Source: a virus | IMG/VR virus record: IMGVR_UViG_3300031414_000013 | Location: 1 to 64,000 of that record | Length of the DNA stretch: 64,000 nucleotides | Reading direction: 5' to 3' (one strand) | Notes under the pieces: model-generated | Databases searched by the model: none | What the model saw: only the letters and a program-made list of their open reading frames with translations | What the model was told of the DNA's origin: nothing | In this document: one piece after another, positions 1 to 64,000 of the stretch | Position numbering within the stretch: the first letter of the stretch is position 1 | Layout: the number at the start of each line of letters is the position of its first letter | Program-made: the position numbers and the translations under genes

Positions 1-42
1 AAACATTGCAATGTTTTCGGTTAGTCCTATACCAACCACTAA

Positions 43-60
43 GGTAATATATACTTGAAA
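43..60 (-). promoter_or_regulatory. phiKZ-like early (virion RNAP) promoter motif driving a gene beyond the left edge
   Basis: Minus strand reads TTTCAAGTATATATTACC, containing the phiKZ early consensus TATATTAC; motif recurs at 7 other intergenic sites. Confidence 0.7.
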
Positions 61-256
61 AATCTTTGGAACTACCCCATAGGGCATTGTGCCCGGTTAG
101 GGGCACCCGCAGATTTCTCTACATAATATATACCAAAATGTGGAGAACTTTTTTGGTTTAACTTATATAACCCTTTGGCTATCTGACCTTGTGGGTCAGT
201 AAGCTCTCTATAATATAGAGCAGTCCATGTAAAAAATTACTTAAGGTGGAGGTTTC

Positions 257-1348
257 ATGTACACGTTGTTCGAAACGCCAAACCCCAAAAAAGCTCCACG
301 CTACTTCTATATGGGGTTTGAAGCTGTACGCCGCAGATGGAAGGAGAACGTGGCTCGACTGCAAGGTCACTGGAAGTCTAGTGGTTACGCAGTGAGTTCC
401 GAACACGTGTTGTCAAAGCTGGTCGGAAGCTTCTCCATACCTTTATACGACGATGTAAGAAAATACCGAGACGCCATTATCGACATGACACCACAGTTGT
501 GTATGGGTCATGGTATAGCGGCACCGACCAACGGTTCTATCACCATCGAGAACCCAGGGTGGTTCTACGGGTTGCGTGACAAAGAGTATTTACTCTCAGT
601 GTCTGACGACTTCGATGCTTATAATGCCGCATTCAACTGGGCAGAGCAGGAACCCGTGAAAGTCCTACGTCATACCCTAACTGATCTGAACATGGCTTTA
701 CCTAACGGTAACGTGCCTGACGTTGCAGACGGTTATGTGATCATCGCCATTAACATTCCTTTATTGGCTGTGATGTACTGGGGATGGTCTAAGACTCAAC
801 TGAGTGCTTCTACGGGAGCCGCTGAACGCATTCAACAGTTCATTGGTCAATACGTGTTGCCTGGCCTACTTCCGTCTCAAACAACGGTAGCGTTCTTCAA
901 CCGAATCCTGCATACACTCAATGAGGTTCCCGTCACACCTGAGCGTCGTGTAAACAGTATTGCTATCGCAACCAACTACACCGGCATCGACCGTGTTATC
1001 CAGACCATGCTGTCTGACTTCAAAACTAACCACATGACATTCACAGAGATCTTCGGGTGTATCCCAACGATCAATGAGGAGTCATTGCTTTCCTTTATAC
1101 AAACACCGGATACTGTCATCGGTAGACAGAACCAGTGGGCGTTAGAAGCAGCATACATTCCCTACGCTTCATTTGCACTCAATCTCTCTGCGTTATTCAA
1201 TAACACACAGAATCAGATGGAGCGCAACTATACGTGGCGATTGGTACAGCGTGTGGTTAATGACAGACTGCTGGATGCAGCGCCGCGCCGTATTCGAAAC
1301 GATTTACGTTTTGACTTCGACACACAAGTTGCAATCTGGACAAAATAG
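257..1348 (+). CDS. Conserved phiKZ-like protein, possibly virion structural
   Basis: 363-aa ORF with GGAGG RBS, convergent with DNA polymerase; function inferred from synteny only. Confidence 0.55.
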   Translation: MYTLFETPNPKKAPRYFYMGFEAVRRRWKENVARLQGHWKSSGYAVSSEHVLSKLVGSFSIPLYDDVRKYRDAIIDMTPQLCMGHGIAAPTNGSITIENPGWFYGLRDKEYLLSVSDDFDAYNAAFNWAEQEPVKVLRHTLTDLNMALPNGNVPDVADGYVIIAINIPLLAVMYWGWSKTQLSASTGAAERIQQFIGQYVLPGLLPSQTTVAFFNRILHTLNEVPVTPERRVNSIAIATNYTGIDRVIQTMLSDFKTNHMTFTEIFGCIPTINEESLLSFIQTPDTVIGRQNQWALEAAYIPYASFALNLSALFNNTQNQMERNYTWRLVQRVVNDRLLDAAPRRIRNDLRFDFDTQVAIWTK

Positions 1349-1354
1349 ATATCT

Positions 1355-1388
1355 GCCTACTCTACTCCTTTGCGGGAGTAGAGTAGGC
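1355..1388. terminator. Intrinsic terminator between convergent genes
   Basis: 14-bp perfect stem GCCTACTCTACTCC/GGAGTAGAGTAGGC followed by TTTATG. Confidence 0.85.
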
Positions 1389-1398
1389 TTTATGTCGC

Positions 1399-3525
1399 CT
1401 AGTGGCGATCAGATATCAAGTTACTAATGCGGTCGTCTACGTTGATGTAATAACCCAGAGACTCCAGAATCAGGTAGTACGCTTCCATCGTGTTATAGAT
1501 GATCTTACGTACGTCGATGACACGGGTGATCTCAGGCGGTACGCCAGAAGACATGACGATGTTTGCCGGAAGCATGATCGTTGTCATTGATGTCTTATCG
1601 TAGCGTGTAGCCCAGGTCTGAAGACGTTCAGCCAGGTCTTTATCTTCGATGCCCTCAATCCAAGCATTAAAGCCTGTCTTGTTGTTAGCAGCAACCGAAG
1701 CTTTGATTGCAAAGAACGGAGGTGGATCAGAATGACCGTACTTATCAGCAAACACCTGCTCCCACAACTCGTAGTACGCGTATGGAGAACTTTCTGGTTT
1801 ACTGTAGAACTCTGGTGCTTTAACCTGCGCCGTGGTTAAGTAACGAGTTTCACCATTCAAGATACTGTTCTGGATTTCACGTTCACGGTCAGCAACATCT
1901 TTAAGAATCTGTTGCAGGTCGATCTGTTCACCACGCAGGACGGTATCCATGATATCACGAATCAGCTTAGTTGCACCGTTCATGATCTCATCCGGTACTT
2001 TGGAGTTCTTAAGCGTTACGCCTTTGATTTCCATTTCCGGTTCGGTATATACGTTACCTTCACGGGCTGACATGTACGCAAAGTAGTGCTTAGCGCGAGG
2101 TGTCAGTGCAAAGACAGGGAACATGTATTCATTCTTCATCGAGACTTTGTGAATCTTCTCTTGAACAATGCCCATGTTGCCGGAGATAACTGCCAGGTAG
2201 TGCTTAACCAGCTGGGAACTGAAGTACACGACGATACTTGCGATATCGTTCGATGTCTCAGTGAAGTCCAGACGACCCCGATACCAGATTGCCCAGTCCT
2301 GTACAGTAAAGATGGTTGAGTCAGTATCTGACACTACCGCAGTACGACGAACAGAGGAGGGGAAGTCAGCCAGTGATGCAGGCACGTTGTCCGTTACCAT
2401 AAAGGCAGTGTAATACGTAGCGTAGGCTGAAATGGCATCCATTACACCTTTAGCGATAGCACCCACTTGCTGTAAGCGTGGACCGTTTTCATTCACTACG
2501 TCCCAAATGGTAGAACCATTCAGAATAGCACCACAGTACAGGCCAACTAACGCGAACTGGTCATCGTCCAGTGCTTTAATAACAGCAACCGGATCTTCCA
2601 CTGGTTCAGTGCGTTTGGTAATCAGACGAGTTAACATCTCACGCGTGAACTCTGGGTTAAACTCTTTCAAGTTCCAGAAGTCGCCCATGTAACAGAAGGC
2701 CGCACGCTGAATCGGAGTCAATCGACTAATCAGTTCAGCTACGTGTGCGAACTTGTCGTCAGCACGCCAGTACAGATCTGTTGACCGTTTAATCTGAGCC
2801 AGAGTTTCTTCTACGCTTGGATAGTGCAGAGTGAACTCATCCATCGCACGTTGGATCTTCACATAGTCAGAGTTGCTAACAATAGAGATGATATTACCCA
2901 GCGTGATATCCAGGTTGTAGTAATGACGGTTGCCGGTAATGAAGCGCTCGTTAGAGGCGTTAGCGGTACCCGAAGCAGAACGACAAACTGAGGTCAGTGT
3001 TGAGTGCGATGACTTATTGTAAAGTGGGGTCGAAGCAGATGCGTGTGCACCAGACAGACTGTTGTTCTTTACCTTATAAGTCGTTTGCAGGATGTTGAAG
3101 AAGGTCTTGCCTGCTTTGTCCCCCGCCATGTCTGCTAAGAACATCTTCTTCTTAACGTCTTTACGTTTCTGCAAGTTCAGCAGGATGTATTCTGCTAACA
3201 GAGAACGCTTTTCGGCCGGGTTGAAATACACCGCCATGGTTGGCGACATGATACAGCTACGCTCACTAACTGTACGCAGATAGCCAGACACCGTACCCGT
3301 ATAAACTTCACGGTTGCCTTCGGTTTCTTTAGCCAGATACAAGACACGAGGGTCTTTAAACTCATGAGTCCCGCCAGGGCTAATTGCCGCCTTGACTTTC
3401 TCGTAGCACTCTTCGTAAGGCAGCCCTTTCTTGATTGAAAGGTAGGATGCTGCATCGTGCAAGTAGTGCTTTACCATATCAAGGTCACGACCGTATGACT
3501 CTTGTGGTTGTGTAAATAACTGCAT
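1399..3525 (-). CDS. DNA polymerase, divergent family B, polymerase subunit (phiKZ gp50-like)
   Basis: Motif B-like KVKNNSLSG, motif C SDTDS, KHY and EIKG motifs; no exonuclease motifs; start moved to ATG 3525 (GAGG RBS). Confidence 0.88.
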   Translation of the reverse strand: MQLFTQPQESYGRDLDMVKHYLHDAASYLSIKKGLPYEECYEKVKAAISPGGTHEFKDPRVLYLAKETEGNREVYTGTVSGYLRTVSERSCIMSPTMAVYFNPAEKRSLLAEYILLNLQKRKDVKKKMFLADMAGDKAGKTFFNILQTTYKVKNNSLSGAHASASTPLYNKSSHSTLTSVCRSASGTANASNERFITGNRHYYNLDITLGNIISIVSNSDYVKIQRAMDEFTLHYPSVEETLAQIKRSTDLYWRADDKFAHVAELISRLTPIQRAAFCYMGDFWNLKEFNPEFTREMLTRLITKRTEPVEDPVAVIKALDDDQFALVGLYCGAILNGSTIWDVVNENGPRLQQVGAIAKGVMDAISAYATYYTAFMVTDNVPASLADFPSSVRRTAVVSDTDSTIFTVQDWAIWYRGRLDFTETSNDIASIVVYFSSQLVKHYLAVISGNMGIVQEKIHKVSMKNEYMFPVFALTPRAKHYFAYMSAREGNVYTEPEMEIKGVTLKNSKVPDEIMNGATKLIRDIMDTVLRGEQIDLQQILKDVADREREIQNSILNGETRYLTTAQVKAPEFYSKPESSPYAYYELWEQVFADKYGHSDPPPFFAIKASVAANNKTGFNAWIEGIEDKDLAERLQTWATRYDKTSMTTIMLPANIVMSSGVPPEITRVIDVRKIIYNTMEAYYLILESLGYYINVDDRISNLISDRH

Positions 3526-3585
3526 TGTGTTTTCCTCACTGGTTACTACGCATACCATCAGCAAGGAAAGTAAAAAAAGAAATGG

Positions 3586-3696
3586 GGCATAAAAGGACGG
3601 TCCCCGAAGGGACCGTCAAAGAACATGCTATTTTAAGGAACGTGTACAGCCTAAGGTCCCCGTTACCCGTAGCACCCCTGACACAGACTGTAACAC
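3586..3696 (-). ncRNA. Candidate ~110-nt structured small RNA
   Basis: TATTATATG element at 3696-3704; 5' end pairs in an ~11-bp stem with AGGCUGUACAC; ends at terminator; no credible ORF. Confidence 0.4.
3596..3617 (-). terminator. Intrinsic terminator
   Basis: GACGGTCCC-TTCG-GGGACCGTC then CTTTTATGCC. Confidence 0.85.
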
Positions 3697-3706
3697 ATAT
3701 AATAGC

Positions 3707-4123
3707 TCAACCTACAGTAACAACTTTGGCGACCTTATTACCCGTGGTAGCAATTGCCGCTGTAACCGCGTTAATTACATCCTGGTTACAGTTTTCCACG
3801 TAGAACGCCATTGTGTTGTTACTGACCACAGTAAGTGTGGTCGGGATGATGTACGGCAACCCGATAAAGTCGATAGCACCATTAGCCAGCTTAACCTTTA
3901 ACCAGTTATAGTCATCGGCATTGGGCGGTGTACCCGCAGGCAGAGTACCATACACATTAGCATGTATGGCGTAAGGATCGAAACCCGCCTGTTGAACTGA
4001 ACCTGCGTCAGTAACGCCGAGAATCTTGCACCCGTTGTAATCGGTACGGATGATGTTCTGCGTTTGCTGGTACAGGGAGAAGTTCACGGTGTCGCGGATA
4101 TTTGCACGGCCTAACACATCCAT
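3707..4123 (-). CDS. Conserved phiKZ-like beta-rich protein next to polymerase
   Basis: 138 aa, GGAG RBS, IHANVY...LP...P...DY.W pattern. Confidence 0.7.
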   Translation of the reverse strand: MDVLGRANIRDTVNFSLYQQTQNIIRTDYNGCKILGVTDAGSVQQAGFDPYAIHANVYGTLPAGTPPNADDYNWLKVKLANGAIDFIGLPYIIPTTLTVVSNNTMAFYVENCNQDVINAVTAAIATTGNKVAKVVTVG

Positions 4124-4424
4124 CGTTAATCTCCAGAATTAAGAAATAGTCATAAGGATTTGTCGAATCCCCATGTAAATGAACGTTAGCGAAAGGCATC
4201 GTCAGTTTAAGGAGGAACTCATTTAAGATGGATTCCAACGTATCCATGACATGCTCGTCGAAATCGGAGCAACCATCAGACTCATCTGAGTTTAACAATT
4301 CCTTACAGGCTCTCGCTATATACTTAATCGCTAAATACGGATTAGGTGCTTCTTCCGAATACACCCTTTCCAATGTCAACGTAATCAAGTCATCGAGCCG
4401 TTGATTTCCAAAAATGAATAACAT
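4008..4424 (-). CDS. Hypothetical protein, tandem array member 8
   Basis: Acidic 138 aa; C-terminal tail overlaps next gene by 116 nt. Confidence 0.6.
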   Translation of the reverse strand: MLFIFGNQRLDDLITLTLERVYSEEAPNPYLAIKYIARACKELLNSDESDGCSDFDEHVMDTLESILNEFLLKLTMPFANVHLHGDSTNPYDYFLILEINDGCVRPCKYPRHRELLPVPANAEHHPYRLQRVQDSRRY

Positions 4425-4429
4425 GAGAT

Positions 4430-4843
4430 TTACCCCAAACGGATAAACAGCATCTGGTCCTTAAAAACGTATCCGGTAATAGGCTTTCGAACATTGGAGC
4501 GTTCGTATGCCCTATTCACGTTAATGTCAATCTGGGAGGTGAGCTGTATGATCAATTCTTCGAACAGTGGTTTATCTTCATCGGAACCCTGGTAGTACGC
4601 ATTGTAATAGCGACTAGGTTGTCCATAGGCCCGACGTTCTTGTTGTGCCACATACGAGTTGACCGCAAACTCGACAAGCTCTTCTGGGCTGTACAATATT
4701 TGTATAAAACCAACGTTCCTGTTCAGTGCTACATCAAATACATTATCCAACCCAACGATCATAAACTCAGGTTCGCCGTAGGACTGTAGCGCGTCAGCTA
4801 CAGCCGGTGATGCCTGGAAATGATACCCGCCGTTGTAATTCAT
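4430..4843 (-). CDS. Hypothetical protein, tandem array member 7
   Basis: 137 aa, GGAGG RBS, ATGA overlap with upstream gene. Confidence 0.75.
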   Translation of the reverse strand: MNYNGGYHFQASPAVADALQSYGEPEFMIVGLDNVFDVALNRNVGFIQILYSPEELVEFAVNSYVAQQERRAYGQPSRYYNAYYQGSDEDKPLFEELIIQLTSQIDINVNRAYERSNVRKPITGYVFKDQMLFIRLG

Positions 4844-5295
4844 ACCAATGCCTCCACTACAGACAGAAACAGATAAAGGTCACTTCCTACTATTTGCACT
4901 CTGTCCGCACGAATAAGTTCATATCTACGGGGATCAACAGTTTTTGTTAACACACCATGCAATACATCAGCGAGGTAACTCATGTTAGTTACTAACCCGG
5001 CAAACAAACCACTGCGGTCCTGCTCACGGGTGAACTCAGCACGGTCATCAGCCTCTAGCCATTGACGTACCCGGTTCTCTATGACACCTGTACCGCAACC
5101 ATACATACGGTCCAGTGCCATCGCTAAACATGCGTGTGCTAACGCCAGTTCTTCCAACTCGTAGTTTTCTGCCACGGAACGAAAGAGATCACTATTACCA
5201 CCCATCTCAAAAATACACAGAAGTGGAGTAGTAGAACGTCTCCCCAAACCGTCATGAGTGGGATACATGGTCAGGTCCTCTAAATTCGCGTGCAT
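4840..5295 (-). CDS. Hypothetical protein, tandem array member 6
   Basis: 151 aa, closely packed; start may be 5268. Confidence 0.7.
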   Translation of the reverse strand: MHANLEDLTMYPTHDGLGRRSTTPLLCIFEMGGNSDLFRSVAENYELEELALAHACLAMALDRMYGCGTGVIENRVRQWLEADDRAEFTREQDRSGLFAGLVTNMSYLADVLHGVLTKTVDPRRYELIRADRVQIVGSDLYLFLSVVEALV

Positions 5296-5677
5296 AGTCG
5301 AAGCCTCTTATATATACATCGTCGCCTTCAAACCAGACGCTTTCAACGCAGGCAAAGGAAGACTCATTAGGTAGAGTTACGTACCTAGAGAGCCAGGCTA
5401 CGTACATATTAAATTGACCTTGGATATACTCACAGAGTGCATCCACGTTTATGTTCTTCGGTCGGTTATAGTCGGCCTCTAGAATTTCACGTGCATTACA
5501 CTCGATTATCTCAAACCACTGGTCACGAGTCTCGCCATACTTAATGGAGTAGAACCCGTCGAATGAATAATGGATAATCTGTTCAAAGCTGAAGTAGCGA
5601 GCCAGTTCGTCAAAATGCGGACCATTACCCAGAAACTTCAAACTGTATATCATTAAAAATCCTGGGTTCATGCTCAC
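5252..5677 (-). CDS. Hypothetical protein, tandem array member 5
   Basis: 141 aa, 4-nt overlap with upstream gene. Confidence 0.7.
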   Translation of the reverse strand: MSMNPGFLMIYSLKFLGNGPHFDELARYFSFEQIIHYSFDGFYSIKYGETRDQWFEIIECNAREILEADYNRPKNINVDALCEYIQGQFNMYVAWLSRYVTLPNESSFACVESVWFEGDDVYIRGFDYAREFRGPDHVSHS

Positions 5678-6066
5678 TCCACAAATATCATAACCGTTTT
5701 ATCCGGCAGCACCATTATATCGACTATGCGTTCGCTGGCATTAGGACTCATCACGGCATGACATATAGGCCAGCAGTTATTTGCCACCTGTAAGACCATG
5801 CCATATAGATGTTGTATGATTCGATTAGTCAACTCTTCGACAAGGAAGGGTCTGAATGAATCACGCAGCATGTTCTGTATGTCCACTACCTCTTCACCTC
5901 GAACGCGACAGCTATTAAGCAGGACAGCCATCTCAATAAACTCAGAAGCATAACTGTCCGGAAAATCAGTACCCAATAGGTGACATATATGGTCGATAGA
6001 GCTGGTCAAGTCTAAACAATAAGCTTTCTTGTGCACTGAGTATGTCCTTAATAAAGGTTCGGTCAT
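5674..6066 (-). CDS. Hypothetical protein, tandem array member 4
   Basis: 130 aa, closely packed. Confidence 0.7.
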   Translation of the reverse strand: MTEPLLRTYSVHKKAYCLDLTSSIDHICHLLGTDFPDSYASEFIEMAVLLNSCRVRGEEVVDIQNMLRDSFRPFLVEELTNRIIQHLYGMVLQVANNCWPICHAVMSPNASERIVDIMVLPDKTVMIFVE

Positions 6067-6472
6067 AACGCAGGATTACACTGTCGCCGAAAGAACTGAT
6101 TGAACTGATAGACCAACCGCCGTCATACACAAAACTACTGAGTATCCGTTCGTATTGATATTCAACGCAATCCACCAGTTCTAGTGTAATTCGCACCAGT
6201 TGGTCACAAAGCAACGATAGCGCTACTTCATAAGACACCCCTACAGAACCGGCAATATGGCAGATCGCGTCATTTTGATCTCGCGGTAGGCGCATACGCA
6301 GCCAACAACGTAAATCTTCCTCTGCATCTGGATAAGACTGCGCGTGGTCCCACATGCCAATCGCCAATGCAATCATCCAACCGTTGTCCAGACCAATTGG
6401 GATGCTTACTAAACCTAACTTGCTTTCCATCAAGTTAGTATCTAGCACCACAATAACTGGTTTCTGTTCCAT
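5966..6472 (-). CDS. Hypothetical protein, tandem array member 3
   Basis: Start moved to ATG 6472 (GAGG RBS); tail overlaps next gene. Confidence 0.7.
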   Translation of the reverse strand: MEQKPVIVVLDTNLMESKLGLVSIPIGLDNGWMIALAIGMWDHAQSYPDAEEDLRCWLRMRLPRDQNDAICHIAGSVGVSYEVALSLLCDQLVRITLELVDCVEYQYERILSSFVYDGGWSISSISSFGDSVILRYDRTFIKDILSAQESLLFRLDQLYRPYMSPIGY

Positions 6473-6473
6473 G

Positions 6474-6836
6474 CTACCTCTCAACAATTAAAATCGTAGT
6501 TTCATCGTCCACGAACTTCCAGAAGAAATCGGTTTGAAAGATGGTGACATTTGCCATTCTCTCTATCTGTTCTTTTACTCTGGCGCATAATTTGGAAAAG
6601 AGGTCTTCAACGACCAGAGGCGGTACGCCGAAGACCATCAATTCTTCTTTTACTCGGAGCTGTGCGGTGCCGCGAAAAGGAGAGTATCCCAATACTTGAT
6701 TCATTGTTGCCGTGGTGATGACAGCGTCAGGTATTGCTATACTAGCAGGTATGCCTGCGGCACCCAGTGTCTTATAAAAGTTATCAACCAGAGTCTGAAC
6801 GTCATATACAATAACCATACGACGGTCTAGCTCCAC
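6474..6836 (-). CDS. Hypothetical protein, tandem array member 2
   Basis: 120 aa, GAGGAG RBS. Confidence 0.75.
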   Translation of the reverse strand: MELDRRMVIVYDVQTLVDNFYKTLGAAGIPASIAIPDAVITTATMNQVLGYSPFRGTAQLRVKEELMVFGVPPLVVEDLFSKLCARVKEQIERMANVTIFQTDFFWKFVDDETTILIVER

Positions 6837-6839
6837 GGT

Positions 6840-7286
6840 TTACTCCTCGTCGGGAATCTCTTGGCCGGACAGGCGGTAGTATTCCATAACGCGGTAATCC
6901 ATGCCTTTAGTGAGGAGGAGGTCGCCTACACATTCCACAACTTCCCACACCGCCCACGTATAGCCGATGTTGTTAACAATGGGTTGTTTGACAAATGTGA
7001 AACGAAGGTCATCTAACAGTGCTGCACCAAACTCATCAACCAATTCACCGCCGTACCAAGGTAAGAGTTCTACCAGGTAGTCGTGTGCATGTGTAGAATC
7101 GCCAGCCCAACGCATGAACGTATTAAGGTGATCGTCTGTTGCCAGTCTACCCCAACGTTCACACTCCTCACGTGTGAGCGGCGAGACGTTGGCATGGCGG
7201 CACCAGTTTAATTGCTTTACATAGAACGTTGTTGTTAGTCGAGTTAAGTCTATTAACAAATTCGACACGTTATTATCATCACCCAC
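6840..7286 (-). CDS. Hypothetical protein, tandem array member 1
   Basis: 148 aa, GAGGT RBS, TATG element at 7328-7331. Confidence 0.7.
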   Translation of the reverse strand: MGDDNNVSNLLIDLTRLTTTFYVKQLNWCRHANVSPLTREECERWGRLATDDHLNTFMRWAGDSTHAHDYLVELLPWYGGELVDEFGAALLDDLRFTFVKQPIVNNIGYTWAVWEVVECVGDLLLTKGMDYRVMEYYRLSGQEIPDEE

Positions 7287-7368
7287 GACGCTTACCTCAA
7301 GATTAAAATGCTAAAAATCCTCTTACTCATAAATTTGGGGTAGTCAGTAAATAAATACCGGCATAAAA

Positions 7369-7390
7369 GCTCCTGAAATCAATCAGGAGC
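7369..7390 (-). terminator. Intrinsic terminator
   Basis: GCTCCTGA/TCAGGAGC stem then TTTTATGCCG. Confidence 0.8.
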
Positions 7391-7396
7391 GATTTT

Positions 7397-7903
7397 CTAT
7401 GGCACCCAATGGTTTTGGTAAGGGATTGGTTCAGCAGCCTTGGAGATCGTCTTATCGTACTCAACGAGTAAAAGGTCGTACGGACCCACTGCTAACTCTT
7501 GAAAGATTTTGATAATCTCACGGGGTGAACCCTTTGCTGCACCTGCACCAATCATCGGAATAGTCAACGGTTGTCCGTTAGCCTCCAGACAATGTACCAG
7601 TGCTGCATCCACAGCTTCGTAGATTCTTCCCAGTTGCGCAGAGACATCGTAGTGTGAGTACGTAAACTGCGTATACAGGTTGTAACCTATGCCCCATTCA
7701 AACTCATGGAGTGTGAAGCTACCTAACTTATTTTTGTCACCACGCTTTGACTGTTGGTCTGCTTCATACAAGGCAGGTAAACGGCGTTTGACCTGCTGCG
7801 CTATCCCTAACCCCATTTTGCAGAAACAGTTACAGCCATGAGCAAAGTTTGTTCGGTACTGCTGGGCAACACTAATAGCATTACCCTGCGTCACGTAGAG
7901 CAT
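7397..7903 (-). CDS. Macrodomain (ADP-ribose binding/hydrolase) protein
   Basis: GNA...HGCNCFCKMGLGIAQQV, NLYTQ and PMIGAGAAKG motifs. Confidence 0.88.
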   Translation of the reverse strand: MLYVTQGNAISVAQQYRTNFAHGCNCFCKMGLGIAQQVKRRLPALYEADQQSKRGDKNKLGSFTLHEFEWGIGYNLYTQFTYSHYDVSAQLGRIYEAVDAALVHCLEANGQPLTIPMIGAGAAKGSPREIIKIFQELAVGPYDLLLVEYDKTISKAAEPIPYQNHWVP

Positions 7904-8133
7904 TAGCTGAGTCCTATACCACTTGCCCTATTACAAACCAGGTCGCACTTAGGATCATATTCCTCACGTGGGAACTGTCCATGCCATTCGCCAGAAACCT
8001 GAACACCGTTATCAACGATGTCTCGACAACGGGTACATAAGAACGTGCCCGGCGGCAATGCAACTGCTTTTGGACTAGCCAAATCCGTGTCGTCTACGCA
8101 TCCACATTTATCGCAACAAAATAACATGATCAA
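7903..8133 (-). CDS. Small Cys-rich putative Zn-binding protein
   Basis: CDKCGC...CTRC...GEWHGQFPR; GGAGGAG RBS. Confidence 0.7.
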   Translation of the reverse strand: MIMLFCCDKCGCVDDTDLASPKAVALPPGTFLCTRCRDIVDNGVQVSGEWHGQFPREEYDPKCDLVCNRASGIGLS

Positions 8134-8214
8134 CTCCTCCGATTAAGTACGCTGTGTCGTATTATAGTACAAAATGAAAAAGGAATGTAGGTGGGGACCG
8201 AAGTCCCCTGTTTT

Positions 8215-8652
8215 TCAATCTGCCAGCAGTTTCTCAACCTGCTCAGCAAACCCTACAGTGGAGAACTGTTGCCCTTCGATATTTACATAACGCAAATCGT
8301 TGCGGGTAAGTTGTCCTACCAGCTTAGATGCGTTAGTGTAATCGGCTGGCGTGTATGCGGTATTCTTGCTACCTTCCATGCAGAACTTCTTGAAGGCGAC
8401 AGTCTGTCCGTTTACAGCGAACTCTTTATACACATCGACAGCGAACTCACAATGAGTTGGTTGATCGGCCGGGTAAAAATAGAAAGCGAGTCCATGGTCA
8501 TTTTTCTCACTGACGATGGTAGTCAGCTCTAACGACGCCGTGCTATCGGCACTTACCACACCAACCGTGCCAGTATCGATTGTTTTCCAATCGGAGGCTA
8601 CCGCCGTAGCGGACAGAGACAGAACAACCAGAGCGAGCAGTGATTTAAACAT
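8215..8652 (-). CDS. Exported protein with Sec signal peptide
   Basis: MFKSLLALVVLSLSATAVA signal; one Cys pair. Confidence 0.75.
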   Translation of the reverse strand: MFKSLLALVVLSLSATAVASDWKTIDTGTVGVVSADSTASLELTTIVSEKNDHGLAFYFYPADQPTHCEFAVDVYKEFAVNGQTVAFKKFCMEGSKNTAYTPADYTNASKLVGQLTRNDLRYVNIEGQQFSTVGFAEQVEKLLAD

Positions 8653-8672
8653 GTTACTTTCTTCCTTATAAG

Positions 8673-8960
8673 TTAATGGAGTGCGTCTCCAAGTCGTGCT
8701 CGGAGAACGTTTAGTGATTTTTCGATATCGGGTGCGGTGGCCAGGTTAAAACAGATGTTCTTCACTGTAAGATGCTCAGCCTCGTTACCCTTTCGAATAG
8801 CGAGGTTGCGCAGATTATCTACAGTCATTTCGTTTAACAGCGCTAAGCTGAGTGAGTTAAGGATGTCACCTAATGCATCAACTACAGTAATGGTCTCATC
8901 CTTACTCATGCGGGGCCGCTTGACCCCGCTAGGTTTACGCTTATTTCTTTTCTTCGACAT
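8673..8960 (-). CDS. Small helical protein with basic N-terminus (family shared with 39346 and 54512)
   Basis: 95 aa; LRNLA...VKNICFNLATAPD. Confidence 0.65.
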   Translation of the reverse strand: MSKKRNKRKPSGVKRPRMSKDETITVVDALGDILNSLSLALLNEMTVDNLRNLAIRKGNEAEHLTVKNICFNLATAPDIEKSLNVLRARLGDALH

Positions 8961-9570
8961 GGCGGTTGCCTAAGAGATTATCGAACACTTTGTTCATCTC
9001 CAGGTGACGGTTGTCGCGGACACCTTTGTACTTGACGGTGGTCGTAATAGAATCACGATCTTTCGCCACCATAAACTGAGATGAATACTCTTCACCCAAT
9101 GCGGCAATCTTGTCCATCAGATCCACGAAGTAGAACAGGTGCGATGGCGCTTCCTGTTCGGCGCGATGGTACTCAACCGCAATGTCTTTGTTCAGAGACG
9201 GCATGAACGATTTAGAGTTGTAGCTGTGTTTGATGAGTACTTTATCAATTACAGCGTTCCCTTCGTAGTTAGCTATCGTTGACAGTGTGCCCAAGAGAGT
9301 CCACTTATACGGACGGAAGCCAGTGAAAGCATTGTCGTCCGGAACCATCAATAGACGGGGCTGGAATACGGACAACTGGTGCCAGAAATCCGAAGCATCG
9401 AACTCAGGCAGGCTGTGCAGTGCGGTATAACGCTCGACTGCGGTGTCTTCAATCTGAATCAGCGCTTCGCCGTTTGGATTGTTAACGATATCGACGGTTT
9501 CGTTATTGTCCAGCAATGCTTTCATTGACAGCGGTTGAACTGAATCCAGAATGACGTCTACTACTTTCAT
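8941..9570 (-). CDS. Hypothetical protein
   Basis: 209 aa, GGAG RBS. Confidence 0.75.
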   Translation of the reverse strand: MKVVDVILDSVQPLSMKALLDNNETVDIVNNPNGEALIQIEDTAVERYTALHSLPEFDASDFWHQLSVFQPRLLMVPDDNAFTGFRPYKWTLLGTLSTIANYEGNAVIDKVLIKHSYNSKSFMPSLNKDIAVEYHRAEQEAPSHLFYFVDLMDKIAALGEEYSSQFMVAKDRDSITTTVKYKGVRDNRHLEMNKVFDNLLGNRHVEEKK

Positions 9571-10067
9571 TTAATGCTCCCTATTTGCCGACACTCGTCA
9601 AGCAAGGTTTCAAAGTTGATAGTTTCGTGGGACTTAGTGACGAATGATACTTTGGGTGCCAATGAATCAGCATCGAAGATCAGACCACTTTTAACATGAA
9701 CATTAGGTCGATAAGTAAAAATCCACCTATCTCCAATGGTAATATATATCCCACGTTTTAATGGAACGTTCCTCGCCCGGTTCGCACCAAACCCAAGTTG
9801 GCCATCCTGGTACCAGACGAGTTCATCATTATGGCACTCGGCGTATTTACGCAGGCACATTTTTATTAAGCCTTCACGTCGCCACTTATCAGAATGATCA
9901 CTCAGCCCAAATAAGGCAACGCCATTCTTGAACACGGCAATAACCACATCGCCGTAAACGTGATAGTCGCGACTGATGGTAACGATTGCGCCGTTAGTCG
10001 TTTCCGCAGAGATTTCCTTCAGAGACCCGCACGGCAGCATCGTTAGAGAGGTTGTGCTTTTCGACAT
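9567..10067 (-). CDS. Hypothetical protein
   Basis: 166 aa in operon. Confidence 0.65.
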   Translation of the reverse strand: MSKSTTSLTMLPCGSLKEISAETTNGAIVTISRDYHVYGDVVIAVFKNGVALFGLSDHSDKWRREGLIKMCLRKYAECHNDELVWYQDGQLGFGANRARNVPLKRGIYITIGDRWIFTYRPNVHVKSGLIFDADSLAPKVSFVTKSHETINFETLLDECRQIGSIK

Positions 10068-10662
10068 TATCTTTTTCCATTTTGACTAACATCGCATACG
10101 CCAAGAAAGCGCGGGTTAACATGGCTTCGCGCTGGAAACCGTTGCCGGGAAGGTACGCGGTGGCTGCACGCTGGATGTGCTCAACCAATGGCGTGTTCTC
10201 ACCCCACCAGGTATAGGCTTCGATACTGGCGTCGAGTTCTTCGTCGGTGAAGATTGCCTTAGGTGAAAGTTCCATCAAGACGCTAAGGTCGTTGAGGTAT
10301 GCTACCACACCACTATCAGTATAAAGGTGGTCTGGTATCTCCATCAGGCCATTACCCAGGTTTATCAACTTAGCATAAGTCTGGGCACGAACAACTTCAC
10401 TCTTCAGGACAGTGTAGTTCAGCTCACCTGCGAAAGAGAACTGAACTACATCACCAATCCATGAGCCACGAATATCGAAGCTAAGATCGCGATCTTTAAA
10501 ACCGATAGCGTCAATCAGTCCGGTTACATAATCACGAACTGGGGTGTTGGCGATGTGGGTCGGTGACATCTCGTAGCTGAGTTCTTTAGACTCGTTGATG
10601 ATGCCTTGAACCAATTCAACCAGCTTGCGTTGAATCTTTACGTAATCTTCGGTAGTTTCCAT
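9994..10662 (-). CDS. Hypothetical protein
   Basis: 222 aa, AAGGA RBS. Confidence 0.75.
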   Translation of the reverse strand: METTEDYVKIQRKLVELVQGIINESKELSYEMSPTHIANTPVRDYVTGLIDAIGFKDRDLSFDIRGSWIGDVVQFSFAGELNYTVLKSEVVRAQTYAKLINLGNGLMEIPDHLYTDSGVVAYLNDLSVLMELSPKAIFTDEELDASIEAYTWWGENTPLVEHIQRAATAYLPGNGFQREAMLTRAFLAYAMLVKMEKDNVEKHNLSNDAAVRVSEGNLCGND

Positions 10663-10685
10663 TTCTGGTTCCTTAATAGAAAGAG

Positions 10686-10796
10686 GGCATAAGGGGTACC
10701 CAATTAAGGGTACCCCTAGCGGCAGCGTAAGTAATGGAGGAAGAGGATAAGCGCGTGAGGTCGCCTTACTGTAATTGAGGGATTACAGTTTTCTCC
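10686..10796 (-). ncRNA. Candidate ~110-nt sRNA with C/U-rich anti-SD-like segments
   Basis: TATTATATG at 10796-10804; 8-bp hairpin 10768-10789 with CCCUCA loop; 10-bp terminator stem 10692-10717. Confidence 0.45.
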
Positions 10797-10847
10797 ATAT
10801 AATACAGGCTGTTATGTAAACTTTTACAATATGGGGTGTACACAGGA

Positions 10848-11261
10848 CTACGTGTACCGGCCCGTTCGCAGCAAGAATCGATGCCATAGTTCATGGTTGA
10901 TCTTACCGCAATCGAGTAAGTCGTTCATGACTAGCATCAAGTCACCTGCTGAATGCCGCAGACTATATTTGCGCTGCAAACAATACCCAGCATCGAGTAA
11001 CCCTGCCAGTCTACGAAGTGGTACCAGCCCTTTCATGTACTCAGGTACAAGCAGGCGACGTATCGCCTTACGCACACGACGTTTAGCAAACAGTCGCCAA
11101 CTGGGAATGCTGCTATGGATTTCGATAAAGGCTTCTGTAAACTTACCTTCTCTTATTTTGGTTAACACGTTTTCAGCCTGGATATCATTCAGGTCTGTGT
11201 TTTCCATTAAAGTCCAATATGCGTCGTTGTGCATTCCTTGGACCTCTGAGTCACGTAACAT
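10848..11261 (-). CDS. Hypothetical protein
   Basis: 137 aa, basic. Confidence 0.6.
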   Translation of the reverse strand: MLRDSEVQGMHNDAYWTLMENTDLNDIQAENVLTKIREGKFTEAFIEIHSSIPSWRLFAKRRVRKAIRRLLVPEYMKGLVPLRRLAGLLDAGYCLQRKYSLRHSAGDLMLVMNDLLDCGKINHELWHRFLLRTGRYT

Positions 11262-11278
11262 GGCTCGCCCCCTATTGT

Positions 11279-11962
11279 TTAGATACCTAATACAGTTTCG
11301 ATCAGTTCCGGTAGTGGTGTAACAAGGCGCAGTGAGTACTCCTGCGGCTCTTTGGTGTTCTGGGTAGACGTCGTATACCCAATCAGTTCATCCGTAACGC
11401 GGCACACAACCACGCTATCGCTTCCGTGAAGATCTTCAAAGCCGTCTGGGAAATAAAGATCCGCAACGGGAATCAAATCAACGTGGTGTGAGGTCAAAGC
11501 AGAACCTAACCCTTTGACCAGGTTGATATTCACATCGGCACGCAGAAGGATCGTACGGCCTGCCTTCAGCAACTGCTGATAAACGGCACAGGCATGGTCT
11601 GGGTCGTTGAACGACACATCGATGTTGACAGTGAAGGGTTGGATGCGTGCGCTTGAAATAACAGCGCGGACTTCCGGTGGGCGCTGAAGCTCGGCCTGGA
11701 AGACCAGTGAATACGCGCTCAGGAAGCGACTACGGAAACTGATCTTGTGGAGGACCTGACTTAACCCAATGGTCATCTCACCTACACATTCCCCATCACG
11801 GGTAATCAGTGCGTACTCAGGACGACTCTGATCTTGAATAATACGGTAGCCCGCCAGTGGGCCAACAACCTGCTTCACTGTGGTCGGCAGGTCGGCTTCG
11901 CCAGACATTGAGCCTGCACCGAAACCGAACGGCGTGATAACCAATGGACCTTGTTGCTGCAT
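11279..11962 (-). CDS. Hypothetical protein
   Basis: 227 aa, GAGG RBS. Confidence 0.75.
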   Translation of the reverse strand: MQQQGPLVITPFGFGAGSMSGEADLPTTVKQVVGPLAGYRIIQDQSRPEYALITRDGECVGEMTIGLSQVLHKISFRSRFLSAYSLVFQAELQRPPEVRAVISSARIQPFTVNIDVSFNDPDHACAVYQQLLKAGRTILLRADVNINLVKGLGSALTSHHVDLIPVADLYFPDGFEDLHGSDSVVVCRVTDELIGYTTSTQNTKEPQEYSLRLVTPLPELIETVLGI

Positions 11963-11974
11963 TTTCTAAACCTC

Positions 11975-12352
11975 TTAAACTATTGGTTTCCAAACCGGTT
12001 GTGAGTTTTTACCCTTGTGTTCATAATACGCTGTCAGGCGCATGATTAAAAAGGTAGCATGTTTAATTACTTCGAGTATCTTGTCTTTGGAAATGGCATT
12101 GACCAGATCTTTAGCTAACAGATCAATTGGTTTACCTGCATCCTGCCCAAAAGCATTGCTGTCGATAGTCAGATCTTCATCGGTAATACCGGTGGCCTTC
12201 AGACGGACTTCGCAATACGAGTTTATGATTTCCAGCTTATCCAAACACAAGCGTACCGTAGATTCTTCTGGGACGCCCATAGCGTCGATTTTTTCACACA
12301 GCTTCAAAAGGGTTCTCACCGAATTGAATGTGTGTACGTCAAGATAGTTCAC
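11975..12352 (-). CDS. Helical hypothetical protein (paralog of 12349-12702)
   Basis: P(I/L)DL(L/V)A...IMRL pattern shared with neighbour. Confidence 0.7.
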   Translation of the reverse strand: MNYLDVHTFNSVRTLLKLCEKIDAMGVPEESTVRLCLDKLEIINSYCEVRLKATGITDEDLTIDSNAFGQDAGKPIDLLAKDLVNAISKDKILEVIKHATFLIMRLTAYYEHKGKNSQPVWKPIV

Positions 12353-12702
12353 GATCCACCCTCAAGCACACTGAGCGTCGTAGCTAGTCTAATGGTCATC
12401 AAACCCGCTAACTGATGCACTCGTAAGAAGTCTTTTGAATTCGTAGCCTTTTTGATATGCTTTTTGAATTCTTCCGCAACCAGGTCTAACGGGTAATCCC
12501 GCAAGCCTGCCATATACGCTACCTCAGCCAAACCTTGCGCTGAAGCGATGTTACTACGGGGAAACTCGACATTGGCACTTGCTTCAACCACTGACACCAT
12601 ACACAGCCTTATCATTTCCGGCGTGTAACGCATCAGTGCATCTGCTAAACGTAAGCGAGAGATCATCCCGTCGACGATAGCAATAGATTTTTGTTTGTTC
12701 AC
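12349..12702 (-). CDS. Helical hypothetical protein (paralog of 11975-12352)
   Basis: GTG start, AAGGAG RBS. Confidence 0.7.
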   Translation of the reverse strand: MNKQKSIAIVDGMISRLRLADALMRYTPEMIRLCMVSVVEASANVEFPRSNIASAQGLAEVAYMAGLRDYPLDLVAEEFKKHIKKATNSKDFLRVHQLAGLMTIRLATTLSVLEGGS

Positions 12703-12710
12703 CTTCTAAC

Positions 12711-12898
12711 TCCTTTTAGCGGTGGCTAAGGCCACCTAAATAGTTGTAGACTCTTAAAGGTCCACACATGCCGTTAGTCACTGTATGACTAACTAAAAGG
12801 ATAGATACTACGTATCTAGTTTACTAAAGAAATTTCCCTCTTTGTTTGGCGTTTGTTTTGTCGCTCTACCCTTTCGAGTAGAGCTATCGCAATTAAGC
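12711..12898 (-). promoter_or_regulatory. Structured 5' leader with five hairpins and an RBS-sequestering stem
   Basis: Hairpins 12721-36, 12746-65, 12773-93, 12802-18, 12863-84; 12711-18 pairs with 12794-801; TATG at 12898-12901. Confidence 0.55.
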
Positions 12899-12925
12899 AT
12901 AAAATCACTACTCGGTGGTAAAAGA

Positions 12926-14056
12926 TTACTTCTTCGATGTGTGGTTTTCGAGAATCTCAATAAGCTTAGGGTCGCTAGCTGCAAACTTACCAAGGGTTCT
13001 TAGGTTATGGACAAGCTCACTCACTTGGAATGTTTCAATGTCCTTGCCGTAGTAATCGAAAACACCACCATCACGAACACCGCTATTTCGCAGACTACGT
13101 GCAGTGTTGCTCGTTAGGATATTATTACGGTAATTATCGATGAAGGTATAGATGCGTACCTCTGCACCGGATAGGAATCTCATGAGATGTTGGGTAGCAC
13201 GACGAATATCGCGCGGTGGGTTTTTACACACACTGAGATAACCCGCCAGATCACGTAAGGTCATCTTATTGACTTCCTGTGCCTTAAGGCCGGAACAATG
13301 ACGAAGCCATTCATAGATAACGTTCATGTTACCAATAAGAGATCTGGAGGTGGGTGCGCGCCCCCAGGTACGCACCCTGCTATAAGCATCAGTCCCAACC
13401 AAGTGTTCTAAGGTATGGCCAGTGAGTCTCTCCAGAACCACATCGCCTTCCTCAAAGCGACCGTTGATAACATACTCCATAAAGCATAGAAGCTCCACGA
13501 AGTAGCCATTAGCACAAAGTACAAGTTTAGAAGTAACGGCCAGGACATCCGGCGTGAATGTCCATGGTTTCGGTACCGACTCGTACGTTAACCCGACGTT
13601 TTGCATGGCGCGCTCGATCTTATCGACCTCGCTCACATTTGCGGGAACGGGCCACCAGTATATATCGGGGTCTGATAGACTACCTGCCTGTAGGTTTATG
13701 TTTACCCCACCCGGCTTACGGTCAACGACTTCGATGTCCAAAGCATAGATCTCACCAGGATCATCTACTTCGACAGCTTCTGTAAAGTTAGTCTCCGGTT
13801 CATTGAACGGAAATAACTCAGCGCCCACAGTAACAACTACCCAGTCGTCCTGGGTAGTCGCTGGAGTTACGATAACGTCAGCGGGTGTAGTTTGCACAGT
13901 TGGCGCATCCGTTTGTGTCGGCTCAACTGGTTCCACTGACTCATCAGCAGTTTCTTCAGACGCAGAATCGAAAACGTTGGTAACATACAGCACAATACCC
14001 GCTGCTGCTGCCAGTACCGCAAGCCCGATCGTGGACCCTACAAGCAGTTTATTCAC
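12926..14056 (-). CDS. N-terminally membrane-anchored hypothetical protein
   Basis: Hydrophobic N-terminal helix, acidic/Pro-Thr linker; GGAGGT RBS. Confidence 0.75.
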   Translation of the reverse strand: MNKLLVGSTIGLAVLAAAAGIVLYVTNVFDSASEETADESVEPVEPTQTDAPTVQTTPADVIVTPATTQDDWVVVTVGAELFPFNEPETNFTEAVEVDDPGEIYALDIEVVDRKPGGVNINLQAGSLSDPDIYWWPVPANVSEVDKIERAMQNVGLTYESVPKPWTFTPDVLAVTSKLVLCANGYFVELLCFMEYVINGRFEEGDVVLERLTGHTLEHLVGTDAYSRVRTWGRAPTSRSLIGNMNVIYEWLRHCSGLKAQEVNKMTLRDLAGYLSVCKNPPRDIRRATQHLMRFLSGAEVRIYTFIDNYRNNILTSNTARSLRNSGVRDGGVFDYYGKDIETFQVSELVHNLRTLGKFAASDPKLIEILENHTSKK

Positions 14057-14415
14057 ACTTCACCTCCTAGGGCATATGGTATATTGAGTGCCTTACAAAC
14101 CGCGATCAGATATTCCACCAACAGATGTCGGTGACAGAACTTACCAGCCTTGCAGTAGCAAGCAATGGCAATCTTATCCTTAGATAGCAGAGCAAGCCAC
14201 TGGTCTTTGTGTTGCACAAAAGACTGGCGCATTAAGTGGTGATAGGCTACGGTGTACGCAGCTTCCGAAATCGTTCCGTCCTTGACACCCATTACGATGT
14301 CCCAGGTTGGTGCGAATTCCGACATACCGTCTTTTACGGTAGTGTTGATTAACTCTATCCCCAGTTCTTTACACTTTCTCCACTGTGCAATCTGCACTGT
14401 GTAGATCGTTACCAT
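14053..14415 (-). CDS. DUF488-like protein
   Basis: FAPTWDI...Y...Y and ACYC...FCHRHLL motifs. Confidence 0.7.
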   Translation of the reverse strand: MVTIYTVQIAQWRKCKELGIELINTTVKDGMSEFAPTWDIVMGVKDGTISEAAYTVAYHHLMRQSFVQHKDQWLALLSKDKIAIACYCKAGKFCHRHLLVEYLIAVCKALNIPYALGGEV

Positions 14416-14564
14416 TCAGATACGTCCGGTTCGTTTGGATCAGTGAATGGGCGGGTGAAATCACTTGCACCCTCAACCTGAGTTTCGATGTACGCCATGC
14501 GGTCATCGATGTCAGGGAATCGCTCAGAAAGTTCGCGATGGTATTCTTCAGCTTCACGGCACAT
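14409..14564 (-). CDS. Small acidic protein, 51 aa (not in ORF track)
   Basis: GAGG RBS, MCREAEEYHRELSERFPDIDD...; stop overlaps next start. Confidence 0.6.
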   Translation of the reverse strand: MCREAEEYHRELSERFPDIDDRMAYIETQVEGASDFTRPFTDPNEPDVSEW

Positions 14565-14617
14565 ATTTTCTACCTCTTTGAAAATAAGTAATTTTTTACT
14601 TATTGAGTTTATTCTAT

Positions 14618-14805
14618 GAGAGAAATGCTCTCAATGGTTAACGCAACAGTCATGCAGCCTCAGATGAGTGCAGCAATGCAGATGTTGACCAGATGTAGGG
14701 GGCGGCTCCTGTGATCATTGCCTGATAACAGGCGCTTGAGATATCGGGAAGCCGCCGCCACACGAAGACAAACGGGGAGCACCTTCGGGTGTTCCTCTTA
14801 TGCCT
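14618..14805 (+). ncRNA. Candidate ~185-nt structured RNA (or Met-rich leader peptide 14616-14714)
   Basis: TATG at 14615-18; 5' hairpin GAGAG/CTCTC; 3x CAGATG; GGCGGCT/AGCCGCC long stem; terminator 14775-14797. Confidence 0.45.
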
Positions 14806-14854
14806 TCACTCTAATAATGTGTATCTGTAAATACACTGAGCCTGAGGAGGGCAT

Positions 14855-15415
14855 ATGCGAGTACTGTGGTACTTAAGTTGGTTCCCACTTGCCATAGTGG
14901 CAGTGGTCGTGGGGTTGCTTGCATACCCCTTGGTTCCCATAGCAGTTCTTTTACGTAAGAACGAGAAACTGCCGTGGTATTTCTGGTGGCTGGAAACGTA
15001 CGATAACCCGATTTACGGTGAACCGTCTCATATCCGGCGATGGCAATCGTTTGTCTCGGCTCATCCGTTGATTGGTCCATATGTACAACGGGTCGCCTGG
15101 CTTTGGCGCAACAAAGCGTATAACTTTGATTACTGGATTTGTGGTCGCGACTACGGGGCACCTTTCCGATTGTGGGGGAATCCACACACGGAGTCGGGCT
15201 ACCCTAGCGCCGTTCCCGGATACGTATTCATAACTACTCCCAAGACCTGGTGTCTGTTCGCATTCCTCCCTCTGCTTACCATAGGTAGCTATCGTTATTA
15301 CTTACGATTGTATCTGGGGTGGAAAACCAAAAAGCTGGGTACGTACCCCACGGCTAACGAACACGCGATGTTGGCCAGCCACATCAATCCGTTCAGACGG
15401 ATAAAAATAAAATAG
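14855..15415 (+). CDS. Trp-rich membrane protein of a phage family
   Basis: N-terminal TM helix, W..T.DN...G, WLWRN.AY and YLGWK motifs; GAGGAG RBS; followed by terminator. Confidence 0.75.
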   Translation: MRVLWYLSWFPLAIVAVVVGLLAYPLVPIAVLLRKNEKLPWYFWWLETYDNPIYGEPSHIRRWQSFVSAHPLIGPYVQRVAWLWRNKAYNFDYWICGRDYGAPFRLWGNPHTESGYPSAVPGYVFITTPKTWCLFAFLPLLTIGSYRYYLRLYLGWKTKKLGTYPTANEHAMLASHINPFRRIKIK

Positions 15416-15423
15416 CGCATAGT

Positions 15424-15452
15424 TACCCTCTACCCCGCAAAGGGTAGAGGGT
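15424..15452. terminator. Terminator between convergent genes
   Basis: ACCCTCTACCC/GGGTAGAGGG stem then TTTTATGCCG. Confidence 0.85.
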
Positions 15453-15461
15453 TTTATGCCG

Positions 15462-16331
15462 TTAGAACTCTGATGCCCGCAGGTCAGCAAGGAGCTTATC
15501 GTAATCGTTGGTTTCTTCGAAACTGTCCAGGATATCCAACAGTCCAACCGGGAAATCACGAAGACCTTCTGGGAATGCACACGCTAAAGTCAGTATGTTA
15601 TCGCGACGCTCTTTTTCATCACCATAGGTCTCAACGTTCCACAGTACAATGGATGCAGCATTGATCGCATTGAAGACGTCATGACTGAAGTTATGTTCGT
15701 TACCCTGGAGTTCCAACAGACCAGCAATATTAATAGCTGTAAAGCCCTCTGACGCCTTGAACTGTTTAGCCAGGGCAAAGACCTTATCGTTGATCTTACA
15801 CAGCGTGCGTGCCGATACAAGCTGCCGTGGAGTAACAAACACATTGAAGTGACGACGATCATCACCGCGAGTGAAACGTGGATACGTACCACCATCCATT
15901 GGCCGACGAACAGTACCTGTGATCAGTCTTGGTACCGCAGTATCGGACATGTTGTCAGCGGTAACACGACGGGTGATGAAGGTGTTCATCTTCTCTAACA
16001 GTTCAGTCCACTGGTTCTTGAACTCGTCAGGGAATTCACAGGACGGGAACATTACGCTATCCAGAGTACCATCGTAGTTAGCCACTACCCAGTTACCCGC
16101 CAACAGGATGGAGCGAGCACAGGTTTGACAACGACGGTAGTGTTCTGCTTCTTCTGTATCTGGTAGCAGAGTATAGAAGTAGTGCAGGATAGCTTTAGTA
16201 TCTACACCTACGGTACAATAAGGAAGCTGAATGCCCTCTTCGTCCGTATCCCACATCGCCATCTGTCCCTGCATGATAATAGCGTGCAGTTCGTCAGGGC
16301 CAACTGATGTGATTTTATTCTGTTCGTTCAT
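15462..16331 (-). CDS. Hypothetical protein with H..CxxC motif
   Basis: 289 aa, AAGGA RBS, HYRRCQTC. Confidence 0.75.
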   Translation of the reverse strand: MNEQNKITSVGPDELHAIIMQGQMAMWDTDEEGIQLPYCTVGVDTKAILHYFYTLLPDTEEAEHYRRCQTCARSILLAGNWVVANYDGTLDSVMFPSCEFPDEFKNQWTELLEKMNTFITRRVTADNMSDTAVPRLITGTVRRPMDGGTYPRFTRGDDRRHFNVFVTPRQLVSARTLCKINDKVFALAKQFKASEGFTAINIAGLLELQGNEHNFSHDVFNAINAASIVLWNVETYGDEKERRDNILTLACAFPEGLRDFPVGLLDILDSFEETNDYDKLLADLRASEF

Positions 16332-16380
16332 TTTGATTCCTTAAGGGCAAAAGTGGGAGGCCGAAGCCTCCCTGTGTTTG

Positions 16381-17466
16381 TTAAGCAAAAGGCACAGACG
16401 TGGGCAGATTCTCAAATTCCCACGCACCACGATACTTATCGCGAGTAACGCGCAGTGCATCGATTGACAGAACAACGTCCGCTTCCATGGTGTGTGGAAT
16501 GTGGTGCGGTTCCATCATGAAGCAGTGCGGCTGACAGGCCAGAATACCGATAGCCACTTTATTCTCTTCAACTGCACGAGTGCGGTGGTTGCGAACCATA
16601 GAACGATCGCTCGCCGCGTTATAGAAGATAAAGTCCGGAGACTCGTTGTCACCCCAATCGAGATTACGATCCAACCATGCCGTAATGTCTTGCAGTTTGT
16701 ACTGACCAGCATTGAATGCAACCAGTAACAGATTGCCCGGAATAAGGCCGAGTTCATCAGGGATCAGTTCTTTGAGAACCGGAGATGAGAACACCGCCGC
16801 TGGTGCTGGTCGCACATACGGCTCGAGCGCTTCTTCTACTTCAGCGGGTTCAGTGAAGTTAACCGCAGTCGCGTCTGCCACCTGGAACTGTTGTTCGCCG
16901 GTACGACCTTTGATTACATCAACCAGAGTAGTACCTTGGGCGTCCAGTTCAGAATCCAGCAGAGTGATCGGATCTTCTGACTTCTCTTTAGCTGTAATTT
17001 CCAAACCGTGTTCTTTCGCCATGTCTACCATAGCGTCTTCAGCTGTGACGACATCACCATCGCCAACTAACCCGGACTCAACCTGCATAGGTTGCACACG
17101 ACCATATGCCTGTTCCAAAGGCACAACACTGGATGTCGGAGTAGACAGAGCAATGGTGCGAGTTTCGAAAGGTACGTCGTTGACCTTACGCTTCAACTCT
17201 TCCCACTTTTCCATACCGCCGAATGCTTCGATCTGTTCAGCAGTGGGTTCGTCATCGGGCAGACGTAGTTTACCCGCTTCAGCGTCAGCCTGGAAACGCG
17301 CGAATGCTTCAGGATCGATAGAGTATCCCTCAGGTGGCGTACCCGCCTCAGGAACTTTACCTACAGCTGCCGCTGGGATAGACAGGGTTTCATCAGTAGT
17401 CTGACTTTCGTCGGTGACTGTTGCTGAAACGTTAGCTGGTTTCTTACTTTTATTTTTCTTCGCCAT
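16381..17466 (-). CDS. Acidic protein with possible degenerate DnaB/RecA-like C-terminal remnant
   Basis: GLIPGNLLLVA and EADVVL...RDKYRG; GAGGT RBS. Confidence 0.6.
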   Translation of the reverse strand: MAKKNKSKKPANVSATVTDESQTTDETLSIPAAAVGKVPEAGTPPEGYSIDPEAFARFQADAEAGKLRLPDDEPTAEQIEAFGGMEKWEELKRKVNDVPFETRTIALSTPTSSVVPLEQAYGRVQPMQVESGLVGDGDVVTAEDAMVDMAKEHGLEITAKEKSEDPITLLDSELDAQGTTLVDVIKGRTGEQQFQVADATAVNFTEPAEVEEALEPYVRPAPAAVFSSPVLKELIPDELGLIPGNLLLVAFNAGQYKLQDITAWLDRNLDWGDNESPDFIFYNAASDRSMVRNHRTRAVEENKVAIGILACQPHCFMMEPHHIPHTMEADVVLSIDALRVTRDKYRGAWEFENLPTSVPFA

Positions 17467-17677
17467 TTGATACCTCACAACTTTCTGTATGTGTACCGAA
17501 GGTGGACATCACTTCCACCATGTGTGCTGTTACTACCGGAAGTGCCCCCTCAGGCACCGTGTCAGTTAACACCATGTCTTCACCTACCAGACCAAGTGAT
17601 ACCAACATATACCGGCTATCGGGACCACGCGCGCGTCCAATACTGAACTGCGCTATCTGCTCACCCACCATAACCAC
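17450..17677 (-). CDS. Small hypothetical protein
   Basis: 75 aa filling the operon gap. Confidence 0.5.
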   Translation of the reverse strand: MVMVGEQIAQFSIGRARGPDSRYMLVSLGLVGEDMVLTDTVPEGALPVVTAHMVEVMSTFGTHTESCEVSNGEEK

Positions 17678-18701
17678 CTACCTTATCGACAATCCAGTCT
17701 GGACTGATCACTTCACCTTCGACGTCACCGTCTTCGGTATCTTTATATTCAATATTCAAATCAGCGCTACGCCAGAACACTGTGCCCGGGTGTAACACCA
17801 ATCCATTCCCACAAAAACCAATGCCCGCTTCAGAATAGAAGATCTCTTCAATCTGAGGGATGCGTTCACTGAGTTTATCGTAATAGTCCTCATTAGGCGG
17901 AGACCACGCCGTGTCAAAGTCAACGAAGACCTTGCCATTATTTTCGTCCACCCCAACATGAAACGTAAAACCTGGCCACTTAGTTCCATACTTAGAAACA
18001 TAGCTACCGTAGGACGAATCGAGTGACCCCAACCGACCTAGACGCAATGGGTTATCTGGCTCTGGTGCCTTCATGTGTCCATTGAAGCCGTTGATCTCCG
18101 GCAATACGTCTGGCGGGATAGTTTCAAACATGTCGTGATAACCATCTGGCGCAGACAGTTCTTTAACCTGAGTGGCGACCTCTTCACCTTTACGGTAGTA
18201 GTGGTTAAGCCAGTCGAAGTAGCGATCATTGATCGAAGGATATTCGCTGAAGCTACTGTTACCGATCGAGTAGTCAAAGAACACTTCTTTGAATAGATCC
18301 ATACTTTGCTTCCAGGACTCAGACGCAGCGACACATTCAATTAATGTATCTACTGTATCGAAGAACTGACGACTACTGGCAAAGGCAACCAGGCGAGTGA
18401 GTTTGTCAGTGTCAAACACCCCCTTCAATTCCAACACCAGATCAGACGCTTCATGGTCTACTGGTTTATTGAAGTCAATACGCGCACCACCGTGCTTAGT
18501 CATCCAGGTTAACGGGGCATGACCATAGCACTCACCGCGTACACGAATCACACCAGAGAATACCAGCAGGAATAATGCACGGGCTGAGTGAACCCCGTGC
18601 GCTAACAGTTCAGTGAACCCCGTAGAGTCCATGGCCTGAATAGCATCCTCCTTCGTCATACCCGGTTTGAGATAGATACGATTGGAACACCAATTTGGCA
18701 T
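17661..18701 (-). CDS. DUF1281/YubB ferredoxin-like family protein
   Basis: MPNWCSN N-terminus, YGTKW, FDTAWSPP, YSEAGIGFCG. Confidence 0.85.
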   Translation of the reverse strand: MPNWCSNRIYLKPGMTKEDAIQAMDSTGFTELLAHGVHSARALFLLVFSGVIRVRGECYGHAPLTWMTKHGGARIDFNKPVDHEASDLVLELKGVFDTDKLTRLVAFASSRQFFDTVDTLIECVAASESWKQSMDLFKEVFFDYSIGNSSFSEYPSINDRYFDWLNHYYRKGEEVATQVKELSAPDGYHDMFETIPPDVLPEINGFNGHMKAPEPDNPLRLGRLGSLDSSYGSYVSKYGTKWPGFTFHVGVDENNGKVFVDFDTAWSPPNEDYYDKLSERIPQIEEIFYSEAGIGFCGNGLVLHPGTVFWRSADLNIEYKDTEDGDVEGEVISPDWIVDKVGGYGG

Positions 18702-18711
18702 CGTTGTCCTC

Positions 18712-19053
18712 CTACGTACCTGAGGTACGATTTAGAATGTGGGTGTGCAGCAGATCGACCAAGTCAGTTGCCTCTTCCAACAACTCACAACGAATGAGCA
18801 ACTTGTCAATCTTCGGATGGTCGGTTATATCAAATTCAATAACAGGCTGTTTGCCGCGCAGTGTCAGTTTGTTAAATGCACGAATGCCGTTAACCATTGA
18901 GAATTTTAGTAGGGTCGTTCTGGCTGTTCCCTGTACCACCATAACTGGATTAGAGTGTCGGCTGATCATGACCTCATAATCCGCACCCAGTGCAGTGAAC
19001 GGCATTGGTGATGCGCCTAACACCGCACCGGGGGTAATTGCGTTTACATCCAT
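18712..19053 (-). CDS. Hypothetical protein
   Basis: 113 aa, AAGGA RBS. Confidence 0.7.
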   Translation of the reverse strand: MDVNAITPGAVLGASPMPFTALGADYEVMISRHSNPVMVVQGTARTTLLKFSMVNGIRAFNKLTLRGKQPVIEFDITDHPKIDKLLIRCELLEEATDLVDLLHTHILNRTSGT

Positions 19054-19062
19054 ACCGCGTCC

Positions 19063-19776
19063 TTACTTTTTCAGAGACAGCAACCAATCGCACATATGCT
19101 CACGCATTGCACGGTGGCCGTAGCCTGGTTCACTAAATGTATCTTTGTGACCTGGGAACGTGAGAATCTGCTTACCGTTTTCGTAGCTGACCGTGATGTT
19201 GCAGCGCTTGATGATTTCCCACACCCAGAACTCATCATTGTACGGATTGAAGTTCCGTTCAGGATGTTGGTAGCTAACGTAAATCTCTTTCCCACTGGAG
19301 TCACGTTCCCAGTGACAGTCGGTAAAGCGACACAGCGCAGCCAATGCTTCGATCTTCCTCTGATCACGCCCGCGTTCTTTAACCACCCGCACACCGGTAG
19401 TTATTCTTTCTTCCTGCTCGACTAGCAGAGCAACGATGGATAGCTCAAGCTGAGGTTCAATCGGAAGACGAGCTTTCAGTGGGCGATAACCACGTTTAGT
19501 TTTATGCCAAATACCGATGGGTCGAATGGCGACTTCGGAACCACGATCTGAGTCCAGCGTAAACCCAATCGAAACCAGTTTTTCGTATGTCGACAGTTGC
19601 TCGATTTCAATTACGCTAACTTGCAGCGCCGCTGAAACGTATTCAAAACCAGGAGGTAGTCCTACGGGCAGATCGTCTTTAGCGTCACGGGTGAACATGA
19701 TCGGGTGATTACTCGGACCCAGTGTGATTTTACCGTAAGCAAGAATAGACTGCTTAGCATCAACGTTCGTTAACAT
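19063..19776 (-). CDS. Early hypothetical protein
   Basis: 237 aa, first gene after an early promoter motif. Confidence 0.7.
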   Translation of the reverse strand: MLTNVDAKQSILAYGKITLGPSNHPIMFTRDAKDDLPVGLPPGFEYVSAALQVSVIEIEQLSTYEKLVSIGFTLDSDRGSEVAIRPIGIWHKTKRGYRPLKARLPIEPQLELSIVALLVEQEERITTGVRVVKERGRDQRKIEALAALCRFTDCHWERDSSGKEIYVSYQHPERNFNPYNDEFWVWEIIKRCNITVSYENGKQILTFPGHKDTFSEPGYGHRAMREHMCDWLLSLKK

Positions 19777-19813
19777 TCTCGTTCCTTATTTCAGTAGTTG
19801 TTCGTTACATTAG

Positions 19814-19831
19814 GGTAATGTATATTTAAAA
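19814..19831 (-). promoter_or_regulatory. Early promoter motif
   Basis: TTTTAAATATACATTACC. Confidence 0.65.
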
Positions 19832-19885
19832 ACAGAAAGAAAAAGAGGCAGTATAAAACCCCCACCTTTCGGCAGGGGTTGTTTG

Positions 19886-20506
19886 TTACGCTTTGTCGTT
19901 CAGGAGTTCTGAGATGACGTGCGGTGTGATTGCTACAGCATATGGATGGATGTCCATCTGATGACGATAGGCGATCAGCGTCATGCGCTCACACTTGTGC
20001 ACCCAGCTCTCTGAATGGAAATGACAGAGCATGTTCAGCAGTGAGTAGTGGTTGAGGTTCGCCAGTCCAGTTTCGTTGATGTAGTCATCCAGTTCTTCAC
20101 CCACCGCCAGCAGACGGAAGTCTTTAGGGTAGTGCTGAAGGATGTCGTTGACAGCGTCACGCAGGAACGGGAAAGGAATCAGTGGAACATTAGGATCGCC
20201 TTTCACCAACCAGGACAGGAAACTATGTTCGATACGCGCTGCCACCTGGTCGTACTCGTTAGAGCCTTCCCAGCATGCGGTGACCAGATTGTTTTCGATC
20301 AGCCACTTACTCACACACCCGATAAAGGTCGGTACCTCAGAGGCCGCATACGCAACATCTTTGTCGAACAACCATTCAACTGTACCATCGCCGGTACGAA
20401 GAACCCAACCGATAACAGTTCCTTCGAACATATCCGATTCGATTGGGAGAGCCAGACTTTTCGTGAGGTCTGGGTTATAGATCAACTTGATGTAATTCTT
20501 TGTCAT
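19886..20506 (-). CDS. Hypothetical protein
   Basis: 206 aa, AAGGA RBS. Confidence 0.75.
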   Translation of the reverse strand: MTKNYIKLIYNPDLTKSLALPIESDMFEGTVIGWVLRTGDGTVEWLFDKDVAYAASEVPTFIGCVSKWLIENNLVTACWEGSNEYDQVAARIEHSFLSWLVKGDPNVPLIPFPFLRDAVNDILQHYPKDFRLLAVGEELDDYINETGLANLNHYSLLNMLCHFHSESWVHKCERMTLIAYRHQMDIHPYAVAITPHVISELLNDKA

Positions 20507-21159
20507 TTCGGTTCCTTAGTAATAATGATTTTTTTGAAGTTAGCTTCTGCACTTTTGAACTTAGTGCGGGCAGCAACGTACTCGGCGTATGTCGCAGCAT
20601 CGGAGTGACTATCGGGTCGGATACCGATTACTTCAGCAACCTTTAACGCGATCTCAGTCGATGCGGGGGACATATCACCCAGCGCCTGAGTAACATAATA
20701 ACGCACGGGCATAACTTCGGTCGGAGTGCTATTGATATACACATGGTCGATATGCTCTGCTAATGCAGCTATAATACCGGTTGGTGATTTGGTTACGCCG
20801 TATGCCACCAGGAGTTGCAGTTTCTCTTCGACGGTAAGTAAAGACACCACGGCGATACGCAGAAACATGATAGGGTTGTTGTGTGTCCCGACACTGACGT
20901 TACTGTTGTGTAACACCGCCATTGCCACAGCAAGGTTATTCCCTTGGTACGTATCGGCCTTCCATACGAATTCACCATCGTAGCGAACTTCCCCACGCAT
21001 GACCGCCTCGTCGAACAGGTTCCAATCGAAGTCATTAATCACACGTGCTACGTTGGGTATGCGAACTCGCATACCACGAGTTTCAGCGACTATCTTGTCG
21101 ACAAGAGCCAGACGAGCCGTCATCAGCTTATTATCGATGTTAGTAGTTCCGTTGGCCAT
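20503..21159 (-). CDS. Hypothetical protein (paralog of 25370-25999)
   Basis: Start moved to 21159 (GGAG RBS). Confidence 0.7.
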   Translation of the reverse strand: MANGTTNIDNKLMTARLALVDKIVAETRGMRVRIPNVARVINDFDWNLFDEAVMRGEVRYDGEFVWKADTYQGNNLAVAMAVLHNSNVSVGTHNNPIMFLRIAVVSLLTVEEKLQLLVAYGVTKSPTGIIAALAEHIDHVYINSTPTEVMPVRYYVTQALGDMSPASTEIALKVAEVIGIRPDSHSDAATYAEYVAARTKFKSAEANFKKIIITKEPK

Positions 21160-21889
21160 TTTGCTCTCCGAGTGCCTGGTAAAGATTAGTAAGTGCAGCA
21201 TGGTGAGATTGAATCTCATTCATGATGGCGGGGGTAGACATATTAGCAATGCGACCCTTTTCGTTGATGTACTTATTGAACTCGTTGCTCAATGCACCGA
21301 CGATGTCCGGACAGAAAGGGGCGAACTTCCGACCAACCAGGTCTGTTATATTCACATCCCACGGACGAGTTGGGTTTTCAGCTAAGACATAATCCCCTAT
21401 CATCTTAGCAACCGCAACTGGATTGCCGTTGTGCATCCGTAGCAGCCAGTGCGCACGCGCATTAACATCTACCGCCATGAAGACAGGGTTTCTTAATGCT
21501 TCAGCGAAAGTGAGATATTGCGGAATTAGTGCGGCACGAATGGCATCCATTTTGTTATCATCAACCAACAGCTCAAGAATACGAGGATAATCTTTAAACA
21601 CACTTGGCGATGATTGCTTAGGAAAGATGGAGAACGACGAGAGTTCTTCTCTGCTGTTGCGGTCAGATGCAGACAACACGAATAATTTCCCGTTGAAGAA
21701 TTTACCCTTCTCGGTGCAGCCAGTGAGGTCGGAGATAGCTGTGGCGAAGTGGAACATGTGGACCGGAACGCCGATAGCATAGAGCGCCACAACAAACGCT
21801 TCCTCGGGGAGTAACTCTTTGAGAAACTTACCGCCCGCCATTGGGTTAAACTTAGGTGCTGCATTTTCGTTTTCGTTATAGCTAACCAT
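21140..21889 (-). CDS. Hypothetical protein
   Basis: Start moved to 21889 (AAGGA RBS). Confidence 0.7.
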   Translation of the reverse strand: MVSYNENENAAPKFNPMAGGKFLKELLPEEAFVVALYAIGVPVHMFHFATAISDLTGCTEKGKFFNGKLFVLSASDRNSREELSSFSIFPKQSSPSVFKDYPRILELLVDDNKMDAIRAALIPQYLTFAEALRNPVFMAVDVNARAHWLLRMHNGNPVAVAKMIGDYVLAENPTRPWDVNITDLVGRKFAPFCPDIVGALSNEFNKYINEKGRIANMSTPAIMNEIQSHHAALTNLYQALGEQNGQRNY

Positions 21890-21949
21890 GATTCTAATCC
21901 TTATTAAAAAGTTAGTGGTTGAATAGGGGGTCAACTGACCCCTACTACA

Positions 21950-22336
21950 TTACGACCTGATCAGCGTCAGAAGCAACATGTTCTCTGACAACCAACCGTC
22001 AGGTGACTCGTCGAATTCAGATTCAACTGCTTCACGGAAACGATCCCACTGTTGCATAACCGCAGACCCGGCTTTCTCTTCTGTGATAGACCGCTCGAGG
22101 TCAGCGAACAATACCGCCACCTGATCTTCGTCCAGCGCCATGCACTGACCCAGCACCATCGTTTCAATCAGACTGGTGAGGTCATTATCCGCGTCTTCGT
22201 CAATCCACACGCCAGTAACGCCAGCGAACGCATGATCGAACTCAAGCTCTTCGACTTCAATCGGGTTGGTGGTGTCGAACTGGCTACGCATTTCTTCGGT
22301 AGGTGTGACGGCGTAAAGCGAAATGATAGTTTTCAT
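21950..22336 (-). CDS. Highly acidic hypothetical protein
   Basis: 128 aa, strong D/E excess. Confidence 0.75.
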   Translation of the reverse strand: MKTIISLYAVTPTEEMRSQFDTTNPIEVEELEFDHAFAGVTGVWIDEDADNDLTSLIETMVLGQCMALDEDQVAVLFADLERSITEEKAGSAVMQQWDRFREAVESEFDESPDGWLSENMLLLTLIRS

Positions 22337-22338
22337 TT

Positions 22339-22575
22339 TTATTCCTTGTTAAAGTGGGGGAGTTCTTGGTCACAGGCTTCTAACTGTGATCTTAATGCAT
22401 CAATCTCATTCTGGAGCTGATCGATGGTGAAATCGCGAAATGCTAACTCGGCAGCAATCTTGGACTTGCTATCCAACTGCTCTCCGGTCATCGCCATGAC
22501 GTGACGCATGTAGTAGCCGCCAACATTATCCAGTTCTTCGATATCACGAGTTTCGTAATTATTGGTTACTGACAT
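22339..22575 (-). CDS. Small conserved phage protein
   Basis: GGYY.RHV.AMT.E.L.SKS.IAAELA.RD motif. Confidence 0.75.
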   Translation of the reverse strand: MSVTNNYETRDIEELDNVGGYYMRHVMAMTGEQLDSKSKIAAELAFRDFTIDQLQNEIDALRSQLEACDQELPHFNKE

Positions 22576-22586
22576 ATTACCCTCTC

Positions 22587-22910
22587 TTATAAACGACGAG
22601 TGAATACAGGTACCTCACCGCCCTGGCCGTGGAGTCGACTGACATAATCAGCGCCACTTTCAATTGTTATTTCTGAACTACCATCGTCTAACACAATGCG
22701 ATAGTGCAGCCCTACAGTTTCAGCGACTAACAGCAATGTACCAAGCGTTGCGTAACCACCCACCACACCCGCAATCGCAGATGCAGATAACCCAGTGTAC
22801 TCCGCCAGTATCGGTCTGGGGAGCTTTCGGGTAATATGTGGCATGGCTATACGTAGTGCCAACGTTAACTCGGTACGACCTTTGTCAAACGGATTGCTGA
22901 TTGCTCGCAT
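22587..22910 (-). CDS. XRE/Cro-like HTH protein
   Basis: LAEYTGLSASAIA...TLGTLLLVAETVGL. Confidence 0.65.
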   Translation of the reverse strand: MRAISNPFDKGRTELTLALRIAMPHITRKLPRPILAEYTGLSASAIAGVVGGYATLGTLLLVAETVGLHYRIVLDDGSSEITIESGADYVSRLHGQGGEVPVFTRRL

Positions 22911-22918
22911 ACGTCCCC

Positions 22919-23698
22919 CTACAGCCTTCTTACGTGAATGCCTTTCTCACGAGATTCTTTGGCCAACTTCTTTTCAATGCGCACGCAATTTCCACGACTG
23001 ACACCACGCGTTTCAAAATCGAAGTCTCGCAATTTACGAGTGTACTGCTCTTCGAATTCGCCGAAGTGGTAGTGGGTTTGTGGCCAGACGCCTGTTGGTT
23101 CTACCGGTAGAGTCAGGGAACGCAATGGAAGATGGCGAGCCAATTTAGCCCGATAGTCGTATCTTCTATTTGTGCGCCACTGTTTGGTATCACCATCACG
23201 GTACCACTTCTTGCGGTTAGCGACGACGTACTCAGGTGGTGTGACACCGAACCGCTCGTAGAAGAATTCAATCAGCAACTGGGCATGCCACAGCTGACCT
23301 TGGAAGTAACCAGAGTTATCTTCCTTAGAGGAAATCGTCGCACCCATTGTACTACTGTTGTAGTGTACATCTGAAAGCAACCACTCTTCACTAGGACAAC
23401 GTGAGTAGCCCTGTGGGAACATCGTGTCGTAGTCCACACCATCTACCCGCAGCCACATGTGGAGACAATGAGAATGCCATTCAACCCGCTTAGGATCGTA
23501 GTCGTAGCCGTGGATAAGAATGTTACCCACAGCCATCGCTGCCATACCACAGAAACCAGTGTTAATGCGATAGATGGCTTTCTTACGGTCACGGGTACGT
23601 GTAATGACCTGGAACAAATCGACAAAGTCGTTAAGTAATTGACCTACCAGTTTATCGGACATAGCTCTTCCAGTGTTTGGGGTAGTCACCCACCCCAT
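22919..23698 (-). CDS. Papain/transglutaminase-like Cys-His-Asp protein
   Basis: INTGFCGMAA...HMWLRVDGVDYD. Confidence 0.6.
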   Translation of the reverse strand: MGWVTTPNTGRAMSDKLVGQLLNDFVDLFQVITRTRDRKKAIYRINTGFCGMAAMAVGNILIHGYDYDPKRVEWHSHCLHMWLRVDGVDYDTMFPQGYSRCPSEEWLLSDVHYNSSTMGATISSKEDNSGYFQGQLWHAQLLIEFFYERFGVTPPEYVVANRKKWYRDGDTKQWRTNRRYDYRAKLARHLPLRSLTLPVEPTGVWPQTHYHFGEFEEQYTRKLRDFDFETRGVSRGNCVRIEKKLAKESREKGIHVRRL

Positions 23699-23703
23699 TG
23701 GTT

Positions 23704-24063
23704 TTATTTACCAGCGAATACCCACGTGACATTACCAGCCACGTTAATAGCATCGGCGTACTTCAGGGACGGACAGTCTACGAACTTAATGTAGAGGCTC
23801 TGTCCTTTGTTCAGCGTGATCGGTAGTGTGGGGACCACATCGTCGCTTTCGATCTGAACTAGACACGATGGGGAGCTGGCGCGTATATCTTTCAGCGCCA
23901 GACCATCTTCTTTACTGGTGAATGTCAGTTTAGCGTTGGTGTTACCCTGCTCAATGACATTAACGATGCCGGAGATTTTGAAATCCGGCGGTGTCTCAGC
24001 GTTGGCAGTTGCCACAGTGCAGAGTGAGAGAGAAACAAGTGCAGCCATTAAAATCTTTTTCAT
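23704..24063 (-). CDS. Exported beta-sandwich protein (paralog of 24968-25324)
   Basis: MKKIL..ANA signal peptide, Cys pair, PITLNKGQS. Confidence 0.75.
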   Translation of the reverse strand: MKKILMAALVSLSLCTVATANAETPPDFKISGIVNVIEQGNTNAKLTFTSKEDGLALKDIRASSPSCLVQIESDDVVPTLPITLNKGQSLYIKFVDCPSLKYADAINVAGNVTWVFAGK

Positions 24064-24099
24064 TTGACATCCCGTGTTAAGTTAAAAAGGCGGCTAATG

Positions 24100-24963
24100 T
24101 TAGCCGACGCTCACATCGCCAGCGGTACCCACTTTCAGGTCGCCAGTCAGTGTATTGAAAATGACGTTACGACCAACGATCAATAAATCGTACTTATCGT
24201 TTTCAAACGACAATGAGCCTTCACGTACATCATCGTCCATACTGCGATGGTGATTGGCCAACAGATACCAGGCACGCGGATTAGTACCGTAATTGAGACA
24301 CCAAGCCTTCAGTGCGTTATAGCAATCACCCGAACTGTTGCTCGTCTCAAACAGAACATCACGAACTGTGTCAGTCTCAGACAACATGAGCTGGAAGCCG
24401 CGATAAAGGATATCGTGCTCGTCGCCACCGAAGATGTCTTCGCCACCAAGCAGTGCTTCGATATCACTATTCTCATCTTCTTCCGGCAGGGTAATTTGAG
24501 TGATGGCTTCTGTATCACCCGGTCCCCATGCGGCCAACAGTGCAAAGGTTTCGGCCAGCCATTGGTCGTCGCCCTGATACACGGCAGTTACAGGCAACCA
24601 GTTGGTCACAGAGGTATTTTCCTCCAGCCAGAATTTGGTGTTACCCAAATCTTCGAGTGTCACCTTACCTTCTGGATCTTTGGTCAGCAGTACGCCGCTT
24701 GCAAGAAAACGAAGTGGTGGTGTGGTACCACGTGCTTCTACCAACATCAGTTTACTGAACGCGAACTCTGGAACGCGACCTAAGTTCTGTTCTGTAATAA
24801 CGCCGTTGGTAATTTGAAAGTGGTTGCGAATGCCGCAGGCGTCGCAGTACCAAGCGGTGCTAAAACCAACACACTCAACCAGGTGGTCGATACTCCCGAC
24901 ATCACCGCCACATTTGATACAACAGAGGATGGTTTTTGATTCGACACGAGTTTTGATAGTCAC
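24100..24963 (-). CDS. Zn-ribbon-containing hypothetical protein
   Basis: CIKC...CDAC; start moved to GTG 24963 (AAGGA RBS). Confidence 0.7.
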   Translation of the reverse strand: MTIKTRVESKTILCCIKCGGDVGSIDHLVECVGFSTAWYCDACGIRNHFQITNGVITEQNLGRVPEFAFSKLMLVEARGTTPPLRFLASGVLLTKDPEGKVTLEDLGNTKFWLEENTSVTNWLPVTAVYQGDDQWLAETFALLAAWGPGDTEAITQITLPEEDENSDIEALLGGEDIFGGDEHDILYRGFQLMLSETDTVRDVLFETSNSSGDCYNALKAWCLNYGTNPRAWYLLANHHRSMDDDVREGSLSFENDKYDLLIVGRNVIFNTLTGDLKVGTAGDVSVG

Positions 24964-24967
24964 GACG

Positions 24968-25324
24968 TTATCCTTTATTACCAATGGACCACTCAGAATT
25001 ACCTTGATTGGTATAAACCTGAGCATCCACCATGTTGGGACAGTTGAAGAAATCAACCGTTACAGATTCCCCATACTTTAACGTGACGGGGAATGGGCGT
25101 TTACCCGTAATGGGATGGACGCCTACACGACAATGATCACGGTTCATTGTAACCTTCTGGATGACGAGATTATCAGTCGCACTGACAATCGTTACTTCAT
25201 TCCAGCTGTTATAAGAACCAGAGCGGACTTCGACACTCAGCCGGTAGGGTGTAGCTGCGTTGGCTACCAAACTGCCGGTGAGTAAAACGGATGCAATAGT
25301 CAGTGCATTAAAAAGCTTTTTCAT
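24968..25324 (-). CDS. Exported beta-sandwich protein (paralog of 23704-24063)
   Basis: MKKLF..ANA signal peptide, Cys pair, PVTLKYGES; GGAGG RBS. Confidence 0.75.
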   Translation of the reverse strand: MKKLFNALTIASVLLTGSLVANAATPYRLSVEVRSGSYNSWNEVTIVSATDNLVIQKVTMNRDHCRVGVHPITGKRPFPVTLKYGESVTVDFFNCPNMVDAQVYTNQGNSEWSIGNKG

Positions 25325-25369
25325 TTTACCCTCCTACGGGCATAAGTGGGAACCGAAGTCCCCACCTGG

Positions 25370-25999
25370 TTATTTTAAAGATTCAAGCTCGACACACAAC
25401 TGTACGTGCTCTTGTTTATTATTGGCGAGTGCCTCTCTAATGACCTCGCTTCTTGCGTTGCGATAGGCCACTGATGCGAAGTTAATGATGGACTGATAGT
25501 CAGTATTGACCTCGGATACCGTCATACCGAACAACTTGGTTAAGTTGAGGTTCGCGGTAGCCACCGGGACAGCCACCGCTTGAGATGGATCAATCGCAAT
25601 TTCTTTTGCCACAGCATGACAAACTTCAACTTTGTTCAGATTGGCATAACGACCGAACGCGATCAAAGCAAGATGTGGACTCATCGCACGACCTGGACCA
25701 GCGTGGTGAAAGAACCCGTGTACTGTCGGTGGAACAGGCAGGGCATTCCAGCGTCCAACCAGATCGTTCCACATCCGTTCTGACGTCAGAAGTGAAGTGT
25801 CCTGGTGTTCTGGCAGCCAGACTAACCCATCGCAGGTAAAAATCTGACCCCCGTCAACGTGCCGATAAAAATCTTCCCATGCTTTAGGGTGGGTAAGGGC
25901 GTTTCTTGCGAAAGTGTCAAAGCGAACTTTACCGCCGGTGAACTTAGCAGCATTCGCGAGCGATTCTAATACCATGAGGCGCAGTGGTGCATTCGACAT
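25370..25999 (-). CDS. Hypothetical protein (paralog of 20503-21159)
   Basis: RL.....VR...AR...W..F...V..G....G.VW shared. Confidence 0.7.
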   Translation of the reverse strand: MSNAPLRLMVLESLANAAKFTGGKVRFDTFARNALTHPKAWEDFYRHVDGGQIFTCDGLVWLPEHQDTSLLTSERMWNDLVGRWNALPVPPTVHGFFHHAGPGRAMSPHLALIAFGRYANLNKVEVCHAVAKEIAIDPSQAVAVPVATANLNLTKLFGMTVSEVNTDYQSIINFASVAYRNARSEVIREALANNKQEHVQLCVELESLK

Positions 26000-26008
26000 C
26001 TGATGTCC

Positions 26009-26374
26009 TTAGCCGTGGAGCGATTGAGTGTAGTGTTGGCCGTAGCGAACGCGCCGGGTAAGTCCTTTACGCATGCAGTACCCGATAGGTTCTTCAACCT
26101 CGGTATGGGTGACAGTCACTCCATCATCACGAGTCATTAGAATGCGGTAATTCAGATCGATGGCGTCTGCGATAGTCATGGCTGTGTCAAGCGTATAACC
26201 AGTTTCATGACCGTTCTTTATTCTGCTGAGCAAACTAGCGCTGCAACCTATCTCTCTGGATAGCGAGGCCAGGGTTCTTCTGTTCTTCATGTGCATTGCC
26301 AAAATATAGCTCAGGCTAATAACTAATAACTGCTTTGCATTCAGAACGGAACTGTGAGAATAGCGTTTAGACAT
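26009..26374 (-). CDS. XRE-family HTH protein
   Basis: TLASLSREIGCSASLLSRIKNG...TLDTAMTIADAIDL. Confidence 0.8.
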   Translation of the reverse strand: MSKRYSHSSVLNAKQLLVISLSYILAMHMKNRRTLASLSREIGCSASLLSRIKNGHETGYTLDTAMTIADAIDLNYRILMTRDDGVTVTHTEVEEPIGYCMRKGLTRRVRYGQHYTQSLHG

Positions 26375-26429
26375 AGTGTACTCCTTTTGAGATTAAGTTG
26401 GGGGTAGTTGCCTACCCCCAATGGTTTAC

Positions 26430-28214
26430 TTACAGATACTTCTTGATGTCCACAACTTCAAACATCGGTGTGGTCAGAATAACCTGATGGACAAAGCCAT
26501 TCTGATCTGGTTTGTTCAGGGTAGTGAAACGAGCGTTGCCCTGGAAGTTGACCGAGGTAGACAACCCACCAACCCAGACGTCATTAAGCCCGGTGGTCGG
26601 CATGGAAGACAGTGTGACGGAAAGAATAGCCTCCATCACACGCTGGTCCGTTATAGCAATCGGTTTCCAGACATTGCCCTTCAATACATACAGGTTCCCG
26701 ATATCGAACAGCGCAGTCTTCAGCAGATGCTCTGGTGTATCACCAAGGAAACGTACGACCAGTTTTTCTGTGCCATCACTTAAAACAACTTCACTGAAGA
26801 AGCTATTGGACACAGGTCGAACGGAGAGGGTGGGACGTGACGCGTTAAACGCATTGTAGTTATCCCAGCACGACGTAGGTCCACGATATGGACTGCATGC
26901 GTGTTGGATGTCGAGGTTGCCCGCAGGGGTGCCGTATGTCTGGTGGAAAGCGGTGTTCTGAGGACTGGCGTATACATTGGCATTTGCTGCGTTGGGATGT
27001 AGGATGATCAGGGTACCCAGAAGTTTACCCATCTCTTCCAAAGATGGCATAACGGTTGACTGTGGAACATAGTGGGTCACGCCGCGCTGACCTGAGTCGA
27101 CGAGAACACCGATGGTGCTTTCCTGTTGGTCGTAACCCATGACCATTTTAACCGTGCTCTCACCTTTATCGTTCATCGAGTAGATACGTACATGAATCAG
27201 CTGGCCGGTCTGCGTTTGGAAAGCGTTGTCTAACACGACCATAGGTTCCGGGCGAGTAGTACGAGCTTCACGTTCCTCCTGCGGGATACCGTCAGAGAAA
27301 TGTGTATCCATCCAGACTTCAGCGCCAATGATTTTAGCGATGCCTTCGGTGGATAACACAACTGCCCTGTCGGGAAGATACTGGAATGACAGATCGCCAG
27401 AACGACCAGAACTAATGCCGCGCTGACTCTGATAGTAACCGCTGTTAGACGTACAGTGCAGGCGACCGATGCGTTGCCATTCGCCATCTTCAAGTTGCTT
27501 TTCGACCTGGAGTACGATGTTATCGTAAACACCCAGGCGATGGGTATCGAGTTGGTTTAACACGCGAATGTTAGCGGTGCCGCGATTGCGATGCGTGGCG
27601 CAGCTACCGACTGCAACAACCGGATCGACCTTCTCACCTTCTGCATTCAGACCACTAAGTACCTGTATGGCTGCCTGAGTTTCGTCATCCACGATTTCCC
27701 AACGATGCACGACGTCACTATTGCCAAATACGTGACCAACGAAATTGACCATCGGTATCAGGCAGTGATCACCCACTGTCAGTGGTGTGGGTTTACACGC
27801 AAGGTTTGAATGCGCATAGATCGTGCCTAAGCGATCGATCAGGTTGACATCAATCCAGCAGTAGTTGGTATCCTCTGGCGGATTTAGCTGAACAATGAAA
27901 GTGCTACCGTTGTGTGCCAAACGATAACGACTGTCCGGATTGACAATGCTATCTTTGCCTTTAAGATATTCACCCACACTCTCCAGGATATCTTTCTTAA
28001 CAGTCTGCGCCAGCTCAATTTGCTCCAGGAACTGAACTTCGTGCTCAGGACCCAGGGTCGCCAGTTTAATCAGACGATCGTTACCCACACGACCGTTACG
28101 CACTACCCAAATACCATCAGTACGCAGAATGACTGGCCACGCTTCTTCACGAGAGGAAGTGTTAAGACGTTTAACACCATGACGATAAGCTTCTTTTACA
28201 CGAGTAAGTAACAT
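26430..28214 (-). CDS. Large hypothetical protein
   Basis: ~594 aa, start moved to 28214 (AAGGA RBS). Confidence 0.75.
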   Translation of the reverse strand: MLLTRVKEAYRHGVKRLNTSSREEAWPVILRTDGIWVVRNGRVGNDRLIKLATLGPEHEVQFLEQIELAQTVKKDILESVGEYLKGKDSIVNPDSRYRLAHNGSTFIVQLNPPEDTNYCWIDVNLIDRLGTIYAHSNLACKPTPLTVGDHCLIPMVNFVGHVFGNSDVVHRWEIVDDETQAAIQVLSGLNAEGEKVDPVVAVGSCATHRNRGTANIRVLNQLDTHRLGVYDNIVLQVEKQLEDGEWQRIGRLHCTSNSGYYQSQRGISSGRSGDLSFQYLPDRAVVLSTEGIAKIIGAEVWMDTHFSDGIPQEEREARTTRPEPMVVLDNAFQTQTGQLIHVRIYSMNDKGESTVKMVMGYDQQESTIGVLVDSGQRGVTHYVPQSTVMPSLEEMGKLLGTLIILHPNAANANVYASPQNTAFHQTYGTPAGNLDIQHACSPYRGPTSCWDNYNAFNASRPTLSVRPVSNSFFSEVVLSDGTEKLVVRFLGDTPEHLLKTALFDIGNLYVLKGNVWKPIAITDQRVMEAILSVTLSSMPTTGLNDVWVGGLSTSVNFQGNARFTTLNKPDQNGFVHQVILTTPMFEVVDIKKYL

Positions 28215-28301
28215 AGTTTTAATTCCTTGTATTAGTGGATGTAAGGCATGAGGCTGATGCCTTGTAGAAAACACCAGCCCGATACCCTCAAGCTGGGTTG
28301 A

Positions 28302-28589
28302 TTAATGCAGTTTGCTACGACCACACACGCTGGTGTAAGTCTGTTTGGTGCACACTTCTTTCTCTTCTGAATCCTGACCCATCATCAGCTGTTCAACCAT
28401 CATGCGAACAGAACCGCTTGAAGACAGAGCCAGTTCGGCACCGTTAACAAAACCGCGCGCTGGATAGTCAGCAGCAGAAACGTCTACAGAGATACCGCTT
28501 TCAGTAGCAAAGCGCTGTGCAGCTTCTGGAGTAGCGAACAGAACGTCGTTGCCAGAAACCCAAGTGTTTTTAGTAGTTGAAGTAAACAT
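28302..28589 (-). CDS. Early small hypothetical protein
   Basis: AAGGA RBS, first gene after an early promoter motif. Confidence 0.7.
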   Translation of the reverse strand: MFTSTTKNTWVSGNDVLFATPEAAQRFATESGISVDVSAADYPARGFVNGAELALSSSGSVRMMVEQLMMGQDSEEKEVCTKQTYTSVCGRSKLH

Positions 28590-28647
28590 AGTCTTATTTC
28601 CTTTTTGCAGGTGAATTATGAGCACTATTGCTCTTAGTTATCAATAC

Positions 28648-28665
28648 GGTTATATATATCTGAAA
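28648..28665 (-). promoter_or_regulatory. Early promoter motif
   Basis: TTTCAGATATATATAACC. Confidence 0.6.
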
Positions 28666-28667
28666 TT

Positions 28668-29144
28668 TTACTGATTCAGTGCAAACGCCTTTAAATCACG
28701 AATCAGACAGTACGTGAAATGGTCCAGTGGAAGGTCACGGTAACAGCGATCAAAGGTCTCAAAATCCTCATCGTTCTCTGGTAAGAAGATCTCGTCCTGA
28801 ACGCCGTTACTGATTGCCCACTCTAACTGGTAGATGTCATCTGTACCTTCGAGGTTCAAGGTATCGTAGAACTTACCCTTATACTCCAATACGCAATGTA
28901 GTGGATACTCCGCGAACAGATCACCACCACAGCTTGCTAGCAGACAAAGATAATTGTGCTTAACCTCTGGCATGACCACACGAATAGCCTTAGCCAACTG
29001 ATAGCAGATACCACTACCCTCAATCATAACGCCGTCACTTCTTTCCCGTGCTTGGTTAATCCAGTCTATCGGGTCTACACGCTCTGGGTAATACTTGGTG
29101 TAGTAGTCGATAACAAACTCTAATGCCTTAGTGACAGTTAACAT
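28668..29144 (-). CDS. Papain/transglutaminase-like Cys-His-Asp protein
   Basis: GSGICYQLA...HCVLEYKGKFYD. Confidence 0.6.
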   Translation of the reverse strand: MLTVTKALEFVIDYYTKYYPERVDPIDWINQARERSDGVMIEGSGICYQLAKAIRVVMPEVKHNYLCLLASCGGDLFAEYPLHCVLEYKGKFYDTLNLEGTDDIYQLEWAISNGVQDEIFLPENDEDFETFDRCYRDLPLDHFTYCLIRDLKAFALNQ

Positions 29145-29169
29145 CTTTTGATTCCTTTAAATAGAGAGA

Positions 29170-29393
29170 CGGCATAAAACGAAACCCCACCCAAAAGGCA
29201 GAGTTTCGATTCGCGACGAATTTTTAGAGGAGTATACTCCTCGGTTTGTTGTTTCACTCTTAGAAGGGATTACTACTGACTAAGAGTATATACTCTGTCG
29301 GTATATACTCTCTATACTACTTTCTATAGTATATATATTTATGCTTCGCATAGCCCCCTCCTTATTCCTCCCCCATTGCTGAGATTGGACATA
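29170..29393 (-). other. Palindrome-rich intergenic element (ncRNA, leader or origin candidate)
   Basis: Perfect palindromes 29227-29242 and 29283-29296; TATG at 29390-93; terminator 29181-29207; 23-aa mini-ORF 29280-29351. Confidence 0.5.
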
Positions 29394-29475
29394 TAATAAG
29401 TACAGTTCAGATAATTAAAAACTAAAAATAAAAGAGAGTAAAGAGGAGGGACACTAGTCCCTCCGTACTATGCTG

Positions 29476-30459
29476 CTACACTGAGAACTTAGACTTAGTT
29501 AATGATGAAAGTAAATCACGCATCGGGGTGATATCATCGAATGGTACGTTCACGCTGAAGGCGACACTTCCCTGCTCAGGGCTATCGACCAAGTCAATCG
29601 CAGAGCGGAAAGTAACCAGACGAGTAAACTTGTTGAAGCGCTGAGTGACCTCCCAACCTTCGTAGTCTTTAGTCGTCCAGGTTCCTGATTTATCCCAACC
29701 CAACTCATCCACTGTAGTCGATAACAGAGCCGCACGAACGGCAGCAATGTTATCTTTGGTAATGCCATGGATATCAGTGTTCATCGCAACAACCTGACGA
29801 ACTAATTCCATGATGCCCATGCCGTCACCAATCACTAATGCGAATTCACCATCGTGTATGTGAACCAACGCGTAGTTCGATGCCCGATTACGACCGATCT
29901 GCTCAGGGTTTAAGTTTGTGTTGACAGTAGGTTCCAAACGCCCATCTGTTACCAGGTGTGCATCAGGATACGACTCCTTCAATAGTGCCATTTTATTGGA
30001 CAGCTCGATGCGACGGAAATCGTCTGAACCCAACATGATAGGCAACCACGCCCTGTCTACAGCCGATACACCTGAAGAGATGCGCCCGCCGATGGGGTCT
30101 ATACCTACTGTAACACTACGACGAGGCTTAGCTTGCACCTGAAGGTACATGCAGTGGTTCTCAAAACGCCATCCGTTCAACAACGCAACCAACGCCTTGG
30201 TGCGAATGTAACTTTTGGCTGGCTCGGTCAGTTTACGCTTATCCCAATGCACCGGAGTGATAATGGCTACGAGGCTACCTACCGCAACTTCCAGGTATGC
30301 GGGGATCATATACTGAGTCCGTAACCGGAAACGCACAACTGGCATTGACAGATTAACACCGAACCCATCGAAATCGTAGTGTTCAACGGTTTCTGGCTTT
30401 ACGCCGTACGGTTGGTTAGAGAAATGGGCACCGTCGTTATAAAGAGAGATTGTGGTCAT
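29476..30459 (-). CDS. Hypothetical protein
   Basis: 327 aa, AAGGA RBS. Confidence 0.75.
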   Translation of the reverse strand: MTTISLYNDGAHFSNQPYGVKPETVEHYDFDGFGVNLSMPVVRFRLRTQYMIPAYLEVAVGSLVAIITPVHWDKRKLTEPAKSYIRTKALVALLNGWRFENHCMYLQVQAKPRRSVTVGIDPIGGRISSGVSAVDRAWLPIMLGSDDFRRIELSNKMALLKESYPDAHLVTDGRLEPTVNTNLNPEQIGRNRASNYALVHIHDGEFALVIGDGMGIMELVRQVVAMNTDIHGITKDNIAAVRAALLSTTVDELGWDKSGTWTTKDYEGWEVTQRFNKFTRLVTFRSAIDLVDSPEQGSVAFSVNVPFDDITPMRDLLSSLTKSKFSV

Positions 30460-30468
30460 TGTGGTTCC

Positions 30469-30822
30469 TTAAGGAGTAAAAGTAGAGTCACGAAAACGTT
30501 CGAGCATCTCTTCGCCGGAAAGCATATTGTGGATAGCTTCACCGGGCTTCTCAGTGAGGTTATCCATACCGGTGAAACGCTCAAAGCGTTCTGGTGCTTT
30601 AACGACATGCCAGCCGTAGCGATAGTTATGTTTGATAAAAGACAGTGGGCGACGATCGTAGGTATAGACCGGCTTTAATGTCCAGACTCCACCTGCGTGC
30701 CGAATGCGTTTGTGCTCACCCTCAGGGTACACGGTATACTCACGTGGATAACCCATAAGCAATTCCGTCAGTTTGTACCAACCCATACGCACCCAATACT
30801 CAAAACGCTCGTTGTACTTCAT
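30469..30822 (-). CDS. Hypothetical protein
   Basis: 117 aa, AAGGA RBS. Confidence 0.7.
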   Translation of the reverse strand: MKYNERFEYWVRMGWYKLTELLMGYPREYTVYPEGEHKRIRHAGGVWTLKPVYTYDRRPLSFIKHNYRYGWHVVKAPERFERFTGMDNLTEKPGEAIHNMLSGEEMLERFRDSTFTP

Positions 30823-30831
30823 CTGTGTTCC

Positions 30832-31122
30832 TTAGAATAGGTTTTCACTCTGGAGTCCGAAGTCCAATAATGGTTCGTCACGCCAGAGTCCGATTTGTCC
30901 TGCTTCAGTAGCAACTACAGCTGCCTCTTCGCGAGTCATCCATTTACGCTCATTACAGATGAACCCTTCTTCCATGGGTGTGGTGATGTCAGCATCGGTA
31001 ATGCCTGCTGCATCCATCTGTGCTCGCATGATGTCGTCGAAGTGACGGATGCCAACATAAATGACGTCCTTCCATCTTACAGCCGGTGCTACCACAACTC
31101 TACAGCGTGCTTTACTTGACAA
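30832..31122 (-). CDS. Conserved small phage protein
   Basis: G.RH...EGFI...TREEA...GQI...L.SE.L motif. Confidence 0.7.
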   Translation of the reverse strand: MSSKARCRVVVAPAVRWKDVIYVGIRHFDDIMRAQMDAAGITDADITTPMEEGFICNERKWMTREEAAVVATEAGQIGLWRDEPLLDFGLQSENLF

Positions 31123-32383
31123 AGCGTTTCAGCCCCTCATTCAGTTTAGACATCAACGCAACGTCGTTAGTGATCGCAGCGTTAGCGCTATTGATAGAAA
31201 TCTGCGCAACAGAGATCTGTGCCTGGTTCGTAGCGATGCGACCCAAGCAGTCACCCATCTGTTTCTGGATATCAGCCAGACTGGTGGTTGAGATACCTTC
31301 GTCCGTAAACGCGTAGATGCCGGTATCGAGCGACTGCTGTTCAGCGCCCCCTTCCGTAGTACGATTCACTCCAGCAACAAAAGCATCTACTGGTAAGATA
31401 GGACGACCCGAAGATGCAGCAAGCGTAGGAACGATTGGGGTAGGGATCTTAGTTGCTGCCAGATCAATAATAGCCGGACGTGTAGCTGGCTGACTAGCAG
31501 CGCTACGAGAATGTCCAGGACTCAACATTGGGTTGGAACGTGTGATTCTAGAGCCTACAACATGTTCAGGTGCTTCTACTTCTTCTTTGGTTGCCAGACG
31601 GGTATCTACCTTCGGCATCTCTGCCACGGGACGCTCAGGCGCTAATTTGATCTTACCTTTCAATGCAGACAACTGATCGGCCAGCGCACTGTTAGGTAAG
31701 GAACTGTTGTCTTCCCAGGTAAAGTGCTCTTTACCCAGATACTGATTGTGAACCAATACCATAACACCGGGAGAGCGGCGCGGTAAACCATCGGCGTCTA
31801 CGTAACTGTAGTTCACTGAAGTCTTGTGCAATAAGTCAACCAGGTATTTCTGTTGTTCTGGCTCGAGGTAATCAAAGCGAGGGCAGACACGGCCCAGTTC
31901 ACTGATAGTAGCACCGAAGTTACGGGTGTCTACCGTACCCATGATCTCAACCGCTTCAACGTGCAGCGATGAATCGATTCCAGTTAACTCATCTTTATAC
32001 TTACTGACGTTCAGCTGTTGTGGCTTCTCACGGTTATTCTGAATGGTTGGTACGCGTTCTTCTTTCTTCTCTACAGGGGCTTCTTTCTTACGTGGATCAA
32101 ATACGATGGTGCCTGATTGATAGTCGTGTTTACCTGGGTCAGCAGGAGCCTCACCGAGATTGGCAATCAGGATGAAGGCGTCTTCTTCACCAATCCGATA
32201 TTGCAGTACTGTTTCAGTCTGACGGGTGTATTCCATCAGATCTTCAAACTCACTGGCAGATAGTAGTGATATACGCTGAGTAGTTTCACGCAAGTGTGAG
32301 AAAGTCACACCGAATTTAGAATTACGCAGGATGGCTTTCAGTTCACGGTTTGCAGAATACAGAGTGGTTGCTAATTTACGCAT
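31112..32383 (-). CDS. Hypothetical protein with low-complexity linker and C-terminal coiled coil
   Basis: ~423 aa, AAGGA RBS. Confidence 0.75.
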   Translation of the reverse strand: MRKLATTLYSANRELKAILRNSKFGVTFSHLRETTQRISLLSASEFEDLMEYTRQTETVLQYRIGEEDAFILIANLGEAPADPGKHDYQSGTIVFDPRKKEAPVEKKEERVPTIQNNREKPQQLNVSKYKDELTGIDSSLHVEAVEIMGTVDTRNFGATISELGRVCPRFDYLEPEQQKYLVDLLHKTSVNYSYVDADGLPRRSPGVMVLVHNQYLGKEHFTWEDNSSLPNSALADQLSALKGKIKLAPERPVAEMPKVDTRLATKEEVEAPEHVVGSRITRSNPMLSPGHSRSAASQPATRPAIIDLAATKIPTPIVPTLAASSGRPILPVDAFVAGVNRTTEGGAEQQSLDTGIYAFTDEGISTTSLADIQKQMGDCLGRIATNQAQISVAQISINSANAAITNDVALMSKLNEGLKRFVK

Positions 32384-32439
32384 GGTATTAATCCTTTTCA
32401 AAAGTAGAGGTGGGTGGCACTAGGCCACCCGATTGTTAT

Positions 32440-32607
32440 TTAAACTACAGTGGATTCGTCAACGGTAGCACGAACGATCTCGGCTGCTGTCTCTTCACTG
32501 GTAACAGTACGCAGACCCCAATAGAGAAGTCCTGCGATTGCTGCAACGCCAACTGCTGATACGATGACGATTGCTGTCTTGCTTGGTTTGTTATCTTGAT
32601 TTTCCAT
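32440..32607 (-). CDS. Small single-TM early protein, 55 aa (not in ORF track)
   Basis: MENQDNKPSKTAIVIVSAVGVAAIAGLLYWG..., AAGGA RBS, directly after an early promoter motif. Confidence 0.65.
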   Translation of the reverse strand: MENQDNKPSKTAIVIVSAVGVAAIAGLLYWGLRTVTSEETAAEIVRATVDESTVV

Positions 32608-32662
32608 TGCGATGGTTCCTTATACAAGTAAGTAAAAAGTAATTATTGCCACATTGCAATGG

Positions 32663-32680
32663 TGTGTTATATATCTGAAC
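32663..32680 (-). promoter_or_regulatory. Early promoter motif (variant)
   Basis: GTTCAGATATATAACACA. Confidence 0.5.
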
Positions 32681-32739
32681 AATTACTGAGACGGCATAAA
32701 AGCTAGGACCGTAACCCTAGCTTGTTTTATGTCCCGAAC

Positions 32740-33519
32740 TTACTTATACGCAGCAAGAGCCATCTGGCAGATGTGACTACGTACGCAGTCTTCTTCCAGG
32801 AACTCAACCTTGCCTACATATTCACCTGCGTTGAAACGACCCAGTGCGTCACCCAGGCCAGATGTGATGTGTTTAGGCAGGTCACACTGCTCAACGTCAC
32901 CGTTTACTACCACAGTGCAGTTTTCACCGATACGCGTAAGGAACAGCTTCATCTGATTAGCGGTAACGTTCTGCGCTTCATCCAGAATAACGAAAGCATC
33001 TTTGAAAGTACAACCACGCATGTATGCGAATGGTGCAATAACAATTTTGCCAATCTCAGGACGCAGGCAGTATTCAAGGAAACTCGCACCCAGTCGTTCC
33101 AGCAACACTTCGTATACTGGTTTGAAGAACGGTGCAAACTTCTCATGTACGTCACCTGGTAAGAAACCCAGATCTTCGTCGGCTTGCAGCACCGGACGCG
33201 TCACCACGATACGAGCAACTTCTTTGTTCATCAATGCATCTGCTGCTTTAGTAGCGGCGATGTATGTTTTACCAGAACCGGCTGGTCCATGTCCAAAGAT
33301 CAGATCCTTCGTATCCAGCGCAAGGATGTAATGTCCCTGCGCTTCGTTCTTGGCTTCTAAAGGAGCGCGATTGCGCCCAACAGCCATGCCTATTTGTTCA
33401 ACAGCCTGAGCGGGATCAAGTTGTTCAACATTGCGACGACTACCATTGCGCTTGGTGCTACGCTTATCCGCGCGACGCGCTTCATGCTTAACCTGGTTAG
33501 CAAACTTCTGTCGACCCAT
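32740..33519 (-). CDS. phoH: PhoH-family ATPase
   Basis: GPAGSGKT, LGFLPG, AYMRG.TF, ILDEAQN, GDVEQCD; start moved to 33519 (AAGGA RBS). Confidence 0.95.
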   Translation of the reverse strand: MGRQKFANQVKHEARRADKRSTKRNGSRRNVEQLDPAQAVEQIGMAVGRNRAPLEAKNEAQGHYILALDTKDLIFGHGPAGSGKTYIAATKAADALMNKEVARIVVTRPVLQADEDLGFLPGDVHEKFAPFFKPVYEVLLERLGASFLEYCLRPEIGKIVIAPFAYMRGCTFKDAFVILDEAQNVTANQMKLFLTRIGENCTVVVNGDVEQCDLPKHITSGLGDALGRFNAGEYVGKVEFLEEDCVRSHICQMALAAYK

Positions 33520-33695
33520 AGGTAGGTTCCTTACTGGATGTGCCTTAGCCGGTGAAACTAAGACAGCAGGAGTGTTGTTCGAGAACAAGTTAAGTACATG
33601 CTTTCGAACGACGAGTTTCAGGACAATTAAAAGATGGCCTAAAGTATCACCCTTAGACCATCACCTCGTTCGTAGTTAACGAACATTGCACATCA

Positions 33696-35429
33696 TTAGT
33701 TAAGACCGACGATCTTAATTGCTTCAGTGATCTCACCCAGTGGTAATGCTATTGCATTGTAGGACGTAGGAGAGGTCTGTGAGAGCATGAGGATAGACGG
33801 ATACACACGACTGGCGGTAGGAACCGGACGAGCTTCTAACCAATGTGAGGCAGCCCATTCGGCGACGGCGTCATCGTGTCCCTGTGCAGTGTTGACGATG
33901 TAGACACCCGAACGAACTTCGATAAACTGAACACGCTTTTCATCAGGACGAATCTTGACGTTATCAGTAGGCAGGTACTGGCGAATGTGCGCTGCGCTCA
34001 TCGGGTAAGCTTTAAGATAGTAATCGGTCATCTCTTTCCAGTTGGAAACTTCGCCGATAATCTCACTGTATGTCGCAACGTACTGCATTGCAGCGAGAGT
34101 TCCCTGCTTAGGGTACCCTTGGGAGGCCACACCAGTTAAGATCTTCAGAATCTCGTCTGGGAGCTTCAGTTGGGTAGTCGGGTCCATCTTAGTCTGAACC
34201 ATTGAGCCGATTAACCGCAGGCGCTTTTCTTCAGCCCACTGTTGTGCATCTACCGGGAAGAAATGCTTAACGCTGTCGTTCTCGTAAATGACCGGGTTAG
34301 CCAACGGGGTAAGGACGTGAGACTGTTTACCTAACCACTTGATAGTCGTGCCGGTTTCCATCCAGAGAGTAGCGTATGGGTTAGGGGTGAGCGTGTACTC
34401 AAGGGCACCTAACTCGAAACCTTCCTCAGTGCGGCGACGCGATACCCGGATATCGCGATACGCCTCGCCCTTAGCATTCCATTCTGATTCAATGAACGCC
34501 TGGACGGGAACAATAGGTAGTCCGTTGGCCAGGCGCGCCAGATTGCGTCGGTAGACGGCCGGGTCACCAACCTGTCGCTTGCTAACCGCAATGCTAGTCA
34601 TGCGAGAGCCGACTTCTGAGTATGTGCTGGCGTACTGACTAGGGCTGATGCCTTTGTCACTTAAGAACACAAGCAATGCATCTACATCTGTACGCGCATG
34701 GCGAGTCAAGATACCTTCGTGCATCGCCAAACGAATCTCGCAATCCATAGACCAGTTCGACCGCATGTTCTCAGTTACAAACTTCGGTGAGGTCAGTAAC
34801 ATATCGAGGTGCCACAGTTTAATGGCAAGGTCGTGCAGTGACGCAATGCGAGTAAAGTCGTCGTGCGTTTTAATGTCCTGGTTCCATGGTTGGTTCATCA
34901 ACCAGACGTTCTCAGGGAGATCGTGTTTAGCGTCCCAGCGAGGACGGTCGTCTACCAGAGTAAAGTTACCTTCACCGAATACTTCAGTCAGGTGCTCTAC
35001 CTTATCACCAGCTTTGACCGGATCTAAGATGATAGTGAAGTCGGGCCGCCAGCCCAGTTCAGCGAATGCCACTTCTGATAATGCAGCTGCGTCAGGGTGG
35101 AAACCGCGATGCGTACAGATGCCGAGACTGGAGCCGTGTTTCTTCAACCGCTCTACAGTCTGATTGAAACGGTCGTTACCTTCACGTACACGACGTTCGG
35201 ACATGAACAGTCCTTCGGCCAGCACTACGTCTAAACCGCCGTTGGTGTTAGCTGTGGTCAGATAAACACCCTCAGCTGGCAATGGGTAGCCTTTATCCGC
35301 AACGCGCTGACGCAGGGACAGGAATGTATCGTTCAGAGTGTCGTCCCAATCCAGAACGACGAAGTCCAACATGCGAGGACTGGTAAAGGTTAAATCTTTG
35401 ACGAAAGCGGGTTCTTCGATATTGTACAC
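33696..35429 (-). CDS. HAD-superfamily 5'(3')-nucleotidase-like domain fused to a large unknown C-terminal region
   Basis: LDWDDTL, CTHRG, K, LVDDRP, QPWN; start moved to GTG 35429. Confidence 0.75.
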   Translation of the reverse strand: MYNIEEPAFVKDLTFTSPRMLDFVVLDWDDTLNDTFLSLRQRVADKGYPLPAEGVYLTTANTNGGLDVVLAEGLFMSERRVREGNDRFNQTVERLKKHGSSLGICTHRGFHPDAAALSEVAFAELGWRPDFTIILDPVKAGDKVEHLTEVFGEGNFTLVDDRPRWDAKHDLPENVWLMNQPWNQDIKTHDDFTRIASLHDLAIKLWHLDMLLTSPKFVTENMRSNWSMDCEIRLAMHEGILTRHARTDVDALLVFLSDKGISPSQYASTYSEVGSRMTSIAVSKRQVGDPAVYRRNLARLANGLPIVPVQAFIESEWNAKGEAYRDIRVSRRRTEEGFELGALEYTLTPNPYATLWMETGTTIKWLGKQSHVLTPLANPVIYENDSVKHFFPVDAQQWAEEKRLRLIGSMVQTKMDPTTQLKLPDEILKILTGVASQGYPKQGTLAAMQYVATYSEIIGEVSNWKEMTDYYLKAYPMSAAHIRQYLPTDNVKIRPDEKRVQFIEVRSGVYIVNTAQGHDDAVAEWAASHWLEARPVPTASRVYPSILMLSQTSPTSYNAIALPLGEITEAIKIVGLN

Positions 35430-35430
35430 G

Positions 35431-36066
35431 TTACAGTCCTTCTGGAATAAAGTTAATAGAGTGAAGTTCCTGAACCCAGTCAGGACGCGAGCTTTCAGTA
35501 TCGCCACCAAACTTCAGGACGATGCGGTCGCTCTCCTGCATCCAGTACTTGTTGTTCAACCACACCAACACATTCGCGTCGTTGATAATCACCCGGTCGA
35601 TGATATTGTAGTTAACACGAATAGGTTCACTGATTGAAACCGCGCTTGGTTCGATATCCAACTTACCTAACGGGGAGAGAATACGTCCCAGCTTGTTCAC
35701 CAAAGAAATGACGCCGATTGTGCCAACCAGCTCAACGGTCTTTGGTATAAGTCGGAATTTAACACGAATGCGAGAATCTTTCTTACTGAAGAGAATAGCA
35801 CAACGATCGTAGGTGATCTGTTGTCCGAACTCAGACCCAACCAACTTAAACGGTCTCCGAGCTTTGAACACCAAACCATGACGATTGTTATTCGATGTTG
35901 TATAGAGACTAACGATCAGTGCAAGTCGTAATGCCGCAATCTCTTCTGTAGACAGAGTAACCTCAACATCCTGTATCTTCACTCTGAAAAACGCTTCCAC
36001 TACAAGTCCGTGTTCTTGTGCATAGTCGAGCATATGCAAATACGCAGGCTTAGCTAAATCTACCAT
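35431..36066 (-). CDS. Hypothetical protein
   Basis: 211 aa in operon. Confidence 0.7.
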   Translation of the reverse strand: MVDLAKPAYLHMLDYAQEHGLVVEAFFRVKIQDVEVTLSTEEIAALRLALIVSLYTTSNNNRHGLVFKARRPFKLVGSEFGQQITYDRCAILFSKKDSRIRVKFRLIPKTVELVGTIGVISLVNKLGRILSPLGKLDIEPSAVSISEPIRVNYNIIDRVIINDANVLVWLNNKYWMQESDRIVLKFGGDTESSRPDWVQELHSINFIPEGL

Positions 36067-36083
36067 TTAATAAGCACCTTGTT

Positions 36084-36665
36084 TTATTTGTAAACGCCGG
36101 AGATGTGATGTTTCCGGCAGACAGACACGTAACGATCGTTGCCACCAATGACAACCTGTTCACCCTTACGTGAGACCTTACCTTCGTCATCGATGCGCAG
36201 CACCATTGTTGCTTTGCGACCACAATGACAGATGGTTTTGATTTCTTCGAGTTTGTCAGCAATAGCCAACAGACGATGACTACCTGGGAACAGTTCACCC
36301 TGGAAGTCGGTACGCAGACCATAACACATAACCGGGATGTCCAGCATGTCTACGATGTCAGACAACTGATCTACTTGGTCACGAGTCAGGAACTGTGCTT
36401 CATCTACCATGATACACGCAATGCGACGTGCATCGTTAGCATGCACGGTGTATTGGTAAATGTTAGAATTCGGCAATACCGTGATTGCTTCGTGGGTCAG
36501 GCCAATGCGTGATACTGCTTCGGGCTTCGCTGTCTCACGTGTGTCGATTGCTGGCTTGAAGATAACGACATGCATACCGCGTTCTTCGTAGTTGTATGCA
36601 GCCTGAATTAAAGCGGTAGTTTTACCACTGTTCATCTGACCGTATTTAAAATAAAGGCTAGACAT
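36084..36665 (-). CDS. tdk: Thymidine kinase
   Basis: YGQMNSGKT, VDEAQFL, YGLRTDF, CHC...GGNDRYVSVCRKH. Confidence 0.97.
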   Translation of the reverse strand: MSSLYFKYGQMNSGKTTALIQAAYNYEERGMHVVIFKPAIDTRETAKPEAVSRIGLTHEAITVLPNSNIYQYTVHANDARRIACIMVDEAQFLTRDQVDQLSDIVDMLDIPVMCYGLRTDFQGELFPGSHRLLAIADKLEEIKTICHCGRKATMVLRIDDEGKVSRKGEQVVIGGNDRYVSVCRKHHISGVYK

Positions 36666-36746
36666 AATCTATTCTCTTATGGTGGTTTTCTAAATGATTC
36701 AACGGCATAATAAAAATTTACCAGGGGGCTAGCCCTGGTAAACTTG

Positions 36747-37223
36747 TTAGTCGCACGGCTTCCAGTATTCGTCTGTGAAATACAACTCTGTGGGAAGTTT
36801 CTTATCCGTGAGTAACTTCTGAACCTGAACACGAACACGCTCAAGTTGTGCCATGCAATCTTCATCTTTTCCTTCAACATAGAGGATAGACATGTGCGGG
36901 GCGTAGTTGTCGTAGCTGTAACTGAAACCAGCATCGATCAACTCAAAGTGACGCTTCATGATTTTGTCTGATGAAAGCAACAGAACAACGGCTTTACCCA
37001 AGACAGCCACACCCATTACACTGGCGTGATAAATCTCAGGTGGAATCTCGATATCGTCCGTGGTTTTACTGTTACGCTCATCATACATCAGAGTGCAGTG
37101 AAGTTTCTCAATCGGAATCAGTTTCAATCCTTTAGGCAGATCCAGATCACGAATAGCCTTCAACACGTTATTGTGTGGGTTGATAATCGGCTTTAGTGCC
37201 GAGTACCCGATTTTTGTACTCAT
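36747..37223 (-). CDS. 2H phosphoesterase, Acb1 / T4 57B-like
   Basis: LHCTLMY and PHMSILY (two HxT/S motifs); start moved to 37223 (GAGGA RBS). Confidence 0.8.
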   Translation of the reverse strand: MSTKIGYSALKPIINPHNNVLKAIRDLDLPKGLKLIPIEKLHCTLMYDERNSKTTDDIEIPPEIYHASVMGVAVLGKAVVLLLSSDKIMKRHFELIDAGFSYSYDNYAPHMSILYVEGKDEDCMAQLERVRVQVQKLLTDKKLPTELYFTDEYWKPCD

Positions 37224-37252
37224 TGCTAATCCTCTACGATAAATGCATAGAA

Positions 37253-37450
37253 TTAGCGACGGTTCCCACAATACCGACTTGCGGTTAGAATCAGGTAGAT
37301 AAGGATAGGAAGCCACCCCGTTGCCAGAACAACACGTTTGATTGTCAGCCAACCGTCCGCATTGCAATAGTTACGTGAGTCACAGTGCTTCTCTAACATA
37401 CGGTCGATCAGTAAAGCCACTATTAAATAGAGAGCCAGTCCATAATACAT
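37253..37450 (-). CDS. Small membrane protein
   Basis: Two hydrophobic segments, WLP motif. Confidence 0.55.
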   Translation of the reverse strand: MYYGLALYLIVALLIDRMLEKHCDSRNYCNADGWLTIKRVVLATGWLPILIYLILTASRYCGNRR

Positions 37451-37509
37451 ACGACCACCAAAAAAAAAAGAAGATAGGCTGCGTAGGGAGCCTTTCGGCT
37501 CCCTACGGG

Positions 37510-37854
37510 TTAGATTGCTTCGGTGATATCACCGCCGGTCAGCTCACGATATGCACGTGCGATCTCAATACCGTCTTCGGTAACAGAGAAGCTTGCGCGC
37601 GACAGACCATGCTCAGCCAGGACTTCAGTGCGAGCAGACAGTGGGGTAAACAGACCCAGTGCCAGCCAGGTGATGGTCAGTACTTTACCATCGCTGTAGT
37701 CCGGGATTTCGGATGTAGTGTCAACAGTGAATTCGTGAATGAATTTACCGTTAGCACGAGCAACTGTAACCTTCATTGCTTCGCGACCACCTGCTACACA
37801 CACGGTATCACGAGTAATGACGATATCACCTACAGCACGAAAATGTTCAGACAT
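37510..37854 (-). CDS. Hypothetical protein
   Basis: Start moved to 37854 (AAGGA RBS). Confidence 0.7.
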   Translation of the reverse strand: MSEHFRAVGDIVITRDTVCVAGGREAMKVTVARANGKFIHEFTVDTTSEIPDYSDGKVLTITWLALGLFTPLSARTEVLAEHGLSRASFSVTEDGIEIARAYRELTGGDITEAI

Positions 37855-37864
37855 ACAATTTCCT

Positions 37865-38476
37865 TTATTTAATATAGCCGGTGTAACCAGCGACGTTAGT
37901 ATTAACAAAATTCACCTTAGGGTCATATTCAACCTTGAGGCGTTTATTTGTTCCATTCTCCATGGTGGCTATCGCATCCCAGTGGTTAGGAGCACTTTCG
38001 CTAAGTAAAGTCACTTCCTTACACCCTGGCGCATTCACACCGTCATTCCGTTTGGTTACACCAGTGACAGTTTGACAAGCGGTGTCTGCAATGCCCACCT
38101 TATCTACTTTCAGCTCGTTGTACGCAAGCATAACGATACTGAATAATAACGCTGCCATCGACACATGGAATACGCGATGGTGTCTTCCAGTAAGGGTATC
38201 CCTTTTCCACGCATAGACCGGTATGAATAAAAACCAGATCCAGTGGGGTGGGCGATACCCAGCCTTTGCAAGTACACGCCTGTCGATAATAAACAGGGCA
38301 ATTGCAATTGCAAGAGCCGCCACACTTACCGCAGTGTCAGCAAGCATTCCAAAGGTCGGAAGCAGACTGTGGATTGTCCCCAATGCAATCAGAACATAAA
38401 TCCATTCTTTGGTGACGTACGGTTGGTGTCGAGGTGTCTGGAAAATATCACCATCGTAATCAGCGCTTCTCAGCAT
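37865..38476 (-). CDS. Multi-TM membrane protein with periplasmic Cys-pair domain
   Basis: 3-4 TM helices, D...L..AG...W..F.PVY.W.R. Confidence 0.75.
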   Translation of the reverse strand: MLRSADYDGDIFQTPRHQPYVTKEWIYVLIALGTIHSLLPTFGMLADTAVSVAALAIAIALFIIDRRVLAKAGYRPPHWIWFLFIPVYAWKRDTLTGRHHRVFHVSMAALLFSIVMLAYNELKVDKVGIADTACQTVTGVTKRNDGVNAPGCKEVTLLSESAPNHWDAIATMENGTNKRLKVEYDPKVNFVNTNVAGYTGYIK

Positions 38477-38543
38477 ATCTTCGGGTTCCTTTGTTTTAAT
38501 TTACTAACCGGCATAAAACCCTCCTCGAAAGGAGGGCTGGTTA

Positions 38544-38981
38544 TTACAGTAAAGCGCTGGCTTCTTCACCACGCCCTAACACCAGGTGATGAACACGTGA
38601 CGACTCGATCTCGCGTACAGTACGCAAGTCCGCGTTGAATGTCACCATGTTCCTAGCAACCTGTTCGTCGCTCAACCCTTCGGCCTTCTGACGCTCGGCG
38701 TATTCAGCCATAGCTACAGACGAAGGGTAAACGACGTACACTTCAAACTTTGCATCCACCGCAGCATTCAAGGCATCCATTGTCAACGGACCACAGATCG
38801 ACATAACATCCTCTGGAATGTCAGTCAGGTCATCCGCCGACAGTGTGTCTTTCCACAGTACTTTACTGGGGTCTGACGCTTGTTCAGCCCAGCGTTTCAA
38901 TCCAACGCCCGGGTAGCCTAAAACGATACCTGTCATTGCGAAGTACCAATAGTTGACTGACGCTGATAGTTCATCAACCAC
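38544..38981 (-). CDS. Hypothetical protein, possible kinase-like P-loop remnant
   Basis: IVLGYPGVG...VVYPS; true start may be MTG. Confidence 0.55.
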   Translation of the reverse strand: MVDELSASVNYWYFAMTGIVLGYPGVGLKRWAEQASDPSKVLWKDTLSADDLTDIPEDVMSICGPLTMDALNAAVDAKFEVYVVYPSSVAMAEYAERQKAEGLSDEQVARNMVTFNADLRTVREIESSRVHHLVLGRGEEASALL

Positions 38982-39157
38982 TCACCGATCTTACCGAGGT
39001 AGCGACTTTCATCGCTGGGCAAGGAGAGAATGGCTTTTTCATCAGCACCAAAAGTGAGTGTTAAGTTAGTGGCGTCACTGGTCTTATCGTAAGTTGCTTC
39101 AGCAGCAACCAGTTCTTTCAACGCCAGGCGAGTGTGTCGCCTTCCTGACTTATCCAT
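38933..39157 (-). CDS. Small hypothetical protein
   Basis: 74 aa, RBS present. Confidence 0.6.
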   Translation of the reverse strand: MDKSGRRHTRLALKELVAAEATYDKTSDATNLTLTFGADEKAILSLPSDESRYLGKIGEWLMNYQRQSTIGTSQ

Positions 39158-39170
39158 TGACGCCCCCTAA

Positions 39171-39353
39171 TTAGATCTTACAGCCGTCGCCGCAGTCGTT
39201 ATCGCCTGCTGCCACTTCGATTGCTTCACCGCCACCAGAACGCATCTGGTCGACTTTCTCTTCTGACCCTTCCAGGTCCAGGTTGCCCAGCGCACCATCA
39301 ATGTCCAGTTCCCCAGCTGATGCTTTACCCAGAATCTCGTCTACCTTACTCAT
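39171..39353 (-). CDS. 60-aa acidic peptide ending in an NrdA-like tail
   Basis: C-terminus GDNDCGDGCKI; AAGGA RBS, overlap-coupled start. Confidence 0.7.
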   Translation of the reverse strand: MSKVDEILGKASAGELDIDGALGNLDLEGSEEKVDQMRSGGGEAIEVAAGDNDCGDGCKI

Positions 39354-39684
39354 CTTCGTTTTCCTTACAGTTAGGATTGTTAATCAACATACCATTGGCA
39401 TCTTTGAACGTGACGTCAATAGAACCATCCAATAGACCTTGTAAAGTAGCCAACACTTCCTCTGCCCGACTGTATGCAAAGAACGTGTCGCTACTAATGA
39501 AGTACATAATCTCACGAACTTGCTGGTTCGTGGCTTTCTTACCCAGCTCGGTGGCCAAGGCACGCATGGTGCGGTTCTTCGGCTTCTTACAACCAGGTTC
39601 GTTGAGTTCGCGCATCTGCGTTGAGATACTCAAGAGTGCGCTAGATAACTCACGACCCATCTGTAGTAGCGGCAGGTGTTCCAT
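39346..39684 (-). CDS. Small helical protein (family shared with 8673 and 54512)
   Basis: Start moved to 39684 (AAGGA RBS). Confidence 0.65.
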   Translation of the reverse strand: MEHLPLLQMGRELSSALLSISTQMRELNEPGCKKPKNRTMRALATELGKKATNQQVREIMYFISSDTFFAYSRAEEVLATLQGLLDGSIDVTFKDANGMLINNPNCKENEDE

Positions 39685-39982
39685 GGTCTTCCTTATATAA
39701 GTAGTCGAGCGAAAGTCCGAAGGCATTGTTTATAAAACGATTGCCTGCTTTTGGATCAGGAGGGTTCTCAGTGCTCGAATAATAGAACCCAACTTCAAGA
39801 CCCTTAGACTTGTCTATGCTCAGTTTAACTCTGCGATCCAACCGATGTACTACGTCAGCTAGAAAGTTCTCCAGAGACCGACTGACGTCGTCTACGGGGG
39901 TGTCGTACTGTGGATACGAACACACCCCAACGAGTTTGTCTTCTATGTCAGAATCGAAGAACGATAAGACTATAAAAGACAT
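39650..39982 (-). CDS. Hypothetical protein
   Basis: 110 aa, AAGGA RBS. Confidence 0.65.
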   Translation of the reverse strand: MSFIVLSFFDSDIEDKLVGVCSYPQYDTPVDDVSRSLENFLADVVHRLDRRVKLSIDKSKGLEVGFYYSSTENPPDPKAGNRFINNAFGLSLDYLYKEDHGTPAATTDGS

Positions 39983-39992
39983 TTATCGTTCC

Positions 39993-40895
39993 TTAGTTTT
40001 CCACCGCAGTTTTGCTCAGGCGAGCTTGCGCATGGTTGTAAGTATCATCGCGACCGAAGTCAATCACGCGGATGCTGGACTGCGCGATTATCGGGTACAT
40101 AGTAATGACGATCGCTATAAAATAGTACCCGGCTTCAGCGTTATGACGCACTTCAACGGTGTGAGTGTAGCCGAAGTTTTCAGCACGCAGTAATCCTGCA
40201 TAGTCGTCTACAAGCTCTTTACTCTCATGACGCAACGCAACAATCACACCGTTCCGATGGTGCTTAACCAAAACCGGCATAACGTCAGATGGCACTGCCC
40301 AAGACTGAGGTGTAAGTTCCCGGTCAAGATTGAATTCGGCCTCATCCTCAATTGGTGCCTCCAGGAAACCCATGAAGTAAAGACGCAGTTTGTTCAGAAT
40401 CTCGTACAGCACGCGAGTCTTCTCTGGAGTCTGCGCTGAGAACGTAACGCTACCGCCAGCAAAACCAACTACGATAGTGGTAGTGGCCGGACGAGGTTCT
40501 TCATCGCCGATGCGAGTCGGTTCTACCAAACTGATGCTGTAGGTGTTGGCCAGATCAAAACCGACTTCAGTAGGTACTGAGATCTGGTAGTGATAATGGT
40601 GCGGTACATTAACCACAGCAAGCACGCGACCAGTTTTAGAAATACGCAGGTTGCAAACTGACTTAAACTGCAAGAACGGGGCAAAGATCAAATCATCGAG
40701 GACGGTCTTAGCTTCAGACTTCTCGTCAATCAATTCTGCCAGTTCGTGCTCGAACACCAGGAACTCGATACCCATGGCATCCTCTACGATAGCAGTGCCC
40801 GGTTCAGTACCAAAACCGAGATAGCGAACAGACTTAGAGCAGATGCCTTCGTCTGGGTCGTTCCATTGATACCAGGTATTCTTCACCAGTTTCAT
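39993..40895 (-). CDS. Multi-domain hypothetical protein
   Basis: 300 aa, ATGA overlap. Confidence 0.75.
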   Translation of the reverse strand: MKLVKNTWYQWNDPDEGICSKSVRYLGFGTEPGTAIVEDAMGIEFLVFEHELAELIDEKSEAKTVLDDLIFAPFLQFKSVCNLRISKTGRVLAVVNVPHHYHYQISVPTEVGFDLANTYSISLVEPTRIGDEEPRPATTTIVVGFAGGSVTFSAQTPEKTRVLYEILNKLRLYFMGFLEAPIEDEAEFNLDRELTPQSWAVPSDVMPVLVKHHRNGVIVALRHESKELVDDYAGLLRAENFGYTHTVEVRHNAEAGYYFIAIVITMYPIIAQSSIRVIDFGRDDTYNHAQARLSKTAVEN

Positions 40896-41392
40896 TTGTT
40901 CTTTCCTTTCATTTTGAAGTTTGAGGCAAGAGCAGCAAGCTCGTCGAATGTACGAATAACAAACTGATGCTCTTTGGCGTCAGTTGCTTTACAGAAAAGC
41001 TTCACTGCGTCTTCCAGCGTATCCGTAAGCTCTAAGGCAGCGCGGGCATGCTCTTCTGCGGTAAGGTACTGAGATCGACAGGTCAACACACCCGGCCCGG
41101 TCATAATACGAACCTCACTGAGAAACGAATTTTCCTTATCGACGAAATAGTCACGCAAAACGCCATGCTCATCGACAACGGCAGTTATCCAGCGACTATC
41201 GTGGTTGATGTTATCGGAAACGCCGTCAGCGCGATAGTCCAGGAAGTTAGCGAACACCGGACTAGTCGGTACCAACACGCCGTACTTAGTAGTCAAAACA
41301 GCCAGCGGAATATGTGTGTACATGCCATTGGGACGAACTTCACCACACACGAAAGCAATTCGGTTGTCTCGAACCATATAAACGTTTGACAT
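40892..41392 (-). CDS. Degenerate proteasome-beta/HslV-like paralog (no N-terminal Thr)
   Basis: N-terminal strand pair and HARAALELTDTLEDAVKLF helix pair match the neighbouring gene. Confidence 0.5.
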   Translation of the reverse strand: MSNVYMVRDNRIAFVCGEVRPNGMYTHIPLAVLTTKYGVLVPTSPVFANFLDYRADGVSDNINHDSRWITAVVDEHGVLRDYFVDKENSFLSEVRIMTGPGVLTCRSQYLTAEEHARAALELTDTLEDAVKLFCKATDAKEHQFVIRTFDELAALASNFKMKGKNK

Positions 41393-41393
41393 C

Positions 41394-41915
41394 TCAACCT
41401 ACCTTAATTGCTTTCAGTTTGTTAGCGTGATACACATCTACACCACGACCAGACAGGGTGTCCATTCGGTTAGCGAATTCAACGGCCTGTTTTGGTGTAC
41501 GACCAGAGAGCATGGCGGAGGATGCGAAGGTAGCACCCGTACCAACTGTGAAGTAGTCGATGTGCTCGTCGGAGATTGAGATCAACCCTTCGATGATACT
41601 GATAAACAGTTTGCGAGTCAGGATCAGGGTGGGTTTACGCACACGTTTACTAACCGCAAGAGCGAGTTCAGTGAATCCGGTGTCAGTCAACTGACCACCT
41701 CCCGCAAAGTGGTGAGCAACCATGCGGAACAGTTTCTCTAACTCGTCAGTGTGGTTCTTACTGAGATCGATGCCAGTAGAACCGTAGACGAATGTACCGC
41801 AGTCAGACATTTTCAGCTTTGGACCATCAGCGAAATGCGTACCACCGTCGTCACCCTTGATTAGCAATTGGCGATCAGCGGCGATACATTTACTATTAAC
41901 AACAATCGTTGTCAT
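41394..41915 (-). CDS. Proteasome-beta/HslV-like Ntn hydrolase
   Basis: MTTIV...IAADRQ...K...TVGTGATFA..AM...AVEFA..D..SG. Confidence 0.8.
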   Translation of the reverse strand: MTTIVVNSKCIAADRQLLIKGDDGGTHFADGPKLKMSDCGTFVYGSTGIDLSKNHTDELEKLFRMVAHHFAGGGQLTDTGFTELALAVSKRVRKPTLILTRKLFISIIEGLISISDEHIDYFTVGTGATFASSAMLSGRTPKQAVEFANRMDTLSGRGVDVYHANKLKAIKVG

Positions 41916-41976
41916 GTTTTGATTCCTTATGGTGCGAAATAGAACGAGAGTGGGTTTTCACCCACTCTCTTATGCC

Positions 41977-42297
41977 TTAGAAGCCGTTAGACTTCATGCT
42001 GCGATCTGGGCTACCACGACCTGTGCGTTCAGGGGTGCGCGCAACAGACTTAACTACATCGCGACCAATCAGCAGACCGGAGTCCAGCTGGAAAGTAATC
42101 GCGTCGCCAACAGACAGAGTTTTCTCACCTTCCAGATAGTCGACCTTAACCGGAACCTGGCAGTGGTCTTCACCAGAGATAAAGATACCTTTCTTGTTGA
42201 TGGCAACAACTTCAGCCTTGACGGTGGTGACGTCACCTGCTTTGCCTTCCTGGACATTCAGCAGTGGTTTGAATTTATCAGCAATGGTCAGTTTCAT
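41977..42297 (-). CDS. Stand-alone S1/OB-fold protein resembling domain 1 of ribosomal protein bS1
   Basis: IADKF..LL..E..GD..V...VVAINK...LSVGDAI...LD...LL..R aligns by eye to bS1 residues 1-90. Confidence 0.65.
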   Translation of the reverse strand: MKLTIADKFKPLLNVQEGKAGDVTTVKAEVVAINKKGIFISGEDHCQVPVKVDYLEGEKTLSVGDAITFQLDSGLLIGRDVVKSVARTPERTGRGSPDRSMKSNGF

Positions 42298-42327
42298 TTC
42301 TTACGTTCCTATTAGTAAAGGGGAGCC

Positions 42328-44698
<2,371 letters not shown>

Positions 44699-44766
44699 TG
44701 TGTTTCCTTATATGGGTTAGTCAGAGAATTTCTCGTGCGTGTAAATTACTACCACATTCGCACTAG

Positions 44767-44784
44767 GATAATGTATACTTGAAA
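44767..44784 (-). promoter_or_regulatory. Early promoter motif
   Basis: TTTCAAGTATACATTATC. Confidence 0.65.
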
Positions 44785-44816
44785 CTTTGTTGAACAAAAA
44801 AAGAAAAGGATAGAAA

Positions 44817-44840
44817 AGAGGAGACCCGAAGGTCTCCTCT
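44817..44840 (-). terminator. Intrinsic terminator
   Basis: AGAGGAGACC-TTCG-GGTCTCCTCT then TTT. Confidence 0.85.
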
Positions 44841-44850
44841 AGTTTGTTAG

Positions 44851-45417
44851 TTATGCCCGAATCTGATGTTCTGCTGCTTTATAAATAGCGTCCATGAATT
44901 CGGTGTTTTCAGATACCGTGGCATTGAAACTCACGGGTCCATTGGACACATCGATTTTAGCTTCAACGTTGATGTCCAGATCAGGATAACCTACCACCAA
45001 CGTAACGGACTGGAGTTTGGTACCGAGATATTCTAAACGCATGCCGCCGGTGATGTTACCCTGAGTTTCAGTTTCGTAACGAGTGGTCGTTACGGACGCA
45101 AAGTCCTCAATCATTACTTCGTTGTCCACCAGCCAGCTAGCGCCTTTACGACCATGTTCGATGAGGTCACGGATCTCAGCGCGCTCAGTATCAGACAACG
45201 CATTGTCTGCATTGTAGGACTGCACGTAAAGCGTACGCTCAAACTCACCGGTTTCAGCATAGCTAGACAACGGACGGGTTTCCCAGATCGGTTGAGTGGA
45301 CATTGTGTCGCCAGTTGCACGATCCTGTACAACGATTTCGCCAACGCACGATTCGTCTGATTCTACGATGATAGCAAAACGGACATTGGTAAGAGCGATA
45401 GAAAGAATAGATTTCAT
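44851..45417 (-). CDS. Early acidic hypothetical protein (monocistronic)
   Basis: Lies between an early promoter motif and a terminator. Confidence 0.75.
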   Translation of the reverse strand: MKSILSIALTNVRFAIIVESDESCVGEIVVQDRATGDTMSTQPIWETRPLSSYAETGEFERTLYVQSYNADNALSDTERAEIRDLIEHGRKGASWLVDNEVMIEDFASVTTTRYETETQGNITGGMRLEYLGTKLQSVTLVVGYPDLDINVEAKIDVSNGPVSFNATVSENTEFMDAIYKAAEHQIRA

Positions 45418-45473
45418 GTTTTGATTCCTTATAGAGATTAAGTTGAGTGAACAGCATTGTTACTGTTCACTCA

Positions 45474-45491
45474 GGTCTTATATATCTGAAA
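45474..45491 (-). promoter_or_regulatory. Early promoter motif (variant)
   Basis: TTTCAGATATATAAGACC. Confidence 0.55.
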
Positions 45492-45507
45492 ATTTATTGA
45501 AACGACA

Positions 45508-45999
45508 CTAGCGGTCACGAACCCGCACCAGTGCATCTCCCAACATATTCAGACCACGCCAACACGTTTGATCCATGTGGTCCGGATGATCAACGTCCAT
45601 CCCAATTCCCCAGAGCGTATCTGTAGGTGAGGCTTCTACCAGCAGTCGCTTACCGGTTGCTTTCAGTTCAGCCATCATCTCTGGGTTCTGTTCAAACTTG
45701 GCAGACAGTACGTCACACATCGTAGCAAATCGCTCGCCAGCCCATACCTGATCGTTGTAAGGAGATACTTCACGACCCAGCATTTTACAGATGAACGGGG
45801 CATTACGTTTGCCTGGATCTACGGCAGCGATTTTAGCAGCCACCCGGTAGTCCTTAAAGTGCATTGCCTTCAACCACATGAATGCCTGTTCTGAGCAGAA
45901 GAAATTCACGCCCGCCAAGTTAAACTCGCAACGATAGAAGTTGCTGTAGATGTCGTCCCCATAATAGAAGAAGACAAACTCATCAGTTGTCTTTACCAT
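45508..45999 (-). CDS. NADAR (YbiA/DUF1768) family protein
   Basis: YSNFY...SEQAFM..KA..F, K.LGR.V, KFEQN, LVEASPTD.LWGIG, G.N.LG; start at 45999. Confidence 0.92.
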   Translation of the reverse strand: MVKTTDEFVFFYYGDDIYSNFYRCEFNLAGVNFFCSEQAFMWLKAMHFKDYRVAAKIAAVDPGKRNAPFICKMLGREVSPYNDQVWAGERFATMCDVLSAKFEQNPEMMAELKATGKRLLVEASPTDTLWGIGMDVDHPDHMDQTCWRGLNMLGDALVRVRDR

Positions 46000-46243
46000 G
46001 TGTCTCCACCGTACATTCGAGGACAATAGCAGGAGGGAAGAAGTCAGGCTTGTTGGTAATGCTATCCCACTGCACCTGAATCTGCTCACGTAGTTGCTGT
46101 TGTAATATCAGCTTGAGCTTAAACACTGGACACTGATACTTACGGCGACCTTTAGGAATGACCTGGTACGGGTTCTTACGATGCAGGTTTTTCTTTTCCT
46201 GTCGAGTCAGAACAGCCGTTGGGTCTATGTACGACTTTGGCAT
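45983..46243 (-). CDS. Small basic hypothetical protein
   Basis: 86 aa, GAGGA RBS. Confidence 0.6.
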   Translation of the reverse strand: MPKSYIDPTAVLTRQEKKNLHRKNPYQVIPKGRRKYQCPVFKLKLILQQQLREQIQVQWDSITNKPDFFPPAIVLECTVETHGKDN

Positions 46244-46737
46244 TTTAACATCCTCTTCATTTTCTCAGAGAAAGAAACCTTCTCTTTGATGACTGGTTCG
46301 AAATAGCTAAAGAAGGCGGCTACCGAATGACATGCGTTCGCTGCCAGGATACAATTCAACAGCACCGCATGCTCTTCGCTTTTCAGTGGGTTCAGTCCAG
46401 GCATATTGAACGGATGTCGTCTACCCGCATCGATGTTCTCCTGTGTCCACAGTGGAGCCACAGCCAACCCTGGATGTTTGTACCCAATAACATCATTCAC
46501 AAGCCACGTACCGTCGCATGTGACGATCAAGGCTTTATGCGTGAGGTTGCCGTAGAAGCTATCGCCCTTCTCAAGATAGCCTTCCAGTAGGAAGTCAAGG
46601 TGCTCACGGAATGCGAATACACCAACCATGATAATCTGACTACCTGCCCATTTAGCATCTGGACCATTTTTACTGTAGGCGAAACAGAGCTGCGCTGCGC
46701 TGTCCTCCACACCGTTAGATGAAAGCATGACTCTCAT
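46225..46737 (-). CDS. Hypothetical protein, possible degenerate Ntn-fold paralog
   Basis: ALIVTCDGTWLV and EEHA patterns shared with the Ntn paralogs. Confidence 0.55.
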   Translation of the reverse strand: MRVMLSSNGVEDSAAQLCFAYSKNGPDAKWAGSQIIMVGVFAFREHLDFLLEGYLEKGDSFYGNLTHKALIVTCDGTWLVNDVIGYKHPGLAVAPLWTQENIDAGRRHPFNMPGLNPLKSEEHAVLLNCILAANACHSVAAFFSYFEPVIKEKVSFSEKMKRMLKCQSRT

Positions 46738-47183
46738 TGGAGACTCCCGTTAAATACGTACTCGAGTTTACCACGACGATACGCACCTTTAACAACTTCA
46801 TCTAGTGAGTAGCCATAGCGATTAACAAAGATCCTACTGTACTGACCTAGTAGCTCCTCAGACACGGTCACGAGCGGTGCGCTGGTCTCCAGAAGCTCCA
46901 TGCCTCGCTCTAGGAGTCGTAACCCTAAGCCAGTGTTCTGATGACTTGGGGAGACCCTTACACAACGTAGTTTCTTTTCGTCCCCATTTTTAGCCAAAAC
47001 AAAACCGGCCAGCGTCCCGCCAACAAAAGCTCCTATTGCTAGGTTGCTTTCATTGGCGGGGTCAGATAGGACTTTGTTACGATACCAGTTGTCAATGTTC
47101 GGGTAGTACTGATCTAATGTCAGCAGGGATGGAGTGAGGAGCCGAAGCTCCTCCAACGTGTTAAGTTTTCTTATTTCTAACAT
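46734..47183 (-). CDS. GNAT-family acetyltransferase
   Basis: VRVSPSHQNTGLGLRLL acetyl-CoA motif A. Confidence 0.85.
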   Translation of the reverse strand: MLEIRKLNTLEELRLLTPSLLTLDQYYPNIDNWYRNKVLSDPANESNLAIGAFVGGTLAGFVLAKNGDEKKLRCVRVSPSHQNTGLGLRLLERGMELLETSAPLVTVSEELLGQYSRIFVNRYGYSLDEVVKGAYRRGKLEYVFNGSLQ

Positions 47184-47544
47184 TGTTCAACCAGAAGACA
47201 AACCGTAACCAAAGTCGGCCCCACCAATGCTTGTTCAATTTAGTGAACATCTGAACCGACTCACCCATTTCTTTAAAGACTTCGGAGTTGGAGAAAACAC
47301 CAACCTGACCGTATGGCGTATGCAATGCCGCATACCAACCGTAGGCGTCGTCTGGTTTATCCTTGATCTCCTTAAGCTCCCAGCCAGGATAGCTCTCCGC
47401 AATAACATCACGCATTGCACCTGGGTCGTACAGATAGTCAGTGCGAAGACTATCTTTGATATGTTCGGGCGCGTTGTCGTGCCACCAGTCACGAGCCGCT
47501 GGATTTTCATCAAGCCACTCTTTTGCTATTTTCAAACTATCCAT
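47161..47544 (-). CDS. Hypothetical protein
   Basis: 127 aa, AAGGA RBS. Confidence 0.7.
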   Translation of the reverse strand: MDSLKIAKEWLDENPAARDWWHDNAPEHIKDSLRTDYLYDPGAMRDVIAESYPGWELKEIKDKPDDAYGWYAALHTPYGQVGVFSNSEVFKEMGESVQMFTKLNKHWWGRLWLRFVFWLNNVRNKKT

Positions 47545-47553
47545 TGTGATTCC

Positions 47554-48198
47554 TTAATATTTAAATGTGTTGTTGTACCAAGTGCCGAATCTTACCGCAT
47601 AGCTAAGCAAGCAACCGTAGTACACGCGAAGCATTGGATAACGATAGTGCTTAGTGACCATCTTAGGTTCACGCGCATTTGTATCGTACATACGCAGGTA
47701 TCCACCGCAGCCAGCCGATAAGGCTATCGCTGCACAGACAGTACCAATTTCATCTGTCTTGAAAAACCGTGTGATGACTTCCACCGGAGCACGCCCAGAT
47801 CCAATGCATACGAATTCATCACGCTTGTGATTTTTAACCACAAATGCTGAACCTTCACTTGACCGACGGAAGTTGACTTCGTAGCAATGGTTAGCTGTCA
47901 AGACTAACATAGTGCAATCCAACCCAACTGCCGCTTTTATAGCACGCAACACTTTATACGAGTCGAGTGCTTCCTTGCCGCCCTTTAGTAGCATTTCCGT
48001 TGCGATAGTGATTGCATCAGACGCACCTGCACCAGCAACAGCCAGGATAACCTCTTTACCCCAAACCGCAAGTTTCTCCTCTTGCCTATATGCCGGGTAA
48101 GGTGTGATCTTTACAATGTTATCGTGTTGAGACACACCGCGTGCTACCGTTCTTGAGTCCGCATAAAAGACACCATCGCGCTGAACAATGACCGTCAT
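47554..48198 (-). CDS. Proteasome-beta/HslV-like Ntn hydrolase
   Basis: (M)TVIV...YADSR...KI...AGAG...IGSG...GCGG; RBS spacing favours the second ATG, exposing Thr1. Confidence 0.75.
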   Translation of the reverse strand: MTVIVQRDGVFYADSRTVARGVSQHDNIVKITPYPAYRQEEKLAVWGKEVILAVAGAGASDAITIATEMLLKGGKEALDSYKVLRAIKAAVGLDCTMLVLTANHCYEVNFRRSSEGSAFVVKNHKRDEFVCIGSGRAPVEVITRFFKTDEIGTVCAAIALSAGCGGYLRMYDTNAREPKMVTKHYRYPMLRVYYGCLLSYAVRFGTWYNNTFKY

Positions 48199-48200
48199 CA

Positions 48201-48533
48201 TTACTCCTTAATTAACACCAGAACTTCACCGTCCATATCCGCTACACCAGCAGCATAGACCAACGCATCCTCGACACCCAGGCCGTTAGAGTCGCCTTCC
48301 AGTAGCAATTCAATTATGCGACTGGCTAGCCAGGTCGGCAACGTATGCGTAGTGTTGCCTTTGACTAAAGCAACCGTGTTTACTTTGTCATACGGACCTT
48401 CAAAATAAATCATGAAGGAATGTGACGGCGTGATGCACTTCCGGTCAACAACACGATTGACTTTATAAAGAAGTACGGTGTCCCAAACTGTAAACTGACG
48501 CTTGGTCACTTGGATTGGGTTTTTGTTGATCAT
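48201..48533 (-). CDS. Hypothetical protein
   Basis: 110 aa, GGAGG RBS. Confidence 0.7.
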   Translation of the reverse strand: MINKNPIQVTKRQFTVWDTVLLYKVNRVVDRKCITPSHSFMIYFEGPYDKVNTVALVKGNTTHTLPTWLASRIIELLLEGDSNGLGVEDALVYAAGVADMDGEVLVLIKE

Positions 48534-48811
48534 ACGACCTCCGGGTGCGTGTTATAGATGACCCATTGTTTACAGCGTTCCATGATTTCCTCTACGGCAT
48601 CGCGCTCCACACCTGCGTCCAACAAACCAGTCTCGATGTCCGGTAAGGTTTGGAAGTCCCAACGGCCGTCGGCTCGCGCTGCCGTAATAAAAGCTATCCA
48701 GTCTACCCGCATTTTTCTTTTTACGATGATCTCATTTAAAGAAACGTCGAGTGGTAATCCGTGGGTTGCTTTGAGTTGAAACAGTTTGTCGCCTGGAAAT
48801 AAAATAGACAC
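48530..48811 (-). CDS. Stand-alone alanyl-tRNA synthetase helical-subdomain-like protein
   Basis: GDKLFQLKATHGLPLD...VDWIAF matches the AlaRS G..AF.LYDTYGFP.D...VD..GF motif. Confidence 0.7.
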   Translation of the reverse strand: MSILFPGDKLFQLKATHGLPLDVSLNEIIVKRKMRVDWIAFITAARADGRWDFQTLPDIETGLLDAGVERDAVEEIMERCKQWVIYNTHPEVV

Positions 48812-48877
48812 GGCGGCTCCCTAATAAAGTGACGTAATAAAACCAGGTACGGGTTTCCGTACCTGGCTAGTATGCTG

Positions 48878-49474
48878 TTACTTGCTGGTTGAAGACCGTG
48901 AGAAGCTCACAGGTTCATTCAGTCCGGTCTCAAAAGCCTTGCGCGAGTGGGAATCACTTACCACTTTGCAGACTTCTTTCAGATCAATCTTCGGATACCC
49001 AGCGAAGCGCAGGAAGGCACCGCCAATAACAAAGTTCAGACGCTTCTGGTAATCACGACAAGATTCAATCTTCCGTGACTGTGAGATCTGGAACTCTTTA
49101 CGGCCACCGTTAATAATGTCTTGCACTTTGGCATACACAGACGAATCGAGAGTCGGGTTCTGCTCTTTGATCCACTGCATGGTTGCCTTAGACCCTTCCG
49201 CACCATAGCGCCCGGTCATTGCCGCAGCCAGTGAGTCCTGGAAGTCCTGAGCATACACGTTAACGATACCGGCCTGTTCCTTGATGTTCGTGGTAACAGA
49301 CGAGAGTACGTTCTCGCTATCGCTATTCAGCGCTTCGATGTTTGCTTCCATTGTTGCACCAGTGTTAGATGCCGAGATGTAGCTAACTACCACACCTACC
49401 ACACCGGCTGCCAGAAGCAACACAATACCAATCAGGATCAGGGTACCCAGATTCAAACTTTTCTTATCAGACAT
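48878..49474 (-). CDS. Membrane-anchored LemA-like helical protein
   Basis: N-terminal TM helix, GRY....MQWIKEQNP. Confidence 0.65.
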   Translation of the reverse strand: MSDKKSLNLGTLILIGIVLLLAAGVVGVVVSYISASNTGATMEANIEALNSDSENVLSSVTTNIKEQAGIVNVYAQDFQDSLAAAMTGRYGAEGSKATMQWIKEQNPTLDSSVYAKVQDIINGGRKEFQISQSRKIESCRDYQKRLNFVIGGAFLRFAGYPKIDLKEVCKVVSDSHSRKAFETGLNEPVSFSRSSTSK

Positions 49475-49484
49475 CTTACTTTCC

Positions 49485-50546
49485 TTAAGCGAAATCATTT
49501 CGTTTCATGTAGAGGCTCACCGCGATACTGGCGGTCAGATTAATTACTACAAAGATTAACACACCCCACCAACTAGGCTGGTAGCTGTCTTCCAAATACG
49601 CAAAGGTTTGTGCGGGCAAGCGCTCGTACTTTCCTTTTATTACCGCGTACTGTTTGGTGACGAGGTCCAGGTTTAAAGTCTGCCCCGATGCAATCGTAGC
49701 CAGCTCAGATAACAAAACCTGATTGCCCTGTCCATCACCATAAGTCATTGCACGGAACCATTTGATTTTACCTGTTGGTTCTACGCCGTACATCAGAACT
49801 GTGTCGTTCTTACGGACACCTTTCCAATATTCATTGATCACCTCAAAGTAGTCATCGTCTTTTGACGTAACTAACATCGTGATGTTCAACTGTTTCGCCT
49901 TACCGTCCACTTTAAGGGCATCGTCCAGATACTCTTTGATAGTAGACAAATCCATCTGCGTTTCGTTGACAATACGGTTAAAGCGATAGTAGTCGTATAC
50001 GCGAGGATACTTAGGCAACTCTACACCCTTGTATTTCTCACGCACAGTAGCTGAGGTATTGAAACGATCCTCATCAACCATCAGATAACTACGCACGCTC
50101 TCTTCCGCAGAAGCAGCTTCGCCAATCTTAACTGCTAGCCAACGAGGAGGTGGTGTGAGTCCACGCCTGTCCACACGTTCAATCGAACTACTGCCTACTG
50201 TACTGTCAACATTCCAATCCACGTCGTATGCGTGGTCCTTACAGTAAACGGGATGGCAAGTACGATTCTTACCCGACCCGCTACAAGACTGCCCGCAAAC
50301 GTGCTCATGCTCACAAGTAACATGCTCAGAGTACTTCTTTGTTACTACACCGTTCAAGATATCAAAGTCCGACATGGCGTGGTACTTACCAATGGACAAA
50401 AAGCCTATACATAGGACAGTAGTGACAACGCAGGCGAGTAACTGATAGCCCCACTCTTTTAGAGTTATTTCGTGTGGCCATAAAACTTTAGTAAAGATCG
50501 CAACGATTATACTTGGCGCTGCGATGAGAAACCAATAAATGCCCAT
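49485..50546 (-). CDS. Membrane protein with Cys/His-rich periplasmic domain, partner of the LemA-like gene
   Basis: 2 N-terminal and 1 C-terminal TM helices; CEH...C..C...C...C..H; PPRW; YPRVYDYY. Confidence 0.7.
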   Translation of the reverse strand: MGIYWFLIAAPSIIVAIFTKVLWPHEITLKEWGYQLLACVVTTVLCIGFLSIGKYHAMSDFDILNGVVTKKYSEHVTCEHEHVCGQSCSGSGKNRTCHPVYCKDHAYDVDWNVDSTVGSSSIERVDRRGLTPPPRWLAVKIGEAASAEESVRSYLMVDEDRFNTSATVREKYKGVELPKYPRVYDYYRFNRIVNETQMDLSTIKEYLDDALKVDGKAKQLNITMLVTSKDDDYFEVINEYWKGVRKNDTVLMYGVEPTGKIKWFRAMTYGDGQGNQVLLSELATIASGQTLNLDLVTKQYAVIKGKYERLPAQTFAYLEDSYQPSWWGVLIFVVINLTASIAVSLYMKRNDFA

Positions 50547-50587
50547 AGCGCTTTTCCGAAGAAGGGGCGACTAGCGCCCCTGTAGTG

Positions 50588-51064
50588 TTATCCAGCCAAA
50601 TAGACAACTACGTTATCGCTAGCGACACCAGAGATCGCACGAAACGTTTTGTCGTAGGAGAACAACCCAAAGTAACGAGAGGCTTCATCAATGATGATTG
50701 TATCGAACTGATTGCAATCACCTATTATCGGCGATTTACCGCGCCGTTCCTGTTCGCTGTAAAACGCACCACTCCAGATAAAGGGTTTGGGTACACCACT
50801 GAGTTCCTGCTCCCAGCGTTGTTCGAAAGACTCCCGCAAGGTCCGATCGGGGAAAACGATGAGCGTTTTACCATGGTCCTTCAGAGCCAGATTACGCACG
50901 GTATGTGTCATGCCTGTCTGTCTTGTACCCCGAAAGCCAATCGTTCTGAACTCAGCGATCGCCCTGTAGCGCGGACTGTTGATACACATGGCTCTATCTG
51001 AGTCCAATGCGACTACACCCTTTAACAGTTCTTCCACCACTGCGTTATAGTTTACGCGGGTCAT
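50588..51064 (-). CDS. Small P-loop NTPase-like protein
   Basis: GTRQTGMT (Walker A-like, no Lys) and IIIDEA (Walker B). Confidence 0.6.
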   Translation of the reverse strand: MTRVNYNAVVEELLKGVVALDSDRAMCINSPRYRAIAEFRTIGFRGTRQTGMTHTVRNLALKDHGKTLIVFPDRTLRESFEQRWEQELSGVPKPFIWSGAFYSEQERRGKSPIIGDCNQFDTIIIDEASRYFGLFSYDKTFRAISGVASDNVVVYLAG

Positions 51065-51091
51065 AGAAACTTCCTCTCTTTTATTAGTTGA

Positions 51092-51595
51092 TTAATCGAT
51101 GCGCACTTCTGTGCCGCTGGCGTAATACTTAGTGCGAGTAAGCACGTAACCAGTTTCATCGATGTTGATTTGAATGTCGTTGATAAAACGACTCATTGAC
51201 GGTACGTACTCACCGGTATCCAGAACCAGACGTTCGGTGTTTAATACACGACCGATTGCATGGGACGCGATACTGATGGCACTTACCACTTTCAGCGGGA
51301 TGTTTTCGATTAACAGATCATCATTGACCTGGTCATCTTCTAACTCTAGCTTATCTACTTCGACGGTATCACGAAGCTCTTTGACCGCTTGCAATAGCGT
51401 CTCGTATTTTTCCAACGCCGCAGGAAGCAGATCTTCCCGGGTCACCTTTACAACCAGCAGCAGTTTAGTCACACGCCGGTCGACTACGATACCACTTAAA
51501 CCTAATGAGGTATAAGGATACATCGCTTCTACGTTAATGTGTTGTTGGTCTTGCAACTGTGCTGGGGTGAATGGTAACTTGCGTTCTTTCATCAT
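51092..51595 (-). CDS. Hypothetical protein
   Basis: 167 aa, overlap-coupled. Confidence 0.7.
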   Translation of the reverse strand: MMKERKLPFTPAQLQDQQHINVEAMYPYTSLGLSGIVVDRRVTKLLLVVKVTREDLLPAALEKYETLLQAVKELRDTVEVDKLELEDDQVNDDLLIENIPLKVVSAISIASHAIGRVLNTERLVLDTGEYVPSMSRFINDIQINIDETGYVLTRTKYYASGTEVRID

Positions 51596-52278
51596 GCGTC
51601 CTTCAACATAGTTGCGTTATCGGCCAGGTACACCTGGAGCATGGACTTCTCATCCGCACCACGGAATTCACCGAAGTACGTATCTGACGCAAAGACCAGT
51701 TTGGAGACATGACCTGCACGCTTCAGGTTCTGATTTCCATTGAAGGCATCTACGTCAACCAGACGACGCGGCGTACCGTGTTGGTCTGGGATATAAAGGT
51801 TAACGTAAGAACCGTTAGAGATTGTAACATCGCCGTAGCCAGTCGGAATAAACTTCTCTTCTGACAGATGATAGTCGTCACGCATCAGTGTGAGTTTGTC
51901 GTTCCCAGTTACGCTAAAGAGCAGAGCACTGAGTTGACGCATCAGGTCCAAACGATCAACCACGAACTGCTGATCGATGTGCGGACCCAGTACGAACGTT
52001 ACTTCTTCGTACGGCGTGTTGGTGTCATCCCCTTCACTCTCCACGCCACTGCCAGTCACTACGAAACGACTGGTGGTCTGTGGTGGCCAATTAGCTTCAA
52101 CGTCAGAGAACTTAAAATCGGCGGCCAGCTCGCCGTGGTAGGTTGTCAATCCATCCTTAGCCCAGCTAACCCCGGTGGAGAACATTAACAGCCCAAAAGC
52201 TTCACGCAGTCCAATGTGGATGGAGGTTTCGTTATCCAGTTGCAGTGCGATACGGTCTACTACAGAAGATACTTTCAT
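51592..52278 (-). CDS. Hypothetical protein
   Basis: 228 aa, AAGGA RBS. Confidence 0.75.
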   Translation of the reverse strand: MKVSSVVDRIALQLDNETSIHIGLREAFGLLMFSTGVSWAKDGLTTYHGELAADFKFSDVEANWPPQTTSRFVVTGSGVESEGDDTNTPYEEVTFVLGPHIDQQFVVDRLDLMRQLSALLFSVTGNDKLTLMRDDYHLSEEKFIPTGYGDVTISNGSYVNLYIPDQHGTPRRLVDVDAFNGNQNLKRAGHVSKLVFASDTYFGEFRGADEKSMLQVYLADNATMLKDA

Positions 52279-52316
52279 TTTGTTTCCTTTACTAAGTGTG
52301 AGGGTAAAAGCGAGGA

Positions 52317-53339
52317 TTACTCGCCTACATTTGCATAGACGGGAACTACACGAACAACGCCATAGAGACCAGCTACCTTGGCGGCTTCAGTCAGACGCTC
52401 AACATCTGGGTCGCGATCTTCACGGCGGCCAAAGCGGTTGTAAGCGTCAAAAGCTTCGTTGGTGAATTCAACTTCACGCCCATCACAGACAAACTTACCG
52501 GTTACGATAAAACGATCGTCGTCTTCTTCGCAGTCTTCGATGATCAGCTTAATGGTGTCGTTAGAGTAACTCACACTCAATGCAACATCACGACTGATAC
52601 CCTGTTTGACTGCTGCCGCTTTAGCCGACTCTTCAGTGATAAAGCCTTCTTCGTTCAACAGAGTGACCAGAGACTTATCGCATAAGCCCATGCAGGTCTG
52701 CTCGCCAGAGAACTCAGCGCGGGTAGGAACACGACCCCACTCGAGATTATCCGGCAACGTGACCTTCATGTCATCGATGCGCGCATTATTGCGAATCATC
52801 TTATCGGCGAAGTTGGTAATGATACCACCATTCTTCAGGTTGTCGTATGAACCGCTATGGTGCGTCCAGATTTCCATACCGAAGTGACCGTAGTCGGCAG
52901 TATCCTCGGTATCACGCAGTCCAGCACAACCGAGAATACGAATGCCAGGTGCTGTCAGCATTGCATCCCACCGGTCAGCAGATAACTTAGTACGGTCCCA
53001 CGTTTCTGTTGACACAGCCACCACGTCTGGTTCAGCGTGCGGGTTGATTTCGTGGTAGGTAACATCAGCCTGTTGGTTCAGAGCAAATGCAGTGGTGTTC
53101 TGATACGAAGGACAATCAGCACCCGACAGTACCAACGGGCTACCCTTGCGACGGATAACAGCCATCTTTTCGCTGGAGATCTGGTAGTCAACGTTATTCA
53201 GGATACAGTGGTCATCCAGTTCGGTCAGTGTCACCACGTCGTCGTCCTCATCGCCATGTGCGATAACAACTGGTGTAGTACCAGACACGCCATTCTGCTT
53301 CAGCTTATAAAGCAGGGTTTGTAATTGATCGATGTTCAT
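52317..53339 (-). CDS. Multi-domain acidic hypothetical protein
   Basis: 340 aa. Confidence 0.75.
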   Translation of the reverse strand: MNIDQLQTLLYKLKQNGVSGTTPVVIAHGDEDDDVVTLTELDDHCILNNVDYQISSEKMAVIRRKGSPLVLSGADCPSYQNTTAFALNQQADVTYHEINPHAEPDVVAVSTETWDRTKLSADRWDAMLTAPGIRILGCAGLRDTEDTADYGHFGMEIWTHHSGSYDNLKNGGIITNFADKMIRNNARIDDMKVTLPDNLEWGRVPTRAEFSGEQTCMGLCDKSLVTLLNEEGFITEESAKAAAVKQGISRDVALSVSYSNDTIKLIIEDCEEDDDRFIVTGKFVCDGREVEFTNEAFDAYNRFGRREDRDPDVERLTEAAKVAGLYGVVRVVPVYANVGE

Positions 53340-53348
53340 TGTGTGGCC

Positions 53349-53765
53349 TTATTGAAGTAGAGTGCGGTTAAAGATCTTGTAGAGTTGGTTCAACTCCACT
53401 ACCAATGCATTAGTAATGCGCTTGTCCTGCTCAATGCGGTGAGAGGCAACCTCAATGCAGCGTAACGCATCGAGTAGCGTTTGTGACTCACCAACGATGA
53501 TACCCCGTGCCTCTTTAGGGATAGGGACCATAGACTCACTTGAGTCACGTTTGATTGTATCGGTCTTATACAACCATAACGCAAAGGCATCAAACTGACA
53601 GCTCAGACCATTATAGTCTTCGGTTGTCGCCAGTGCCTCCAACACACCTGCCATCATTCGACGCGCCTCAAGATCAATGGCACAACTGCTAGCCCGATCC
53701 AACATCGGTGGATACGTCATGTAGAACTCAAACACTTCCGGGCATTTCTGTTTTAAGGTTGTCAT
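53349..53765 (-). CDS. Hypothetical protein
   Basis: 138 aa. Confidence 0.7.
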   Translation of the reverse strand: MTTLKQKCPEVFEFYMTYPPMLDRASSCAIDLEARRMMAGVLEALATTEDYNGLSCQFDAFALWLYKTDTIKRDSSESMVPIPKEARGIIVGESQTLLDALRCIEVASHRIEQDKRITNALVVELNQLYKIFNRTLLQ

Positions 53766-53778
53766 TTAACCCTGCCAG

Positions 53779-54477
53779 TTATTCAGGTTTAGTGGACTCG
53801 ACAATGGCATCGTCCATCAGTTTCTTAACGTCATCGCGATCGATGTGGTTAGTATCGGAATACGTCAGATTCATCAGGGACCGCAGCATGTGATGCAAAG
53901 CACGCGAGTTACGTTTGATAGATCCGGTCTTCTCACCGGCGTAGGACTGCTCGTAGCTGAGGTTAGCTGTAGCCTCGTCTAAGCGCTCACAGAACTCAGC
54001 GATAGCAACCAACGTGCGCTCAGGGATCTCTACCGTAGGGCCGTCTGGATGGCGTGTAATTGAACGAACCTCGTAGTAGGTGTTGTTCTCCATCGGTTCA
54101 GCCAGATGCTTCATGTACGTATCCAGCGTACAAGGTTTCCAGTAGGTCCACTGGCCATTGTGAGTACGACTACGAATCTGATAGATCTGCCCCACCATGC
54201 GGGTGTTAGCACCAGACATCGGTAAGTTGAGATCAATCAGGTGCAGGTGCGTTTCTTTCTCATTCAACTGTCGAACGATTTCACGCATGTACTGCTCATC
54301 GAAGTTGGTGATGTCAAGATCACGGTCCTGACAATCCACAGACACCAGTTTATTGTTCGGGTCGAAGCCCAACTGCTTCAGGCCGTGCCATAACACTTTG
54401 CCCATAAACGTTTTACCGGAACTCACGTAGTTGCCGCGAATATCTACGGTAATCATTCTTTTAATTCCACGGTTCAT
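53779..54477 (-). CDS. Mosaic hypothetical protein with N-terminal GxxxSGKT-like loop
   Basis: GNYVSSGKT; W..C..Y...YEVR. Confidence 0.65.
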   Translation of the reverse strand: MNRGIKRMITVDIRGNYVSSGKTFMGKVLWHGLKQLGFDPNNKLVSVDCQDRDLDITNFDEQYMREIVRQLNEKETHLHLIDLNLPMSGANTRMVGQIYQIRSRTHNGQWTYWKPCTLDTYMKHLAEPMENNTYYEVRSITRHPDGPTVEIPERTLVAIAEFCERLDEATANLSYEQSYAGEKTGSIKRNSRALHHMLRSLMNLTYSDTNHIDRDDVKKLMDDAIVESTKPE

Positions 54478-54511
54478 TCTGCTGCCTTATATTTAATTGA
54501 GGTTGACGCAA

Positions 54512-54748
54512 CTAAGGGGTTAGTGCGTTTCGTTGTATTGCAGCCACATCGGCCACAACATCATTGGACACTGCCAGCTTGTCACAAATCCCACGGACGA
54601 AGGGTTCTTTACAACGCTTCTTAACCAAGGCTGCGCACTTGCGCAGCTTGGAGTTGGATTTACGGTGATTCGCTTGACAGATTCGAAGTGTAAGAACCAA
54701 GTCAATCAGTTCGTTAATTTGCCGAATAGACTGTTTGATATCTGACAT
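54512..54748 (-). CDS. Small helical protein (family shared with 8673 and 39346)
   Basis: LRKCA...VRGICDKLAVSND. Confidence 0.65.
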   Translation of the reverse strand: MSDIKQSIRQINELIDLVLTLRICQANHRKSNSKLRKCAALVKKRCKEPFVRGICDKLAVSNDVVADVAAIQRNALTP

Positions 54749-54775
54749 TCTATTGCCTGCCTTTGTTAAATAAAA

Positions 54776-55300
54776 CTACTCTGCTTCTGCGATGGGACTA
54801 CGCACGAAGATAACGGACGGGGTGTCACGCAGCGTGGTGTAGATAATAGACGCCGGTCCCATAACACGATTCGGTTTTGTACGGATGTGGGAATCGCCCA
54901 ACAGAACAGCGCAACGCCCTCTTTCCGCATAACCACAAATGACCGACAGCATCTGCTTTTCACGAACAGCGAAACTGTAGGAACAGTCGAGATACATGCC
55001 GTCTTTGTCTTTACGATCCAGCTGATGAATCTTGTCGTCCCAAACATCAATACCGATACAGGGGATGCCAAACTTCAATGCGAGTTCGTAACTGCCCGGA
55101 CCGATAGCATAGTTGCGCTCTTTAATAGCACGGCGCAACTTATCGGGAGTATCGAGGATATTGTTACCGGCTTCTTCCGACAGAATGTAATCGAATGGAG
55201 CAGCACGATTATCCATACGAATCAGGCGTTCGACGCGTTCACGCTCTTCTCTGGTGTGGAGTTCACCATAGATGATAACCTGCTTCATTCGACGCTCCAT
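54776..55300 (-). CDS. EreA/ChaN-like fold protein
   Basis: IYGELH...LSEE...GID...RE..M...VLLGDSH. Confidence 0.6.
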   Translation of the reverse strand: MERRMKQVIIYGELHTREERERVERLIRMDNRAAPFDYILSEEAGNNILDTPDKLRRAIKERNYAIGPGSYELALKFGIPCIGIDVWDDKIHQLDRKDKDGMYLDCSYSFAVREKQMLSVICGYAERGRCAVLLGDSHIRTKPNRVMGPASIIYTTLRDTPSVIFVRSPIAEAE

Positions 55301-55968
55301 GATCCCCGGGTGTTATCAAACTCATGCTGAAGGCCATACTGATCTTCAGCCGCCGCTTTACCAGTTTGATAGCCAATGCGAATCTCTTCACACAGCTCTA
55401 ACCAATAATCTTCATCTGGACAATTTTCCCACCGATGGTACAGTGGGTTTTCTGTGTCGACCAGATCAGACATAAGCAGCGGGAACATGAGTGGTTTGCG
55501 AAGTCCAGCTTCATAGTGCTCTACTGCGCGCTTGAAGTCGTCCACTTTGTCATCCGGCAAACTCAGTGTATGGTACGACGACTCCGGTAGGGAACCACCA
55601 TCCGTTATATAGTGCTGGAGAATTAACGAAGAGACGAATGGGAACATACAACCGAAGCCGAAGATCAGTTGTCCTTTATACAGCACCAGCGTAATGTCTG
55701 GCATGTAGAACATCCCGGTGAACGTCAGAAGATGTTGGTCGTACGACACCGGATCTTTCGGACCATCGCTGTAGCAGCTATTGCAACCACCTGCGGTTTC
55801 GATTTTACCATTGACATCGAAGTTGATATAACCCAAACCCAGCTCATCACGAATCTGTGTCCATCCCTTTTTAAAGGTAGCTTTGTCTACCCGCATGCCT
55901 TCTGGCCAACTTACATTTGCAACATCAGTCATACTACGCTCCGTTGAAAATACCACGAGTGTGGTCAC
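55285..55968 (-). CDS. Hypothetical protein
   Basis: 227 aa. Confidence 0.7.
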   Translation of the reverse strand: MTTLVVFSTERSMTDVANVSWPEGMRVDKATFKKGWTQIRDELGLGYINFDVNGKIETAGGCNSCYSDGPKDPVSYDQHLLTFTGMFYMPDITLVLYKGQLIFGFGCMFPFVSSLILQHYITDGGSLPESSYHTLSLPDDKVDDFKRAVEHYEAGLRKPLMFPLLMSDLVDTENPLYHRWENCPDEDYWLELCEEIRIGYQTGKAAAEDQYGLQHEFDNTRGSWSVE

Positions 55969-56365
55969 GTTCGTCGTTAACGCTAATCACGCCATTGGCA
56001 CAAAGCACGCCCTGAATGTAACCCAACCAACGATGCTTCTTGGTAAGTGACATTGTTTCGTCAGTATCCAATTTGATAAGCATATCGATCAGGTGTGCAG
56101 GACGTTGGTATTCGTCCTTGGGTTTGATCAACTCACCCTCAGTTACGATAGCACTGTAATAGCGCTCGATTAACTCAGGGTAGAACAACCGACCTTCAAA
56201 CGTACGCCAGATCCAGTCGAGACCATAGGCACTTTGACGCTCATGTGGTCCCCAGACGTCTACCATGGTAAACATATCGAAGCCATTGGCGTGATCAGGA
56301 ATAAACGGCTGGTCTTCGGTTAGTGTGCGTTCGTGTTTCCACTTCTTAAAGGTAACACTCATCAA
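55934..56365 (-). CDS. Conserved phage protein
   Basis: KHRWLGYIQGVL...ER..TR motif. Confidence 0.7.
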   Translation of the reverse strand: MMSVTFKKWKHERTLTEDQPFIPDHANGFDMFTMVDVWGPHERQSAYGLDWIWRTFEGRLFYPELIERYYSAIVTEGELIKPKDEYQRPAHLIDMLIKLDTDETMSLTKKHRWLGYIQGVLCANGVISVNDERDHTRGIFNGA

Positions 56366-57492
56366 TCAACCTCCATCCGGTAGAAGAGTTCGCAGCTATA
56401 GCGATCTTTGAACTCTTTGAAGAATTGTGCTGGCCAATCAAACTTCTGGGCCTTGCTACGGCGGTTCAGTAGGAACAGGTCACTCTTACTGAGGATCTGG
56501 AATAACTCACGACCTTCCATGCCCGCGTACTTCTCGACCATCGCATCAATAGTCGCTAACCAGAGACGGTAGTCGGTAGCAACTTTAGTCGCAGCAAGTT
56601 CGGCTTGATCCAGCACCGGACTACCCGCAAAGCGTTGTGCTAAATACGCCAACGCATCATCGATGTTCTCACCCAGTACCAGCTTAGCAATCGAACGCTC
56701 ACTTAAGTTACCCACTAAGTGATGACGCTTGATGTACCAGTCAGTTTTGAGTTTGAACATCTTACCGTGGACATGCAGCACCCAACCCTCAAAGTTCTCA
56801 CGAGTGCGTTGTGCTTCCATCAACTCGTCAAAGTCTTTGAATACGTCGAAGTCCTTCAGGCGAATGTAACCAGTTTCTACTTGCAGGTTGAAGTCTGAGT
56901 TCTCTTCCCACTCGTAGATATCTTTGTATTCACCGGTGACGTTATCTCGAATAGCCAGCAGGACCAGATGGTCTTCATCGTACTCTAGCAGATGCTGATG
57001 GTCAGGACCCAGTTTCTTATAGACACGTTCAAAGATGACAGTGACTTCACCTAAGTCCTCACGAATTGCGCGGACGACAGGAATAGCACGGTTGTAGAAT
57101 GGATCTTTCACCAGCGCACGTTTAGTTGCAACCAGCAGACTACCTTGGTAGATAGTAGCCGCCACCATACTGCCGTCGCTTTTGTGTTCGATGCAATACC
57201 CTTGCTTTCGCTTAGGATACATGGCACGCACCACGGGCAGTTGAGATTCTGCCTTCTCACCCACGTTAAAGAACTTGTGGAATGGACGCAGGATAATCTC
57301 ATTGGTGTCGGTGTTGATCAACACACCGCGCAGTTCACGACGCAGAGGGCTGTCAAAGGAGTCACGCTCTGAGATGTTGTAGCAGAGGCTGGCCAGGTTA
57401 GTGCCAGGGTGACGACAGACCGCAAACTCAGGTCGGCCAACCATAGCCCCCAAGAGAGGCTCGGCGTTAGGTAGGAAAGGATACAGATACAT
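56362..57492 (-). CDS. RNA ligase, T4 Rnl1-like
   Basis: RELRG, RPFHKFFNVGE, KSDGS, EGWV, FKLKTDWY. Confidence 0.9.
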   Translation of the reverse strand: MYLYPFLPNAEPLLGAMVGRPEFAVCRHPGTNLASLCYNISERDSFDSPLRRELRGVLINTDTNEIILRPFHKFFNVGEKAESQLPVVRAMYPKRKQGYCIEHKSDGSMVAATIYQGSLLVATKRALVKDPFYNRAIPVVRAIREDLGEVTVIFERVYKKLGPDHQHLLEYDEDHLVLLAIRDNVTGEYKDIYEWEENSDFNLQVETGYIRLKDFDVFKDFDELMEAQRTRENFEGWVLHVHGKMFKLKTDWYIKRHHLVGNLSERSIAKLVLGENIDDALAYLAQRFAGSPVLDQAELAATKVATDYRLWLATIDAMVEKYAGMEGRELFQILSKSDLFLLNRRSKAQKFDWPAQFFKEFKDRYSCELFYRMEVD

Positions 57493-57992
57493 TACGCTTC
57501 CTTAGGGGTAGTGAGCATAGGGGCATTATCGTCAACACGGTAATGGTACGTCAGTGTAGCCAGATCGTCATCGCTACGCGGTGGGTAGACACCATCAATG
57601 ACCCAGTGTCCATCGACCTTATCGAGCACATGGCGACGCACACCGTTTGCAGGGTCGTGCGATGAGTAGGCAGAGTTGAATGCATTTGCCAGCGTCACGG
57701 CGACATGCTCAGGCACCAGGTTGATGTATGTAGCGAGGTTCAAGAAGGCGTTATTGAATTCGAGGGACTTGGTCCACTCCGCTACTTTATTGTCCGCATC
57801 GATCCAGCGACCACAGTGGTCAAACTCTTCACGAGCACCACTTAAAATGCCAGCGTCAGAACACATAGCGGCTTCAAAGCCCAGTCCGGGAATGTAGATT
57901 GGATGTTCGCCTTCGTCTGACATCAAGAGTGTCATGGTAGGTAAAGTCTCAATCGGTACTGCTAACCAAAATACGAGATTAGATTTATTCAT
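57492..57992 (-). CDS. Early hypothetical protein
   Basis: First gene after an early promoter motif. Confidence 0.7.
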   Translation of the reverse strand: MNKSNLVFWLAVPIETLPTMTLLMSDEGEHPIYIPGLGFEAAMCSDAGILSGAREEFDHCGRWIDADNKVAEWTKSLEFNNAFLNLATYINLVPEHVAVTLANAFNSAYSSHDPANGVRRHVLDKVDGHWVIDGVYPPRSDDDLATLTYHYRVDDNAPMLTTPKEA

Positions 57993-58034
57993 TTATGTTT
58001 CCTTAATTATAGTTGATCATTTGTCTTACACAGG

Positions 58035-58052
58035 GGTAATGTATATCTAAAA
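58035..58052 (-). promoter_or_regulatory. Early promoter motif
   Basis: TTTTAGATATACATTACC. Confidence 0.7.
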
Positions 58053-58116
58053 GCCAGATGAGTCCAAAAAAGAAAGACGGAATAAAGGGGAGCAAAAAGC
58101 TCCCCGTCTTATGTTG

Positions 58117-58272
58117 TTACATGATTGCCACTGCTATTGCCAGCACAATCAATACCCATCCTGAGACAGCAAACTCAGCCATCAGATAGTGGAAGTGACC
58201 TGCAATGCCAAAGCAGATAATAGCAGCCACACTGAGTGCAATCGTAACCGTATTGCGAAAGCGCCTCAGCAT
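58117..58272 (-). CDS. Small two-TM protein, 51 aa (not in ORF track)
   Basis: MLRRFRNTVTIALSVAAIICFG...LAIAVAIM; TAATG coupling to thyA; ends just before a terminator. Confidence 0.6.
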   Translation of the reverse strand: MLRRFRNTVTIALSVAAIICFGIAGHFHYLMAEFAVSGWVLIVLAIAVAIM

Positions 58273-59495
58273 TATTTGCTCACCGGGATAGACACACGTG
58301 GATGTGGATCATATCCTTCAAGGGTGAAGTCTTCAAAGATGAAGTCCTTCGGGTCCGTGACGGTACGGCCTTTGGTGTTAATTACCAGCTTAGGCAACGG
58401 ACGTGGTTCACGATCAATGAACTCTGGGATTTTATCCAGTTGGTTATTGTAGATGTGAACATCACCACCGATCCAGATTAACTCATCCACCGTGTAGTTG
58501 AGGATGTGTGCGAACATGTGACATAGCAGTGCATAGCCAGCGATGTTGAACGGCGTGCCCAGCAGGATATCCTGAGAACGACAGTATACGGAAAGAGACA
58601 GGGCGCGAGTAGGGACGTTCATGCGGTTAAGCAGCAGCGTATAGTCCTTGTCTTCATTCCACATGGCCGGTAACTCAACACCACTGCGTGATGCATACTC
58701 GGCCTTACGCTCTTCGTAGGACAGCTCACGGGTATACGCCTGAAGCAGTGTGTGGCACCAGGCCAATGCCGCATTACCAACCAATACGTTTTCTTGAGGA
58801 GACAGGTTCATCTCATCTGGTAACTCGCTGGCGTTCCAGTTATTCACAATGTGACGGCGTGAGTCTGGGCGAGCTTTCAGCAGATAGAGCAGCTCGGCGA
58901 TCTGGTCGCGCGCAGCATCGCTGTAGTCCATCAACTGACTTAAACGGGCAAGATCGATCTTACCATCAAATTCAGCACGACGGATTTTATCATCCAGTTG
59001 ACGACGGTCGATAAAACCAGAGTTCCACTTACGCATTTGTTTGCCGTAGACAGGACCTAAGTCGCCGATACGCAAACCGTCTTTCAATACCAGGTTAACG
59101 TCGCCACCTACGGTATCGCTCTTCACCCACTCCAGTGCTTTGGTGGGTTGCCGATGGAATGAAACGTCCAGTAGGTGTGGAGGCACCAGACTTTTCAGCT
59201 TCTCAATATCAACATGTTCCCACTTGATATCTTCGATGCCAACTGCCCAGTCGTTCCAGATTTTGACGTTCTTCTCGCGTAGGGTTTCGTTGTTGGTATC
59301 CCCGTTTAAGAACCACAGGTTTTCTTCAACGATTGGGCGGAAAGGCGTATGCTTCACGGTAACTAACGGTAAGCCTTCACGTAGGTTAAAGCGCATGGTG
59401 CGATGGAACACAGATACTGTGCCTGTGCCGGTGCGGTCGCCTTTGTTGTTACCATTGTCACGAACATCTTTAATTAAATCGATATACTGTTGCAT
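58272..59495 (-). CDS. thyA: Thymidylate synthase with insertions
   Basis: DRTGTGT, E.LWF, LGPVYG, SRR, WCH, RSQD..LG.PFN, GDVHIY; start at 59495. Confidence 0.96.
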   Translation of the reverse strand: MQQYIDLIKDVRDNGNNKGDRTGTGTVSVFHRTMRFNLREGLPLVTVKHTPFRPIVEENLWFLNGDTNNETLREKNVKIWNDWAVGIEDIKWEHVDIEKLKSLVPPHLLDVSFHRQPTKALEWVKSDTVGGDVNLVLKDGLRIGDLGPVYGKQMRKWNSGFIDRRQLDDKIRRAEFDGKIDLARLSQLMDYSDAARDQIAELLYLLKARPDSRRHIVNNWNASELPDEMNLSPQENVLVGNAALAWCHTLLQAYTRELSYEERKAEYASRSGVELPAMWNEDKDYTLLLNRMNVPTRALSLSVYCRSQDILLGTPFNIAGYALLCHMFAHILNYTVDELIWIGGDVHIYNNQLDKIPEFIDREPRPLPKLVINTKGRTVTDPKDFIFEDFTLEGYDPHPRVSIPVSK

Positions 59496-60058
59496 TAGAA
59501 CCCCATGGTCTCTGCCGCTAAAAAGGAACACTCTGGATCTGCGGTACGAATGATCTTACATACAGCAGCCAATTTATATTCGAAGTCTTCGTACTCTGAG
59601 GATAAACGCTCACGAGTCCAAGGCTCGCCCGCATCTCGGTCAAACGAATACCCGCCATCAATATCTTCTCGATAGCGAGTACCCATAGTAAAGTGTGCAT
59701 CGTAGTGAATGCCTTCTACTGGATCACACAACCACACATGAAAGGGGTCGCCCAGTAAAATAAGATCTACACCCATCAGTTCCAACTGTCCACGTACCAG
59801 TGCAGCAAAGGTGTGGCAGAGTCCACAATTGACCAAGTCTGTAATGTCTTTGACGGTTGCATTAACCGCCATAAACGGTGACAGCTTTGAGCGCAGTGGT
59901 GACAACACCGAACGCAGTTCATTGATCGTGCGGGTGATCAATTGGTTACGTGGAGTTAGAGTCGGCGTCAAGTACGACTCACCTTCCTCAAGAAACGGAT
60001 ACGCGAATTTCGCATGTGCGTTAAATAAGTCAGTTGTAGTGATGGGTGTAGTAAACAT
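59495..60058 (-). CDS. Papain/transglutaminase-like Cys-His-Asp protein
   Basis: VNCGLCHTFA...HVWL...HYDA. Confidence 0.6.
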   Translation of the reverse strand: MFTTPITTTDLFNAHAKFAYPFLEEGESYLTPTLTPRNQLITRTINELRSVLSPLRSKLSPFMAVNATVKDITDLVNCGLCHTFAALVRGQLELMGVDLILLGDPFHVWLCDPVEGIHYDAHFTMGTRYREDIDGGYSFDRDAGEPWTRERLSSEYEDFEYKLAAVCKIIRTADPECSFLAAETMGF

Positions 60059-60059
60059 A

Positions 60060-60761
60060 TCAAATGCCTTCTTGAATCTTTAAGAGCGTAAGAGGCTGTT
60101 CTTTCTTATACGCCCCGGTCGCAATGTAAATGTGATTGTGATACAACTCGACTTCATTGGTGTGGTTATGACCATGTACAAAGAGATCTGCACCAGTCGT
60201 TGGTTTCCCACCACCTTTCTTTCGAGCCAGGTAATAGTCGCGATCCCACGTACAGGCGAAGGTATCGACCTTCTTACCGTATTCGTATTGATCGTGCGGA
60301 TAGGTAGCATGGACAACAACTACCTTCTGGTCCTTGCAGTTGACTTCAATGATAAACGGGAAATCTGCCGTTTTCATCAGCTTGCCAACCACATGGTCAC
60401 GTTCCTTACCGACTTCAAGGTCTAAGATCCACGTGCCGCCATTATACAGCCAGAGACCAACAGCATTCTCCTCCAACTGCTCAATAGCAGACGTGGCTAG
60501 ATCTTCGTGATTACCGCGCGTCATGACAAACCAAGGCTCGCCAATCAGTTCGACCATTTTCACGGAGTCAGGACCACGGTCAATAATGTCACCAACAGAA
60601 ATCAGAAGGTCGAGTTCACGATCGAACTCAACGTCATCCAATTGCTCCATCAGTTTTTCATACTGTCCGTGTACGTCACCTACGACAAAGATGTTCCGGT
60701 ACTTTGACCCGTCGATTTGCATATACACTTCTTCGGGTTGTTTGACTACCAGTCGAGTCAT
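60060..60761 (-). CDS. Ser/Thr protein phosphatase (lambda/PrpA-like metallophosphoesterase)
   Basis: GDVHG, VGDIIDRGPDS, RGNHE, HA, HGH. Confidence 0.92.
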   Translation of the reverse strand: MTRLVVKQPEEVYMQIDGSKYRNIFVVGDVHGQYEKLMEQLDDVEFDRELDLLISVGDIIDRGPDSVKMVELIGEPWFVMTRGNHEDLATSAIEQLEENAVGLWLYNGGTWILDLEVGKERDHVVGKLMKTADFPFIIEVNCKDQKVVVVHATYPHDQYEYGKKVDTFACTWDRDYYLARKKGGGKPTTGADLFVHGHNHTNEVELYHNHIYIATGAYKKEQPLTLLKIQEGI

Positions 60762-61498
60762 TAGTGCACCTGTAAGTGTGCGCTACCCGGAAGGTTATCG
60801 GTGGGTTTACCTTCAAACCAGAACCGCCCTGCCAGGCTCAGTCCACTTACTTTGACATCGGTAGTTGCAACGTCAATAAGCAGTTTAGTGAGTGTAGGCA
60901 AAACAAGTTCACTACCAGGCAACATGGCTGGGGTGAAACCGAGGAAAGCCTTGTACTGGTTGTAAGCATCCACAACGACCTGGATGCTAGGTTCAAGGTT
61001 TGTCATTCCACGGTGGTAAAGACACGGCCAATCGTTATCATCGAATACAGCCACATTCATGATACCGTATGCTTCAACCATGCCAGTGATTGTGTCCTGT
61101 GCACTAACATGCAGTGCGAACTTCTTCCAGAACTCCAACAGCTCGCCGTGTGCTTCGACCATTGCATATTCGCTTGGTGTCAGATCACGTTCCTCATGCG
61201 CCTTAATGATGGCGATGAAGTCATCCTTGTTCTCCGGGAAATAATCCGGATTAGCCAGAATGCTTTCAACCTGTTGATGGATAGGCGAGAACAGCGTATA
61301 TGTCACCGGACGACGACGTGCGAAGTCGTTAGCCGCAGTAATGTTCTCTACGGTTGTCGAGATACCCAATCGCTCAGCGATGTTCATCGCCTCCTGGATT
61401 TGAATGGTCTCGCCCATACCAGCCTCACCGAGAATGATTTGGCACAGGTTGGCAACCGCAAGATCTTCGTAATTAAAACCAATGGTTAACTTATCCAT
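60761..61498 (-). CDS. Hypothetical protein
   Basis: 245 aa, coupled at both ends. Confidence 0.75.
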   Translation of the reverse strand: MDKLTIGFNYEDLAVANLCQIILGEAGMGETIQIQEAMNIAERLGISTTVENITAANDFARRRPVTYTLFSPIHQQVESILANPDYFPENKDDFIAIIKAHEERDLTPSEYAMVEAHGELLEFWKKFALHVSAQDTITGMVEAYGIMNVAVFDDNDWPCLYHRGMTNLEPSIQVVVDAYNQYKAFLGFTPAMLPGSELVLPTLTKLLIDVATTDVKVSGLSLAGRFWFEGKPTDNLPGSAHLQVH

Positions 61499-61764
61499 TA
61501 TGTTTCCTTATTGATTACAGTGATAAAATCGCCATCCGGTAAAGCGAAGGGCTTCAGGGTTTCGCTGTCGAAATACTTTGGCTCAACGCCAGACATGGAT
61601 GGCTCACCGTGCCCTCCACCGCCAGAGATACCAGACGGTGTCACCAAGAGTACTCGATCGCAATGCTTTGCTCTAAAGGGCATCTCTACCGCCACCGCGT
61701 TGCCCTCAGTGTCAACCCAATTACCTAACGGCCAATAGAAAAACTGCCATTTAACGTCCATCAC
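61498..61764 (-). CDS. Hypothetical protein
   Basis: 88 aa, coupled. Confidence 0.6.
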   Translation of the reverse strand: MMDVKWQFFYWPLGNWVDTEGNAVAVEMPFRAKHCDRVLLVTPSGISGGGGHGEPSMSGVEPKYFDSETLKPFALPDGDFITVINKET

Positions 61765-62354
61765 TCAGGCTCACTATTCAGATGGTTAGCGATAGCGATG
61801 AACTTTCTGGCCTCTGCTTCTGAGGTACCGATGAAACGAGTACTACAGTCTTCAGTAAACCAGATCTGTTCAACGGTCTCTTCTTCCGGCAAAGCCATCA
61901 CATACCAACCAACATGCTTAGAGCCAGTTAGGGTATGGCGTGTGCTGATATCGAGGGTTGCTTTAAAGGCAGGGATGATACGCAGCCGACACGGCGTGTC
62001 CGAATGGAAACCATCCATGCTGATCATATCCAGACTGCCCTGATAACGAACGCGCAGGCTTAAGAGTGCAGCCGTCAATTCATACGCCTGTACAGCTACC
62101 GTAGCTGACATTGGTGTATTGCAGAACACCTCAGTCCAGTTTACTAGCAGTGGGTTTTGTGACAGATTGTGACCCATAAAAGCGGTGCGCGATTTAGCCA
62201 ACGCCATGTAGTACTCACGATAGTGGTCTAAACTCACTGCTGGAATCGATTTTGTGTACTCGATGATGCTCGCGGCGAGAGCACCATCCTGAATAAACTC
62301 ACCGTTGATGCTAAAGGCGGGACAGATATCCTCCCGAGACATTGGTCTAATCAA
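61761..62354 (-). CDS. Hypothetical protein
   Basis: 197 aa, GGAGG RBS. Confidence 0.7.
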   Translation of the reverse strand: MIRPMSREDICPAFSINGEFIQDGALAASIIEYTKSIPAVSLDHYREYYMALAKSRTAFMGHNLSQNPLLVNWTEVFCNTPMSATVAVQAYELTAALLSLRVRYQGSLDMISMDGFHSDTPCRLRIIPAFKATLDISTRHTLTGSKHVGWYVMALPEEETVEQIWFTEDCSTRFIGTSEAEARKFIAIANHLNSEPE

Positions 62355-62887
62355 AGTGCCTCCAGTTCTTTCAGGTATTCGTTAATACGCTTAGCAATGC
62401 TGATTTGCAGTACGCGCAGTACATCGCGTTTCTTGTCAATGCCAATTTTTGGGTTAGACATTACCTGCTGTGCTACCAGGAATGGCGCGCCTGGTGTGCC
62501 AGAGGCCGCCATGCTAACATAGTGCGGGTTTAAGAAACGCTCCGGATGGACGAGATGCTCAATTTCATCGGCCGTGCCGGATGCAGATAATTCGTTGTTT
62601 TTGTAAATTTCTACTGCACGCGATAACACACGCCGTGGTTCGTACTCGTTGAGTCCAATGCCACCGTTATATTGACGGTAAGATGTGGATTCAAAGAGGT
62701 GGAGGTTTCGGTTAAGCTCTTGGGCATACTCGATGATGCCATCAATGGTCTTACGACGTTCGCGTTTGATATACCAACGAGTCGTTTTGATAAGACTACG
62801 GATAGTGCCCAGACACATAACGAAAACGAACAACGCATTTAATGCAACCAGCAGCACTGTGATCTTCAATAACGTAAGTAAGTCCAT
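62351..62887 (-). CDS. N-terminal TM protein
   Basis: Hydrophobic helix followed by a basic stretch. Confidence 0.7.
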   Translation of the reverse strand: MDLLTLLKITVLLVALNALFVFVMCLGTIRSLIKTTRWYIKRERRKTIDGIIEYAQELNRNLHLFESTSYRQYNGGIGLNEYEPRRVLSRAVEIYKNNELSASGTADEIEHLVHPERFLNPHYVSMAASGTPGAPFLVAQQVMSNPKIGIDKKRDVLRVLQISIAKRINEYLKELEAL

Positions 62888-62918
62888 TGTTTATTCCTAA
62901 CAAAAAAGATAAATAGAA

Positions 62919-62944
62919 AAGAGGAGACCGAACTGGTCTCCTCT
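62919..62944 (-). terminator. Intrinsic terminator
   Basis: AGAGGAGACC/GGTCTCCTCT stem, identical to the stem at 44817. Confidence 0.8.
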
Positions 62945-62952
62945 CTGTGTTA

Positions 62953-63387
62953 TTAATCGAAATAACCGACCCAGATGTTTCTGCTAGCAAACCCACTCTT
63001 GAAGTCTGCTGTCTTATGTTCAGAGTCGATCATATACCGCAATAGTTTTTCATCTAATGCGAATGCTCTACTCTTGAACTCTTCAGACACATCCATATCG
63101 CGAACCGCAGTCCAGATGCCGTGGTGAACTGGCCAGTAACCGTGATTAGCAATAATGTCGTCCGGGTTAAGCTCTAACCACTCGGTATGAGTGTCGCCAC
63201 AGAACTCACGAAACTCTTCAAGTGTCTCACAGGACTTACCACCCCGCATGCAGCCTGGGAATTCACCAGCAGCAAAGTAACCGTCTTTATACAGCACGTA
63301 ACCACCGCACTGCACAAAGCCAGAGTTTGTACTGATTATCTCAAACGCACGCTCTACGGAAACCGGTGTCCCGGCACTAATTTGCAT
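62953..63387 (-). CDS. Hypothetical protein
   Basis: 144 aa. Confidence 0.7.
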   Translation of the reverse strand: MQISAGTPVSVERAFEIISTNSGFVQCGGYVLYKDGYFAAGEFPGCMRGGKSCETLEEFREFCGDTHTEWLELNPDDIIANHGYWPVHHGIWTAVRDMDVSEEFKSRAFALDEKLLRYMIDSEHKTADFKSGFASRNIWVGYFD

Positions 63388-63967
63388 CAGTCATATCCAG
63401 GAACTCAATGCCCTGGAAGACACATCCGTTACTCGACTGAATGTCAGAGTTCGAATACATCACGCGAATGCGAGTTTCAAAGCCGCGTACCATGCGAACT
63501 TTAAATTCGATAGGGTGAATGTACTGCTCTTTACGGACAGGGTTTCTGAAAGCCGGAGGGAAGGAAGGCGTACTGCTATCACTTACAGATGGCGGGTAGT
63601 CATAACCAGCTGCCTGCGAATATGTCGCACCAACGGTAGTCGCTTTTTCACGAGCATCGGCTGCACACACCTTGGCATATTTGTCATCAGGTGAGTTGTA
63701 ACCTTTGGCGGCTTGTGCGTGTTGCACCGGCTGCTCAACTACTGCGCTTCGACTTTCCTGTTCCTTCTGGCGTGTCTCTGCTACCTTCAGCTGTCGGGTT
63801 GACTCTTCCGAAGCCAGACGTGCCTTTTCACTTACTGCACGAGCGTGGTTGCTGACAACATCTGCTGAACTAATGATCTCAGCAGTTGGGGCTACAGCGG
63901 CATGCACTGGATTGGCAAAACCACACAACGCCAACATCGTGGCGAGTACAACGGTTAACTTTTTCAT
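63377..63967 (-). CDS. Exported protein with signal peptide
   Basis: MKKLTVVLATMLALCGFANPVHA; AAGGA RBS. Confidence 0.75.
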   Translation of the reverse strand: MKKLTVVLATMLALCGFANPVHAAVAPTAEIISSADVVSNHARAVSEKARLASEESTRQLKVAETRQKEQESRSAVVEQPVQHAQAAKGYNSPDDKYAKVCAADAREKATTVGATYSQAAGYDYPPSVSDSSTPSFPPAFRNPVRKEQYIHPIEFKVRMVRGFETRIRVMYSNSDIQSSNGCVFQGIEFLDMTDAN

Positions 63968-64000
63968 TTACTTTCCTTAGGCTGCTATTTGAAGGCGACG

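Follow-up and report, generated by a model that had tools for sequence, protein, structure and literature searches.

Three small ORFs are found on the minus strand of a 64,000-nucleotide stretch of viral DNA (IMG/VR record IMGVR_UViG_3300031414_000013, positions 1 to 64,000; the window), at 39171–39353 (gene a, 60 amino acids), 41977–42297 (gene b, 106 amino acids) and 48530–48811 (gene c, 93 amino acids). The region in which they lie is an accessory block that is rich in counter-defence genes, encoding Acb1, a NADAR protein and a gp49_66/Tad1-like protein. Each ORF is preceded by a Shine-Dalgarno site of the AGGA/GGGAG type, 6–13 nt upstream, and comparison with the orthologous contig L011 gives dN/dS ratios of 0.08 for a, 0.20 for b and 0.12 for c, at dS values of 0.7–1.2. 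Because the ORFs are present, have their own Shine-Dalgarno sites and show dN/dS ratios of 0.08–0.20, we conclude that all three are real genes under purifying selection. Thus, the preliminary description of this region, which proposed three stand-alone genes of 60–106 amino acids with their own ribosome binding sites, is confirmed on this point, and its statement that none carries a catalytic core holds for all three.

Gene a encodes an acidic peptide that belongs to a phage ‘RNR-tail’ family similar to phrog_10239 (E 1.5e-4), with relatives in ∼106 phage records of a wider phage collection. The last 25 residues of the peptide are identical in the L011 ortholog despite a dS of 1.16. Residues 43–60 (39174–39227, minus strand) form an NrdA-like redox tail, EAIEVAAGDNDCGDGCKI, defined by hhalign and by an hmmsearch of the PDB; in the window, the spacing is CX3C instead of the usual CX4C, and the peptide has K-I at its C-terminus. 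By itself, the window peptide has no significant similarity to NrdA. At the level of the family, however, the resemblance to the redox tail of the class Ia RNR alpha subunit that had been noted by eye is borne out by three comparisons. First, in BLASTP the relative from phage Alexandra aligns end to end with E. coli NrdA 737–761 (E 6e-6) and is identical to it in the last 9 residues; one family member terminates in GCESGACKI, the exact end of E. coli NrdA. Second, hhalign pairs family columns 43–60 with E. coli NrdA 744–761 (E 7e-5). Third, the family profile matches NrdA 745–761 in the PDB (E 0.32), and the matches include 1qfn_B, a 25-residue NrdA tail peptide solved bound to glutaredoxin; apart from E. 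coli NrdA, the matches were designed TIM barrels and one natural protein, a peroxisomal enzyme that scored more weakly and lacks the stretch.

The family thus shares with the NrdA tail (E. coli ∼737–761, with Cys754 and Cys759) an acidic flexible segment, the terminal C-x-x-G-A-C-K-I and an alignment anchored at the end. Unlike the NrdA tail, its members are free-standing or are fused to non-RNR domains, and they have a phage-specific layout in which an acidic N-terminal motif and a conserved M-R-x-G-G-G-E hinge precede the NrdA-like C-terminus. The acidic motif (residues 16–27; 39273–39308, minus strand) is kept in two family alignments with the pattern hydrophobic-D-hydrophobic-D-x-L-x-N-hydrophobic-D-hydrophobic. 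It is a putative look-alike of the NrdB tail; the best local alignments with NrdB fall on the last 10–12 residues of NrdB and are not significant (E 0.23–0.25), and a PDB search returned no NrdB match.

To place the family in its genomic context, we note that neighbors of gene a in separate lineages encode a dCMP deaminase (AD1), MazG (SPAsTU) and thymidylate synthase (GJ1). None of 13 genomes that carry gene a yielded an RNR large subunit (PF02867), in a search in which the positive control, XaC1, scored 4.6e-121; these 13 genomes represent ∼5 lineages and many phages have no RNR, so this absence is a weak anti-correlation. Since the carrier phages lack a reductase of their own, gene a would most likely act on the host, plugging into the thiol relay between host RNR and thioredoxin or glutaredoxin. 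It could serve there as an additional shuttle, working in trans to re-reduce the active site of NrdA, or it could compete with the native NrdA tail, and either action would tune dNTP supply. Yeast Sml1 would be a functional analog if gene a is a competitor: this RNR inhibitor is small and disordered, and it hampers the regeneration of R1 by the CX2C tail at the R1 C-terminus (Zhang et al. 2007, PMC1892911, summarised in PMC6382339). Both are small and probably disordered, and both would act at the step of regeneration by the R1 tail. However, Sml1 is unrelated to gene a in sequence, lacks a redox pair of Cys residues that would imitate the tail, and is a eukaryotic cell-cycle regulator rather than a viral protein.

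It is somewhat unlikely, in our assessment, that gene a is not directed at RNR, and is instead a portable tail that recruits thioredoxin or glutaredoxin to a phage partner, or a decoy that ties up these host proteins. In SPLA10 (282 amino acids) and SA002 (163 amino acids), the module is indeed joined to N-terminal domains that are unrelated to each other, the SA002 protein corresponding to genes 102 and 103 of pEa_SNUABM_37 joined together, and glutaredoxin is known to bind the NrdA tail as a free peptide (1qfn). A phage partner would also fit the frequent overlap of the family's genes with the gene upstream. In the window, the upstream gene (39346–39726, minus strand; 126 amino acids, with a weak DUF7740 match and an ortholog in pEa_SNUABM_54) overlaps the start of gene a by 8 nt, and the two are probably translationally coupled. 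However, there is no common client, because the upstream or fused partners are not homologous between phage lineages. Moreover, in some members the likeness to NrdA does not stop at the Cys pair but takes in the V-P-S/D-D segment, which is specific to NrdA, and the lack of RNR in carriers also counts against a partner or decoy.

Gene c encodes a five-helix protein (AF2 pLDDT 88.8) derived from AlaRS's tRNA-recognition domain, with homologs in 24 phage records. Its resemblance to a helical subdomain of AlaRS, also pointed out previously, is substantiated by several methods, each giving a match below curated or significance thresholds. All 12 members of the family matched the Pfam model tRNA-synt_2c, with a best E of 8.8e-6 and scores that stay under the gathering score, and the top 10 Foldseek hits were all AlaRS (47 columns, rmsd 1.8 Å, 26–29% identity, E 0.86). 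VIA-align placed the protein on E. coli AlaRS 385–435 (Z 4.3–4.7), and hhalign on AlaRS 389–426 (E 0.005). From MAFFT and hhalign, residues 4–47 (48671–48802, minus strand) are homologous to E. coli AlaRS ∼389–437, and we conclude that gene c is a domesticated piece of AlaRS corresponding to these residues. It shares with the tRNA-recognition domain (PF01411 ∼382–423) the conserved F-x-L-x-x-T-x-G-x-P-x-D and the local helix-strand arrangement. Unlike AlaRS, it is homologous over only ∼45 residues and has no catalytic, editing or C-Ala domain, and its C-terminal half is phage-specific and helical, with an invariant WDFQT motif that has no AlaRS counterpart.

Some homologs of gene c have been named ‘alanyl-tRNA synthetase’ or ‘alanine-tRNA ligase’ in GenBank, in Serratia phage Moabite (gp235), Totoro and Xanthomonas phage XaC1; the Moabite record refers to InterPro IPR018162 and HHpred at 88–89%. 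These proteins are direct homologs of gene c (41–45% identity), but they are too small for synthetases and the names are database labels only. The AlaRS segment copied in gene c contacts the minor groove of the acceptor stem, and the phage protein would most likely bind the tRNA acceptor stem or a tRNA-like RNA. Its RNA specificity would be altered, because Ala15, which is invariant in the family, stands in place of AlaRS Asp400, the residue that reads G3:U70 (PMC10036535). Two other phages have neighbors with a link to tRNA: in FBKp24 this is RtcB, and in XaC1 it is a cluster of tRNA genes. The neighbors of gene c in the window include neither tRNA genes nor RtcB. Two genes downstream of gene c lies a homolog of the HslV-family peptidases (47554–48201, minus strand; phrog_1040, E 4.2e-9).

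Gene b encodes an S1/cold-shock-like beta-barrel, an assignment that comes from weak alignments and from the AF2 model (pLDDT 74), in which the barrel comprises residues 14–81. The family is rare and restricted to one clade: it is found in 1 record of the wider phage collection, and among 1.84 billion representatives its relatives account for no more than 4 clusters of small proteins. Its best-conserved motif, G-[ST]-P-D-[RY]-S-x-K, lies in the C-terminal tail (residues 87–104; 41986–42039, minus strand), which is modeled with low confidence (pLDDT about 50); G95, P97, D98 and K102 are invariant in 10 sequences with identity down to 38%.

For gene b, the best alignment is to domain 1 of bS1, as had been proposed; it is weak, however, and the majority of the uS2-contact residues are not kept. 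When offered all S1 repeats of the E. coli protein, BLASTP and hhalign each select domain 1 (OB1, bound to uS2 in 4TOI; PMC10123108), collinear from residue 1–5 and including the N-terminal helix, with 26–30% identity and E values of 3e-3 to 4.5e-4 per comparison. The top PDB profile match is the NMR structure of bS1 domain 1 (2mfi, E 0.54), the highest identity among the fold matches (26%) is to a chimera of S2 and the S1 N-terminal domain (4toi), and close members keep Phe9 of the anchoring helix and a hydrophobic residue 5. If gene b were a true mimic, it would dock on uS2, displace or block host bS1 and bias translation; we consider this rather improbable. The hhalign matches to bS1 residues 4/5–73/90 (E 4.5e-4 to 8.4e-4) have a probability of just 24–33%, the Pfam S1_2 match is under the cut-off (E 0.039), the similarity is not significant against databases, and no bS1 appeared among the matches in 1.84 billion proteins. 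Of the published uS2 contacts of bS1 (F5, Q7, F9, E10, K43 and F79; PMC10123108), 1 of 6 is identical in gene b and that one varies in divergent members, in which the F9 contact is lost; E10 is replaced by an invariant Lys, K43 by His or Gly, and F79 is deleted. Moreover, the C-terminal motif, the best-conserved part of gene b, is absent from bS1. The likeness to bS1 domain 1 is thus only suggestive.

The neighbors of gene b raise a second possibility. Directly 3′ of it on the coding strand is a homolog of the HslV-family peptidases (41394–41915, minus strand; phrog_1040, E 1.2e-13), and directly 5′ is an NAD-dependent DNA ligase (42328–44382, minus strand), assigned by tblastn to phage LigA genes and by synteny. 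The C-terminal tails of proteasomal activators dock on their peptidases, and by analogy gene b might serve the phage's own HslV-like peptidase as an adaptor or cap with an OB fold that docks via its C-terminal motif, a reading that we regard as doubtful. The adjacency to the peptidase gene is conserved in L011, L012 and pEa_SNUABM_54, with identity down to 40% in the last, and the strong conservation of the tail fits docking. Foldseek gives its highest probabilities (0.82–0.87) to the OB rings of the Rpt ATPases of the proteasome, and the VIA-align list includes the OB domains of Mpa and PAN. However, the fold searches return generic OB/S1-like barrels only, with weak scores (Z ≤ 5.4), gene b lacks a motif of the HbYX type, and the ligase–b–HslV arrangement is known from one clade only. 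We describe gene b as an S1/cold-shock-like barrel that is specific to its clade and carries a conserved peptide motif at the C-terminus.

If the three genes form a coordinated host-mimicry set, as had been suggested, they would competitively modulate translation and dNTP supply or act as decoys for defences that guard the host proteins. Several features are consistent with this idea. All three genes lie within 10 kb, in the same block as the counter-defence genes; two of them, a and c, can be shown to copy modules of host proteins, in each case with no catalytic core, and both are present in FBKp24 and in the pEa_SNUABM_54 clade. However, this reading is already disfavored and we consider it very unlikely, because the three genes occur independently outside this phage clade. 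Their phyletic distributions are largely disjoint (∼106, 1 and 24 records for a, b and c), five carriers of gene a lack gene c, and two of three tested carriers of gene c (Moabite and XaC1) lack gene a. Even in FBKp24, genes a and c are 63 kb apart. Unrelated genes lie between the three, and their co-occurrence in close relatives reflects synteny of the whole region.

There is precedent for isolated modules of translation proteins in phages. Jumbo phages encode stand-alone translation-related domains, such as a protein with the LysRS KTSC RNA-binding domain (Iyer et al. 2021, PMC7824862), and some ribosomal proteins are encoded by viruses (Mizuno et al. 2019, PMC6375957); the latter study explicitly leaves S1 domains out of account, since they are not confined to ribosomal proteins. 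A fragment of AlaRS, a mimic of bS1 domain 1 and a peptide like the RNR tail are absent from both papers. Overall, we think it reasonably probable that this jumbo phage, which is related to Erwinia phage pEa_SNUABM_54, carries in its accessory block three independently acquired genes, with the roles predicted above for a and c, rather than one system.

Three small genes on the minus strand, (a) at 39171-39353, (b) at 41977-42297 and (c) at 48530-48811, encode proteins of 60, 106 and 93 aa that a preliminary description had likened to the redox tail of NrdA (class Ia RNR alpha), to domain 1 of bS1 and to a subdomain of AlaRS, respectively, and had grouped as a host-mimicry toolkit. The claim that these are three stand-alone genes of 60-106 aa, each with its own ribosome-binding site, is borne out. 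A Shine-Dalgarno-like site lies 6-13 nt upstream of each ORF, and comparison with the orthologs in L011, a syntenic metagenomic viral contig, gave dN/dS values of 0.08 for (a), 0.20 for (b) and 0.12 for (c), at dS of 0.7-1.2. The final 25 residues of (a) are identical in the L011 ortholog although dS is >1.

The most interesting of the three elements is (a), which is undescribed in the literature we searched; we found no description of a phage NrdA-tail mimic or of a free-standing RNR redox tail. The gene has no match in Pfam and matches phrog_10239 (function unknown) in PHROGs, and a tblastn search of phage records found relatives in 36-106 records from several unrelated phage groups. The carriers include the 52-kb Chaseviridae (phiEcoM-GJ1-like), the Alexandra-like Erwinia/Dickeya jumbo phages and the Miami-like Klebsiella phages, as well as Serratia PCH45 and Salmonella SPLA10, SA002 and SPAsTU. 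Translated relatives share an acidic N-terminal motif (hydrophobic-D-hydrophobic-D-x-L-x-N-hydrophobic-D-hydrophobic), followed by a hinge with the pattern V-[ED]-x-M-R-x-G-G-G-E and then by an acidic linker, and terminate in C-x(3,4)-C-x-I. The last residues of E. coli NrdA are ...DLVPSIQDDGCESGACKI and those of the Alexandra peptide ...DADGCESGACKI; the corresponding ends are CESGACEI in PCH45, CEGGACKI in Miami and ...AIVP[GS]...C[ST]SGACAI in GJ1 and one metagenomic relative. The CX4C spacing of NrdA (C754-x4-C759) is present in Alexandra, PCH45, Miami, GJ1 and a further family member, P0022. The copy in the window, which ends in DNDCGDGCKI, has the C-terminal Cys pair followed by two residues (x-I) and the acidic flexible segment before it, but lacks CX4C and instead has CX3C, as does the subgroup of SPLA10 and pEa_SNUABM_37.

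The assignment of (a) to the RNR alpha redox tail holds for the family, but not for the window copy taken alone, a divergent CX3C variant whose comparison with NrdA was not significant. When the Alexandra peptide was compared with full-length NrdA, the two C-termini aligned end-to-end (BLASTP, E 6e-6), and columns 43-60 of the family aligned with NrdA 744-761 (hhalign, E 7e-5). A single-sequence search of the PDB with (a) gave no match. In a search of 177,635 PDB sequences with the family profile, all natural matches except one were E. coli NrdA, including 1qfn_B, a 25-residue peptide of the NrdA tail whose structure was determined with glutaredoxin; apart from these, the search listed designed four-fold TIM barrels and a weak, stretch-less match to the peroxisomal multifunctional enzyme 3oml. 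The E value of the NrdA match, 0.32, is modest because just 17 residues align. A chance match is unlikely, since the protein found was the one predicted a priori and both C-termini are anchored.

The RNR large subunit (PF02867) was detected in none of 13 complete genomes that carry (a) and was not found in the 97-kb record from which the window derives; the control, XaC1, which does not carry (a), was positive. Genes of nucleotide metabolism (dCMP deaminase, MazG and thymidylate synthase) lie near (a) in three separate lineages. The (a) gene usually overlaps its upstream neighbour, and these neighbours are non-homologous across lineages; moreover, in SPLA10 (282 aa) and SA002 (163 aa), two fusions that differ from each other, the module sits at the C-terminus of a larger, unrelated protein. 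Thus, the (a) module is portable. The possibility that (a) is one part of a split protein with a constant, homologous upstream partner was rejected, as the partners differ by lineage; the sole exception is the SA002 fusion (L017 1141-1632), which corresponds to genes 102 and 103 of Erwinia phage pEa_SNUABM_37 (L018 1099-1647, 108 and 61 aa) joined together. Separately, we noted that a 158-aa ‘mini terminase-like’ ORF at 50588-51064 of the window resembles by eye the SPAsTU gene upstream of the tail peptide (L020 940-1419), with a similar N-terminal segment, ...Y-x-A-V-V-[KE]-E-L-x-K-G....

In NrdA, the disulfide of the active site receives its electrons from thioredoxin or glutaredoxin by way of the tail residues Cys754 and Cys759. 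This electron shuttle makes the host RNR thiol relay the most likely target of (a), judging from its sequence, and the peptide would either boost or block that relay. If the peptide blocks the relay, yeast Sml1 is a precedent in function, as it is reported to interfere with tail-mediated R1 regeneration (summarised in PMC6382339). We also put forward, as a doubtful proposal, that (a) might be a chimeric ‘double-tail’ plug of the host class Ia RNR, with an N-terminus like the NrdB (RNR beta) tail and a C-terminus like the NrdA redox tail. In that case the acidic N-terminal motif, as a mimic of the NrdB docking tail (V-D-T-D-D-L-S-N-F-Q-L), would hold the peptide in the NrdA groove that binds beta, and the C-terminus, as a mimic of the redox tail, would extend to the active site. 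The motif looks by eye like the docking tail at the end of NrdB (...EVDTDDLSNFQL), and its best local alignments to NrdB fall on exactly the last 10-12 residues of that protein, but with E ∼0.25; a profile of the motif retrieved no NrdB from the PDB.

The description of (c) as a helical subdomain of AlaRS proved largely right. The (c) family comprises 12 clusters in a large protein collection; among phages it was found in 24 records, every one from a jumbo phage of Enterobacterales or Xanthomonas. All 12 members match Pfam tRNA-synt_2c (PF01411) at profile positions ∼382-423 of 552 (best E 8.8e-6, all under the gathering score). The AF2 model (pLDDT 88.8) consists of five helices and two short strands, and its best 10 Foldseek matches are all AlaRS catalytic fragments, aligned over 47 columns with an rmsd of 1.8 A and 26-29% identity (probability up to 0.89, E 0.86). 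In VIA-align, residues 1-53 of the model superpose on residues 385-435 of E. coli AlaRS (Z 4.3-4.7), and hhalign against full-length AlaRS picks residues 389-426 (E 0.005). From these four comparisons, with scores that are all below curated thresholds, (c) is homologous to the segment of the AlaRS tRNA-recognition subdomain around E. coli residues 389-437. The link came through Pfam and fold comparison; a single-sequence PDB search gave no match, and the sequence profile retrieved no AlaRS from the PDB. VIA-align ranked a designed helical repeat first (Z 5.6), a match that we set aside as unspecific packing of helices.

The class II catalytic core (motifs 1-3) is absent from the 93-aa protein. 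In E. coli AlaRS, Asp400 and Asn303 read the G3:U70 identity pair, with Asp400 reading the 2-amino group of G3 (PMC10036535). The position of Asp400 is occupied in (c) by an invariant Ala15 (12/12 members), such that the AlaRS motif L-Y-D-T-Y-G-F-P is replaced in the family by L-K-A-T-H-G-L-P, and the C-terminal half of (c) carries an invariant W-D-F-Q-T without an AlaRS counterpart. Most likely, (c) would bind the tRNA acceptor stem or a similar RNA, with a specificity unlike that of AlaRS. A homolog in Klebsiella phage FBKp24 (L016 5077-6321) lies 1.3 kb from the gene for the RtcB tRNA-splicing ligase, and that of Xanthomonas phage XaC1 (L015 132-1838) sits within a cluster of tRNA genes; near (c) in the window, no tRNA gene and no RtcB was found. 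Databases already note the AlaRS fragment, as the Moabite, Totoro and XaC1 records name their homologs ‘alanyl-tRNA synthetase’ (the Moabite note gives InterPro IPR018162 and HHpred 88-89%); our literature search found no description of a phage AlaRS fragment.

The 64-kb window is part of a 97-kb IMG/VR virus record with a completeness estimate of 36%, and megablast against phage records found no match to the 10-kb region and no near relative. The NAD-dependent DNA ligase at 42328-44382 has 52% identity to the ligase of the Erwinia jumbo phage pEa_SNUABM_54 (272 kb). The block at 37-51 kb is transcribed from the minus strand and is syntenic with pEa_SNUABM_54 and the metagenomic contigs L011 and L012, with protein identity to the two contigs of ∼75-90%. 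On this strand are found a homolog of the Acb1 anti-CBASS phosphodiesterase (36747-37367; Pfam PF23474, E 1e-13), which is 1.8 kb downstream of (a) and is kept in pEa_SNUABM_54 and L011; a NADAR-domain protein (45508-46089; PF08719, E 3e-37); and an ORF overlapping the start of the ligase gene (44351-44698) with a weak match to the Tad1-type gp49_66 family (Phage_gp49_66, E 3e-4, under the cut-off). Two paralogous homologs of HslV-family peptidases, both minus-strand matches to phrog_1040, lie directly after (b) (41394-41915, E 1e-13) and two genes after (c) (47554-48201, E 4e-9); neither matched in a Pfam search, and no HslU-like ATPase was seen near them. A GNAT acetyltransferase gene is also present. 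Since the block holds Acb1, NADAR, weakly Tad1-like, GNAT and two HslV-family genes, it is an accessory region of the host-takeover type. Members of the NADAR family reverse ADP-ribosylation, and the NADAR protein here is plausibly a counter-defence gene.

The (b) family is very small, with seven closely related members, and among cultured phages it occurs in pEa_SNUABM_54 alone. When 1.84 billion representatives were searched exhaustively with HMMER, the family grew by just three small, divergent proteins and two proteins with repeats, and bS1 was not among the matches; scans of viral contigs for the divergent homologs (P0028-P0030) found nothing, and a metagenome scan for them yielded no additional contig. 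The resemblance of (b) to bS1 domain 1 is weak. When (b) was set against residues 1-402 of E. coli bS1, BLASTP and hhalign both picked domain 1, collinear from the N-terminus, at 26-30% identity (per-comparison E 3e-3 to 4.5e-4), and the best PDB profile match is the NMR structure of this domain (E 0.54). The hhalign probability is low (24-33%), the match to Pfam S1_2 is sub-threshold (E 0.039, 14.5 bits, cut-off 21.8), and the contacts to uS2 are mostly lost. Among the bS1 residues that contact uS2, Phe5, Gln7, Phe9, Glu10, Lys43 and Phe79 (PMC10123108), just F9, one of six, is identical in (b); F5 is I/V, E10 is an invariant K, K43 is H/G and F79 is deleted, and F9 itself is not kept in the divergent P0029 and P0030. 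PF00575 gave no match in (b), and a single-sequence PDB search gave PDZ-domain noise only.

The AF2 model of (b) is a small barrel (pLDDT 74) that matches generic OB, S1 and cold-shock folds at Z ≤5.4, among them the S2-S1 chimera 4toi (Z 3.9), and a language-model protein look-up points weakly to S1/CSD-like clusters (score ≤0.85). The highest Foldseek probabilities belong to OB rings of proteasomal ATPases, which would fit a second explanation, that (b) is an adaptor of the phage HslV-like peptidase; consistent with this, (b) adjoins an HslV-family gene, and the order ligase-(b)-HslV-family peptidase is kept in pEa_SNUABM_54. Given the weak bS1 alignment, the lost uS2 contacts, the HslV adjacency and the proteasomal-ATPase OB matches, we rate a bS1 domain 1 mimic and a peptidase adaptor about equally, each as a tentative candidate. 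No description of a phage bS1 domain 1 mimic was found in the literature searched. Conservation in the (b) family peaks in a C-terminal motif modelled with low confidence, G-[ST]-P-D-[RY]-S-x-K, which is missing from bS1 and corresponded to no known docking motif that we could name; encoded at 41986-42039 (minus strand), it is better kept than the barrel, in homologs down to 38% identity. Residues ∼48-86 (G-E-x-x-L-x-V-G-D...F-Q) match 6-9 tandem repeats in the large metagenomic proteins P0031 (4392 aa, E 8.5e-12) and P0032 (663 aa, E 1.7e-4), and this strand-hairpin unit may occur more widely as a repeat. Right after the (b) stop and before the HslV-like gene, a perfect GC-rich hairpin at 41937-41976 (minus strand), GAGAGTGGGT...ACCCACTCTC, is followed by a T-rich run and is, by its sequence, terminator-like.

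The preliminary observation was for the most part correct in the case of (a) and (c) and weak in that of (b). A coordinated toolkit is not supported. The three genes are separated by 2.6 kb and 6.2 kb of unrelated genes, and their joint presence in L011, L012 and pEa_SNUABM_54 reflects synteny of the whole block. In other phages, their distributions are largely disjoint: five carriers of (a) are without (c), Moabite and XaC1 have (c) but not (a), and in FBKp24, which has both, they are 63 kb apart. We found no shared phyletic distribution or linkage beyond close relatives, and the synteny and distribution comparisons gave no sign of functional coupling.

The lack of a linked toolkit keeps a plausible-looking grouping from over-interpretation. 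The (c) gene shows phages domesticating a single sub-domain that contacts the acceptor stem, and not just whole synthetases; this might have to do with protecting or repairing tRNA. If (a) acts on the host thiol relay, it would be a new route by which viruses without a reductase control the host's rate-limiting step in the supply of DNA precursors, and it is a compact, testable probe of the access of the NrdA tail to the active site and reductants. Were the double-tail proposal true, phages that lack RNR could directly turn host dNTP synthesis on or off.

What the first reader, a model, noticed from the sequence alone, without database searches (positions are those of the whole stretch)
39171..39353. 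60-aa acidic peptide ending in an NrdA-like CxxxC-KI redox tail
Seen: the C-terminus is ...AGDNDCGDGCKI-stop after a flexible acidic body. Established: E. coli NrdA ends DDGCESGACKI, and this cysteine pair shuttles reducing equivalents from thioredoxin/glutaredoxin to the active site. No RNR gene lies in this window. Inference: a trans-acting RNR re-reduction shuttle or competitor, or the detached tail of a tail-less phage NrdA encoded elsewhere.
Basis: partly seen in the sequence, partly recalled or inferred. Interest (0 to 1): 0.72.

Follow-up and report, generated by a model that had tools for sequence, protein, structure and literature searches.

The report
Free-standing ribonucleotide reductase tail peptide
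A giant bacterial virus that has no ribonucleotide reductase of its own carries a conserved gene for a 60-residue acidic, floppy peptide whose end copies the two-cysteine "recharging" tail of its host's reductase, so it probably plugs into the host's supply of DNA building blocks, though this has not been tested.

Summary
ORF 39171-39353 (minus strand) encodes a 60-aa acidic peptide ending ...GDNDCGDGCKI.

It belongs to a conserved phage family (PHROG 10239, function unknown). Both cysteines are invariant, and the last residue is Ile in all members but one (Leu).

A profile of the family, searched against the whole E. coli K-12 chromosome and an Enterobacter genome, hits only the last 20 codons of nrdA, aligned end to end.

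The "detached tail of a phage NrdA" idea is not supported. Twelve complete carrier genomes have no RNR alpha; none of those tested has class III RNR, thioredoxin or glutaredoxin.

Two carrier lineages (phiEcoM-GJ1-like phages, Serratia PCH45) encode an orphan NrdB, so they already work with host NrdA.

The module occurs fused to three unrelated N-terminal domains. The same tail also ends phage N4 gp48, an Acb4-family (PF13876) protein, so it is a portable add-on.

Best reading (about 0.55): a free "swinging arm" acting on host class Ia RNR and its thioredoxin/glutaredoxin reductants, more likely supporting than blocking it. This function is inferred, not shown.

I found no description in the literature. 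Earlier notes of this scan report the same family in at least eight other genomes.

The parts
39171..39353 (-). Gene for the 60-aa acidic peptide (13 Asp+Glu against 3 Lys+Arg in the last 46 residues; its only two Cys are in the tail)
   Evidence: ORF listing and sequence. PHROG 10239, E=1.5e-4. Homologs in phage genomes and metagenomes. 18 synonymous against 10 non-synonymous codon changes versus L013. Charge counts.
39174..39227 (-). NrdA-like tail, residues 43-60 (EAIEVAAGDNDCGDGCKI). Cys54 is at 39192-39194, Cys58 at 39180-39182, terminal Ile60 at 39174-39176.
   Evidence: The family profile aligns this part end to end with E. coli NrdA residues 743-761. It is the only hit in two host genomes. 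Both Cys are invariant. 7 synonymous and 0 non-synonymous changes. The equivalent segment in the fusion P0006 has pLDDT below 50.
39273..39308 (-). Conserved acidic-hydrophobic motif, residues 16-27 (LDIDGALGNLDL). Family pattern: D-x-D-x-(A)L-x-N-hydrophobic-D/N-hydrophobic.
   Evidence: Alignments A1 and A3. It resembles the alpha-docking C-terminus of NrdB only weakly (E. coli DTDDLSNFQL, phage GJ1 NALGGFEL): PSSM P about 1e-3, and HMMER finds no match.
39228..39272 (-). Predicted short helix (residues 28-38) followed by the conserved GGG hinge (residues 40-42)
   Evidence: Alignment A1. Helices at the equivalent positions in the AF2 model of P0006, at low confidence.
39362..39366 (-). AAGGA ribosome-binding site, 8 nt upstream of the ATG
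   Evidence: Read directly from the sequence.
39346..39726 (-). Upstream gene, probably starting at the Met at 39684 (112 aa). It forms a four-helix domain, and its stop overlaps the peptide's ATG by 8 nt. In two relatives (P0006, P0020) it is fused in frame to the peptide.
   Evidence: In the AF2 model residues 5-85 have pLDDT about 90. No Pfam, PHROG or PDB fold assignment.
38544..39157 (-). Two downstream genes of the same operon (74 aa at 38933-39157; 145 aa at 38544-38981), syntenic with Erwinia phage pEa_SNUABM_54. Function unknown.
   Evidence: BLASTP between the neighbourhoods. No Pfam or PHROG hit.

Best explanation
The gene encodes an intrinsically disordered acidic peptide that acts as a free-standing copy of the C-terminal 'swinging arm' of the host's class Ia ribonucleotide reductase alpha subunit (NrdA).

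In NrdA, the two tail cysteines take electrons from thioredoxin or glutaredoxin and re-reduce the active-site disulfide after each turnover. I propose the phage peptide uses its C-x3-C-K-I end in the same two reactions: it is reduced by host Trx1/Grx1, and it enters the active site of host NrdA. The conserved acidic-hydrophobic motif in its first half would give it a hold on the enzyme.

I think a supporting or surrogate-arm role is more likely than inhibition, at roughly 60:40 within this reading. The carrier phages have no RNR alpha and so depend on host alpha, and two carrier lineages even bring their own beta subunit to drive it.

Shown: the gene is real, conserved and under purifying selection. 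The tail is a specific look-alike of the host NrdA tail. The carrier genomes tested lack RNR alpha, Trx and Grx. The tail is portable.

Inferred: every biochemical step, namely reduction by Trx/Grx, entry into NrdA, and the sign of the effect.
For: 1. Specific resemblance. The family profile hits only the nrdA 3' end in the whole E. coli K-12 chromosome and in an E. hormaechei genome, end to end. It also matches NrdA 743-761 in the PDB sequence search. PCH45's peptide ends CESGACEI and Klebsiella phage Miami's ends CEGGACKI. The host tail CESGACKI is invariant in 80 Enterobacterales species.

2. Conservation. Both Cys are invariant and the last residue is Ile in all members but one (Leu). The tail shows 7 synonymous and 0 non-synonymous changes.

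3. Flexible arm. The module has pLDDT below 50 in the natural fusion P0006. The last 10 residues of N4 gp48 are likewise disordered.

4. The target must be a host protein. There is no PF02867 in 12 complete carrier genomes. There is no class III RNR in the eight records tested. There is no Trx or Grx family hit in the window's record or the four carriers tested.

5. Link to RNR. phiEcoM-GJ1, TH23, PYps3T and Serratia PCH45 carry the module plus an orphan class Ia NrdB. That NrdB keeps the SSYLVGQID region and an alpha-docking tail, and no NrdA is present.

6. Known hosts of carriers are Enterobacterales and Aeromonas, apart from one Stenotrophomonas-labelled record that is near-identical to Klebsiella phage Miami at this locus.

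7. Background. The role of the tail cysteines and their competition with nucleotides for the active-site pocket is described in PMC11903788. A solved Grx1 / NrdA-tail-peptide entry, 1QFN, exists.
Against: - No experiment or complex model supports binding to NrdA, Trx or Grx.
- The match to NrdA covers only about 20 residues at 12-15 bits, so convergence on a small Cys-pair motif cannot be excluded.
- Phage tails vary (3 or 4 residues between the Cys; K/A/E/I/S before the last residue) while the host tail is invariant. Exact mimicry is therefore not required.
- A free peptide competes poorly with a tethered tail unless it has an anchor, and the proposed anchor is weakly supported (PSSM P about 1e-3; HMMER finds no NrdB match; PCH45's own NrdB tail does not score).
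- Absence of RNR among carriers is not a strong enrichment, since only about 19% of sequenced phages encode RNR at all.
- The same tail sits on an Acb4-family sponge-like protein (N4 gp48), and the window gene lies near Acb1. This hints at an anti-defence role instead.
Confidence: 0.55

Rival explanations
1. The Cys-pair tail has a thiol function unrelated to RNR, such as metal binding, disulfide- or metal-mediated dimerisation, or redox sensing. Its likeness to the NrdA tail is convergent.
For: The similarity is short and low-scoring. The spacing between the Cys and the residue before the last one vary. One member adds an N-terminal CNGCGNCQC cluster that looks like a metal site (P0016). The tail is attached to four unrelated domains with no conserved Cys of their own.
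Against: In two whole host genomes nothing but the NrdA tail resembles it. The similarity extends beyond the Cys to the acidic residues before them, the G-A/G before the second Cys, and the terminal K-I at the free end. Orphan NrdB co-occurs in two lineages.
Confidence: 0.2
2. It is an anti-defence decoy. The tail soaks up an unknown host factor, or immune effector, that acts on the NrdA tail or on thiol reductants, rather than acting on RNR itself.
For: The window gene lies 2 kb from an Acb1 anti-CBASS gene (Pfam E=1e-13). It lies 5 kb from a weak PF13876 hit. The same tail ends the Acb4-family protein N4 gp48 in 52 of 120 homologs. The protein is small, acidic and horizontally spread between unrelated phages.
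Against: As far as I know, no defence system is known to target the RNR tail. No conserved anti-defence neighbour accompanies the module across lineages.
Confidence: 0.1
3. It is a competitive inhibitor of host RNR re-reduction. This is the inhibitory form of the main reading (its share is counted inside the 0.55 given there): the peptide blocks the NrdA active site or ties up Trx/Grx to stop host DNA synthesis.
For: The evidence of resemblance is the same as for the main reading. Small disordered inhibitors of RNR exist in yeast: Sml1 competes at R1 and blocks its regeneration, and Hug1 binds R2.
Against: Carriers lack RNR alpha and need dNTPs. Two lineages supply their own beta for host alpha, which makes blocking alpha self-defeating.
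Confidence: 0.22
4. It is a C-terminal docking tail that activates or recruits another machine, for example the phage's HslV-like peptidase encoded 2 kb upstream, in the way HslU or proteasome-activator tails work.
For: The free C-terminal hydrophobic residue is almost invariant. The upstream four-helix domain gives weak Foldseek look-alikes to the proteasome activator Bpa (E about 0.6). An HslV-family gene (PHROG 1040, E=1e-13) lies in the same operon.
Against: The fold hits are not significant. The HslV-like gene is absent from phiEcoM-GJ1 and Miami, which carry the module. Docking tails do not need two invariant Cys.
Confidence: 0.04
5. It is the detached tail of a tail-less phage NrdA encoded elsewhere in the genome.
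For: The window's record is only about 36% of the genome.
Against: There is no RNR alpha in 12 complete carrier genomes, including the closest complete relative, pEa_SNUABM_54. There is none in two larger fragments of close relatives either.
Confidence: 0.02

Closest known systems
C-terminal redox tail of class Ia RNR alpha (E. coli NrdA residues about 737-761, Cys754/Cys759; tail peptide bound to glutaredoxin 1 in PDB 1QFN)
   Same: An acidic, disordered segment that ends in a Cys pair separated by 3-4 residues, with a small G-A/G before the second Cys and K-I at the free C-terminus. The family profile aligns end to end with NrdA 743-761.
   Different: It is not attached to an RNR catalytic barrel. 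It stands alone or follows unrelated domains. The sequence between the Cys varies, while the host tail is invariant. It has an extra conserved N-terminal motif and a GGG hinge that NrdA lacks.
Phage N4 gp48 and relatives (PF13876, the Acb4 anti-CBASS sponge family) carrying a ...QDDNCEGGGCKI extension
   Same: The same NrdA-like tail sits at the free, disordered C-terminus of a phage protein in a genome without RNR.
   Different: The body is a folded PF13876 domain plus a long helix, not the acidic module. There is no D-x-D..L.N.D motif and no GGG hinge. I found no published function for this tail.
Small intrinsically disordered RNR regulators of eukaryotes (Sml1, Hug1, Spd1, Dif1)
   Same: Small disordered proteins that act on RNR subunits. 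Sml1 is reported to interfere with regeneration of R1 by its own C-terminal Cys pair. Hug1 binds R2.
   Different: There is no sequence relation. These are cellular inhibitors without a Cys-pair tail. The phage peptide copies the tail itself and may support the enzyme rather than inhibit it.
C-terminal alpha-docking tail of RNR beta (NrdB ...DTDDLSNFQL) and peptide inhibitors derived from it (the inhibitors are recalled from my own knowledge)
   Same: The module's first motif has the same pattern of acidic and hydrophobic residues. The NrdB terminus is the best-scoring site in E. coli and GJ1 NrdB with a motif PSSM (P about 1e-3).
   Different: In the peptide the motif is internal, not at a free C-terminus. 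Scores are far below those of family members. HMMER finds nothing, and PCH45's NrdB tail does not score.

Membership tests
Class Ia RNR alpha C-terminal redox tail (as a functional element) | Two cysteines 2-4 residues apart within the last ~10 residues of the chain | tested here: met
   C54-GDG-C58-K-I-stop. Both Cys are invariant in 27 family sequences.
Class Ia RNR alpha C-terminal redox tail (as a functional element) | Sequence likeness to the host tail that is specific within the host proteome | tested here: met
   The only profile hit in the E. coli K-12 chromosome and in an E. hormaechei genome is the nrdA 3' end, aligned end to end.
Class Ia RNR alpha C-terminal redox tail (as a functional element) | Flexible, disordered segment | tested here: met
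   pLDDT below 50 for the module in P0006 and for the last 10 residues of N4 gp48. The Atlas model has pLDDT 0.50.
Class Ia RNR alpha C-terminal redox tail (as a functional element) | Covalently attached to the RNR alpha catalytic barrel (PF02867) | tested here: not met
   The peptide has no Pfam domain. There is no PF02867 in the record or in 12 complete carrier genomes. It is therefore a look-alike, not a piece of an RNR.
Class Ia RNR alpha C-terminal redox tail (as a functional element) | Is reduced by thioredoxin/glutaredoxin and reduces the active-site disulfide | not testable with these tools
   This needs biochemistry or a complex model.
PHROG 10239 (phage protein family of unknown function) | Match to the family profile | tested here: met
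   E=1.5e-4, residues 14-60 against profile positions 5-47 of 47. The match is weak but full-length.
RNR beta C-terminal docking tail | Motif at the free C-terminus that fits the alpha cleft | tested here: inconclusive
   The PSSM gives P about 1e-3 for the E. coli and GJ1 NrdB termini, but not for PCH45. HMMER finds no match. In the peptide the motif is internal.
Thioredoxin/glutaredoxin-fold redoxins | Thioredoxin fold with a CxxC active site | tested here: not met
   No Pfam hit. The peptide is disordered, and its Cys spacing is 3-4.
RiPP precursor peptide | Adjacent modifying enzyme, with a core peptide at the C-terminus | tested here: not met
   No neighbour has a recognisable enzyme family, and neighbours differ between lineages.
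Sml1/Hug1-type disordered RNR regulators | Sequence homology to the family, or shown binding to an RNR subunit | not tested
   The analogy is conceptual only. No sequence comparison was run.

The most novel reading that the evidence does not exclude
The peptide is a two-part mimic of both RNR tails. Its first motif imitates the alpha-docking tail of NrdB, and its end imitates the redox tail of NrdA. It would therefore dock on host NrdA and serve as a phage-controlled recharging arm. In some lineages it would work together with a phage-encoded NrdB, converting host alpha into a phage-run enzyme. The same 'RNR-tail tag' on the Acb4-family protein N4 gp48 would then mean that phages use this tail as a general address label for the host dNTP factory.
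Probability: 0.18. Interest if true: 0.88.

Novelty: new variant of a known kind. Interest (0 to 1): 0.74.

Why it matters
How phages without their own ribonucleotide reductase secure deoxynucleotides is poorly understood.

A conserved, portable copy of the enzyme's recharging arm would be a new way of handling a central host enzyme: by supplying or competing with one of its moving parts. The copy is found in several unrelated phage groups of enterobacteria, including the model phage N4 and the nucleus-forming phage PCH45.

It is directly testable, because E. coli RNR, Trx and Grx biochemistry is well established and N4 and E. coli are tractable. It could also yield a peptide tool for probing, or inhibiting, RNR re-reduction.

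Tried and rejected
- Megablast of the region against phage genomes gave no match.
- Pfam gave nothing for the peptide or its operon neighbours.
- Single-sequence searches of the tail against PDB sequences gave nothing useful. Only the family profile reaches NrdA. The top hits of that search, de novo TIM barrels, come from the helical EEKVEEMR part and are spurious.
- The ESM Atlas gave no lead.
- The 902-aa hit P0015 is a coiled-coil fibre repeat and is spurious.
- Foldseek on the upstream four-helix domain found nothing significant. The weak Bpa look-alike led to a test of co-occurrence with the HslV-like gene, which is not universal.
- The search for related loci could not use alignment A1. 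With A2 it found only two close relatives.
- A class-wide sample of NrdA tails with a 99-aa query matched only 2 of 101 genomes and was abandoned.
- Resemblance of the first motif to the SSB C-terminus (DFDDDIPF) gave P 0.02-0.05 and was rejected.
- 'Carriers lack RNR' cannot be used as a statistical enrichment, because only 18.7% of phages encode RNR.
- A programmed frameshift joining the upstream gene to the peptide was considered from the sequence and found implausible. The fusions in relatives are plain in-frame ORFs.
- Literature searches found no description of the family.

Full report
**What is there**

The window is the first 64 kb of a 97-kb IMG/VR virus record judged about 36% complete. 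Its nearest complete relative, at about 32% protein identity with conserved gene order, is the 272-kb Erwinia phage pEa_SNUABM_54. It is therefore a fragment of a new jumbo phage, probably of an enterobacterium.

The ORF at 39171-39353 lies on the minus strand inside a long, tightly packed minus-strand operon. It has an AAGGA site 8 nt before its ATG, and the ATG overlaps the stop of the upstream gene by 8 nt (ATGAGTAA). The same overlap occurs in pEa_SNUABM_54.

The product has 60 residues and is strongly acidic. It has only two cysteines and ends GDNDCGDGCKI.

**It is a real, conserved gene**

tblastn finds relatives in 36 phage records. These include:
- jumbo phages of Erwinia, Salmonella (SPLA10, SA002), Klebsiella (Miami group) and Serratia (PCH45);
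- 52-kb Chaseviridae of E. coli and Yersinia (phiEcoM-GJ1 group), and a 53-kb Aeromonas phage (phiA050).

A later profile search added the jumbo Proteus phage 10. An exhaustive profile search of 1.84 billion representative proteins gives only 14 clusters. The family is PHROG 10239, of unknown function.

All members share one plan:
- a motif D-x-D-x-(A)L-x-N-hydrophobic-D/N-hydrophobic;
- a short helix;
- a GGGE hinge;
- an acidic stretch;
- C-x3/4-C-x-I at the free end.

Both Cys are invariant, and the last residue is Ile in all but one, which has Leu.

Against an 83%-identical relative the gene has 18 synonymous and 10 non-synonymous codon differences. The last 18 codons have 7 synonymous and none non-synonymous.

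**The tail resembles NrdA, and nothing else in the host**

E. coli NrdA ends DDLVPSIQDDGCESGACKI. The family profile aligns its last 20 positions end to end with NrdA 743-761.

Searched in six frames against the whole E. coli K-12 chromosome, the profile gives one hit at E<=10, the last 20 codons of nrdA (E=0.105). In an Enterobacter hormaechei genome the only hit is again the nrdA 3' end.

The tail CESGACKI is invariant in NrdA of 80 Enterobacterales species. A more distant gammaproteobacterial NrdA ends CAGGACKL.

Phage versions range from near copies (CESGACEI in PCH45, CEGGACKI in Miami) to CGDGCKI here.

Background from the literature: the tail cysteines re-reduce the active-site pair and are themselves reduced by thioredoxins or glutaredoxins, and the tail competes with nucleotides for the active-site pocket (PMC11903788; PMC9669993). 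The PDB holds the 25-residue NrdA tail peptide in entry 1QFN.

**Not a piece of a phage RNR**

RNR alpha (PF02867) is absent from the window's record. It is also absent from 12 complete carrier genomes and from two larger fragments of close relatives.

Class III RNR is absent from the eight records tested. Thioredoxin and glutaredoxin families are absent from the window's record and the four carriers tested. Any partner must therefore be host-encoded.

This absence is consistent with the reading but is not a strong enrichment, because only 18.7% of sequenced phages encode RNR. Among relatives without the module, YerA41 has RNR and pEa_SNUABM_30 does not.

**A direct link to RNR**

One of the scan's earlier notes prompted me to search for RNR beta. 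phiEcoM-GJ1, TH23, PYps3T and Serratia PCH45 carry the module and encode a class Ia NrdB but no NrdA. They represent two unrelated lineages.

These NrdBs keep the SSYLVGQID segment, which in E. coli NrdB contains Tyr356 (residue number from my own knowledge). They also keep an alpha-docking end: GJ1 has ...DTNALGGFEL and PCH45 has ...NTEDFGDFQL.

An orphan beta can only work with host alpha, so these phages already operate on host NrdA. This is the main reason I lean towards a supporting rather than an inhibitory role. The window's own lineage shows no nrdB in the parts available.

**The first motif**

The motif (here LDIDGALGNLDL; ALGGLDL in relatives) recalls the NrdB docking end (E. coli DDLSNFQL, GJ1 ALGGFEL).

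A position-specific matrix built from the family ranks the NrdB terminus first within E. coli NrdB at 7-, 8- and 10-residue motif lengths. For GJ1 NrdB it ranks first at 7 and 8 residues and second at 10. P is about 1e-3 per site.

Against this:
- the scores are far below those of family members;
- HMMER sees nothing;
- PCH45's NrdB tail does not score;
- hundreds of sites in a proteome would do as well.

I treat the 'both tails' idea as a lead. Earlier notes of this scan state it more strongly for marine phages, but that is not independent evidence.

**The module is portable**

It is fused in frame to three unrelated upstream domains:
- the homolog of the window's upstream gene (P0006 and P0020, which are 59% identical to each other);
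- the SA002-type domain (P0012, P0019);
- the SPLA10-type domain (P0010, P0014).

None of the domains has conserved cysteines.

In the AF2 model of P0006 the N-terminal domain is a confident four-helix unit, and the module is disordered and does not pack on it. Neighbours differ between lineages. The module therefore looks like an autonomous unit that needs a free C-terminus.

**The same tail on another family**

A tblastn search with the last 33 residues of NrdA found mostly phage NrdAs. It also found the C-terminus of a 123-aa protein of N4-like phages that is 98% identical to N4 gp48.

This protein is PF13876 (E=7e-35). A 2024 preprint shows PF13876 to be the Acb4 anti-CBASS sponge family (PMC11722364; PDB 9e4w at E=9e-4).

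Of its 120 best homologs, the 52 longest (119-159 aa) end in ...C[ED]GGGC[KTI]I or CEGCKI. The other 68, almost all of 86-108 aa, have no such tail.

The peptide family's profile matches this tail end to end at 12-13 bits, as it does NrdA. In the AF2 model the tail is the disordered tip of a long helix. The N4-like genome has no RNR alpha, beta or class III enzyme.

**What this means for function**

The tail is a conserved, selected, portable look-alike of a host enzyme's moving part. Among the carriers tested here it was found only in phages without RNR alpha.

The best-supported reading is that it engages the host RNR re-reduction relay.

The Acb4-family context suggests a rival reading, that the tail is an anti-defence decoy. 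So does the window's own neighbourhood: Acb1 at 36747-37367 and a weak PF13876 hit at 44351-44698. No defence system that I know of fits this, so I give it about 0.1.

A thiol or metal function unrelated to RNR remains possible, at about 0.2. A docking tail for the operon's HslV-like peptidase is unlikely, because that gene is missing from some carriers.

**Novelty**

Literature searches found no description.

The element it copies is well known. A free or transplanted copy in RNR-less phages is, as far as I can find, new. I therefore rate it a new variant of a known kind.

This scan has already noted the same peptide family in at least eight other genomes, with the same reading.

- the whole-genome specificity test;
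- the three natural fusions;
- the N4 gp48 / Acb4-family tail.

Noticed in passing
L101:2228-2599 (Escherichia phage vB_Eco_Jura; 98% identical to phage N4 gp48, P0028): N4 gp48 and 52 of its 120 best homologs are PF13876 (Acb4 anti-CBASS sponge family) proteins with a roughly 27-residue C-terminal extension ending ...QDDNCEGGGCKI, a near copy of the NrdA redox tail. Shorter homologs lack it. In the AF2 model the tail is the disordered tip of a long helix.
   Followed up: partly
L103:1358-2476 (phiEcoM-GJ1) and L104:1784-2890 (Serratia phage PCH45): Orphan class Ia nrdB genes (369-374 aa, host-like docking tails) in phages with no nrdA. TH23 and PYps3T have one as well. All four phages also carry the tail peptide.
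   Followed up: partly
window 36747-37367 (-): Acb1 anti-CBASS phosphodiesterase family hit (PF23474, E=1e-13, above the cut-off), 2 kb downstream of the peptide gene.
   Followed up: no
window 44351-44698 (-): Weak PF13876 (Acb4 family) hit, E=3e-4 and below the Pfam cut-off. It has no Cys tail.
   Followed up: partly
window 41394-41915 (-) and 40892-41392 (-): A gene matching PHROG 1040 'peptidase HslV family' (E=1e-13, no Pfam hit), followed by a gene of PHROG 8172 (unknown function). A homolog lies in the same operon position in pEa_SNUABM_54, with weak homologs in PCH45 and SPLA10.
   Followed up: partly
window 33696-35510 (-), 36084-36665 (-), 42328-44382 (-): Nucleotide and DNA metabolism genes near the peptide. 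One is a 604-aa protein whose N-terminal third resembles the YerA41 '(pyro)phosphatase or 5'(3')-deoxyribonucleotidase'. The others are a thymidine kinase (PF00265, E=2e-53) and a full-length NAD-dependent DNA ligase.
   Followed up: no
P0016 (metagenomic family member, 58 aa): This member has an added N-terminal cysteine cluster (CNGCGNCQC) in front of the usual module, which suggests a metal site.
   Followed up: no
L008 (Stenotrophomonas phage BUCTxx100) against L006 (Klebsiella phage Miami): The two records have the same gene coordinates and a nearly identical peptide at this locus. The Stenotrophomonas host label may deserve a check.
   Followed up: no

Follow-up and report, generated by a model that had tools for sequence, protein, structure and literature searches.

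The question raised by this locus is whether two proteasome-like genes of a jumbo phage, lying end to end, encode an active subunit and an inactive partner of one peptidase. The DNA analyzed is a window of 64,000 nucleotides from IMG/VR virus record IMGVR_UViG_3300031414_000013. It is a portion of a 97-kb fragment whose parent is a jumbo phage of ~270 kb, the contig making up ~36% of the genome by completeness estimate. Distant kin of the source phage are jumbo phages of Erwinia, Serratia, and Pectobacterium, the majority of them nucleus forming, and the hosts of these related phages make Enterobacterales the likely hosts here. A preliminary description of the sequence had proposed a single family of four proteasome-beta/HslV-like genes, two with an N-terminal threonine and two degenerate. 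All four open reading frames (40892-41392, 41394-41915, 46225-46737, and 47554-48198) were found on the minus strand at exactly these coordinates.

The gene at 41394-41915 (minus strand, 173 aa, Met-Thr start) encodes an HslV/proteasome-beta-like protein, a putative catalytic subunit. In a profile search, residues 1 to 170 matched PHROG 1040, "peptidase HslV family," with an E value of 1.2e-13; in a six-frame search of control genomes, the same profile also picked up E. coli HslV and archaeal proteasomes. The N terminus reads MTT, with Thr immediately after Met, and throughout the family the residue after Met is Thr or Ser. An alignment of 15 family sequences showed D14, K33, G48, G125, and G127 to be invariant, the last two enclosing the turn G125-T-G127 in the window's protein. 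When the family was compared with E. coli HslV by hhalign (E = 1.1e-4), the alignment began at Thr1 and placed the invariant columns on the HslV positions for Asp17, Lys33, Gly47, and the G-S/T-G turn. The natural PDB sequences matching the family best were HslV and BPH, led by HslV 4hnz (E = 0.027), and the annotation of the orthologue in Serratia phage Moabite rests on an HHpred match to HslV 1M4Y. Pfam PF00227 gave no score at E<0.1 for the products of 41394-41915 or 47554-48198, and the NCBIfam HslV models gave none for phage HslV-like protein. Judged by its residues, the product of 41394-41915 is a catalytically competent N-terminal-threonine peptidase subunit of the HslV type. Catalytic genes of the PhiEaH1 and RAY clades carry Ser in place of Thr and GNG in place of GTG, and their activity may differ as a result. 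Just upstream of the catalytic gene, a terminator-like hairpin (41946-41969, minus strand) with a 10-bp stem, a GAAA loop, and a T-rich tail probably marks where a separate expression unit starts; a terminator is annotated at the equivalent relative position in Moabite.

The neighboring gene at 40892-41392 (minus strand, 166 aa) begins 1 nt after the catalytic gene, as originally described, with the junction reading TGA-g-ATG. Its product is a predicted non-catalytic partner of HslV fold and belongs to PHROG 8172, a family of unknown function (E = 5.6e-15, profile search). An Ntn fold had been expected for it, and structure prediction bore this out, since the top matches were all proteasome or HslV. 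The AF2 model (pLDDT 87.9, pTM 0.84) was compared with the PDB by Foldseek, and among the matches listed all were 20S proteasome subunits, with probabilities up to 0.97. In a wide structure search with VIA, the best 44 matches were all Ntn hydrolases; in a second VIA comparison, HslV from six species aligned over ~130 residues with Z scores of 7.2 to 8.0. The best match, an HslV, reached Z = 8.0 with an rmsd of 3.6 over 132 residues; by the tool's calibration, a Z of ~8 is middling. A search of BFVD returned partner orthologues first (TM 0.8 to 0.86). Viral proteins with a proteasome beta or HslV annotation came next, among them the catalytic neighbors in phages Special G and Moabite. The predicted structure is thus an Ntn alpha-beta-beta-alpha fold of the HslV-like kind, with a shortened H1/H2 helix region in the model, and PHROG 8172 would thereby gain a fold assignment.

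The absence of Thr1 from this protein was also confirmed. In the VIA alignment, Asn3 falls on residue 1 of HslV, the nucleophile position, and the corresponding residue is Gly in the RAY clade; N termini across the partner family read MSN, MRN, MSG, or MS-. The equivalent of Asp17 is gone, there being no Asp following the IAF strand. The equivalent of Lys33 is absent in most members of the family, and Lys36 is replaced by Pro in distant ones. Lacking the Thr/Ser1, Asp17, and Lys33 set, the product of 40892-41392 is a pseudo-enzyme of the HslV/proteasome-beta fold. The G-x-G turn is still present in it, as is the general topology of HslV, and its family has invariant residues, G38, P42, R106, E113, and E114, that are non-catalytic in HslV. 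The preliminary description had likened the two genes to proteasome beta and alpha subunits. An active/inactive pair is indeed what is found, but the alpha analogy, taken literally, is not supported: the model opens with strand S1 (E4-8), its residue 3 falls where HslV and beta subunits have residue 1, and the helix H0 that precedes S1 in alpha-type subunits is absent from it. The partner as modeled is therefore a dead HslV/beta-type subunit and not an alpha-type one. No significant sequence similarity was detected by pairwise BLAST or hhalign between the partner and the two Thr1 proteins, so that the common descent of the catalytic and partner families is argued from fold alone. The helix pair once thought to be shared by 40892-41392 and 41394-41915 was picked up by hhalign without reaching significance (E = 0.085, probability 0.7%).

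The pairing itself is conserved. The catalytic and partner genes are adjacent and in constant order in 7/7 genomes (HMM searches in 6/6 records, plus Moabite), and in 30/30 tblastn records the match to the partner begins before the upstream gene has ended. At the junction, RAY, Moabite, and PhiEaH1 have overlaps of 4 or 8 nt, and pEa_SNUABM_54 has a 12-nt gap. The active/inactive pair is kept in jumbo phages of Erwinia, Serratia, and Pectobacterium, spanning at least four phage genera. Conservation does not extend to the gene that follows. In the window this is 39993-40895 (minus strand), which has no Pfam or PHROG match and no similarity to the genes after the pair in pEa_SNUABM_54, PhiEaH1, or RAY; these third genes belong to different families in the relatives. 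Phage proteasome homologues have already been catalogued, and the conserved active/inactive pair appears to be undescribed.

The other two members of the proposed family fared differently. Pairwise BLAST found no similarity among the four genes, which do not form one sequence family; the two Thr1 genes were upheld, with 47554-48198 (minus strand, 214 aa) as a putative second, solitary HslV-like catalytic subunit. It matches PHROG 1040 (E = 4.2e-9 in the profile search and 3.6e-11 in a six-frame search), has a Met-Thr start, and contains ADSR, AGAGASDA, and GSG. hhalign aligned it with the 41394-41915 family co-linearly over 158 columns (E = 0.002), Asp on Asp and Lys on Lys. Its neighbors in ESM feature space are viral clusters, in one of which 13% of the members carry PF00227. 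An AAGGAG Shine-Dalgarno sequence lies 5 nt ahead of the second ATG, and a homologue of 85% identity starts with MT; the Shine-Dalgarno spacing and the start of that homologue favor initiation at 48198 over 48201. This protein, which has an aromatic-rich C-terminal extension of ~40 residues, would be a second HslV-like peptidase acting independently. Genes for a NADAR domain, a GNAT protein, and a sub-threshold match to the Tad1 family lie nearby.

Of the two genes called degenerate, 40892-41392 thus held up and 46225-46737 (minus strand, 170 aa) did not. The latter, which is translationally coupled to an upstream GNAT gene, matched no Pfam, PHROG, or NCBIfam profile, and a search of 1.8 billion representatives yielded 3 relatives of full length. 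Its AF2 model was poor (pLDDT 61.6). The Ntn fold anticipated for it did not emerge: in VIA the best matches of this low-confidence model were PH-like and PP2C-like folds at Z = 4.8, with proteasome alpha at 3.2 to 3.4, and hhalign against both Ntn families gave E values of 0.02 to 0.04 with probabilities of at most 2%. With few relatives and fold matches at noise level, a fourth Ntn member is unsupported, and we list this frame as one of unassigned fold.

The window holds no partner AAA ATPase, as had been noted; a BCS1-like AAA gene starts in its final 24 bases, 22 kb from the pair. RAY encodes an HslU-like protein (gp116). The 97-kb contig, its two close relatives, and the complete pEa_SNUABM_54 and PhiEaH1 genomes yielded neither a homologue of gp116 nor an AAA_2 domain, and no HslU- or Clp-type ATPase was found in the contig or the complete genomes; the contig being ~36% of the genome, an ATPase gene may lie elsewhere in the phage. 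The mark of an HslVU system, a cognate HslU gene (AAA_2/HCLR clade) alongside the peptidase, was not found here. The term "ATP-independent" protease is plausible, though host HslU may serve the phage peptidase. Fuchs, Alva, and Lupas (2021, PMC8665760) likewise saw no AAA+ partner co-occurring with phage proteasome homologues.

The explanation of the locus that we favor, with moderate confidence, is that the HslV-type active/dead pair constitutes a co-assembling two-subunit phage peptidase. Translational coupling would yield the two proteins in roughly equal amounts, and these would co-assemble into a hetero-oligomeric, self-compartmentalizing peptidase in which the dead subunit shapes assembly, gating, or substrate access, comparable to ClpR with ClpP or to the inactive beta subunits of the eukaryotic 20S proteasome. 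The particle would work without a phage HslU-type unfoldase; because none would be phage encoded, peptides or unstructured proteins might be degraded unaided, or a host ATPase might be borrowed. Its likely role would be to help the jumbo phage take over the host or counter its defences during infection. A broader proposition is that a minimal "viral proteasome" of two HslV-type subunits, one active and one dead, arose independently in jumbo phages, mostly nucleus-forming ones, where it would break down particular host or defence proteins during infection with no ATPase of its own; this is put forward tentatively and is open to doubt.

Alternatively, the HslV-like subunits of the phage, alone or together with the dead partner, might dock on host HslU, giving a chimeric ATP-dependent protease or titrating HslU, with host proteolysis redirected or blocked. 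Enterobacterales, the likely hosts, possess HslU, and E. coli hslVU was found in a control genome; among solved structures HslV comes nearest in fold, no phage ATPase was found to accompany the pair consistently, and a dead subunit would fit a decoy or poison role. However, the position of Lys28 in E. coli HslV, presumably the residue binding the HslU C-terminal carboxylate, is Phe in the phage protein (by hhalign, in an alignment that is unreliable at 19% identity), and the H1/H2 face, turned toward HslU in HslV, is much reduced in the partner model. We regard docking as unlikely, though far from negligible.

The shortening of H1/H2 in the model would suit a partner that is no ring subunit, being instead a dedicated inhibitor, an assembly chaperone, or a substrate adaptor of the neighboring peptidase, or else an unrelated binder reusing the Ntn scaffold. 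The partner's own set of invariant residues, non-catalytic in HslV, and its lack of sequence similarity to the catalytic subunit point the same way. We give this only a small chance, given that the strict adjacency and the overlapping start and stop codons seen in at least four phage genera suggest that the two proteins are produced stoichiometrically, as is more typical of subunits that assemble together, and that the G-x-G turn and HslV topology are kept. It is highly improbable that the Thr1 proteins are specialized Ntn enzymes, whether deconjugases acting on ubiquitin-like or CBASS-type conjugates, connectase-like ligases, or amidases. The ligase connectase, of the proteasome-like superfamily, does occur among the fold matches of the partner model (Z = 5.7 to 7.2), and 47554-48198 lies close to the NADAR, GNAT, and sub-threshold Tad1 genes. 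Against this, no connectase- or deconjugase-specific feature was found, HslV and BPH come closest in both sequence and fold, and no ubiquitin-like, E1/E2, or JAB genes were seen adjoining 41394-41915 or 47554-48198. Nothing was found to support the earlier suggestion of a deconjugase directed against protein-conjugation defences.

Among known systems, mixed ClpP/ClpR rings of cyanobacteria and plastids are self-compartmentalizing proteases combining active subunits with dead paralogues. The phage pair may offer a functional analogy to this combination; however, ClpP is a serine protease of unrelated fold, and ClpPR acts together with Clp ATPases. Bacterial HslV (ClpQ), the peptidase of HslVU, resembles the phage catalytic family in its length of ~175 aa, in having Met followed by Thr1 with no propeptide, and in the motif order Asp17, Lys33, Gly45-48, G-S/T-G. 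It differs in that identity is ~19%, the phage protein is not recognized by the PF00227 or NCBIfam HslV models, hslU is neither adjacent to nor conserved with the phage gene, and the phage subunit has a dead paralogue as its partner where bacterial HslV has none. The 20S proteasome resembles the phage locus in that homologous subunits of Ntn fold, catalytic and non-catalytic, are encoded together, whereas the phage partner lacks the alpha-type H0, and the phage pair is known here from genes and one predicted monomer. The inactive beta subunits of eukaryotes resemble the partner more than alpha subunits do.

Compact proteasome-like proteins of tailed phages, PPH, AAH, CPH, and RPC, have been described with a Thr1/Ser1-Asp-Lys triad and no known function (PMC8665760). 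PPH and RPC lack helix H2, recalling the partner's shortened H1/H2, and RPC has a C-terminal extension, as does 47554-48198. In that structural analysis all homologues appear to share the catalytic triad, and the partner does not. The discussion there reports no informative gene contexts, and in the part of that paper covered here, no mention of a dead partner or a conserved active/inactive pair was found. Salmonella jumbo phage pSal-SNUABM-04 likewise has two HslV-like genes in its genome and no HslU, at the level of annotation (PMC7823757), but neither a dead partner nor pairing was described.

The conserved, coupled active/inactive pair provides a concrete, testable architecture for phage proteasome-like proteins, which had been catalogued without function or partners. 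The pair would add a second, independent example of a self-compartmentalizing Ntn protease that has recruited a dead paralogue, and a two-subunit "viral proteasome," if true, would parallel the origin of the heteromeric proteasome. The pair occurs in the culturable phages Erwinia RAY, Serratia Moabite, and Erwinia PhiEaH1, in which its assembly, its substrates, and a possible role in takeover or counter-defence are open to study.

Four genes in the window had been proposed to form a family of proteasome-beta- or HslV-like genes. Three of them have been borne out: two are Thr1 HslV-like genes (PHROG 1040), and one encodes a dead Ntn fold according to AlphaFold2 (AF2). Membership of the gene at 46225 to 46737 is not supported. 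The four are not a sequence family, since pairwise BLAST among the four proteins finds nothing. What did hold up clearly is the proposed pairing of an active with an inactive gene, and it is conserved among related phages.

The window makes up the first 64 kb of an IMG/VR contig of 97,080 bp, estimated to be 36% complete, which gives a phage genome of ~270 kb. When the region was compared by megablast with 50,697 phage records, there was no match, so near-identical DNA is absent from that set. Distant relatives of the proteins of interest, at 23 to 35% identity, occur among jumbo phages of Erwinia (pEa_SNUABM_54, the RAY/Ea35-70 group, and PhiEaH1) and also of Serratia and Pectobacterium. Copies that are 81 to 86% identical were found on two metagenomic contigs, G001 and G002. 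Chimallin, the nuclear-shell protein of RAY, has a homologue in G001, G002, and pEa_SNUABM_54, which places the lineage among the jumbo phages that form a nucleus (bioRxiv 10.1101/2023.02.24.529968). Every gene between 38 and 51 kb is on the minus strand.

Judged from their sequences, two proteins are of the HslV type with an intact triad. The first (41394 to 41915, minus strand; 173 amino acids, MTT start) and the second (47554 to 48198, minus strand; 214 amino acids, MT start) matched PHROG 1040, "peptidase HslV family," over almost their full lengths with E values of 1.2e-13 and 4.2e-9, respectively, and in a six-frame search with E values of 1.4e-15 and 3.6e-11. In control genomes, this profile picks up E. 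coli HslV and archaeal proteasomes. Both proteins are divergent, as they are out of reach of the Pfam and NCBIfam models. In an alignment of 15 members of the first family, D14, K33, G48, G125, and G127 are invariant, and the methionine is followed by Thr in the phage's own clade but by Ser in those of PhiEaH1 and RAY. The 15-member family aligned with E. coli HslV from Thr1 onward (hhalign, E 1.1e-4). An hmmsearch of the PDB with the 15-sequence profile gave HslV (E 0.027) and BPH as the best natural matches, with spurious designed-repeat matches ranking higher, and a 5-sequence profile found nothing relevant there. The annotation of the orthologue in phage Moabite rests on an HHpred match to T. 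maritima HslV.

The second protein is co-linear with the first family over 158 columns (hhalign, E 0.002), Asp falling on Asp and Lys on Lys, and it contains AGAGASDA and GSG motifs and an insertion that separates the Asp from the Lys. Its start at 48198 is backed by Shine-Dalgarno spacing and by a homologue. Its hhalign comparison with E. coli HslV was not significant, and tblastn against the phage records gave no match. The C-terminal ~40 residues (47554 to 47680) make up an aromatic and hydrophobic extension past the HslV core, with 85% conservation in close relatives, and recall the C-terminal extension of the RPC type in PMC8665760. Extra HslV-like paralogues were seen elsewhere in related genomes (G002:C1:32206-32685 and NC_023610.1:134225-134755), and PhiEaH1 has a second HslV-like copy. 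The third copy in G002 is more canonical, with a PHROG 1040 E value of 4e-32, much better than that of either copy in the window. Multiple HslV-like paralogues per genome seem to be common in this phage group, and the missing part of the present phage may carry a G002-type gene too.

The neighbor of the first catalytic gene (40892 to 41392, minus strand) encodes a protein of 166 amino acids that falls in PHROG 8172, "unknown function." Its sequence could not be linked significantly to the catalytic family, either by pairwise BLAST or by hhalign with the partner-family alignment (E 0.085). Nor did hhalign give a significant match when two distant members of the partner family were compared singly, leaving no sequence bridge, and the partner family did not align significantly with E. 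coli HslV. Structure prediction, as the preliminary description had expected, gave an Ntn fold. The AF2 model, built from an 11-sequence alignment, is confident (pLDDT 87.9, pTM 0.84), and the Foldseek matches listed from the PDB were 20S proteasome subunits throughout (E ~3e-3, probability up to 0.97). In VIA, a fold search of 48,161 chains that is independent of Foldseek, the best 44 rows were all Ntn hydrolases, led by proteasome beta, HslV, Anbu, BPH, and connectase and continuing with penicillin acylases and enzymes of that kind. A second-look alignment ranked HslV from six species first, at a Z score of 7.2 to 8.0, where ~8 is middling on the tool's own calibration, with an rmsd of ~3.6 Å over ~130 of ~173 residues. 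The fold call carries weight because the matches agree, span residues 1 to 150, and repeatedly start by pairing model residue 3 with chain residue 1. Among the viral predicted structures of BFVD, the model's own orthologues came first, including those of Ralstonia phages RSF1 and RP12 (TM 0.7 to 0.86), followed by viral proteins that carry a proteasome beta or HslV annotation.

The absence of Thr1 from this protein was confirmed, the nucleophile position being occupied by Asn3, or by Gly in the RAY clade. The partner family has no Asp after the IAF strand, and Lys36 is replaced by Pro in distant members. It keeps the G-x-G turn (G99 and G101 invariant) and has invariant residues of its own, R106, E113, and E114. 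In the model, the H1/H2 helix pair is shrunk to a single short helix. The earlier comparison of the inactive gene with proteasome alpha subunits does not fit the model, which begins at S1, and the protein is for this reason predicted to be a dead subunit of the HslV/beta type, not of the alpha type. In P0014, the partner homologue from Erwinia phage AH06, the N terminus reads MS-IVAI and YAD stands at the place of the active family's AAD; both may be remnants of Ser1 and Asp17 inherited from an ancestor that was active. P0014, a distant member of the partner family, gave no significant hhalign link to the active family.

In HMM searches, one PHROG 8172 gene lies directly 3' of a PHROG 1040 gene in 6 of 6 records, and Moabite has the same arrangement. 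In 30 of 30 tblastn records, the upstream gene's end and the partner match overlap. One HslV-type protein is strictly linked to a dead paralogue with the same predicted fold. The catalytic stop codon and the partner ATG are one base apart in the present phage, as first described, with a purine-rich stretch, AAGGTAGG, just upstream of the stop. The two genes overlap by 4 nt in RAY and Moabite and by 8 nt in PhiEaH1, and are separated by a 12-nt gap in pEa_SNUABM_54. A terminator-like hairpin lies 5' of the catalytic gene, in the position where a terminator is annotated in Moabite. A conserved third gene 3' of the pair was considered and rejected, the following gene differing among the relatives compared. 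A 106-amino-acid ORF (41977 to 42297, minus strand) with only a weak S1_2 match (E 0.039) sits between the pair and the NAD-dependent DNA ligase; it is conserved only with pEa_SNUABM_54, whose same-position gene is 40% identical (E 5e-18), and PhiEaH1 and RAY have similar-sized genes there without detectable relation.

The fourth candidate (46225 to 46737, minus strand) is not supported as an Ntn member. It has no family match in Pfam, PHROG, or NCBIfam, and only three full-length relatives emerged when 1.8 billion representatives were searched exhaustively, one a 99%-identical copy and the others the proteins P0016 and P0017. A conserved N-terminal Thr, Ser, or Cys is absent across the candidate, P0016, and P0017, and hhalign against both Ntn families gave E values of 0.02 to 0.04 at a probability of at most 2%. 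The models are poor (AF2 pLDDT 61.6; ESM Atlas pLDDT 0.35, with neighbors at noise level), and the fold search with the poor model peaked on PH-like and PP2C folds (Z score 4.8), proteasome alpha subunits reaching only 3.2 to 3.4. The start of the gene overlaps by 4 nt the stop of a GNAT acetyltransferase gene (46734 to 47183, minus strand; PF00583 E 5e-6, PHROG 13728 E 5e-39), whose own start overlaps a preceding 127-amino-acid ORF. A NADAR-domain protein (45508 to 46089, minus strand; PF08719 E 3e-37, PHROG 1017) is also encoded in the accessory region that follows the second HslV-like gene. A 115-amino-acid ORF (44351 to 44698, minus strand), preceded by a strong 10-bp hairpin at 44817 to 44840, had a sub-threshold match (E 3e-4; 21.7 bits, below the cut-off of 27) to Phage_gp49_66, the family containing Tad1. 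A 93-amino-acid ORF (48530 to 48811, minus strand) had a weak sub-threshold match over residues 5 to 47 to tRNA-synt_2c, the alanyl-tRNA synthetase family (E 4.5e-4).

The statement that the window holds no partner AAA ATPase needs refinement: HslU or AAA_2 was not found, and the window does include the last 24 bases (63977 to 64000) of a BCS1-like classical AAA gene. That gene (contig 63977 to 65326, minus strand; L016:1306-2655 in the flanking stretch) encodes 449 amino acids with a hydrophobic N-terminal segment (PF00004 E 2.7e-18, BCS1_N E 2.5e-8, PHROG 7485), and its product is the only classical AAA protein found near the HslV-like genes. It is conserved in G001, G002, and pEa_SNUABM_54 but is not an obligate companion of the pair, because PhiEaH1 has the pair without it. 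Its C terminus (...LQIAA) has no HbYX docking motif. RAY gp116 is annotated as HslU-like and is reported to be nuclear (bioRxiv 10.1101/2023.02.24.529968). A gp116 homologue is absent from the 97-kb contig, G001, G002, and the complete genomes of pEa_SNUABM_54 and PhiEaH1, and no AAA_2 domain was found in the same set. Across these genomes, with the present contig ~36% complete, no conserved phage HslU accompanies the HslV-type proteins.

Phage proteasome homologues are already known. The phage-borne types PPH, AAH, and CPH were catalogued by Fuchs, Alva, and Lupas (2021; PMC8665760), who describe a Thr1/Ser1-Asp17-Lys33 triad common to all proteasome-like homologues and who found neither informative gene contexts nor a co-occurring AAA+ partner. 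Salmonella jumbo phage pSal-SNUABM-04 is reported to have two HslV genes and no HslU (PMC7823757). Full-text literature searches found no description of the dead partner or of an active/inactive pair, and no support was found for the deconjugase role suggested previously. The active/inactive pair is real and conserved. The two proteins would be made in equal amounts and may co-assemble into a heteromeric peptidase, which would act without ATP or via a host ATPase, and which may serve in takeover or counter-defence.

Follow-up and report, generated by a model that had tools for sequence, protein, structure and literature searches.

We tentatively propose that a 106-residue protein encoded by a jumbo phage is an S1-like docking module of the same type as domain 1 (D1) of ribosomal protein bS1, that it probably does not bind RNA, and that it carries a linear motif in its tail. 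The proposed architecture has three parts, namely an N-terminal strand-helix-strand segment, an S1/cold-shock-type barrel, and a disordered basic tail with the motif G-S/T-P-D-R-S-x-K. The barrel would form the body of a protein-docking module and not a nucleic-acid binder, the C-terminal peptide would serve as a short linear motif engaging a second site, and the protein would be produced from the transcription unit of the NAD-dependent DNA ligase LigA. Among the proteins detectable by sequence comparison, bS1 D1 is the closest relative of the phage protein and its best match among the six domains of S1. Ribosomal protein uS2, on which bS1 docks, is one candidate partner, to which the residue-level comparison lends no support.

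The Gene, Its Coding Frame, and Its Family

The gene occupies positions 41977..42297 (minus strand, stop codon included) of the 64,000-nucleotide stretch of phage DNA analyzed here (hereafter, the window); the ORF list contains it exactly as quoted by the first-pass annotation, with an ATG start and a 106-residue product. Ten homologous cluster representatives and a third-position substitution bias back this assignment: compared with a 75%-identical homolog at the locus L004, codon positions 1, 2, and 3 of the 106-residue frame carry 16, 13, and 41 substitutions, respectively. An overlapping plus-strand ORF (41929-42315) was rejected as the true gene, since in its frame the substitutions would pile up on position 1, and thus the coding frame is that of 106 residues. 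It is a genuine gene that evolves under purifying selection. The window is a portion of a 97-kb IMG/VR fragment with a GC content of 48% and a CheckV completeness of ~36%, from which we estimate that the source is a jumbo phage of roughly 270 kb. The LigA protein encoded next to the gene has its relatives in Serratia, Pectobacterium, and Erwinia jumbo phages, thus the host is probably a species of Enterobacterales. Shine-Dalgarno cores of at least 4 nt precede 61% and cores of at least 5 nt precede 36% of the 99 minus-strand genes, an unremarkable frequency that is uninformative on S1 dependence.

A word-indexed search of 5.8 billion proteins yielded seven clusters with 60-100% identity, and three more distant members, 103-109 residues in length, came from 1.84 billion representatives searched exhaustively with a profile. 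Two other results of the profile search, P0011 and P0012, were treated as spurious repeat proteins and rejected; P0012 is repetitive by its sequence, and P0011 (4392 residues, nine stretches) was judged from the result table only. The family is thereby represented by ten cluster representatives, the distant members being 38-44% identical overall in the 10-sequence alignment. One of the distant members is gp206 of Erwinia phage pEa_SNUABM_54 (272.6 kb), the sole relative in the phage collection. Family members occur on contigs that reach 268-272 kb in length and on fragments, and the family is restricted to one clade of jumbo phages with genomes of ~270 kb. No PHROGs family was matched by the 106-residue protein and no Pfam model recognizes the family: PF00575 is absent for all 10 members at E-values up to 1, whereas the weak matches to S1_2 (PF13509; the top one, 14.5 bits against a cut-off of 21.8, E 0.039) and CSDE1 (PF23456; E 0.048) both lie below the curated cut-offs. 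The Atlas search pointed to S1/CSD-like clusters with a score of 0.84; its pointer to the TOTE S1/CSD domains was discarded, as Pfam gave it no backing.

Predicted Architecture and Fold

AlphaFold2 (AF2) returned the same model from two family alignments, with a mean pLDDT of 74. The N-terminal segment (residues 1-22; 42232..42297, minus strand) has the consensus M-K-L-x-I-A-D-K-F-K-x-L-L with near-invariant L3, K8, K10, L12, and L13, and is modeled as a strand (2-5), a six-residue helix (7-12), and another strand (15-17), the pLDDT being ~82-85 at residues 1-10. It is followed by a predicted five-stranded S1/CSD-type beta-barrel core (residues 23-82; 42052..42231, minus strand), which is delineated by the AF2 strands 24-34, 37-41, 47-53, 65-70, and 75-81, by the profile alignment to bS1 D1, and by the matches in PDB and in the E. 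coli genome described below. Strands 3 and 4 of the model are joined by a helix-free loop of 11-12 residues (54-64/65). The core is characterized by the motifs V-V-A-I-N-K-K-G, S-G-x-D, P-V-K-V, G-E-x-x-L-x-V-G-D, F-Q, and T-G-L-L-x-x-R, and its invariant polar residues are K35, D44, E58, D65, Q70, and R79. The remaining part is a basic C-terminal tail (residues 83-106; 41980..42051, minus strand), which is predicted to be disordered (pLDDT ~50) and holds the most conserved stretch of the family.

Comparison of the model with known structures indicates a small barrel of the OB/S1/CSD type and nothing more specific. Foldseek found nothing at E <=0.001 in either PDB or BFVD, and VIA-align, in a wide search and a second look, gave Z-scores of at most 5.6, the matches being generic small barrels such as the eIF5A OB domain, eS4, EF-P, and the OB domains of proteasomal ATPases. 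The S1-S2 chimera 4toi has a VIA Z-score of 3.9 with 26% identity, the highest identity in the list. The top neighbor in BFVD, with a Foldseek E-value of 0.023, a probability of 1.00, and an rmsd of 11 Å, is W6AT28, an uncharacterized 97-residue protein of Erwinia phage Ea35-70, while the family profile matched no sequence in the genomes of Erwinia phage Ea35-70 and Serratia phage Moabite; W6AT28 may be a very distant analog in another Erwinia jumbo phage.

A barrel of this type with a basic tail might be expected to bind nucleic acids, for instance as an RNA chaperone, an mRNA-binding factor, or a helper of LigA that binds single-stranded DNA or nicks. The weak S1_2 and CSDE1 matches and the S1/CSD-like clusters of the Atlas are consistent with this reading, as are the net positive charge of the tail and the location of the gene directly after ligA, apparently in the same transcription unit, in three phages. 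However, the conserved aromatic and basic residues that RNA-binding S1 domains have in strands 2-3 were not found in the family alignment; among the ten members no barrel aromatic is conserved, with positions 39, 54, and 69 varying (position 39 is F, L, or S), and three of the six invariant polar core residues are acidic. Moreover, the top S1 match is D1, for which no RNA binding is detectable (PMC10123108), rather than any of the domains D3-D6; LigA has an OB domain of its own, and in Serratia phage Moabite ligA is followed by an unrelated gene. We consider a nucleic-acid-binding role rather unlikely, while noting that binding through the basic tail may be compatible with a barrel lacking conserved aromatics. 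The absence of conserved aromatics, the balanced or acidic polar residues, and the non-RNA-binding D1 as the best match together favor the protein-docking reading, and we infer from these sequence features that the phage protein binds a protein and not RNA.

Relationship of the Barrel Core to bS1 Domain 1

The first-pass annotation had described the protein as a stand-alone mimic of bS1 D1 that aligns with E. coli bS1 from residue 1, quoting the E. coli sequence. The quoted N-terminal sequence agrees with rpsA taken from NC_000913.3, and BLASTP reproduced the alignment, pairing phage residues 1-73 with S1 residues 1-74 (20 of 76 positions identical, 26%; E 5e-4 for a single pairwise comparison). 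The protein is a single domain, the later S1 domains being absent, as had also been stated. The coinciding positions include I5/F5, A6/A6, F9/F9, and L13/L13 (phage/S1), a VGD..x.LD block, and LLIGR opposite LLSRE.

Profile searches single out the same domain. Against 177,635 distinct PDB sequences, the family profile retrieved seven chains at E 0.19-1.2, all of them from E. coli S1 constructs that include D1; these chains represent one sequence and are not independent matches. In a six-frame translation of the E. coli K-12 chromosome the N-terminus of rpsA is the sole match (E 0.0255); the signal is borderline, since the same profile had no match in the genome of an Erwinia with a D1 that shares 98% identity with the E. 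coli domain. The HMM-HMM comparison with RpsA that had been suggested was performed using hhalign and S1 domain alignments built from 23 S1 proteins sampled across Pseudomonadota. D1 scored highest, at 33.4 (P 1.5e-5, probability 79.5%, columns 25-74), followed by D6 (24.9), D3 (19.4), D5 (13.6), D4 (10.9), and D2 (9.6). In 150 column shuffles of the family alignment compared with D1 the mean score was 12.0 (sd 2.5, maximum 21.4), and the reversed alignment scored 15.9. The observed score exceeds the shuffle maximum, and thus the sequence similarity of the core (residues 25-74) to D1 is beyond chance, yet it is marginal and below conventional significance in each single search. Among individual domains, several D1s of the gammaproteobacterial type obtained HMM scores of 17-19 bits, others of that type only 9-12 bits, and most D1s that are only 43-45% identical to the E. 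coli domain 2-5 bits.

This similarity could also be a generic S1/OB pattern (G-x-V ... V-G-D-x-V-x-V ... L-S/G-R) that is uninformative on either a D1 origin or a function. The scores of D6 and D3 reach or approach the upper end of the shuffle distribution, the Pfam S1 families are not reached, and the fold searches do not single out any S1 domain, all of which accords with such a pattern. By contrast, the family profile finds D1 only in both PDB and the E. coli genome, with no other S1-type or cold-shock domain, and the hhalign score of D1 is 8.5 points above that of the next S1 domain. A structural feature points in the same direction: D1 is set apart from canonical S1 domains by a loop of ~11 residues that replaces the alpha-helix between strands 3 and 4 (PMC4288201), and the phage model has a helix-free loop at this place. 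Thus, we regard a purely generic resemblance as unlikely.

The N-Terminal Segment and the uS2 Contacts

The docking of bS1 on uS2 has been characterized in detail. Either of the substitutions F5A and F9A abolishes S1 binding to ribosomes and to S2, Phe5 and Phe9 stack on Phe32 of uS2, and S1 residues 19-106, i.e., the core without the N-terminal segment, do not bind ribosomes, whereas D39K and K43E have minor effects (PMC4288201). Cryo-EM added the contacts of Q7 with M6, of E10 with R7, of K43 (loop 2) in the zinc pocket, and of F79 with H18 of uS2 (PMC10123108). It had been proposed that the phage protein is the corresponding uS2-docking module and that it could dock on uS2 in place of bS1, displace the host bS1, and shift translation toward S1-independent mRNAs.

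Several observations accord with such a decoy. The nearest relative is D1, with the similarity being mostly highest to D1s of the host (gammaproteobacterial) type; BLASTP and HMMER share the same register relative to S1, which places I5, A6, F9, and L13 opposite F5, A6, F9, and L13; and the protein consists of one domain, the mRNA-binding domains being absent. Furthermore, expression of S1 residues 1-106 in E. coli keeps native S1 from assembling and inhibits bulk translation, and an 18-residue N-terminal peptide of S1 alone inhibits translation in vitro (PMC4288201). The precedent of S1(1-106) provides a reason to test the decoy idea and is not evidence that the phage protein acts alike.

At the level of individual residues the correspondence breaks down. 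Among the six uS2-contacting residues F5, Q7, F9, E10, K43, and F79, only F9 is kept in the phage protein, which has I5, D7, F9, and K10 at the aligned positions, and this residue is itself L or V in distant members. Position 5, where F5A alone abolishes S1 binding, is I or V in the family and F in just one member. Position 10 is invariantly K or R, reversing the charge that E10 presents to R7 of uS2. Loop 2 of the phage protein is two residues shorter and acidic (E43/D44) near the S1 position whose lysine (K43) enters the zinc pocket, and a counterpart of the F79 loop was found neither in the phage protein nor in the family alignments. In a complex prediction with E. coli uS2 that used the family alignment for the partner, a single run without controls, the score was 0.00 against a mark of 0.32, an outcome that weighs on neither side of the binding question.

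The retention of hydrophobic positions 5, 9, and 13, which had been noted for the N-terminal helix, is correct in that I5, F9, and L13 align with F5, F9, and L13; however, F9 gives way to L or V in distant members and the likeness does not reach significance. When the N-terminal profile of S1 (residues 1-17, ungapped) was applied to the window, the score of the phage protein was matched or beaten by 8 of 251 ORF N-termini, by 2.4% of the 17-mers, and by 5.7% of the shuffles, so that the N-terminal similarity is within chance (p about 0.03-0.06). Moreover, in the AF2 model the N-terminus is built into the fold and is not a free amphipathic helix. With five of the six contacts replaced, the N-terminus packed into the predicted fold, and an invariant C-terminal motif that has no S1 equivalent and that a decoy leaves unexplained, the designation of the protein as a uS2-docking module is not upheld, and displacement of host bS1 from uS2 appears highly improbable.

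The Conserved C-Terminal Tail

Relative to the overall divergence of the family, the best conserved element is the linear motif G-S/T-P-D-R/Y-S-x-K-S/C/Q-N/Q at residues 95-104 (41986..42015, minus strand), which has no counterpart in S1. The 10-sequence alignment, despite an overall identity of 38-44%, has G95, P97, D98, and K102 in every member and R99 and S100 in almost every one, whereas the last two residues of the tail are variable (GF, GY, SF, RP, GM, or GI). A tail that is predicted to be disordered and yet is strictly conserved in sequence resembles a short linear motif, and we infer that it is a binding motif. Its net positive charge would suit a nucleic-acid-binding protein; however, the strict conservation of sequence suggests specific recognition over general electrostatics. 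A search with the tail peptide in E. coli and in an Erwinia genome found no host protein that it might mimic, the one match (E 0.42, in a 68-codon open frame) being not significant.

Genomic Context

The gene belongs to a conserved minus-strand array comprising a 115-residue gp49/Sf6 gp66-like protein, LigA, the 106-residue protein, a 10-bp hairpin, an HslV-like N-terminal-threonine peptidase, and a phrog_8172 protein. This order is common to the window, the locus L004, and phage pEa_SNUABM_54; the context evidence is limited to these three phages, the scans of viral and metagenome contigs having yielded only the 75%-identical locus. The 115-residue first gene (44351-44698, minus strand) is weakly assigned through Phage_gp49_66 (PF13876; E 3e-4, below the cut-off) and phrog_322. 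The upstream neighbor, ligA (42328..44382, minus strand), is complete, with Pfam adenylation, OB, Zn, HhH, and BRCT domains. The listed ligA ORF begins at TTG, has an in-frame Met at residue 12, and is aligned by its Erwinia phage homolog only from residue 19; translation probably starts farther downstream than the listed TTG. The possibility that the 106-residue gene is an OB domain split off from LigA was rejected, since the ligase keeps its own OB domain.

Just past the stop codon of the 106-residue gene, a hairpin scan identified a terminator-like, GC-rich 10-bp hairpin with a GAAA loop (41946..41969, minus strand). It is identical at L004, and in pEa_SNUABM_54 a hairpin of unrelated stem sequence is found in the same place. 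Because the hairpin is conserved in position, the 106-residue gene is probably co-transcribed with ligA as the end of its transcription unit. A second perfect GC-rich 10-bp hairpin with a TTCG tetraloop is located at 44817-44840 and reads on both strands, so that the two hairpins bracket the gp49-like, ligA, and OB gene unit.

Beyond the first hairpin lie the HslV-like peptidase gene (41394..41915, minus strand; phrog_1040, E 1.2e-13), whose product starts with M-T-T-I-V, a sequence that suggests a Thr1 nucleophile, and, 1 nt downstream of it, the gene of the phrog_8172 protein (40892-41392, minus strand). Pfam recognizes neither of the two proteins, and the pair is kept both at L004 and in pEa_SNUABM_54. 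The 106-residue protein might accordingly be an accessory of this protease, forming an OB ring with flexible C-terminal tails that dock on the peptidase, after the manner of the N-domains and C-terminal docking motifs known from the proteasomal activators PAN, Mpa, and Bpa. In each of the three contexts the gene lies immediately upstream of those for the peptidase and its partner, the phrog_8172 protein; the tail of the 106-residue protein is both conserved and disordered; and Rpt, Mpa, and PAN are represented by their OB domains among the top Foldseek probabilities (0.82-0.87, at E 0.3-1) with VIA Z-scores of 4.4-4.8. However, these values are tied with those of eS4, eIF5A, and EF-P, and no structural score goes beyond what generic barrels obtain. 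Conservation in the tail stops short of the C-terminus, with variable last residues, which is a poor fit with docking through a terminal carboxylate, and the conserved terminator-like hairpin separates the two genes. Co-occurrence says little, as the HslV-like subtype shows the same clade restriction as the 106-residue family. We therefore consider a protease-accessory role very unlikely. Since the HslV-like subtype occurs in the same clade and the ligA gene of phage Moabite is followed by a gene unrelated to the 106-residue gene, synteny is unable to discriminate between the possible partners.

Elsewhere in the window, positions 39171-39353 (minus strand) encode a 60-residue acidic peptide with the C-terminal end D-C-G-D-G-C-K-I, which resembles the tail with two cysteines at the C-terminus of E. 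coli NrdA. The presence of an NrdA-tail-like peptide in the same phage raises the prior for excised host-module mimics and in this respect favors the decoy idea. A broader scenario can be drawn, in which the protein would be a stand-alone descendant of bS1 D1 acting on the S1 site of uS2 or on another client of the S1 N-terminal domain through a re-wired interface. Its C-terminal peptide would be directed toward the mRNA exit and anti-SD region, host bS1 would be stripped or excluded, translation would be reprogrammed early in infection, and the genome would encode several mimics derived from excised host modules, of which the protein would be one. We hold this scenario, too, to be highly doubtful, and retain the docking module with a linear-motif tail as the preferred reading.

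Comparison With Known Systems

The closest known counterpart is bS1 D1 together with its N-terminal segment (RpsA residues 1-86; PDB 2mfi and 4toi), which the phage protein resembles in length and order of elements and with which it can be aligned from residue 1. Both have V-V-A-I-x-K ... G-E-x-x-(I/L)-x-V-G-D ... L-D ... L-L as the pattern of the core, a loop without helix that joins strands 3 and 4 (in the phage protein according to the AF2 model), and no RNA-binding aromatic signature. The differences are, however, substantial: the identity is only ~26-28% with marginal E-values, loop 2 of the phage protein is two residues shorter and its strands 4 and 5 are linked by a shorter turn, and D1 precedes D2-D6 in bS1, whereas the phage protein stands alone and has an invariant C-terminal motif absent from S1. 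With the generic S1/cold-shock OB proteins (PF13509, PF23456; IF1, CspA) it has in common the small five-stranded barrel; however, their conserved aromatic and basic RNA-binding residues are absent from the phage family.

Full-length ribosomal proteins, including bS1, are known in phages, for example in the cyanophage PhiMa05 (PMC13157829; survey in PMC6375957). Phage-encoded bS1 is likewise a ribosomal-protein-like viral gene product, but it is recognizably multi-domain and thought to replace the host protein, whereas the 106-residue protein is a single diverged domain recognized by no family model. A non-exhaustive literature search turned up no account of a D1-like protein that occurs naturally on its own.

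On present evidence, the protein is a modestly interesting lead rather than a discovery, and the idea of a decoy, though attractive, is unsupported. If the protein is not a decoy, it is still an S1-like module that lacks annotation, is restricted to one clade, and has a linear motif of unusual conservation. The system most similar to the decoy idea is the engineered fragment S1(1-106)/S1NTD, which is also a D1-only protein of ~100 residues and which in E. coli fills the S1 site on uS2 and blocks the translation of canonical mRNAs (Byrgazov et al., PMC4288201). That fragment has the native sequence with F5 and F9 intact, whereas the phage protein is highly diverged at the contact positions. If the decoy idea is true, the phage protein would be the first natural counterpart of this laboratory fragment and would exemplify a novel means of phage takeover of translation, in which the ribosome's arm for catching mRNA is removed instead of being modified.
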